A stretch of DNA of 40,046 nucleotides, taken from the NCBI GenBank assembly GCA_040437565.1, contig JBDOQK010000093.1, positions 1 to 40,046 of the forward strand, read 5' to 3'. Below, piece after piece: positions 1-40,046 of this stretch. Numbering within the stretch: position 1 is the stretch's first letter; every line of letters starts with the position of its first letter. A program made the translations under genes and the position numbers. The notes under the pieces are model-generated. The model saw only the letters and a list, made by a program, of their open reading frames with translations, was not told the DNA's origin and ran no database searches. The stretch comes from Albugo candida. Lineage: Eukaryota.

Positions 1-138
1 TAAACCCATAAACCATAAACCCATAAACCATAAACCCATAAACCATAAACCCATAAACCATAAACCCATAAACCATAAACCATAAACCATAAACCATAAA
101 CCATAAACCATAAACCATAAACCATAAACCATAAACCC
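1..138 (-). repeat. Telomeric array of variant repeats (C-strand TAAACCCA/TAAACCA; G-strand TTTATGGG/TTTATGG)
   Basis: 1-75 is (TAAACCCA TAAACCA)x5, 76-131 is (TAAACCA)x8 and 132-138 is one canonical TAAACCC. The C-rich strand lies at the 5' end of the sequence, as expected for a left telomere. Confidence 0.92.
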
Positions 139-141
139 TAA

Positions 142-440
142 CATCATATACAGAAAGGATTTGAAACCAACTGATCTTTTACTCTTTTTCAAATCTAGCG
201 GAGAACTAGAAAAAATCAGAAATATTACTTTAATAAAAAGCAGTGTCATGAATCACTTTAAATCTTGTAGAAAAGTAAAAATAATTAGTAATACATTATT
301 ACTGTTTTTTCTAAAAGCTGATTATTATTTCACTACTGAGCCCATAATGAAAAATTCATCTCATCATATTCAAAATAGATTAAAGGCTAACTGAACTTTT
401 TCATTTTTTTAATCTAGTAGAAACTAGAAATAATCAATAA
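142..440. repeat. AT-rich telomere-associated (subtelomeric) repeat
   Basis: The block CATCATAT...AACTGA.CTTTT...AATCTAG..G.AACTAGAAA.AATCA occurs at 142 and again at 362 (220-bp spacing). A related sub-unit lies near 256-290. Confidence 0.7.
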
Positions 441-474
441 GAGATCGCTTTTGAATTCGAACTTACTCAGCAAC

Positions 475-1276
475 ATGAGTTTAATTCTTCCCATGTGGCA
501 AACGCTATCCCGCCAGGAAGTTGTCAGAGCGCATGCCGACTCCCAGTATGAGTGGCTCTGTACTGACGAGGAAGTGCTGATGAGCTTTCTTACGACTCGC
601 TTCCGAAGGTAGCTCCTTCAGAAAAGAGCAACAAGATTCATCGCATGAACTTTTTCCGGCTGCTGTTTTTACAGAAGCGACACAAAATGTGTCCGGATGC
701 GATCGTAGAAGCATGGAACAAGGAGTATGTCAAGTTGCATGAGGATTGGATGGGAAAACTGAAGGTTTGTGACAGTGAATGGATGCGACCTATCGACGGG
801 TTGAAGTTCTATGTACACATTGGTTCAATTAGGGAGCGTATTCCTTGCGCTGTGCGATTGAAGTACACATGTCCACACTGCCCTGCAAGGGCACTGAAAT
901 TCAACCATGAACTTCGAGCCCATCCGTGCTACGAAATGTTGAGCACGCAACTTCTTACGGCAATTGGAAATTTGGACGATCTCTTTGCCCAATTCGCATT
1001 GGAACAACGTGAATTTCACGTTATTGTTTGATGGATCGCCGATCATTTGATGTTTTTTCGCTTGGCGTTTCGGAAATGAACGAAGCTACATGCGATGTCA
1101 AAGCGATGCAGGCTGCATTTTCACGATGCGAGGAGGTGAGAAAATTGAAGGAACATGATCGGCAAGAAGCTTTGGCTCAACTCACAAGGTCGGTCAAGGA
1201 AACTGCTGATTTCATCAGGAGGTTGAAGCGCAAAGTAGATGATCTCGAGAATAGGTCCAAGCTTAAAAATGAATAA
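475..1276 (+). pseudogene. Telomere-proximal gene of unknown function (CxxC...HxC motif plus C-terminal coiled coil), frameshifted
   Basis: ATG at 475 reads to a stop at 610. ORF 645-1031 carries CPHCPARALKFNHELRAHPC. ORF 1028-1276 is heptad-rich (EVRKLKEHDRQEALAQLTRSVKETADFIRRLKRKVDDLE). The second copy at 2153 joins the last two ORFs in frame (LEQREPSRYCLMDRR). Confidence 0.45.
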
Positions 1277-2038
1277 GAGAAAACCTTACATGTTTATATT
1301 ATATTTTCCAAAATTGAAGCTAACTCATGATACATTATGGGAAGACAGCATGGAATGAATGTAATTGAAGCTACTAAATGAGTTATGGCTTCTTAGATTA
1401 TGATAACCAAAACGAAGAACACAAGAAGCTTCGGTGGTGGCGTAACAGACTATCATCCTGTGTTGACTTGACCAAAAACTACTTCAACACCTATAAGATC
1501 GGATGAATCCAATATGGTAGGTTTGTACTACACTGGCGTGGAATGTAAAGCTGATTACGACGGATTAAATAAACGATAATAATCACTATGTAAGAGGTTG
1601 CTTCATACCCACACAGTCTTTGATCCCATCACATCTCGTCTGTTTATATAATGTCGGTAAGAGCTCCATAATACCTTAAATGTAGATATGACGACTCCAC
1701 ATGCGATAAACTTCCATTTAGACTCCTGGTTGTCGAAATGAATGGTTTCAACGCATAAATTAGGATCAGGCACATCTCTCCCCGCTGATGTGAATACTGC
1801 TTGCACACTGAATCGTGTGATAAACAACCAAGTCCGTTTGGCTTGCTCAATCAAACAAAACTGAAGCAAGTCCATTTCGAGCGCGTGATGATTGTAATGA
1901 ATGTATAGCCCATACACGCACTTCCATTTTACTACGCAACAAAATCAGTCGTTTAATTTCCCATTTGCTCTACAGTGGATCACCTTGCAAATAGTTTCAT
2001 AATTTCTCGATTCAGGCATCCAAAGGCGTTAAGTTCCT

Positions 2039-2138
2039 NNNNNNNNNNNNNNNNNNNNNNNNNNNNNNNNNNNNNNNNNNNNNNNNNNNNNNNNNNNNNN
2101 NNNNNNNNNNNNNNNNNNNNNNNNNNNNNNNNNNNNNN
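2039..2138. other. Assembly gap (100 N)
   Basis: Run of exactly 100 N. Confidence 0.99.
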
Positions 2139-2152
2139 TGTTCCAATGCGAA

Positions 2153-2428
2153 TTGGAACAACGTGAACCTTCACGTTATTGTTTGATGGATCGCCGATCA
2201 TTTGATGTTTTCTCCCTTGGCGTTTCGGAAATGACCCAAGCTACATGCGATGTCAAAGCGATGCAGGCTGCATTTTCACGATGCGAGGAGGTGAGAAAAT
2301 TGAAGGAACATGATCGGCAAGAAGCTTTGGTCCAACTCAGAAAGTCGGTTAAGGAAACCGCTGATATCATCAGGAGGTTGAAGCGCAAAGTAGATGATCT
2401 CGAGAATAGGTCCAAGCATAAAAAATAA
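2153..2428 (+). CDS. 3' part of the second copy of the telomere-proximal coiled-coil gene (5' end lost in the gap)
   Basis: 91-aa ORF nearly identical to 1028-1276, with in-frame LEQREPSRYCL upstream. Confidence 0.35.
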   Translation: MEQREPSRYCLMDRRSFDVFSLGVSEMTQATCDVKAMQAAFSRCEEVRKLKEHDRQEALVQLRKSVKETADIIRRLKRKVDDLENRSKHKK

Positions 2429-5400
2429 TAAGTGAAAAACTTTACATGTTTATATTATATTTTCCGAAATTGAAGCTAACTCATGATACATTATGGGAAG
2501 ACAGCATGGATGAATGTAATTGAAGCTACTAAATTAGTTATGGCTTCTTAGATTATGATAACAAAAATGAAGAACACAAGAAGCTTCGGTGGTGGCGTAT
2601 GAGACTATCATCCTGTGTTGACTTGACCAAAAACTACTTCAACACCAATAAGATCGGATGAACCCGATATGATAGTGTTGTAGTACACTGACGTAGAATG
2701 TAAAGCTGATTACGATGGATTAAATAAACGATAATATCACTATGTAAGAAGTTGCTTCATGCCCACACAGTCTTTGATCCCATCACATCTCGTCTGTTTA
2801 TATCATGTCGGTAAGAGCTCCATAATACCTTAAATGTAGATGTGACGATTTCCCATGCGATAAACTTCCATTTGATCTCCTGGTTGTCGAAATGAATGGT
2901 TTCAACGCATAAATTAGGATCAGGCACGTCTCGCCCCGCTGATGTGAATATTGCTTGCACACTGAATCGTGTGATATACAACCAAGTCCGTTTGGCTTGC
3001 TCAATAAAACAAAATTGAAGCAAGTCAATTTCGAGCGCGTGATGATTGTAATGAATGTATAGCCCATACAGGCACTTCCATTTTACAATGCAGCAAAATC
3101 AGTCGTTTATTTCCCATTTGCTCTACATTTGATCACCTTGCAAATAGTTTCATAATTTCTCGATTCAGGCATCCAAAGGCGTTAAGTTCCTCGATGCTGT
3201 TACCAAAAATCAGCCAATTCTAGACAGATGAGCTGTCATCTTCATCTCCGTCGTCGGATGTATATACAAAAGCTGCAAGAAGATCGCTTCAATCACAAAA
3301 TTTGCTATGTTTGTTATTTTGATCCATTGAGCTTGAGAAGGAATCACAACCTTCCGTCATTATCCTTTTCGCTACTTATATCTTCGAAGCAAAATGACAT
3401 AATAACGATTACTAGAATATGATTTCCGATTGCGTAACAATGACATTTTGTGAAGCCTTACGATGGCATCAAGATAATAGTTGGAGGTGCTTCTTTAGTT
3501 TCTTCCGTTATGATTCAATTTCAAAATCAAATATGAAAAATATATATACACGAATTCAATCAAACTCGCCGTACCGGACACGCGACCGATGTATATATGC
3601 ACCGAAGCAGATACTCAATTTTTTTTGACCTTGGACGCACTGCCGCTTACCTCTTTAGCAATGTCGACTAAAGCAAGACGAGCTTGCCACCTACAAATCA
3701 TTTGAGTAGCGTCAAATATGGCTTCTTAGGCGTGTCTATCATTTAAAGATCCGTAGTATATGTGAATAGTTGAAAGTCATTATCATGACTGAACTTGTGA
3801 CAACACTGCTAGAAAGCGGCATCATCACTACATTGGAAGAAGGTACAACAGTTCTTGCGTCACGAAACGCAATACTTTCTTGCGAACAGTCACTTTGATT
3901 CTATGATTGCGGCTCAAGGATTAAATTGATTTACTCAGTCGATAGCCATCTCAAATGGTATTGCTCATTTCGTTTTGAAACCGTCCTAAATGCGCAGCCG
4001 TTATCCCTTTCATCGTTTTCTGATCGGAATCGGAAGACACATTTGTCACGAAGGACCTCCATGAGAGGAGGTCAAATTCCATTTAGTTGATGCTTGTTTG
4101 CCAAACAGCAATAAATAAATGTTCCGCTGTTCATGAAGTCAGGCTTCGCACGAAACGAATTTTTTCAATATGAGCTGCGCTCGTCATAGCTTTGATTTCG
4201 TTTATGCGTTCGGGAACCTTCCGCAAGGCCACACTCTCGGCGGCACGGAACAACGGGTTACTGAATCTGCGAATCATCAATTGGTAAAGCTCCGCCATCA
4301 GGTCAAACCAAGCCTTCAATCTCCTCGTTCAACTTCTTCGAGTTCTTGATCTTCTTCTCTTCTTTCAAAGTACTGTCTCATCCATATTCAAGTTTTTGGA
4401 TATCATTGTTGGTATCTGATAATTCTAGCACATTCTTGTGAAGCGCTTCCTCAAGACTGTCATGTAATTACTGTCCATCGCTAGCCGCAAGATGTATTTT
4501 ACTTCTTTTATCGTGTTCATCCGACACTTTTGTACACTCGACAACCACATCAAAATGTTATTTTTCATATTCACCTTTCTCTGACACAATCCGACCCCAT
4601 ATTGCATGCATGATCATTTTATCCACCTAAACAATTTGAAAATCTATCGGGAAAGACGACTCCATCACAAAAGGAAGCGAGCATCCAGCCCTCCGTGTTG
4701 AAAAGATGTCTTTTTTCGACTCTACCTGTGCAATTGAGATTACACCAGCGAAATTGTCAGCTTCTCGGCTTGATCTTTGGGATGGCGAAGACCTTCTGAA
4801 TATAGTCAAACTTATTTTTGAAGCATGCTTATTGTCGTCAGCAAACATGTCGACCAAACTAAACACACCAATCTACTTTGGCCATGAAATCTAAGGATCA
4901 ACAGTGTTGCACGAGAAAGAGTGAGGGTGGTATAGGCGGTGATTTTTCTTACTATGCAAGCATTCTGTGAGTAGTTCAAGCTCAGACACGACTTTTATCA
5001 AATACAATTCATCTACTAATGAACGTTCCTTTCAAAAGTCTTCACTGGTCGGACCAATTCTACTTGATCGAGCCACAGCTTTCTCGTCGAGCGCATCGAT
5101 ATCCTTCCATTTTCCATCGATAGAACAAACGTTGAATAATAGTATAATCATTTATAACAGCTAATTTGAGCTACCGATGCTGGATTACTAGATCATTATG
5201 GAATAGATTAAGGCTAAAGACCTAGATGGAGACAAATCACATCATGACGTCATTCCGCTATGAGGATCAATGTATAGCTATTGACTGACGAGTGGGCTCG
5301 GTATAAGTTATCTGGCACTTTTTCTTAGATGAAGACAGGTAGTGCATTCTCATTTCTCCATAATAGGTGTTGACAGTCGCGTTTTTGCGTATTGTGTGAT

Positions 5401-7000
5401 AGCGATTAATGAGGAAGAGTGGATAGGTGACGATGAAAAGATCATGGAGCAGTACGCTCAGAGGTAAATGAGCACCTATAGAGATGGATCCAATAAAGTC
5501 ACTTTTGCGCATATTGCAATCAATCAAAGTCGTGTGTTTCATTTTTGTCAGAAAATACTCCAAGGTATCCTGATTTTTTTTTCCAGACTTCACCAATGTG
5601 ATCGATTATTTCTTCCTCGTAATCAAACTTTCTATGCAGATGGTTACTTTGCGACGATGCGAATCTTTGTGACGATGCGAATACGCGTTTGGAATGCTCT
5701 CAATAATCTGATTCAAATTGCACATTGTAAAGGTTCGCCGATCGATGCTGAGAGTCTCGCAATTTTTTTCTCAGCGGCTGGCAATAGTTTCATCGGACGC
5801 TGTTGCGATTTTACATAATCTTTGTACCATTTATGAACATTCTTCGACAGGATCACTTCTACAGATATAAGATGCCAATAGTGTGGACACTGTATACGAA
5901 AACAGTTATCAGCATAGGCATCAGGTGAAACATCTCTGGTTGACAGTGGAAATGATGCAAGCCGACTTGAGTAACAGATTTCGATATCGCCAGTGAGATC
6001 AAGACATCAGTCGAAGCATCTTGGAATACGTTCTAGGTGATATCGGCCTACCATAAGCGCATGCACCGGATCAAGATATGAGGCTCGTGCCAGCATTTTC
6101 TCGCGTCTCACTACTTCAGCGGATGAGATAATTCAAATAGAGGAGAGCTGGTGTTTGTTTTGCTGCTTCCACTGTCAATTGGTTCAAGCCGAAACAAGTA
6201 TCAAACAAACACCGCGTACATTCCGAGGCTTCACAATGGACTATTCACGTACACTGATATCTATCGCCTATAAAGCGCCATCTTGTACAAAATATTTAAG
6301 ACATGCAATACCAGATATATCGAAATATCGAATTGGAAGTCTTTAGCAAGCGGTCGCTCTGTTCGGTCTCGCCGTCGGTGATCCAATTTATTGTTTGGTC
6401 TCACTTATCAGAAGTTGCTGTACTCGATAGCACTTGCTTGAAGATCATTTCGGAAACTTTCGAGATATCTTTTGATACAGATTTTGGCTGCAATTGCAGA
6501 ACTCAAATGCGTCCCATATATAGTGTAATCTTCATGTCTTATCCATGATCCGTTGCTCTTACTCGCGAAAAGCTGACTCGGTAGAAACGCATTTACAGTC
6601 CTACCGTAGTCAGAGTTCCATTTCGACAATGAATAGACGAAACGACTTAAAGAAATCGCTTGCGTTACGTTTTCTTTTGTCAGATGAGCATGTAATGAGA
6701 TTTCCACCAAGTTTTGACGAGTCAAAGGCAAGCCATCATCGTTAACTGGAACTTTGCCACAACTCAACTCGTTTGATTATTGCTCACTGTTTTATCTATC
6801 TAAGTAAATTTTGGGGAAGACAACACGTGAGGTACGCCTACGCATTCAGCTTATTATCAAACAGAGATTTAATCGGCAAGAAGCGAGTGATTGCTCCTTG
6901 CTACACAACTGGAATCCACTAATGACGCTGCTCATACTTTACAATGGAACATGATGCTGACATGTCAAGTATTCTTCTGGTTGTTTTCTATTGATGGAGC

Positions 7001-8830
7001 AAGTGTTGATATTATTATTGCACGCATATATATTAGACACGAGATATAAGTCGTAGTGTTTACAGACGCTAGTGTTTATTAAAAGCATAATACAAAAACT
7101 AGTCGAAGTATGAAACAAAAAAGTGAACCGAATGATGGGAGCGTTAGTACATCAGAAGGCTGGATATTATATTCAGAAGATGGAGGAAATGTTAATGTCA
7201 CAATCACATGGACGCATATTAGATACTAGAGGTAATATAAGCGTAGTGTTGACGACCGGTAGTGATTAAGAAGAGTTTTATACAATAAGTAGTCAAAGTA
7301 TAAAAGAATAATGTGAATCCATCGATGGAGGCGTTAGTACCTAAGTAGTGCTAAATATTATACCAACAGATGTTGCAAGTGTTGATCTAATCAACGCATA
7401 CAGGTATATTTGATACTGGAGGAAGTATACGTCGTCGTACTCCCAAACGCTTCTGATTGAGTGGCATTTAAAACAAAAACCACTCAAAGTATAAATCAAT
7501 AAAGGGATTCATGCGATGGGGGCGTCAGTATACATGTACAGCTAGATAGTATAAAGAAAGTGTTAATGTTATGAGGGCATATACGTATATTTGACAATGT
7601 CACAAGTCTTAATATTGAGGTATACTAGTGAGAAGGAAAATAAGGAAAAAGTAAAAAAGCTAATCAAAGTATGAAATAGTAAAGGGAATCCGATGATGGG
7701 GCTTAGCATAAGTAAAGCTAGATACTACATCAGAAATTAGACAAAGTGGTGCAGTTATGCACGTATGCAGGTATATTAGACACTTGAGGCAGAATAAGTC
7801 GTAGTATTCACTAGCGCTGAAGAACTTAATACAGAAACTAATCAAAGTATGAAACAATAAAGGGAATCTTGTGATGGTAAAGGTAGATATTACATCAGAA
7901 GATAGACAAAGTGCTGCTGTTATAAATGTATGCAGTTATATCAGACACTTGAGGTAATATAAGTCGTAGTATACACGAAAGCTCGTCATAGAAAACAACA
8001 ACTAATCAAAGTATAAACAATAAAGGGAATCTTGTGATGGGGGCGTGATTATACAGGTACAGCTACAATATAACTATCAAACAGAAGAAGTGTTGATGTT
8101 ATACACGTATATACGTATATTAGAGACTGGAGGTAATGTAAGTCGTAGTTTACACGAACGCTTGTGATTTAGAAGGAATGTGTGCATAAACTGATCAGAG
8201 TATAAATTAAGAAAGGGATCGTAGGGTGGGGGCGTTATCAAAACGTAAAAGCTTGATATTTATCAGAATTTTGCTGAAGTGTTGGTGTTAGAAACGTATA
8301 CACGTATACTAATAGCGGTACAAGTAGCATTACTATTCACGAATGGTAGTGATTAAGAATGACTTGCAATAAAAACGTATCAAAGTATGAAAAATGTACG
8401 GATTGTATGATAGGAACGTAAGCACATCAGTAAGACAAGATAATATATCAGAATATACTGGAACTACTGCTGATGTGATAAAACGTATGCACGTATATTA
8501 AACAATGGAGGGAATATAAGTCTGCCATTTGACAAACTCAAGTAATTACGAAGAATATGAAATAAAACTAAACAAAGTATAAAACAAGGAAGGGAGTAGT
8601 ATCACGGGGGGGTGAGAGAACACAAGTAAAGCGATAAATTATATCATCAGATAGAAGTGTTAATATTATACACACATATACGTATATTAGAGACTGGTGG
8701 TAACATAAGTCGTAGTATTCACAAACGCTTGTAATTAAGACGGATTTGATACAAAACCTGATCAAAGTATGAAACAATATAGGGAATTGTATGATGAGGG
8801 CACTAACGTATAAAATAAACTTAGGTACAC
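7001..8830. repeat. Diverged tandem satellite, ~10 copies of a ~185-bp monomer
   Basis: The landmark TCAAAGTAT(G/A)AA (allowing one mismatch) falls at 7103, 7293, 7484, 7664, 7842, 8006, 8195, 8380, 8572 and 8762, a spacing of 164-192 bp. Copies share AAGTGTT, CGTATATTAGA, TAAGTCGTAGT and AAGGGAAT..TGATGG(G) motifs. Confidence 0.92.
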
Positions 8831-9179
8831 TCTTTACGTGCATAAAAAAACTCGTGGAGTCCTATAGTGTAAAATTTATGATTTGCCATCCATCATTTCG
8901 TGCCAGCCGATGTTAAATGTTATGTTTGAATTGCTATCGATAGCGTTCATGCAATACTTTACAAGAAAGTAACCCATCTTGCTCGCTGCTCCGTTTTCTG
9001 CTCGAAATATCGCTTGGACGCTTATAGTTCCGGAGCTGGGTCGAGTCTTCATTCTTCATTTCCTTGTCGATCAATCGCAAGGGAGACTCTCTATAGTATT
9101 TCAATTCTCAGGTCGCCTTTTTTTGATAAAAATTAAATAAAACTGCAAAGCGACACGAATTGAATTGCAGATCTCAATT

Positions 9180-12100
9180 CAATGCTTTAACGCTGCATAT
9201 TTCCTCATTACCACGACTACGGGAACATTCTCTTCCATTCTAACTTTTTGGCACATACAGCCAGACGGATACACGAGTTTCCTGAGACGTAGAGGATCGC
9301 AGTATCGACCGCAGCTTCGTGAGAGTGATTTCATTAGGAACCAGCCATCTTCGCGTTTAATTGTATCGATATGGCTGCGGTAGATCTCGACGCTACCGAT
9401 TTCTGATGAATACTCAACTCGCGAACTTTCCATTCGCGAAACTTCCCCAAGTTTATCGATTGCTTCTGATCTTTCGGCTTGGAGATCAATTTGCAATAAT
9501 TTTTATCCAGACATCCAGAAAAGACGATTTCGCTCGTCTGTGCCGTCAGCGCAATCATGTGGAGTCTTCCGCTGTTGCGCCTTTGATTTGATCTGCTTTA
9601 TATGCTCCTTTCGCTGCAACCTGAGCGGATGCTTCTGAATCTGACATCTTCAACAGCTGAAAAAATGGAGTTTCATGTATCGGTTGGATCTTCAAATCAG
9701 TGTCGATGCCTATTTGGGCTTCTAAACCTTCATAGCTCCAACAGCAGCTTCTTAGCAAAGCTCCGACTCCATAAGGCTATGATAAAATGTCCTGGCCACC
9801 TATTCATACCGATTTTTAAATGTTTATGATACTGTTCCGGACTACTCTTTAGGCGTGCCGTAACCAGCACAAATGATTGTAAAACTGGTCCTGCTTACTC
9901 TCGAAGCTCTAACGAACAAGCGTATAACCCGTTAGAACTTCACTGACTCGTTTAGAACGTTGAGCACTCTCAAAATTCTCTTAGAAAGAGGTATTAGTAC
10001 GAACAGCATCGAGTCTTATTCATCGATTTGCACATGTATTAAATCCATAAAACCGCGATGTTCACATGCTCTAAATGCTTTAAACTCTTCGAACTTATGC
10101 TAGAGATTGAAAATTTAGATGAGAAAGGTGATCATTATGCCGTATTGTACATCAGATACTTTGATCATTCCGTAAACGAAAAGATATCCGGATATTTCAT
10201 GCTGTAGTTAACGTATTTGAGTTTATGTTTCCATTGTTCCAGTCACAAGACATCCCATTAGCTCTTACCCGTACAATATCATGGAAAGTACCACTCCCAG
10301 AGACCACATACGCTCAGGACATTTACGGATCGAGATAAGCCGGTCTCTATCATACGTACTGAATACATCAAGAACGATGTATCCTTTCATTATTCCCCCC
10401 TTCTAAGGATGTCAATAGCCTGGAGTATCGCTAATGATAAAAATGGCAAAATCGGATTTTGTCCGTCTGCTGATCGAGATCTTTATATTATAGGCAATCG
10501 ATAAGCGCGTATGTCAAATGAATGACTGCTAAGCAAGTTGACAGCATCTCAAAGGAGTCATGGCATTGTTGTGGATACTAATCACAACTCTATGAATTTT
10601 ACCTTGACGTATTGCATTTCCTCATTGAGAAAGCCTCGACTATTCAGCCGCTTTTCGAGCTCAAGCGATGCTTTCCTCAAATGATACGGCTGTAAGCTTC
10701 GGAGTGCCTCTGCCATTGCTGTTGATATTGTAATACTCTCGTTGTGATAATATTGCACTAGACGAATAACCTCTGTACAATCTCCTACAACATTGGATGA
10801 TTCGATGCCATTATATCGTACGCCTCGACCAGGACGGGAGGTAGGTGGCGAAAGGTTTTCCATGTTCCGAACAAGAAGCAGCAAGTAATCCTGAACCAGT
10901 CTAGTGAAACCTTAAGTAAGTACATCATTGAGGATCACCCGACCCCATTCAATGAACATGCCAAGTTGCTGACAGCTTTGCAACGCTATCGTGTAAACGT
11001 TTCCGTTGGGTTCGATTATTCAAAGATGCGTAATATTTTTTCCATCACATCTTTTGTGAAAGGAAATTCCGTTTTTGATGATGCTGCCAACGTTGGGATG
11101 TTTGCTCATTCAAGGAATCCCTCGCACATAAATTTGGATGATGTATCTGTAGCAATTCCATTGTTTCGTTTAGCCATTAAAAACCATGGAAAAATGAGCA
11201 ACCTGAGCGATATGTGTTGGTGGTTGTATGGCTTCGGTCACATGCACTGCTCCGATTTTTGTACACAAAAACAGTTGTCAAGGATGCACCACCATGTGAA
11301 TTGCATACACATTACAGTACTTGACGTACTAAGTCTTTGTCAGCACTGCCATCGATAAATTTTGACGCATTGCTCAGGCTGGGAGGTTTTCAAGTAAACA
11401 TTGACGACATCTTAGGTTGTGCAGGCATTCACGGCAGCAAACTGGTCTTTTGTGGCTCGCATCCGATCTGCTAAATCTGCTATTGCTAAGAAAATGAATA
11501 TAGAAAATAGTTTCGGGCTTTAACATAATATTCAGTATTTGATGCATTTGCGACAAGCTGATTACGACTCGCCAGAATCTTGCCAAACAGTTCTTCTGTG
11601 AATGCGCTACAAAATTGGGGCTGTCAAAGCATAAAAAGCGATTTCGATGTCATATGTTTGCATGAGCTCATAGAAAGCAGAAAAAATATTCAAAACATGC
11701 TTTCAGACTCGTCGCTAAATATAGGGCTTCACTCGTCAATTCGTCGATAGGGTTGCCATACACTTGCAGCATTTCCGTACATGCAACCTCTGCTTCAAGT
11801 ATATGTGACATAGTATTTCTGCTAGGCAAATATTTTCTTTGTGTACTCGCCAAATTTACTTTATGAAGGCGCATGTGCACTTGCATTTTCGCAGTGTACA
11901 AGACCAACTTCTGCAGCGAGCTTCTTTGTTCACTTATATATGCTCAGTACGCTATCGAGACGATGTGCGGTCAGGAAGACCCGCATTGCATTCGACATGC
12001 CATCCAAAAGCTCTGTAGTCAAAATAGTACTCCACAGGAGTGCTTCTACCAACGCTTGTGCGATTTACCACTCTGATGATACATTCTCTATTAAACAGTC

Positions 12101-13900
12101 CAAGGCTTCCAAGTGCATACCACGGAGAGGATGCTTTAAATTACGCCTATGTACTTTCATCATCCAAGCTATGCTGCAGTCCCAAGCCTTGGCAGTCATA
12201 GATTTCAAGGATCCCGTATTTAAAGCAAGAATTTGCGTCTTTCAGCACATTGTCATCGACTGTTTTTGCGAGCCCTTTCATGTCTTCCCATTTATTGCAG
12301 TTTCCAAAAGCGTCGGTAGCTGCACGAATAATTGAATCGTTCAATCGTTTAGACAAAGTTCTGGACTCCGCGTTGAGTGTAAACATTCCGAAATCTCTTT
12401 CGGTCTATCTTCACGAACTTCTGAGAAACGACTGACCACCTCAGTCAATAGCATTTCTTTTTGACTTAATACACTTCAACTAGCCTCGAATGAGCCCTGG
12501 TTGCCATCCAGGTGTGTAGGTGGTACTGTGCTGTCACTATTTTGAACCAAATTTGCTGCATTCTTTGAATTGGAAACAAATTGACTGATAGCGTAATCAG
12601 ATGCTGGCTGGAACGTTTCCATGTCTCTACTGCTCGCAAAATCACCCATTCATATAGCATTCGTAGGAGACAATATGACCGGGACGTGCTGGATCATCAA
12701 ATCCCATACACGTTGAGGATCGCCGGGATACAGGGACGGATCTCGTTGTGTGTCATGTGATAGAGCACCAAAAAAAAGCGAAATAAATGGACGGCGAACG
12801 ATGAAGTTGACATGAGGACTTTCCAGATTTTGTAGCAGTTTTTTGCCCCCTTTGTCACTATCGTTGTAAGTGAGAATCTACGAAACTTTCAAAAAGATCC
12901 GTAGCCAATTGAGTCTCTCCCAGACGACCAAGTGCTCGAATAGCGGAACCATGGGCCTGAAGATAAACAGTTCCGCTTCTAGAATTCTTCATGAGTAGTT
13001 CGAACACTTGAATCAGTGAATCATCATCGTCTATGGAGGCTAGTGACTACATAAGTTCTGTCAGCCTCATTCGAGTGGATTCAGCGCTTCTTCCTTCATA
13101 TATGGCATACGCTTTATGTTTTCTTCACTTCATCGCATGCTCTCGCTTTTGCATACGACTCATGGCAATCATCATCGGAGCATTCAAAGAGTGTAGGGAC
13201 GAGATCTTTGGCTATCATCTGGCAGTATAGACTGCTCGCGTGTCAATAATATCACTCATAAATTAGAGCATCGATAGTGGCGGTGTAAATGGATTCATTC
13301 GGTGTGATATTCCGCTGTGATGAATCTTTATCAGTTATGTGAGCTGAATTGTGCTGCCTCATGACTTTCATCTTTGACAATACCAAGTTTCTAATCAGAA
13401 CGGCCTCCTATACCGCAAAAGCGCATCGCCATATCACAATGTGATGGTTCCGTTCAATTATAGACTCGCCACTTGCTTCTATTGCTTCAAAAAACAATTT
13501 AGCAGATTTTGCATCTTGTAAGGTCCCGCTGATTTCCATCGTCGTGTAGTAAGCCACCTCACTTATAGAAACCCCATCCAGACTCCTTACATTGAGAATG
13601 TAGTCCAGGACACATTTTGGGGCGCAGTGTGCAAGATATAATTGAGCAACAGAATCCACAGTAGGCCATATTGAAGCCACATTATCCACATTTATAACAC
13701 TCAGAATACCAGGAACACTACGTCCACTGCCCATGCGTGGACATATCTCGATAACAATCTCGTCCATGATCTCATCCAAAGTAATATTTCGGTATTCACA
13801 AGTGTCTAGCAATTTTAGTGCACAACGCCAATCCCCACTGGTTCTACAGTCTTCCAATACCTTAAGCATATACAATTTCTACTTTGCATTGGCATTGAAC
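9180..13900 (-). pseudogene. Large degenerate helical-repeat (pentatricopeptide-repeat-like) protein gene
   Basis: PPR-like segments include YMLKVLEDCRTSGDWRCALKLLDTCEYRNITLDE, VAYYTTMEISGTLQDAKSAKLFFEAIEASG, IIRAATDAFGNCNKWEDM and VVNVYLKTSQPEQCVKIY, separated by many stops and frameshifts. The 3' boundary is uncertain. Confidence 0.5.
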
Positions 13901-16900
13901 TGTGCACATCATGTGTCCATCGTCGAATAATGCATTGTCGCTCTGCTGGCCGTTTGAAGGATCGCCTATTTCTGTTGACTGCACTTTTGTTCGAATAGCT
14001 AATCAGTATGGTCTGACGTCCATTAGACAATCACGTCGAAGCGTCAGATTGGGATCTATGAAGCCGCCTCGATATCGTAATCAATAAAGGCTCCTAAGTT
14101 CGATGTACTTTTCGCACAGTGATGGCCAAATATAACGGTTCGCTTTCCATTTCGTTGATATAGAAAGCACATTTGAAAGGGCGAGCTAACGCTTCCGTCT
14201 CAGTATAGTCCCATTATAAAACAATTCTGTATGTTGTCGTCTATGCTGGCATTGGAACATCGCCGTGCAACAATGCGATTATTCATATCTCATTGACTGT
14301 ATATCATGTAGCTATTACATCATGACGGCAAGCACCTATCTCTTCCTTGAGAAACGATAATCGATTTGGCTGTCCGAGAGGTCTATTTGAGCAAGCTGAA
14401 AAGGTTACCGCTTTTTGATCGATCTCGATAGATATACATCGCGTAGCGTTCTGGAAAACAAGGATGGTGCCAGCCACTCAATGTCACCTGTATCATCGTG
14501 TACCGCATTCCAGTTCGAGCTACTGCAATCTCGCTAAGGAGCTAAATGTGTCGCTGAATTTTCTCACTGCTATGGAGCATCCCTGATCTGCAGTATATCA
14601 AGCGCGCGACCGCCCTTTTCCCCGTTTCCCCACACATAAAAAAGCCGGTTGTTTGGGCTAAGAAATTGTTTCTGTTGATTGGTGACGATCGAGTCCGGTC
14701 ATATCATGTAGAAAAAGTGTAACTTTGATTGACCTGATTGCATGAGAGACTACTGGCATGGTTTATGTAAAATGGAGGGAGTGACAACGTAATGCGTGCT
14801 GCAAGTTGCACGACTGTCGCAGCCTGAGATGATAAATGGCAAACAAAGGAGCATCGACTACATTCATATACTCCTTGTGCATCATTTTTGCTATCCAATA
14901 GATATTACTGTCCGAAATGCTCAATGAGTATGACGAAAGCAATCTTGACACCCCGTTTAATTGTAGAGCATCGTCGAGGAGCTAAATGTGCGCTTTCCTG
15001 ACTGGTAAGCCAAGTCAAACGTAAATACCACTAGATGTGTGGCACCTACGTCTTTCTGTTTTGTGTAGTCACGGACGTCTGCCTGTGATAAAGGAGTTGA
15101 AAAGTACCATTTTATAGTCTTGGACCAAGATCAGCTCCAGAAATCTGCTTTCAATAATGCATGATTAGCCTTCTGCTGAGCAATGAAGGACATTCGTCGC
15201 ATCCCGTTGGCAACGATATTTCTATATTAGCAAAATATCGCACAAGAGAAGAAGTATCAACTCTTCAGCGTAGACAAAGCTCTGAGTGCTTGTTCTGGTG
15301 AATTTGACATGTGAGACGGACCTTACAAGACACATTTCTTGATTCCTACATATTATTTTCTCGCACCACCAGAGGCTCACCGGATGCTACAGACACATAT
15401 CCGTTCACTACAGTGCACCATATTGTGTAACCTATCGCAAGCGGGAAAATACCTTCACTATGAGATCCCACCAGGGATAAAAAACTATTTTTATTGATTG
15501 ATCAGAAGATCGATGGTCATATACTGTTGACCCGATACGGCATGCTAATGAGTACAGAGAGATGGATTATTTTATATCATTTATATTCTAGGTGGAGGAA
15601 TGTCACTGGAGTCTCAACAGCAATGATTACGGTAAATATGCTGCAATTGTTGACTTGTCGAATCCTTGCCAAGGCTGCTTCGTTATAGGTTTCTTGTTTG
15701 TTTGAGGTAACGTCTTTGATGATCAAAGTCAAATTGTTGGTGGAGTAAAGTGAAGCTAGCGTTGTGGTGGCTGATCGTGACATTAGATCCGAAGAGATTG
15801 TAAGAACAACTTATTCTGCTGAGTATCCAGAAGCTCACTGTAACTTGAGCCATTAACGCTTACTTCGATAAAATAGCGGTTGACCAAGGTATAGGCCATT
15901 ATGATTGTACTGAAAAATACTCGTATTGATGCTGGTTTCGTTATCTCTCTTCCGTTCGTCCGCAAGTGTCCCTTATTCTACCTTGCACCTCCAGCCACTG
16001 GTTCCACCTAAGGAATTGACCTAACTGGGCCGTATACTTCTGGCTTAAGACCAGCAAGTTGCACAGAAGTATGTGAATTGTTGGAGCAATGTTAAAGCAA
16101 CGTCTGCGATCTTCAGCCGGATATGTTCGAGTCAACCGCAGAGATGAGCGGGAGGCATACTTAGGTAGAAGAACAAATCCAGAGAATATTCGAATGTTTT
16201 CCGAAGTAGCTAAAGGTACAGTTTTGGCCACTCCGTACAAAATGGACGTCAAAGCGGTGGAATGTCAGCTAATAAACGATTAAATGAACTTATGGCGATC
16301 AACAATGAAATTTAAAAAGGATCAAGGAAAAAACGAAGTATTTTGCTTTGACCTTAGAGATCAGGCTTAAGATAGCTTGCAACAACGCAAAGAAGACCAG
16401 GCTGATTTTGTTCCAGGAACATTAAAGATCAAAGAGCTTGTTGTCATTTGTAAGTCTCATCTCTTTCAAGACTTGTAAGCTTTCAATGTATGTCAGTAGT
16501 CTAACCGCAACCTCCATCATTAAACGATTTCTTGGACGGGGTACCAAACTTTCTTCATAAACCGATTCGTCGTTCTGGTCTTCTCACCAGCCACTGAAGT
16601 CGAGTTGACTATATTGGTAGTTTTACCCTCTGATGTCGCTCGTGGTATAAACGATTTCCGAGTAGGCATGCTGATTAATCCCTTACGGGATTGATTTCGG
16701 TACGGCCACTGATTAGACAAAAATGAAGAACACTGTGATCTCTTTAGTGGCGTCATCATGAATCGATGTATAAATTCTCTCAGAAGTCCCAAGGAGGACT
16801 TGTGACGATATGCCACTTGGTACAACTTAACACTAGTACGTCTTAGCGTTATAGCAGTTACAGCACGTCAACATTTAGCGGTCAAATTTTTTCTCACGAT

Positions 16901-17174
16901 CTGACGTGCATGCCGTTCCGGTATCGCGTCGGCGTTCACCCGTCAATATTGTGAAGTTTTCTTTTGTACGACAATCAACTTTTTTTAATATCGTCGGGCT
17001 TTACTACACGACCATGGTCCCGTTCATTTGATAAGCTATGTAATGGAGGAATTACCCAGCAAATTTAAGATCACGACGATGCGTAAGTTTTCCGTATGCA
17101 CAGCTATCAAAATGACGATCGCTCTATCGTAAAAGCAGTCGTGGTATGCACATTACATCCGATGAAGTTATCCA

Positions 17175-17410
17175 CGTAGTGATTGGCAAATGCTATGATC
17201 ACATGCCTGTGGGTATCAGCGACTACTCGTCAGAGAAAAGTTCGTATGCTGACGCACTTTACTACTTCATATGAGCATTTGAAAAGTGGAAGGTATTATA
17301 ACCTACTTACAGGCGTATTCAGTCATGAGCAGATAAGTAATTTGCTTGCCAATATAATCGGCTTGTACTTTTATGGCAAGCAAGTTGCACAGAGTTTATG
17401 TGCCCTTATC
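17175..17410 (+). pseudogene. Rhomboid-family protease fragment (truncated)
   Basis: HFTTSYEHLKSGRYYNLLTGVFSHEQISNLLANIIGLYFYGKQVAQSL matches the rhomboid GR.(W/Y).L.T..FSH....HL..N...L..FG pattern. The HxxxN His is replaced by N, and the frame ends before the catalytic GxSG. Confidence 0.8.
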
Positions 17411-17417
17411 ACTTCGT

Positions 17418-19597
17418 TTAGTCTTCGATGCTGAAATCTGTGCTTGGGTGCATGACTCGTACTCCCTGCTTAAACACCTGAACGATTCGCCTTTGGAAGA
17501 ATAAATTCGTCGCACACAAGTTCAGACCACAAGTATAAAAGCCAATATCATCCTCTACAGGCCCCATCTCTTCACCAGCACGAAGTATCATTCTGCGCTG
17601 TGCCACACTTAAAATGAGATATGAATTCTTGCGACTCCTGGCTCCATAATCATGAAAATCAGAGTTCATGACGATGACAGTCCACAAAACACGACAACCA
17701 CTCAATTTGGCGGCTGTACTGACAATTGGTCTCAGTCCATCGTTCATTGAAGAAATCGAGCCATCTTTGGAACTTCCTCGGCTCACTAACAGTTCTTCGT
17801 GTTGTTCGTTCGAGTTCGAATTCGATTGTGCCCCAAGATCCATCGATTTGATTTGTCCAATAACTGGAATATAATAGACCGTTTTTAAATGAAGACTGTG
17901 GTCGTCCTCTTTCATTGAAGCATACGAAAATCAATTTGTGCTGGGAACTGCACCCCCAGTCAATTCTTGTGATATTATAGTTTCGACTGATGGGTCATTA
18001 CTTAGAACAACAGCGACAAGAATTGTTTTCCTCGAAATCATAGTCTGACGATGGACTTGTACAAAACAGAATTTCCATGTCGCGATCCAATGAAAATACT
18101 GTCATTGTCGCGATTGATCAATTCACAAGATGCAGTCGACGCCGGGGTTTCCACTTTGCGCAATATGAATCTCCCAGTATGATTATACGACGATGAGCCA
18201 TGAAGACTGCTGCTTTGACCAGCAAAATTTGATAACGCTGTGGATGAATTGGGCTTGATCGCATGCGTGAGCTCTAGCAACCTTCGTGCTGTAGACGCGA
18301 GCCGAGGAAGATATTTTGTAAAAGTGACACGAACGGATTCATCTGAATCGATTGGAAACCGATACATGGTGTCGAGAATGTATTGCAGGAAGACCGAAGC
18401 ATCGGATAATGGCACTGTTGCGATCAAATCCAGGATGAAGGTGAAAGTGCAGAGCGCTAATGCTAGTATAGAAGCCACGGAATCTTTTAGCACTTCCAAA
18501 AGAAACGGGACCAGACGCAAAACTGTCTGTGAGATACTATGAGCCCAATTTCCGAGCATTTGGATCTAATTGCAGCATATCGAGTAGTAAATTCTCCAAA
18601 ATTGAATCTTCAATCAGTGTAGCGACCCAGAAGCTCGTACCTCCTGTTCGAGGATATTTCAAAAATGCAGGACGATCAGATAGAGGTTTCCTCCCTTAAA
18701 TAGTTTAGCAATAGCACAACCAGCCGAGAAAATATCCATCCATTCATAAACCGTTCCTCCCCTGGATGCTCTAGAATTCTCATTTGCATTCCCAGTAGTA
18801 GTCGATGCTTCAGACGGCGAAATGATGTACATTCCACCCAGAACGCTTCCAGGCGACAGAACTGCGGGTGATGGGTCTTTATCAGTTTCGGTCTGTTTCC
18901 TTCCCATATCTTCCAATCGCATTGCGTTCACAAATCCTTCCAAATTTGGACTAGAAAATCGCTCTGGCGCCACATTACAGCTCCTTCCGCTTCCACCAAT
19001 CGGACAGTAATAGTAATGATACTCAGATGGATCGTCTTCCGTGATATAAGGCGGTTTGAAAGGCGCGAATTCCGTAAGAAAGAGCCAATTCCACGTGACA
19101 ATCATCAGATTCCAATTTTACGTCGCCATGACACACACCTTCCCGATGACATTGCTCTACTGCTTTTAACAATTGAAAAGGTATCCAATTTTCCCAATTT
19201 TGCTTGAGAATGGACGTCAGAAAACTCGATCGTATAAACTCATTGCGAAATACTGACGCACGAGGAAGGGGACATGATGTTTACTCGAGAAATGGTAGTT
19301 TGCGTATGGAATAGGATTGGGAACGGCTTCCAGCAGGATCAAAACAGATGACACAAGGCGTATTTATGTGAACGGAAGTGAGTGTATCTTGAAGATCATA
19401 TTGACAGCACAATTTGATCACCACCATCACTCCGTCGTCACATTCACATCAAATGGTTTTGAAGAATTTGCTATCGGCAAGGATGCGTTGAATACGATGT
19501 TGGGATTGGAATAGGAGTAGTCTATCAGAAAGGTGCGGTATTGTGAGCCAGAGTCGTAAGGGCTTGCGTGTTGAGAGCGCGCGACCGCGTTGCCCAT
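17418..19597 (-). pseudogene. VPS15: VPS15/PIK3R4 (class III PI3K regulatory kinase) pseudogene, kinase plus HEAT region
   Basis: Starts MGNAVARSQ (ATG at 19597, myristoylation-type MGN). Kinase motifs include LADSKFFKTI, CHGDVK, WNWLFLTEFAPFKPPYITEDDPSEY, CNVAPERF and MDIFSAGCAIAKLF. The HEAT segment reads LVPFLLEVLKD...DESVRVTFTKYLPRLASTARRLLE. Multiple frameshifts and stops; no WD40 region is recognisable. Confidence 0.9.
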
Positions 19598-20321
19598 TGT
19601 TTACTCTTTGTGCAAAGAAAGGGTGCACTATTGGAATGAGCAGAATGATTGTGGTGAGATTTAAACTAGGAAAATGTAGGACGTATTTTTTCATCATTTC
19701 TTGTTATAGATCCTTTCGCAATGGCTGCATGTGGTTGGAACTTGATTGCAGGAGCTTGAGAGTATTAGTGTAGCAAAGATTAGCGTCTATTGTGCTATGT
19801 ATTGTGCAATCTATGAGATTAATTCAGGTTTTGTACTGGTCTCGGCAGGTTTAAGTGTGATGATTGTACGACAGCAATACATAGAATGTTTGCCAAGGGT
19901 GATGATTTTTGTTCAGTGAATGACGATTATACAAGCATGACGCGATGGTCTTGCAATACTTTGTCACATGGAATAAGTTTCGATTTATCGCGGAAAGACA
20001 AGTTTAACTCATTCAGTGATTAAGAAGAATCTTATGATAATATGTGTTATATATTGCCTATCCGGATCGGTCCATACAACGTATGTCAATATCGCGTTTC
20101 AACAAAGGACGTGGGAAGCGCATTCACAGGTTGCGAAAAAAGTAGCTAGCCTGTATCTTTTGTTCGCAAGTGGAGAGATGCTTGGGTACTATGGGACTCC
20201 TTTCCAACTTGGAAAAAAGGCGTGCGGAAGGCGTTGGGTTGCCAGATGATGATTTTAAATTCAATGTGACTCCTTCCGTGGATTATATCTTACTATACTG
20301 TTGATATGTATTATAATATAG

Positions 20322-20815
20322 CCAACTGTTACCGACAAATCCTTTTTCGACATCGCCATAAACAATGATTATATCGGTCGAGTCGTGCTTGGTCTTAACG
20401 GTAACGTACAGCAGAAAAACAATCGAGAATTTCAGAGCATTATGCATTGAAGAAGTCGACAGTAAGAGACAAAGGAAAGCTTTACAGTTCAAAGCTATCA
20501 CCTTCCATCCTATTGTACCTGTCTTCATGTATACCACCTAACGCAGTTTGATCCATTGTCCTGATTTCATGTGACTATATCATGATTCAGGACGGTGGTA
20601 TCCTCCGCGGCGATAGGTCAACTGGCGTATCTATATAGATAGGTCGATTTCTGGACGAAAACTTGGCATTACCACATGCTGGACATGAAACTTTGAATAC
20701 GGCAAACAGTGGACCCGATACAAACAGTAGTCAGTTTTTCAGCTGTACCAGTGAGACGCCTGGCTCGATGAGACACGTCCCTTTTTGGACGATTTCATGA
20801 CGGCATGGATGTGAA
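20322..20815 (+). pseudogene. Cyclophilin-type peptidyl-prolyl isomerase pseudogene
   Basis: Fragments in order: VTDKSFFDIAINNDYIGRVVLGL, ENFRALC, FHPIVP, IQDGGILRGDRSTGVSIY, TANSGPDTNSSQFF, WLD and GMDV. This is collinear with the cyclophilin consensus but frameshifted. Confidence 0.9.
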
Positions 20816-20899
20816 TGAATTGATCTCCAGTGTCGGAAGCCGTTGTGGCACTGCACGTGTCTCTGTTTCTGTCACAGATTGTGCTGAAATCGAAAGGGA

Positions 20900-23800
20900 C
20901 ATTATCCGAAAAGCCGACAACTAACCTCCGAAACATACACAAAACTGCTCGCACACGTTACTCCTCAGTTATTTGAACTCCTGCAATCTCCATACGAACA
21001 CGAGCAACTTGGCGGCCTTGACGCGATCAACTTACTGATTGAAATCGCGACAGAAGATCATACCATCTGCTTTGCCAATTACCTTCACCAGTTCATCGCA
21101 CAATCGGTTGTTCCAAAGACACAGCAAGCATTTTTTGTTACAGCAAAAGTATTAGGACGACTGGCTTCGGTCATTACGAAAAATGGAAACGGAATCAGTG
21201 GAAGTTAGATCGTAGCGTGTGTTGATTTTGGAGTAAGAAAAACTTCCGAATGGCTACAAGGAGATCTTCAGGAACCAATTTTCAGTCAAAGAAGACTGGC
21301 AGCAAGTTTTGTACTGAAGGATTCGGCACGAGTTGCTTCGACGCTCTTTCATACTAATTTGATGATGTTTTTCCAGTCAATTTAGGCACGCATTCGCGAT
21401 CTTCGTACTGAAATAAAAGAGGCAGGTAGGTGACCGCTTAGTGCGTGTTTGGAGCTGACTGCTTTACGACAAACTCACCTCCGTATTCAATGGTGCTGCA
21501 ACGTTTATGTTAAATTATTTCCAGGATTGGGCGAGTAGCATGCAACGGAACGTGCTAATTTTCGAGAAGGTAATGCTGCATGCTCCAACTTTTAACCAAA
21601 ACGATCTCAGAGTCAAGCGCGGAAGGTAGATCCGGCTTGAAGCGTGGTATCACCTCGTCCGGCTCTGAATCAGCTTCACATCACAGCACTTCACTCCACG
21701 CACATGAAACTCGTTCTAAAATTCCGGCCTCTTGCCTATCATGTCATGGGAAGCAGCACATGGCTCCCTTCTTGTCATCTCTGAAATGCTCAAAAACATG
21801 TGTCGACTCATGATTTCACGATTTCACCAGGTTTGTGAGACTGTCTTACTCTATAGAGATCCAAGAATAAAAACATATCAATCGCATAGTGTGCTTACTA
21901 CTCCCTTAGCTAGAATCCCTCTGTCCCGAAGCCTTTGTGCGTCATTACTTGGAAGACACGGTGCTCCACTTATTAGAACAGACTGAAACATGCTCAACTG
22001 TTCCGTCTTCATCTTCCCTCAGGCAAGCAGCAAACACTTTTAGAATGGAAATACCTTGTAACTATGGACTTGGGACCTCCCCGAAACCACATCTTGCAAG
22101 ATTTAGCGAAACTATCAACGTCAATTGTTATGGTGATAGCATTGTGAGCTTTTCCGAGCGTGGTATTTCTTTCTTTGCACTCGGCCAACTGGCCTTAGCG
22201 GTCGGGGAAGACTGATATGTGCCCATATTTACCTGTAATTATCATCAAATTAGTTTAAGAGAGTCTCTTCTCTTAAAATGTGACTCGACCAAAAATAGAG
22301 GGAGCACAGTCCCTGGCTATGGTGCACGATGGACAAAAGAGAGTATGGGAGTCTTGGACCCAAACTCTTCGACAAGAATGTTTATCGCCATTGGGTGTGA
22401 CTTGTAGATCTTACAAACGGAAATGTGTCTCGGACACTTCCAACTTTTTGCTGGCTATGTACAAATTTCTAATGAAATGAAATCATAAATGCGAGAGAGA
22501 AGTGTCAAGTTGTTTTTCTACAACATTAATACTATTTATCTTCTGCACTTGACGCGCGGAACCTTGTGATGGCCAGCTACTCTATTTCTAAATCCTTTCT
22601 CAGTGACTCGGCCTCTATGCAGAGGAATGGTCAATGATGACGAAAAGAATTGCGGCATCGTTCACGCGCATGCGAAAGTTGGCTGAATCGTTTCTTCCCG
22701 TCCTCTTTATTTCCACTATTGCAGGAATTTCCATATTCGTGTTGGTACGCTGATCTTGCGCCCCGCACTATAATTAGAAAGCTGATCGGTAAGCCAGCAT
22801 GTAAAAAATTATAAAGAAGGAAAGGCTTGGTTGAATTCTTCCTAAGAAGGAAAGGCCGAGAAATTGTCCCTTGAAGATGGTGCACGAGAAGATCCAAGGG
22901 AAAAGCCGACGGTAAAGATCACTGTTGGGAACGTAGGTAACGGGAAAGACGGTGGTACTGGGTTAAGGGAAGGGTTAGGCGAATGATGTGATATAATCGA
23001 AAGACACGATAAAGAACGAAAAACAAGCTATTTGCATCGAAACTTCGGATTGTGTCGCCAATTTGGCCCAATCTCTTGGAGAAGAATTGACACCTTAGAT
23101 ACACGATCTGATGGAGATCATGCTGACGGATTAGCTGTCCGATATATTGGTAAGTGAGCTCACAAATATCGTTGCAAATGTCCCCAGTGCGTTTTTATGG
23201 AACAAGGAAAAAAAACGACGACTTTGAATGAGATTTCAGTCAGTCTGTGGGGACTTCAATTTTTCGGAAATGAATGATATGAGTTGAGTGAGTGCACAAA
23301 GACAACGGCTTTAACTGATTCTCCCGCTTTGATTCCTCAGCGACTGAGACCACCGTCGAATCACGCCAGGTTTCCGCCAGGTTTTGGGATAGCGGTACTC
23401 TCGAACCGGTAATGGATCGATCGTAAGCACCATTTTCCAATCCGAGCGACCAGAAAAAACAGCTCCATTATGTCTTAGTTTTCGGTTCTGAGCAAATAAG
23501 GATCAGCTTTTCAACTCGATGACAATGGATTCGCGATAAATATAGAGGATCAAAGAAGTCAAAGCTCAAGAAATTTGCCCGCCAGTACGACTGTGTTTAA
23601 AGGAGACTTACTCGGAACGTGATGAGATTCTCTGTACGAAGGAATATCTCCTGGTTTTTGGTCACCACAGTCACATTTTCACCTCGTTCTGTCGCTCAAA
23701 ACAGTCATTTGTTTCGACTATTATGGCAATTTTAGTCACTTCACGTTCACCGGCGCTGTAATTCCAGAGCCCTGATCCGCGTATATGTCAACAAGCCGTC

Positions 23801-24670
23801 CTCACGTGCACCAAGCTTCTCCTATTCTCTGCTGAGTGAAAGCTTTAAAATAGGGCTGCTCACGAGAAATGTTTTGGCTGGTCATATATCTCCAAACGGG
23901 ACCTAGTAGTCCTGTCATGGATGCTATTCAGACTCGATTTCTTCAAGTAGGCTTCGCCGACATCGAGGTCAATGTCCGTCGATCTGTGCTCGTCTCCTTT
24001 CTGAAAGCCAGTTTCGACGTCAGGAGCAACATTGGATATATTGCTAAAGATCCCCAATGATAAACAAGCAGTAACGCGAGAGCATACAATGAAACTTTTG
24101 AATCGATTGGCTTGTTTGAATCCGGCATTTTTGATTCCTTTCCTTCGGAGAATACTTATACAGCTACTCAAGGATTTGAGATATGCTCCCGTACCTCCCA
24201 AAGATTTCGATTTACGGGGGCAAAGCACTTGTCTTTTCGTTCAGCTTATTCGAACGAAGCAGGATCTAGTGGACCCGTACCTTCTGCCGATACTGCAGAT
24301 TATCATTCCAAATATTCTTCACGGGAGTCATCAAACATCGCTGGCTAGTGCGGTACTTGTTGCGGTTGTACAATTGGCTGCTGTAGCTCAACGCCAACTA
24401 GAATCGTTTACGGCCTTTCAATTTCCGATCGTGGTCTACACATTACAGGATGAGGGAGTTGTCAATAGGCATCAAATTGCACTTGAGACTCTCGCTGCTC
24501 TTGTAGGCAGCTCAGACTGTGGAGTCCGTCAACATTTGGCCTTTTCAACTATTCTAGTAAAAGCTCTTGCTCTACTTCAGCAATGGGCCGCATCTCCTTG
24601 GCAAGTACGACAAGAAGCTATGTAGACAATTGGCATTCTCGGAGCACTCGACCCTACAAGTACAAACTGT
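20900..24670 (+). pseudogene. TOR: TOR kinase pseudogene, N-terminal HEAT region only
   Basis: Fragments in order: QLFELLQS..EQLGGLDAINLLIE..FANYL, VDFGVRKTSEWLQGD..RRLAASFVLK, AHGSLLVISEML, DCVANLAQSLG, VGFADIEVNVRRSVL, LNRLACLNPAFLIPFLRRILIQLLKDL and IGILGALDPYKYK. All are collinear with TOR HEAT repeats. Many stops and frameshifts; no FAT, FRB or kinase domain. Confidence 0.92.
22279..23006. mobile_element. ~730-bp insertion interrupting the TOR relic, possibly a solo LTR or non-autonomous element
   Basis: TOR homology stops at ...LRESLLLK (22278) and resumes at KNKLF/IETSDCVANLAQ (~23020). The insert begins TGTGACTCGA and ends TCGAAAGACA, an imperfect TG...CA terminal inverted match. No clean target-site duplication. 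Confidence 0.4.
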
Positions 24671-25121
24671 GTCTGTCGGGGTCTGTCCTACTCGCCAATG
24701 ATCAAGACATGTTCAGTAAAGCTTCCGATATCACAAACAAGAAGAAGACAAAGGTAATGGCGCACGGTGGAGGACGGAACAATGCTAGCGTTACGTCATG
24801 GATGACTCGAATGTCTGACTACTGCAGCTGTAAATTGATCTTAAGCGACTCGGGATTCCCATCGACACAGCGGCTTTTAAGGGTACGGCTCATACCATGC
24901 ACGTTTTGGACGATAAGCAGCTGTTTGCGATGCTTGGCGGAATGTGAAAGTTCTTTTTGGTCCCAGTCAAAGCATTTGCTAGAGGCAGCACACGATCAAC
25001 TCGAAGCTCTGATGGTTTAAGAGAAATGTTCGATATATATAAAGAGTAAGCGCTTGATCTTAACCTTCTGTTGCAGTTGCGGGAGGAACATGTCTGTGAA
25101 GAAGAGTCATTGCGAAAGCGG

Positions 25122-28100
25122 TTAAAAAATCTGTCCAGTGCTATTGAATAAATTAACTCCCCTCAGTAGCGCTAATTTTGCAAACTTGTACAGTTTTTGC
25201 TCCGTGTTGTACTGATACTGAACTTTAACAGCCATAAACCGCGTTATTGAATTGAAGCCGGCAGGTAAAGGCAAAAGGCAAAGGAACAAGTAAACTCGTT
25301 GTGACATTTGATGCTGAGAACAGAGCGTGTGTACACCTTCCTCATCATATTACCATACATACAATCGCTAAAATTAACTGTCGGGTCTGTCTTTTGGGTT
25401 TCCACAAGCGAAAGCAAAGACAAAATCGTCTCGGGCTGAATATGCAGGAATACAAAGATGAAAAATAGCAATTGGCGCGGCGCAAAGAGGTTTTTACATT
25501 TACAAGGTTTTTTCTGTTTGTTCGAGCTGACCTTCATTCTGCTCTGATTTCATAGAAACGAATCAATCAGGTGCGCATTTCAAGGAAGGTGTGCGGTAAC
25601 CAAAATGATACCGTTTTAACGTGCAACTCGCTGATAAGCGCGCCGTAGGTCGTCCAATTCGAGGAGTCACACTCAAAATATCACTTTCCGAGTGTCGTGA
25701 CTGTGGTGACGTCGTTGGATGCGATCCCAAGTGACCACGATGAGCTAGATTGACAAGATCTGAAAGATTTGGCTGCGATCAAAAAAAGAAAAGGGGTTTA
25801 ACGCAGAATGTGTCACTCTTCCAGCAAATCTAATTTAAACGGCGCGGAATCGCGCTCCCGTCCGAAAGAGTCAAATCGAAGGAAGCACGTAAAAATCAGA
25901 ATTATGCGAGTAAAAAGGGCACAAAATTCGATCCACGATGCCGTTTTGATGATTACAGAAAAACAAATGCACAAAGAAATTACAAAGGATTTGAATTTCT
26001 CGCAAACAGAAATCGAAAGCGTTGAAAACCATGGCGCCAGAATATTAACTCAAATACATGAAACGCTTTGGTATAGGCCATTTGGAACAGAGGATAGGTC
26101 CATGCGCCGTCGCTGTATTTGGAATCTGCGCCACAAGCAGTTGTATGTCTCAATCCTGACCTAAAGCATTGAATTTGTTCTCTAAGGGAGGCGTTTGAAA
26201 AGCGGGATATTGAGAGCTTTGATCGTCCAAGACTTGAAAAAGCTGGCAAAGCTGTATCCACAGGACGCTGCAGATATACACTTTGCATGATCCATTGGGC
26301 ATTCACGATTGAAATATTCCATTCTTTGGCTTTGTCGTATTCCATTGCAAAAAGATTCAATAAAATAAGATGGGTATTGCATCTGATCAATTCTCTGGTG
26401 AAATGTTGCACCCATAAGCTCCAAGAGTTGTAGGATGACCACACGATCCACGCCGACGTGGACGAAGACGGTGGAAGATACTTTTTTGTAGCAATCTAAT
26501 GGATGTGATGCCGCTATAATGGATCGGAAGGACGCTCTTAAAGTTTCATTTGAGTTAAAATCATGGAGAAAGAGCTCATGACATCGACGTGAAAACAGGT
26601 TCCGTTCCAACAAGCACCAACAATGCCAAATGTCGGAAATAAAGTGGAGTCGAGCTCTGTACATGACTTGCTGTGATACGCATCAACACTAGACTCCAGT
26701 TCTTGCACGATTGCTGACGATATTGACGCTTCCTTACAGATAAAAATGTGTGTGACAAACTCAAACTGAAGAAATGATAGACTCGACGCATACCGATGAT
26801 TGATTGCGAATGCTTGGACACCGGGATCTCTTCCTATCGATGAATAAATTTTGGGATTTGTGATTGACTGGTATCTACACACAAAGACAACAATACGGAT
26901 TCCGGTTTGAATAGTGGCTTTACATCTATCTCAAGACTTTTATTCGTACCCTGAACGACACCATAAGCGAGTGCAGGAAAGGATGGATAGGTTGCTGGAG
27001 TATCGTTTGGTCCAGCTAGCGTGCAAGAAAAGTCTTGTTCCAGCTTTATTGAATCTCGAAGCAATGATTCGATCACCCACTCTGCAGAGACGCAATTCAA
27101 CGTAGGGTAGCCCGTTTGTAACGACTTTGATTGGTGCATCATGCTCTTGTCAAGATGCTCAAGTGTGGGAATCACAATAGATGCAAAACACGTTCAGGAC
27201 CCCAATCGTAATGCACCGTTCCCATTCCGATGCGTATCAATTGCAGCAACAAGACTCTTTTCTCGGTCATGAATCCAACCAAGTGGAACGTGCAAACATC
27301 GAATAGCTCCAAGTAATCATCCACTCTCGATTCCATGATCCGAACAAGTACACATTTCAAAAATTCAGTCGCGGGGTTGATCGAGTTTGCTGTACAGTTG
27401 GCTTGGCTTGTAAACTTTTTCCAACGCATACGCGGCCATCAAGAGCATACCTACACATACATCAGACAAGGAAGGAACATTACAAATACGTACGATTTGC
27501 TTGGATGGAGTCATGAAGCCACGAAATATGAAAGATCGGAATCTGATTCTGTAAAGCTGTCTCATACCTGATACCAATGGCGCCTGTGCGATGACAAGAT
27601 TTGTTTTTCCGACTTCCAGATTGGCATCATACACAGCTTTATGTTGTTTGCCCGATGGTTGGACTTCATCCCACTAAAACAGCAAAGGCCCTTTGTAGTG
27701 AGTGTCAAGCCTTTCAAAAGCCCAAGACCGTACATTGCGGTATCGTGTAAATTTGACGCTGGTCCAGATCGTGTCGGCATGGTCGCGTAGCGGTACTTTA
27801 CATAGCAAGTGCTGTCGTCTGGTGTCCCCGAAACAATTCTATACAACCCAATTTTCACCATATGAGCCATGAACAATTTACATTGTAAATTCCCAACGTG
27901 TTCAGACGAGTTCTTTGAAGTTCGAAGCGATGGCCTCTTTGGAATGCTTTGTGATAAACTCCTCGCTCACTGCGTAATCGTATGTCATATGGAGAAAGAG
28001 AAAGTGAGTCAAAGCTTTGGCATTACAAATCGCAAATGCGTACCCCGATGAGCTGATGGACGCAAGTAACGTTCCTCTCACAAAGCCGATGCGCTCGGAC

Positions 28101-28326
28101 ACAGCGATCAAGTTCCGTTGTACAAAGTATGAAACCAAACAGGTACATTCCGAGCCTCTTTTTACCTCACATGATGAGTATCTACCAACTTGATGTCATC
28201 ATTCCGGGAAGGAATCCAATCGAGGTCGTATACGTACGATGGTCGCCTTCGAATGGGATCACTGAGACCTTCTAGGAGACGAATTCGGGGCTTTAAAAAA
28301 TCGTTCACTTCGTCAGAATGTCTCAT
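25122..28326 (-). pseudogene. Multi-BRCT protein pseudogene, TOPBP1/Rad4-like
   Basis: Several BRCT-like modules: LFGFILCTTEL, LKGLTLTTKGL..GKTNLVIA, FDVCTFHLVGF..LLQLIRIGMGTVHY, CVSAEWVIESL and THLILLNLFAMEYDKAKEWNISIVNAQWIMQSV. Possible ATG at 28326. Many disruptions. Confidence 0.7.
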
Positions 28327-30199
28327 ATGTACTCCTTCCCAACTTTATTGATGATGTAGAAGAGTCAGTTATGTAATTTATTCACGTAAAAGTGGATTAT
28401 GTGATAATCTAATGATGTTCTTTTACTGATCAAACTGCCTTTTTCAACAATTCAGTGGAAAAAGAGTAATTTATACAGTATACAGTGTATTTTATCAATT
28501 ACAATGGTAGGTGAGTGCAACACTTGCAGCTTTTACAGTTTACTGATCCAAAATGCTAACTTTGATTGATTACGAGGTATGCACTCTGTGACTTCTGATG
28601 ACTGCAAATTTTCTATTATTTTAGATAGTGTGACCCCTTATGCCACATTTTTCTAGGTCAACACACGATGCCTCCACCTTTTCCTCCGCGTTCGCCAACT
28701 CATTCCAGCTTATGGCGTTTTTTCTACAAATTACGCAGCAGTCTACTCGACAATTCGACATTTGGCTTTATGATACCAATGGAGGCCTACCAGGCACCAA
28801 AGAGCAGAAGAAGGCTGCGACCGCCCCATGTACATCGAATACTCTTTTCTCGAACATGTCAAAATTTACCGTTTCGCCTGTGAACTGTATATAAAGAGTT
28901 TTCAACACCTCAAAAACCTTTTTTACGAAATAAAAAACTATAAGAAGTTCTTTCAGCGATCCAAGGAGTTCAGTCACAAGCACACTCAAATCTTGATTTT
29001 CTTCACTCGGAGTATCAAAAAAGCGGAAAGCTTTCGAATAATATGACTTATATCACGGAAACCGGAAAATCAAATCGTAAACTTCTCGAACAAGAACTGG
29101 AATATTCAAACCTAAAGTCTTATTTTAAGTACACAAATCGAGGATCATCAAAGTCGACTGAATCCAATCGCAAGTCTAAAACACAACATTGGTACACTAA
29201 AACATGCCGCAGAAGAAGGAACGACCGAAGCAATGAAAATGGAGGAAAAGGATCTCTTATCGTTGTAAGAAACTGCACAACGTTGGATTGCCGATACGCT
29301 ACTGGTGGCACATTCGGTGCTAATGGCATTCATCGATGGATACCGAATTGAAAAGAAAAAGAAAATAGAACGGAACGATTCCATTCTCGTCACATCTGCC
29401 AAAGAAACCGTAAAAGATTATCCTCATGTTGTCAAGGAGCAGCTGACGTTTTTGGAACAGAATAAAGAATTGAAATCAGCCAGGACCAAAATAATTACAA
29501 CATCGTATTGTATTTACAAATATGTCACAAAACATTTTCCATCCACAATTCTGATTCTGATACCTTATGCACCGATTGTGTGGTTCGGAAATGGCTTTAC
29601 GCGATGCGATTTTTGTTCGATGAGATAGTTTCAAGTGTTTTGACGTATTTCAGCAAGCATACGGAGACGAAGAGAAGGTGCATGGTGGCGATGAACCTCT
29701 CATCCGGAAGATGATAGAGTTGATGAACTCGAGACATCGCGATTCAGGACAGCATCACTGGAGTCGAGATGCTGACTCCATGCGAATGATGGAATTGTGT
29801 GCTCGGATATATTCATCGAAAATCCATGTATGCTCTCTACTCGGTGATGCTGAGCACAATGCGCGTGTGTATGGCGTGAAAGAACCATCGATGGTCGTAT
29901 TGTATCGAGGAGATATTTGGAGAGCGGTGGTGATAGAACGTGACGATGCTTTTGATACCGCGACGCTGGATCGATATATGTGATGTGTGATCTCTCTCGT
30001 TCATTCAAAAAATTCGCAGTTGAGATCGTTCACACGATACAATGGAATATGTGTGAGGAGAATCACTTTCTGATTCGTATTCTTCCTTTCCAATTCGCGA
30101 CGCAAATCATTCCGAAAACTACATTCAGATTTCACCTTCCGATACGTTGAAACAGTGCCAATTTCCTTACCGTTGTGTTTGTATTGTAGCGTTATTTCC

Positions 30200-33100
30200 A
30201 GTGCACATTTGGATACAAAGCGATGGTATGCAACACAACAAAAGAAGCGCCATTCGCAAGATACATCGAATCACAAACTCCGAAAGCGTTCTCATACCGC
30301 ATCCGCTCCGAAACGCATGTCGTGATTTCCCATATATCCATCAGCGCTGTCAATCGATCACTCACACTTTATTTCGTACCACAAAAAGCATCTTCCTTCA
30401 AACTTGCGAGAAAATCCAGGAAAAGCGCCTCACCGAACTCTGCTCCCATCACAAATCGATCATTCCATCAAACGCACTCACAACCTCATAGACAAGTTGT
30501 TGTGTCGGGAATCCTCCTTCATCCAAATGATCGCCCAACACAACGAGTACTGCTGGACGGTGGATATGAAGCGCTGTCGTCACCGAAATGAATATCTACA
30601 TTCGAGTCTCGCCTTACGCCTTTGTATCGACTCATCTGCCAGTCAGACCACTGTACATTGCGTCGTCTGTGCCCCAGCAAATGAAAGTCGCTCAACACCA
30701 ACGCGCATGTGGAGTCTTGATTCTTGGCAAAATAGATCGCATTGCACAGGAGCTTCAGGAAGAGCGCCTGTACGCCTCCGAGGCCGTTTTGAATTGCACG
30801 AGTTGCGCGGAATCGAGTGGAGATGGAGACAGCCTGAGCTCTTCTGTCGGGTTGGATGCGCTTTGCGTCGATACGTCGAGGCTACATGACGACATTGCGT
30901 CCTCCACGAGGTCCTATCGCTCTCCAACACGAATGTATAGCCTTAGGAATGGAAACACAGCTCTTGAAAGCTGTATGTTCGCGTGTGATGCATTACAAAG
31001 CGCTCATGTATCCGAAAAATGAAATGGTGATTGAGATGAACGCATCAAAACAAATCAAACGCTAGTGGAGCCTCCATCGCAAAGGCAGGCGCTGAATACG
31101 CTCGAATTCACTCGTAGCTGTCTATCGTGCGGATCATTCACAAGGAGCCAATATGTGAAGCGCTCATCCACCACGGCGTTTGGAGAGAGGACGAGATCGT
31201 TCCTACGACGTGCTGTTCGCCATTATCAAATGGAATATGTCTTTCTTCTCATAGACGTGTTCTTCTTTTTGGTCGACTCGCTGAGAAACTCTATTGAGCG
31301 TCAGACCTTCCAATTGAACGATTCCGATTTCGTGGCGAAGCAACCGAAGGCACAGACTTTGATCCCAACCATTCGCATTTTGGAACGCATTTGTTGCATC
31401 GCGTACCTGAGGAATGGAGTCGTTCGAGTCCCAACGTCCATGCGCGTGTGCATCAAAGCACATGTTCTCTCTTGCTACTTCCGTTCACGCAATCTCCTGC
31501 TCCGATCGTACTCACAATGATGGCTTCTTTGCATGTGGAAAAAGACCTCAAGATGCATTGGTTCCAACGATGGCTTTGTCGATCACCATACTGTCAACAA
31601 ATTGGCGGTAGCGCGCGAGCATCAGGATTTTGGAATGCCATTTGGTATCCAATGGACGTGTGTCAGCGGCTTGAGATGCTACAGCCTTCTTTCGGTTCAT
31701 TGGAAACGGTTGAAAGGAATGTGATGAGAGAGGTAGGAAGCTCTTTACTCTGTTTTCAAATTGTCAACACTGCTTCCGATTTTCCATCTGCTTGCGATTT
31801 TCGTCGAGAATTGGGTCGTCAGCGAGCGTATCGATCGATTCGAAGGACTCTTCATCGCTCGAATTTCAGACTTTGAGTGAGAATGATACGATATTTCATG
31901 TTTCCAGCGTATCGATTTCTGTGGTCAGTCGACGTTTTGTGAGCTCTTTGCGTGCGAAATATGCTTTGCTGTGGACAACGATACCAATGACGTTCTCCAT
32001 GGAATTGTGAAAACTCTGTTTGTGGTGCGAAATAGATCAAATCCCAAGTGGTAGCCTGAGGTTCCGTGTCGATCGCTCGCAGTCGTTGATGGAGCTCCTT
32101 GGAGACAGCGTTGCATCTCTTGTTATTCCTACGGCTGTAAGGAACCGCAACGTGATTGGGCCTTTACTTCCACTGTAAGTGACGCATACAAGTTGGAAAA
32201 AGACGTTATTAAGCGGTTTGATCGTTGCGTCTGCGAAGCATCCGACCTGCTAACTGTCGAAGACATTCGGTGGCTTCCATTCCGTCCAAACAAAGCACAA
32301 TCGTCCATGCTTTCGATCGTAATTTACAACCAAAAGCGACGTTTTCATCCATCAACATCTTGTGGCTGCTTGGTATCTCATCGCAGTAGAACATCCAACT
32401 TCACCTTTGACCGATTCGGATGTGCTGTCTGTTTTTGCAAACGCGTGGAAATGAACTATACAATCGGCAATTTGCGTTGCGGAGCATCCGCCGGTGCATA
32501 AATGGAACTCTGCTTTTTCTTCGTCAGAAATGCGTCCATTCTCCTCGAAAGCGAATGTTGCGACTGCTTCGAGAACGCATTGAAATGGTGCGACACCGAA
32601 TCGAACGATTCTTCAAAGCAGTAAGCCAAATGGACCAAATGTTTTATTAATAAGTGTCGCTCTTCCACCGCTTTCATGTTGGAAACATCAGACGATCCGT
32701 GCGCACTCTGACTCACTGGCGAATTGGCTACAGATGGACGGATGCTTGCCGTTGCTCTCATTTCAGCCGCTTTTCAATGCATTGTGGTCGATGGGAACTT
32801 TCTCAGAGCGCTTCACTAAAGTACATGCGATACTTTCGAGACTTTTAAAGCCTCTTGAAACGAGTCTCATGGTGCAATTTGGATGGAAAGAATGTCTGGC
32901 GTTTCTTTGGGTGAGAGGAGGAACGCATTCACTGCTCTTTTGTGTGTGCTTTCGAGAACATTGCTATCGCTTTGGGAGGATTGATCTCCGTCTTTCTTTG
33001 AACGATTCGTACGCGACGCCATCACCATTCATTTTGTGGAGCGTTCCTGTGCGTCATTCCATACCGGACAGAACGTCTACGTCCTTCGATGAAGACTGCG

Positions 33101-34450
33101 TTTCGCCGTGACGAATTGTGTTTTTGGATGTCATCGAATCGCAAGTCTCCTTAACACACTCGATCCGATCATGCTTCTCCAAGACCAAGGTCGTACTTGC
33201 TGCCACAGACTTGCAGATCGTCTACTGGTTGCTACATCAAAACGACAATAGAAAGGGAATCGATCAAATCAAGCCAATGATCAGGAACCAAAGGGTTTCG
33301 ATCCAATGCTGTAACCGACGTTGATGACGTATCTCCATTCCGCTCAAGCGGAAGGCTCCGTGTCGATGGAATCTGTTTGCGAGTACGTATGGGCACTTGT
33401 GACGGAAGTAGGAGACTCAGCATTGGATACAATCGATCTCAATCGTCTCGTATCGAATGTAATGATTGCAGTCGTAACGTGCGTAAAGCCTCCACACAAC
33501 ATGATCGAAAATTGCGATTTGGATGTGCATGTAGCGTCCAAGTATCCATGGGGCAAACGCATTTTGGCGAAGTTCTGTAGTCCAATTGATGTGGCAACGT
33601 CTTTGGAACGATTGATCTTCATGTGCTGAGCGAGTAGCACCGGATTGCTTCTGAGTAGCGATCGTGAGAATGACCACTTCCTTTGGAATGCGTTCAGTTG
33701 GAATGTTCGTCCACTACTGCACGCGATGGATCATTGGAGGCGAATAGGACACTATCCAAAGCGGTGGACTGGTTCGTTGTAGTAGAGGCGTCTCGAGTCA
33801 TTTTTTTGCCACTATTCGAATGCCATCTGAGAAACCATTTTGCAGGTTTTACAATCGATTGCGGCGTGCAATGGCTCTGTTTTGAATTGGATGCACGCTT
33901 GCGAAATCAAATGTTGTGGAGGTGTGTACCATGGTCGAATGTGGTCATGATGACGTTGCTTCTCGCGGTCTGCGGCCCGAATTTGAGACCGGTGTACTGC
34001 GTCTCCATTCAGTCTCATTCTCGACTTGTGAAGGTGTACATCTACGTCGCATTCATCTGAAGCATCGATGGCTGAGATACCCACCCAGCAACCGATACAT
34101 GCTCCTCAACGATCGAGTCCTTTCGGGTATCTTGAGCTTTTCAACCTCTCACTTGACTCGTTCGACTTGATTTAATGGCGAAAGCAAATCCTTCGATGGC
34201 AATCTCGACGTACGAAAGATGCTCCGATCTCTTTGCTCGATAGAATAGTACTTGCGCCTCCATAAACGTTGGAGTCTGCTAATGAAACGATACGACAAAG
34301 AGCCTTTCCGTTTGGAAAAATACACATTTTCACTCGTATTCCCTGCGACCAAATTCACACATTTCGTCTCAATCGAACTGAAAACGGCATTGCTCTCAAA
34401 GACATCCGTACGTCGACAATAGCGTCACAAACGTCTGAATGTATCGATTA
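30200..34450 (+). pseudogene. Unidentified degenerate coding-like region
   Basis: Higher-GC stretch with a chain of 100-160 aa + strand ORFs in alternating frames, as in the identified pseudogenes. No family recognised. Confidence 0.25.
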
Positions 34451-34748
34451 GACGATTCTCCGCAAAGATTAAAAGGCGAGACACTATGCAGCACAGTGTC
34501 GTTTCCTTTCGTTCCGTTGCCGAACAAGCGCTGGTTCAAGACACTATGAGTATCGATCGTATAAGAGAGATAGCATGCGTTCACTGTACCTGCTAACCTC
34601 ATTGTATATTCGACACGGAGTTCGCTTAAAGGAATATATCTATTTGAATTGTTTTTCGCATTATGTATAGAGCATTCTCGCGACGGGAGCGATGTTGTAC
34701 CAGACAAAATGCAAATGGATGAAATTTTGATTCTCATGTTGCGTCAGT

Positions 34749-34985
34749 AGCGGATAGACTTAATTCGACCAATGAAGAGGCCTTTGTAGACGGTTATGAG
34801 CCAATCAGCGTCCGTATAAATCTAATCAACAGCTTGATAGACTCAACCCGGCCAATGAAGAGGCCTTTGTAGCCCTTTATGAGCCAATCAGCGTCCATTT
34901 GAACAAATCACCAGCTTCAATGGACTTAATTGGACTAATAAAGTGGCCTTAGGAGCTGTTAAAAGCCAATCAACGTCCGGTTCAC
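34749..34985. repeat. Tandem repeat, 3 x 83 bp, CCAAT-rich
   Basis: CCAATGAAGAGGCCTTTGTAG occurs at 34769 and 34852, with the degenerate CTAATAAAGTGGCCTT at 34935. Each unit also has GCCAATCA(G/A)CGTCC. Confidence 0.88.
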
Positions 34986-34991
34986 TTTTAA

Positions 34992-35102
34992 AAATTATTC
35001 AGTATTGATTTGCTAGATTCAAAAGGTGGAAAAATTCGAGGTACCATGTTCAATGACGCAGTTGATAAATTATACGATGTTTTGCGTCCTGGTCAGGTGT
35101 TT
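34992..35102 (+). pseudogene. RPA1: Isolated fragment of replication protein A 70-kDa subunit (OB-fold A)
   Basis: KLFSIDLLDSKGGKIRGTMFNDAVDKLYDVLRPGQVF matches RPA70 GKLFS.DL.D..GEIRAT.FN..VDKF. Flanks are unrelated to RPA1. Confidence 0.85.
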
Positions 35103-35284
35103 CTCAGCATCTTTTGGTTGTCCTTTTTCTTCTTTTTGCTACTATTGCAGCATCCATATTCAAACTGTTACTTTCTCTCTACCATGACTACTTTCTAATC
35201 GCTGGTTGAAAATTGCAACTGTTTCCACCAGAGATTCTACAGCTGTTTGCTGACAAAAATTTCGACATACAATCTGTTGTTAAC

Positions 35285-37760
35285 CTCGATGGGATCCAGA
35301 GAATTATAATTTAGGGTAGATGTCGACCGGCATGTTCCGATACCCTCACTTCCATCCACCTGCACCATCGGAATCACCGAAGCATACCATTCTGGTCGAT
35401 GAATTGCCCGTCTTCATCAATGATGCTCAGTAAAAAATCATTCTAGGATCAAGGATCTTGTACGCAATTAACTCCAATTAGGAATAAATGTAACGAGTGC
35501 TAGCTGCATCATTCCTAGCAACGATCCGAGTACCGCCTTGTCCATTTGGAGAGAATGGGTTCGCATGATCAATCCCTGAGAAGTCTTGAGCTATATTGAT
35601 GATCGTTTCTTACAGATTTGCATCACTATAGTGATGCAAATCTGTAAGAAACGGTCGTCCACCACCATGACCCCCATCATGACCACCACCAATGCCACCT
35701 CCAAAACCACCACGACCTTCATGTCTATCGTCTTCTCTTCGAATCGCTTGTCTCTGCTCAAGTGTGCCCAGTACAGCATAGACCTTATGCAATTAATCCT
35801 ACGTACCTTGCGGTTGCATTTAAGCGAACAAAAGAGTACTCTGCGTTCTGATGGTTTGAATCCGTCCATTAGGAAAGGAATAGATTGCATAGTATCGGAC
35901 CTAGAGAACAAGATGACTTCTTTGTTCACAAATCTACAACGAAAACCTTTGGGTGAATAGTTAATATACTTTCAAGGTAGACGTAATCTAAGTAGGGCAT
36001 GCCATTGGTGGTATGATTTGCATTAGTGTCAGTTGCGAATCATCGCAACCAATTTTTTCGCTCTTCGACTCGCTTTTTGAAAAATGCCATGTTAATCGAG
36101 TCGCCAACTTCTTCATTTTATAGCTGATATCCATTGGAGGCGTCGGTAAATCGGGAAAATATGATTTCGCTTCTTCTGTTGTGAATGCCCGAGACCTTTA
36201 GAATACTTAATCCTACATCCTTGACCATTTTGGTGGCCAACCTACATGATTCATACGCTGGTTACGTGTAAAACAACCTGTCCATTCTTTCGTTTGCGCA
36301 GTTGACAATTGGAGTGATAAATTCGTGCATAAAGCCTAAATTTTAAGTAACGATGGCCAGAAATGATTTAATGAATTGATCGCAATGTGACTTCCATTGT
36401 GAACTTGATCAGCCATAATCATCAAATGCCCATAGCGTAGTGACTTTTTGACTGGTACACTTGAGCATATATTTCAGCCTAAGATTCTTTGCGATGGTTT
36501 GTGTACCTTAATTGTTGAGAGTGGCTAGCTTCACAAACCTTTAGGGAAGCTTTCTTTGCAGGGGACCTGAACGTAGCAATCTCTTCTAACGACGACCAGA
36601 CCCTCAATCGTCAGTTGTTCCGAGTATCCTTCCATTAGAATCAAAGTATAATTATCTTTATGTCTGTTCCAGCGTAATTCGCATCATCCAATTTTGTAAC
36701 TCCGGTTGATTTCGACTGAGGGCCATCTTTCCCTCCTTTCCTTGAATTTCTGCAGTTTGTTTCAGCTTTGCAAACGATAACACATACTACGCTGCTTCTT
36801 TATTCGAATTTACTTCATAAACTTGTCGCTCGGCGTATGTGTGTATCCGAACCTTTTAGGATGCGTTGCGAGGGCTTCTTTGATCTTCAACTTGTAGTGA
36901 CTTTTCAGTACAATTGAAATTAGTTGGATCAAACACTCAAGTGGGAATTGTACAACAAAGTATCGATCAATGCGCTGACGTGAAATGCCATTATATTTCA
37001 GTTATATTCTCCGCTTTTGCGATCTCTGCTGCCACGAGTGTGCTCACAGCTCGATCGGTAATATACGTTAGGAGTAGCCCTCCTCCAAGTGTGCACATAC
37101 CATTAACAAAACTATTTGCAGAAAGCCACCGTCACTGCATCCGCATCCAAATTGCCATCTTTCTGTAGCCTTGTCGAGTATCATGTCCTCTCTCGCGTTT
37201 TTTCTCGTATACAGGCTGATGTAATGGAAAATGACTTGAAGGTTATCTTTTCTACAATCAACTATGTGTCTCTGATTTCCACAAATTGTACCATTCTTTC
37301 TTTTGTTCGAGCAAAGATAAATATTATCATCGCGTCGGTGCAATTTGTAGCGTTTGGGGAATGTGATGCAGGTGAAATCTTGCTTGTTCCAGCTTATCAT
37401 AGCTGATAATTCTTTCTGGGTCATAGATCTAAGATGACTTGCTTGCAACGCTTCTTGACGTTGTTGTCTGCAGTCTCGGCGATACATTTAGTTGAGAAGA
37501 TATTTGGGAGTTTAGCTCCACGTTAGTTTCTTCTCCGTCAGTCATCTTCCTGTGGCCAAATTGCTTCCCGCCAATACATGTTCGAATATCAGATCTGAAG
37601 CGCAGACATGATATTCTTTTCTCTACCATAGGAATACATTTTACATTGTTCTATACCAATATTTCAGCAGCAGGGTTAATTGTGACTCTATGTAGATTCA
37701 TTGATGGATCGCGTTGCTTGTTATGGCAGCATTTACAATGACAACCTAACGTGCAACTGA
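35285..37760 (-). pseudogene. TOP2: DNA topoisomerase II pseudogene (ATPase, TOPRIM and start of breakage-reunion domain)
   Basis: Fragments in order: NKQRDPSM, DFTCITF, SFVNGMCTLGGG, TKLDDANYAG, YGHLMIMADQVHNGSHI, EFITPIV, IKYSKGLG, FVNKEVILFSRSDTMQSIPFLMDGFKPSERRVLF, ETIINIAQDF and AASTRYIYS (catalytic RY). Numerous stops and frameshifts; C-terminus absent. Confidence 0.95.
35604..35653. repeat. Perfect 50-bp palindrome with no spacer
   Basis: CGTTTCTTACAGATTTGCATCACTA|TAGTGATGCAAATCTGTAAGAAACG. Both strands translate to DDRFLQICITIVMQICKKRSS in the ORF track. Confidence 0.97.
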
Positions 37761-38642
37761 TTAATATATTCACAGATTAGCATATTCAAATAACAGAAAT
37801 TAGACGCATTTTCATCTCTCATAGAAATATTTGTTTTTTAAAATAGGCTTCGCAACCAGTGCAGTCAGGTTACTTAATTCTAGTAATTATAGACACCTGC
37901 AACTATGACCAGCCACTTACCCTCACTATAGACATTGAGGAATCCTTGGCTTCTCCAATTGCGCCGCCATTTTGTGTTTTAAAGAAATGAATTTATATAA
38001 TCATTCGAAACCCGCAAAACCTAATTTCTTTGTTTATTAGCCTTTGAAACTATTATCTTCATGTAGACTGAGGGAGTGTACGCTTTTATGTCGCCCTGCA
38101 AATAATATTCGTCCTAGTAAAGCGTGTTCACGATCCACCTTACCTTCCCTTTTCACTTCAAGGAGAACTCTAATGTAATAACCAAAAAAAATGTCGCGCG
38201 AAGGTTTGGAAAGCTCTTAGCACTATATATGACATGATTTTATCTGCTGTAACATCCTCATCAACTTGTACGTCTTCTGCTGTAGGTTTAAAATGTAAAA
38301 ATTAACTGACATACTTTCTGATATTATTTATTTATACAAATATTAGAAAAGGAGAAACACTATTCAAAAAGATAACGCTTCAAGGGTTTATTTAAAATTA
38401 GAAGGATATGATCTGATGCAGTGTATTTTATTATAATATATAACAAAGAACACAAATTTAACTAAATAGCGCTTCCCTTGGTCGCACGGACATCTTGCGC
38501 ATGGCATTGCTGCGTGCTCGGGACAGCATTGCGAAGATGGGGACCTAATGAAAAAAGACATGAGGTAAAAAAAATATGTACATAATACTCACCGATAATT
38601 GCTTTGATCCTAGCGCCCATTCATAGCAGGCTGATGCGTGTC

Positions 38643-38770
38643 GCACCAAAGGATTTCGGTGAGCTCCTGCGTCTCTTCCTCCACCCCAAGTGCGACACCA
38701 ATGCGACATGATCTGCACCAAAGGATTTCGGAGAGCCCATGCGTCTCTTCCTCCATCCTAGGTGCCACAT
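38643..38770. repeat. Direct repeat with 72-bp period (2 copies)
   Basis: GCACCAAAGGATTTCGG.GAGC...TGCGTCTCTTCCTCCA occurs at 38643 and 38715. Confidence 0.85.
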
Positions 38771-39041
38771 GTGCACTGTAACTCACGATATTGCACCTAC
38801 AGGTAACATATAAGAATTAGAAACCAAAGCCACATGAAAATATCACAATACCTTTCGCGAGAATGTGTACCCAGAGCGCCAAATCAGTACGTCTACTGTC
38901 TGGGACTATCATGCACCCGGCAAGTTTTGGAATGACAGAAATGTTGTGACTCACTGAGTTCTGTAATAGAAAGTAACAATTACCAGCTGTTAACGAATTT
39001 CATACCAGTCAACTTTCCATAATTGAAACAGTATTGCGTTT

Positions 39042-39905
39042 TTCTAGATTCCTGCTAGATTTGAAAAATAAAGAAAAAGTACACAGATTTTCTCTATATG
39101 CAGTATTATAATGCGCTTAGTGAGTTATTAGACCGCTTTTATTACGGTAACATTTCTCATTATTTTTAATTCTCTATTATATTTAATGTAAGTGAGTTAT
39201 CAGACTGTTATTTTATTATAGTAATAATATTGATTCTTTCTAGTTTTCTACTAGGTTTAAAGTAAGTGAGTTATTACACTGCTATTTATTACGGTATTAT
39301 TTCTGATTAGGGTAGATTTAAAGTAAGTGAGTTATCTGACTGCTTTATAATATAGTAAGGGATCCGCTAACGACCCATCACCCCCATATTTCCAGCTGAT
39401 CACAGACCTCCATTTTTATCCTCCCTCCTATTTTGAAATCAACGTGTGGAGTGAGCTTTNNNNNNNNNNNNNNNNNNNNNNNNNNNNNNNNNNNNNNNNN
39501 NNNNNNNNNNNNNNNNNNNNNNNNNNNNNNNNNNNNNNNNNNNNNNNNNNNNNNNNNNNTTAATTGAACTTTGAGGTACGGAAAGTTTTATTTGCGGTGC
39601 GCAAGTTCGGTTGATGGTCCAAGATGCATGATATGCGGATACTTGGGCTGGTAGTGTAAAGTACAACGGCAAGATGAAGTACGGTTTCAAATATAGAAAT
39701 TCAAAGTACGTGAGGTATTAGACTGCTTTTTGTTACAGTATATTTCTGATTATTTCTAGTTTCTATTAGATTTAAAATATAGAAATAGTTCAGTTGGTTT
39801 TTAGTCTATTTCGTGTATGATTGGATGAACTAAATTCATGCGCTCAGTCAGCAATGAGATAATAGTCCGCTTTTATTATAGTAATAGTGTTGTTTTTTTC
39901 TAGTG
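39042..39905 (-). repeat. Inverted copies of the telomere-associated AT-rich repeat (39042-39360 and ~39700-39905)
   Basis: 39747-39765 is the exact reverse complement of 418-436 (TAGAAACTAGAAATAATCA). The reverse complement of 39042-39067 resembles 185-211. Tandem ~60-75-bp sub-units AGTGAGTTAT..AC(T/C)G...TTAT lie at 39119-39360. Confidence 0.8.
39460..39559. other. Assembly gap (100 N)
   Basis: Run of exactly 100 N. Confidence 0.99.
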
Positions 39906-40046
39906 CATAGCCTTTCGTAATATCTTTATTCAAGTAGGTAATAACAATCTTATCATTACATTCACCCATGCTTTTATACTATTGCTTGTACTAGTAATAA
40001 CTTCTTCCTTATCACTTGCTTTTCTGACTACTACATCTAATATCAC

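What the first reader, a model, noticed from the sequence alone, without database searches (positions are those of the whole stretch)
1..138. Non-canonical telomere repeat TTTATGG/TTTATGGG
Seen: the terminal array is built from TAAACCA and TAAACCCA units, not the CCCTAAA unit. Known: TTTAGGG is the repeat reported for well-studied oomycetes and most plants. Inference: this lineage has an altered telomerase RNA template, and possibly co-adapted telomere-binding proteins. I cannot confirm whether this motif is already catalogued.
Basis: partly seen in the sequence, partly recalled or inferred. Interest (0 to 1): 0.8.

Follow-up and report, generated by a model that had tools for sequence, protein, structure and literature searches.

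The report
Variant telomere repeat in Albugo-like oomycete
The scaffold of a white-rust-like oomycete starts with a chromosome-end repeat that reads TTTATGG or TTTATGGG rather than the TTTAGGG used by other oomycetes, which points to a changed telomerase template but rests so far on a single assembled end.

Summary
Window 1-131 is 18 perfect units: 5 TAAACCCA and 13 TAAACCA. One TAAACCC unit follows, then unique DNA. No shuffle reproduced the array. The window has no CCCTAAA dimer.

The window is the whole 40,046-base record. The array therefore sits at a record end, with the C-strand reading inward, as at a telomere.

The closest named proteins are from Albugo candida and A. laibachii, so the organism is an Albugo-like oomycete.

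A public-run contig bridges the array-to-flank junction without a mismatch. The same repeat also joins other flanks in three of four runs.

Best reading (0.64): this is a telomerase-made telomere with motif TTTATGG(G), one letter from oomycete TTTAGGG.

Main rival (0.22): it is a proximal variant block with canonical repeats further out.

Limits:
- No genome was held, so other ends and the telomerase RNA could not be examined.
- Raw reads were not available.
- Two of four runs gave no cover on the array.
- Three contigs in one run carry degenerate CCCTAAA-like letters on the distal side.

The motif was not found in the searched literature. A 2011 supplement that I could not open may list it for A. 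laibachii.

The parts
1..75 (+). Distal block of the array: five exact copies of the 15-letter pair TAAACCCA+TAAACCA. This is the C-strand; the G-strand reads TTTATGGG/TTTATGG towards the record end.
   Evidence: (period 15, 98% matches). Only run X1 of the four laid gave depth here (31.9).
76..131 (+). Proximal block: eight exact TAAACCA units. With the five in the distal block this makes 13 seven-letter units.
   Evidence: (8 matches of the 14-mer, 0 of 100 shuffles with any). Depth in bin 69-136 was 314 in X1 and 685 in X13, against about 20 and about 4 in the unique flank. It was 0.94 in X4 and 0 in X5.
132..142 (+). Junction unit TAAACCC+TAAC. It is one canonical-type (CCCTAAA-like) unit at the base of the array and may be a relic of an ancestral TTTAGGG repeat.
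   Evidence: A 205-letter contig of X1 covers 112-316 with 0 other letters and 0 gaps, so the array and flank are physically joined (table 8, record 1).
143..474 (.). AT-rich subtelomeric spacer without a long ORF. It is polymorphic between runs.
   Evidence: In X1 and X4 one contig each joins 238 to 407 with 21 other letters between, so 168 letters are replaced (tables 5 and 5c).
487..1031 (+). First gene-like unit inside the telomere, a member of a small family seen so far only with Albugo-type relatives.
   Evidence: ORF 567-1028 has three hits: 53% and 49% identity to two unnamed proteins and 48% to an 'unnamed protein product [Albugo candida]'. Window 487-579 matches the N-terminus of that A. 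candida protein at 84% over 31 residues. No Pfam family was found. In the four runs, depth here is 2-5 times that of the unique flank and there are many variant letters, as for a multi-copy subtelomeric element.
1015..3191 (+). Two tandem copies of a unit of about 1,154 bases, interrupted by the 100-N gap at 2039-2138.
   Evidence: The copy pairs 1015-1287/2170-2442, 1265-1354/2421-2510, 1355-1581/2510-2736, 1582-1881/2736-3035 and 1953-2038/3106-3191 are 90-97% identical at a spacing of 1153-1156. The N run is shown.

Best explanation
Window 1-138 is the inner part of a true telomere of an Albugo-like (white blister rust) oomycete. I infer that its telomerase now adds TTTATGG, and sometimes TTTATGGG, to the 3' end of the G-strand. 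The cause would be a template in its telomerase RNA of the type CCAUAAACC(C)AUAAA. This differs at one position, G to T in the DNA repeat, from the TTTAGGG-making template of other oomycetes. The 7/8-letter mix would come from variable copying of the G run or from two alignment registers on the template. Shown here: the array, its position at a record end, its polarity, its physical link to the flank, and the Albugo affinity. Inferred: synthesis by telomerase, presence at all ends, and the template change.
For: 1. There are 18 perfect units with no decay, far beyond chance.
2. The window is the whole record, because its annotated protein lies on a contig of 40,046 bases. The array is therefore at a record end, and the C-rich strand reads 5'->3' inward, as at every known telomere.
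3. The motif is one substitution away from TTTAGGG, the motif of the organism's relatives. One canonical-type unit sits at the base of the array.
4. An independent-run contig covers 112-316 without a mismatch, so this is not a chimeric join.
5. The repeat is joined to other flanks in 3 of the 4 runs laid. Loose ends behind places 136-142 number 3 in X1, 1 in X4 and 2 in X13. Two of these share the letters TCATAT with the window's own flank.
6. Depth on 69-136 is about 15 times (X1) and about 150 times (X13) that of the unique flank.
7. The flank looks like a subtelomere: an AT-rich polymorphic spacer, a multi-copy lineage-specific gene and a 1,154-base tandem duplication.
8. In A. laibachii, a close relative, 25 contigs were reported to end in telomeric repeats, out of 45 contigs holding 5,925 bp in all. 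That is about 130 bp per contig, the size seen here. These figures come from passages of PMC3130010, which do not give the motif.
9. Two metagenome contigs of other organisms (L048, L116) start with pure TAAACCA arrays in telomere orientation, with CCCTAAA-like units inside them.
Against: 1. Only one end could be seen. No genome is held.
2. Only assembled contigs were available, not raw reads, and contigs cannot show where molecules end.
3. X4 and X5 hold the flank at depth 11-17 but give 0.94 and 0 on the array. X5 has no cover at all before about 341.
4. The depth excess of 15-150 fold is far less than I would expect for some 25 telomeres of several hundred bases each. The tool warns that these depths are summed over contigs and filtered, so this is weak either way.
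5. In X1, three contigs carry CCCTAAA-like letters on the distal side of short TAAACCA stretches (places 54, 98, 106). They are degenerate and the run is large, so host-plant DNA is a likely source, but this was not shown. TTTATGG is described as a common variant in Arabidopsis thaliana telomeres.
6. The motif at a contig end is not telling in itself. Among 16 TAAACC(N)A arrays at true ends of metagenome contigs, 8 had telomere orientation and 8 the opposite.
7. The exact order of 7- and 8-letter units in a short-read assembly may be an assembler's path rather than the real order.
Confidence: 0.64

Rival explanations
1. The array is a proximal block of variant repeats. The scaffold does reach a chromosome end, but the bulk of the telomere further out is ordinary (TTTAGGG)n. 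That bulk was not assembled, and TTTATGG(G) is a fixed variant zone at the base, as is known in human and Arabidopsis telomeres.
For: Short-read assemblies stop about 100-150 bases into a telomere, so only the base is seen (138 bases here). The two homogeneous blocks, 1-75 and 76-131, resemble variant-repeat blocks. Three X1 contigs show CCCTAAA-like letters distal to TAAACCA stretches. TTTATGG is reported as a frequent variant of TTTAGGG at A. thaliana chromosome ends. The depth excess on the array is modest, and the array is absent in 2 of the 4 runs.
Against: No canonical unit occurs among the 18 distal units. The only canonical-type unit lies at the inner edge, the opposite of what a variant-to-canonical gradient predicts. 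The CCCTAAA-like loose ends are degenerate and mixed with non-repeat letters rather than pure arrays, and they occur only in the largest of the four runs laid. In L048 and L116 the pure TAAACCA block is distal and the canonical-like units are proximal.
Confidence: 0.22
2. The array is an internal microsatellite at which the assembly broke. TAAACCA would then be an ordinary seven-letter simple repeat inside a chromosome, and its terminal position and polarity in the record would be coincidence.
For: Most arrays there are internal, and those at contig ends show no orientation bias (8 of 16). Correct polarity alone has even odds.
Against: The motif is one letter from the lineage's telomere motif and has a canonical-type unit at the junction. 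The flank has subtelomere features. The same array joins several related flanks. No further copy of the motif occurs in the other 39.9 kb.
Confidence: 0.09
3. The array is an artefact: host-plant telomere-like DNA wrongly joined to an oomycete scaffold, or a sequencing or assembly error that turned CCCTAAA into CCATAAA.
For: The organism occurs in runs labelled as plant metagenome or as other organisms. Plant DNA with TTTATGG variants exists.
Against: A contig from a public run matches 112-316 exactly across the junction. All 18 units carry the same A after the C run, which random error would not produce. The flank pieces 962-1269 and 1448-1745 match three other runs with 0 other letters, so the record is accurate there.
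Confidence: 0.05

Closest known systems
Plant-type (TTTAGGG)n telomeres of oomycetes (Phytophthora, Pythium/Globisporangium, Peronospora)
   Same: Both are seven-letter units that share six of seven letters. Both have the C-strand reading inward at the left end and are adjacent to repeated subtelomeric DNA. The host lineage is the same.
   Different: Position 5 of the unit is T rather than G, which breaks the GGG run to GG. An eight-letter form, TTTATGGG, is mixed in. No canonical dimer occurs in the window.
Lineages with a derived telomere motif from a changed telomerase RNA template. One search gives TTTTAGGG in some green algae and Theileria and TTTCGGG in Perkinsus. From my own recall: Allium, Cestrum and Genlisea in plants.
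   Same: A single-step departure from the ancestral motif within a clade that otherwise keeps it. This is the same kind of event that I infer here.
   Different: In those cases the motif was confirmed at many ends, and in some the template RNA was found. Here neither was possible.
Irregular telomeres with a variable G count. From my own recall: Paramecium TTGGGG/TTTGGG, Plasmodium TTYAGGG, fission yeast.
   Same: A mixture of two unit forms that differ by one letter, as with TTTATGG and TTTATGGG.
   Different: The strict 8/7 alternation in 1-75 followed by a pure seven-letter run is not the random mixture typical of those cases. It may also be an assembly path.
Proximal variant-repeat zones of canonical telomeres. 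TTTATGG is reported as a variant in Arabidopsis thaliana (passage of PMC10100673).
   Same: The same variant unit, located at the telomere base.
   Different: In those zones the variants are interspersed with canonical units and give way to them distally. Here there are 18 variant units and no canonical unit on the distal side.

Membership tests
Telomerase-type telomeric minisatellite | A short (5-10 letter) T/A/G-rich unit in a perfect head-to-tail array | tested here: met
   18 perfect units of 7 or 8 letters. 0 of 100 shuffles gave any 14-mer match.
Telomerase-type telomeric minisatellite | Lies at the physical end of the chromosome | tested here: inconclusive
   It lies at base 1 of a record that is the whole 40,046-base scaffold. 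Whether the molecule ends there cannot be told from contigs.
Telomerase-type telomeric minisatellite | G-rich strand runs 5'->3' towards the end | tested here: met
   The + strand at the left end is the C-strand, TAAACC(C)A. By itself this has even odds: 8 of 16 control arrays at metagenome contig ends also had this orientation.
Telomerase-type telomeric minisatellite | The same repeat is found at all or most chromosome ends | tested here: inconclusive
   The repeat joins other flanks in 3 of the 4 runs and has 15-150 fold excess depth in 2 of the 4. It has no cover in the other 2. No genome is held.
Telomerase-type telomeric minisatellite | Telomerase RNA carries about 1.5 copies of the complementary template | not testable with these tools
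   There is no genome or transcriptome of the organism. Rfam found nothing in the window. No oomycete telomerase RNA is described in the main text of PMC8287931 (passages).
Telomerase-type telomeric minisatellite | Sensitive to exonuclease (BAL31), and extended by telomerase activity in vitro | not testable with these tools
   These are bench tests.
Canonical oomycete/plant (TTTAGGG)n telomere | The unit is TTTAGGG / CCCTAAA | tested here: not met
   CCCTAAACCCTAAA with up to 1 mismatch gave 0 matches. There are no CCCTAAA or CCCTAA dimers. Only one canonical-type unit exists, at 132-142.
Albugo (Albuginales) genome | Best protein matches are to named Albugo proteins | tested here: met
   The VPS15-like ORF is 74% identical to A. 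candida and 68% to A. laibachii Nc14; these were the only 2 hits. The subtelomeric ORF is 48% identical to an A. candida protein, which is 1 of its 3 hits. The species was not determined, because both window genes are diverged or decayed copies.

The most novel reading that the evidence does not exclude
The white blister rusts (Albuginales) have replaced the oomycete TTTAGGG telomere with TTTATGG(G) through a one-letter change in the telomerase RNA template, leaving single canonical units as relics at telomere bases. No oomycete telomerase RNA turned up in the papers I read, so a clade with a different template gives a direct comparative filter for finding it. The true RNA must read CCCUAAA-type in Phytophthora and CCAUAAA-type in Albugo. 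The change also breaks the GGG run, which would force changes in the proteins that bind the double-stranded repeat and the G-overhang.
Probability: 0.55. Interest if true: 0.6.

Novelty: new variant of a known kind. Interest (0 to 1): 0.5.

Why it matters
1. Telomere motifs are usually fixed across large clades, and each departure is a natural experiment in how telomerase RNA, telomerase and end-binding proteins change together.

2. Pipelines that judge oomycete assemblies complete search only for TTTAGGG/CCCTAAA. They would score every Albugo chromosome end as lacking a telomere.

3. I found no oomycete telomerase RNA in the papers I read. A lineage with a one-letter-different repeat gives a sharp test for candidates.

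4. A motif with only GG runs is less able to form stable G-quadruplexes. This bears on how ends are capped in these obligate plant parasites.

The claim rests on one assembled end plus indirect support from contigs, so it is a lead to confirm rather than a result.

Tried and rejected
1. Whole genome. None is held for this window, so counting motifs at all contig ends and searching for the telomerase RNA were impossible.

Table S6 of PMC3130010 lists the telomeric consensus of A. laibachii and could not be read. It may already give this motif.

4. Metagenome scan for TAAACC(N)ATAAACC(N)ATAAACCA.
- No locus shares flank sequence with the window by blastn or by tblastn with 222 window ORFs, apart from repeat-on-repeat matches.
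- Most arrays are internal microsatellites of unrelated organisms.
- Of the 18 arrays flagged within 30 bases of a locus end, I dropped 2 (L030, L031) because that locus end is not a contig end.
- Of the remaining 16, 8 were telomere-oriented. The scan therefore gives no general support, only the two leads L048 and L116.

5. Organism identification by other routes failed or was uninformative.
- Two Atlas searches gave only HEAT-repeat look-alikes with scattered taxa.
- An exact look-up found only the window's own protein.
- A search with the 206-residue ORF among longer proteins found nothing.

6. Rfam gave 0 matches at gathering scores.

7. Read laying.
- Parts without cover (bins 1-68 in X4, X5 and X13; bins 1-340 in X5) prove nothing.
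- The depth figures are sums over contigs and cannot give a copy number.

8. I first took the short ORFs for an intron-rich or TOR-like gene region. This was rejected. The best-matched gene is a decayed copy with stops and a frame change.

9. Literature.
- Twelve spellings of the 7- and 8-letter units as whole words and six dimers gave no paper naming them as an organism's telomere.
- 'Albugo' with 'telomer' gave 45 papers, of which 30 were listed.
- The two Albugo genome papers whose passages I read give no motif in the main text.
- The three later Albugo candida genome papers in the listing (the 2015 multi-isolate paper, the Ac2V reassembly preprint and the 2026 hybrid assembly) have 0 occurrences of 'telomer'.
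- Eight of the 14 possible rotations of the seven-letter unit were not searched.

Full report
**The observation**

The first 142 bases of the window read as follows:
- five copies of TAAACCCA+TAAACCA (1-75);
- eight more TAAACCA (76-131);
- TAAACCC+TAAC (132-142);
- then unique AT-rich DNA.

All 18 units, 5 of eight letters and 13 of seven, are perfect. Tandem Repeats Finder reports the array at period 7 (1-141, 19.4 copies) and at period 15 (1-138, 98% matches). The 14-mer TAAACCATAAACCA occurs 8 times, all inside 69-131, and none of 100 shuffles produced a single match.

The canonical plant/oomycete unit is absent as a repeat. CCCTAAACCCTAAA with up to one mismatch gives 0 matches, and no CCCTAAA or CCCTAA dimer exists in the window. 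The one nuance is that the innermost unit, TAAACCC followed by TAA, is of the canonical type.

**Where it sits**

An exact look-up of an ORF product from the window found it on a single contig of 40,046 bases, the length of the window. The window is therefore the whole record, and the array is at a record end.

The strand that reads inward from that end is the C-rich one, so the G-rich strand runs 5'->3' to the terminus. This is the universal telomere polarity.

The other end of the record has no repeat. The record is a scaffold with two 100-N gaps.

**Whose genome**

GC is 0.34-0.47 along the window. The closest proteins to a VPS15-like ORF are an Albugo candida protein (74% identity) and an A. 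laibachii Nc14 protein (68%). These were the only two hits.

The first ORF inside the telomere has three relatives: two unnamed and one from A. candida, at 53%, 49% and 48%. Its upstream exon matches the A. candida protein's N-terminus at 84% over 31 residues.

The stretch 1-2038 is held by 20 of the 24 runs listed, from 12 studies. Several are labelled plant metagenome, which fits an obligate plant parasite.

I conclude that the organism is an Albugo-like oomycete. I did not determine the species, because both matched genes are diverged or decayed copies.

**Is the array real and linked to the flank?**

Contigs of four public runs from four studies were laid on 1-2038.
- One 205-letter contig of X1 covers 112-316 with no other letter and no gap, so the repeat and the unique flank are joined in an independent assembly of reads.
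- Flank pieces 962-1269 and 1448-1745 match with 0 other letters in X1, X4 and X5, so the record is accurate there.

This rules out a chimeric join or a systematic base error.

**Is it at more than one place?**

In the same call, contigs that match the array go on into other sequences behind places 136-142. There are three such contigs in X1, one in X4 and two in X13. Two of these flanks share TCATAT with the window's own flank, as paralogous chromosome ends would.

Summed depth on 69-136 is 314 in X1 and 685 in X13, against about 20 and about 4 in the unique flank.

Against this:
- X4 and X5 give 0.94 and 0 on the array although they hold the flank at depth 11-17.
- X5 has no cover before about 341.
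- The tool warns that holes prove nothing and that depths are sums over contigs.
- The excess is also smaller than I would expect for some 25 full telomeres.
- Three X1 contigs carry CCCTAAA-like letters on the distal side of short TAAACCA stretches (places 54, 98, 106).

Those three contigs are degenerate, mixed with non-repeat letters, and found only in the largest of the four runs laid. TTTATGG is described as a frequent variant in Arabidopsis thaliana telomeres. Host DNA is therefore a plausible source, but I could not show it.

**The flank looks like a subtelomere**

- 143-474 is an AT-rich spacer that is polymorphic between runs: a contig in X1 and in X4 replaces 239-406 by 21 letters.
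- 487-1031 is a lineage-specific gene with raised depth and many variant letters.
- 1015-3191 holds two tandem copies of a 1,154-base unit at 90-97% identity.

**Control from metagenomes**

None shares flank sequence with the window.

Eighteen arrays lay within 30 bases of a locus end. I dropped two, L030 and L031, because that locus end is not a contig end. Of the remaining 16, eight have telomere orientation and eight the opposite. So the motif at a contig end is not evidence of a telomere in general.

Two contigs of other, more GC-rich organisms are of interest. L048 and L116 begin with 14 and 10 pure TAAACCA-type units in telomere orientation, followed inward by CCCTAAA-like units. This is the arrangement expected if TTTATGG replaced TTTAGGG at growing ends. 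Their organisms are unknown.

**Literature**

- TTTAGGG is stated as the oomycete type (passage of PMC3622300).
- It is the only motif searched for in telomere-to-telomere oomycete assemblies (passage of PMC11139960).
- It is found at both ends of 17 Peronospora effusa chromosomes (passage of PMC11540230).
- For A. laibachii, passages of PMC3130010 report 45 contigs with telomeric repeats, 25 of them at a contig end, 5,925 bp in all, with the consensus in Table S6.
- The A. candida genome paper gives no motif (passage).
- By the listing, three later Albugo candida genome papers (the 2015 multi-isolate paper, the Ac2V reassembly preprint and the 2026 hybrid assembly) do not contain 'telomer'.
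- Whole-word searches for six rotations each of the 7- and 8-letter units, and for six dimers anywhere in text, found no paper that names them as an organism's telomere.
- The main text of PMC8287931 describes no oomycete telomerase RNA (passages).

**Reading**

The best explanation (0.64) is a genuine telomere whose telomerase adds TTTATGG(G), after a one-letter change of the RNA template from the oomycete TTTAGGG type. The single canonical-type unit at the base would be a relic.

The 7/8 mixture could reflect variable copying of the G run or two alignment registers. The strict alternation in 1-75 may also be an assembler's path.

The main rival (0.22) is a proximal variant block with canonical repeats beyond the assembled part. 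An internal microsatellite at an assembly break (0.09) and an artefact (0.05) are less likely, for the reasons given under each rival.

**Novelty and score**

This is a new variant of a known kind, a telomerase-type repeat with an altered unit. It may already be recorded in a 2011 supplement that I could not open.

A specialist would find it of moderate interest:
- It would be the first motif change within oomycetes.
- It would correct assembly-completeness checks for this group.
- It would give a comparative handle on the oomycete telomerase RNA, which I did not find described.

Because the evidence is one assembled end plus indirect contig support, I score interest at 0.5.

Noticed in passing
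window 18215-19597 (- strand): A decayed copy of the VPS15 protein kinase gene. It aligns to residues 1-364 and 660-760 of the 1,970-residue Albugo candida protein at 61-77% identity. It has 8 in-frame stops and one frame change near 18690, residues 365-659 are missing, and nothing follows residue 760.
   Followed up: yes
window 1-40046: The whole 40-kb scaffold has no ORF longer than 206 residues. Only 4 of 82 ORFs of 90 residues or more hit any Pfam family at E<=0.001, and only the BRCT hit (25983-26495, - strand) passes its curated cut-off. For a compact oomycete genome this looks like a tract of gene relics next to the telomere.
   Followed up: partly
window 7054-8806: A degenerate array of units of about 165-190 bases. 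TRF reports 7655-8031 at period 165 with 77% matches. The repeat finder families D3-D7 have 3-6 copies at 63-83% identity.
   Followed up: no
window 34753-34978: A tandem repeat of period 83 with 2.7 copies and 77% matches.
   Followed up: no
L048 1-160 and L116 1-140 (metagenome contigs): Contigs of other, more GC-rich organisms start with 14 and 10 pure TAAACCA-type units in telomere orientation, followed inward by CCCTAAA-like units. The same variant may therefore be used at chromosome ends elsewhere. L048 has no convincing ORF beside the array.
   Followed up: partly
L004 1200-1600 (metagenome contig): An internal 278-base array of TAAACCA mixed with TAAACCTA and TAAACCAA units lies next to a (TTTATGAG)n array. 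This shows that the motif also occurs as an ordinary internal microsatellite.
   Followed up: no
window 2039-2138 and 39460-39559: Two runs of exactly 100 N mark scaffold gaps. The first interrupts the 1,154-base tandem duplication.
   Followed up: no
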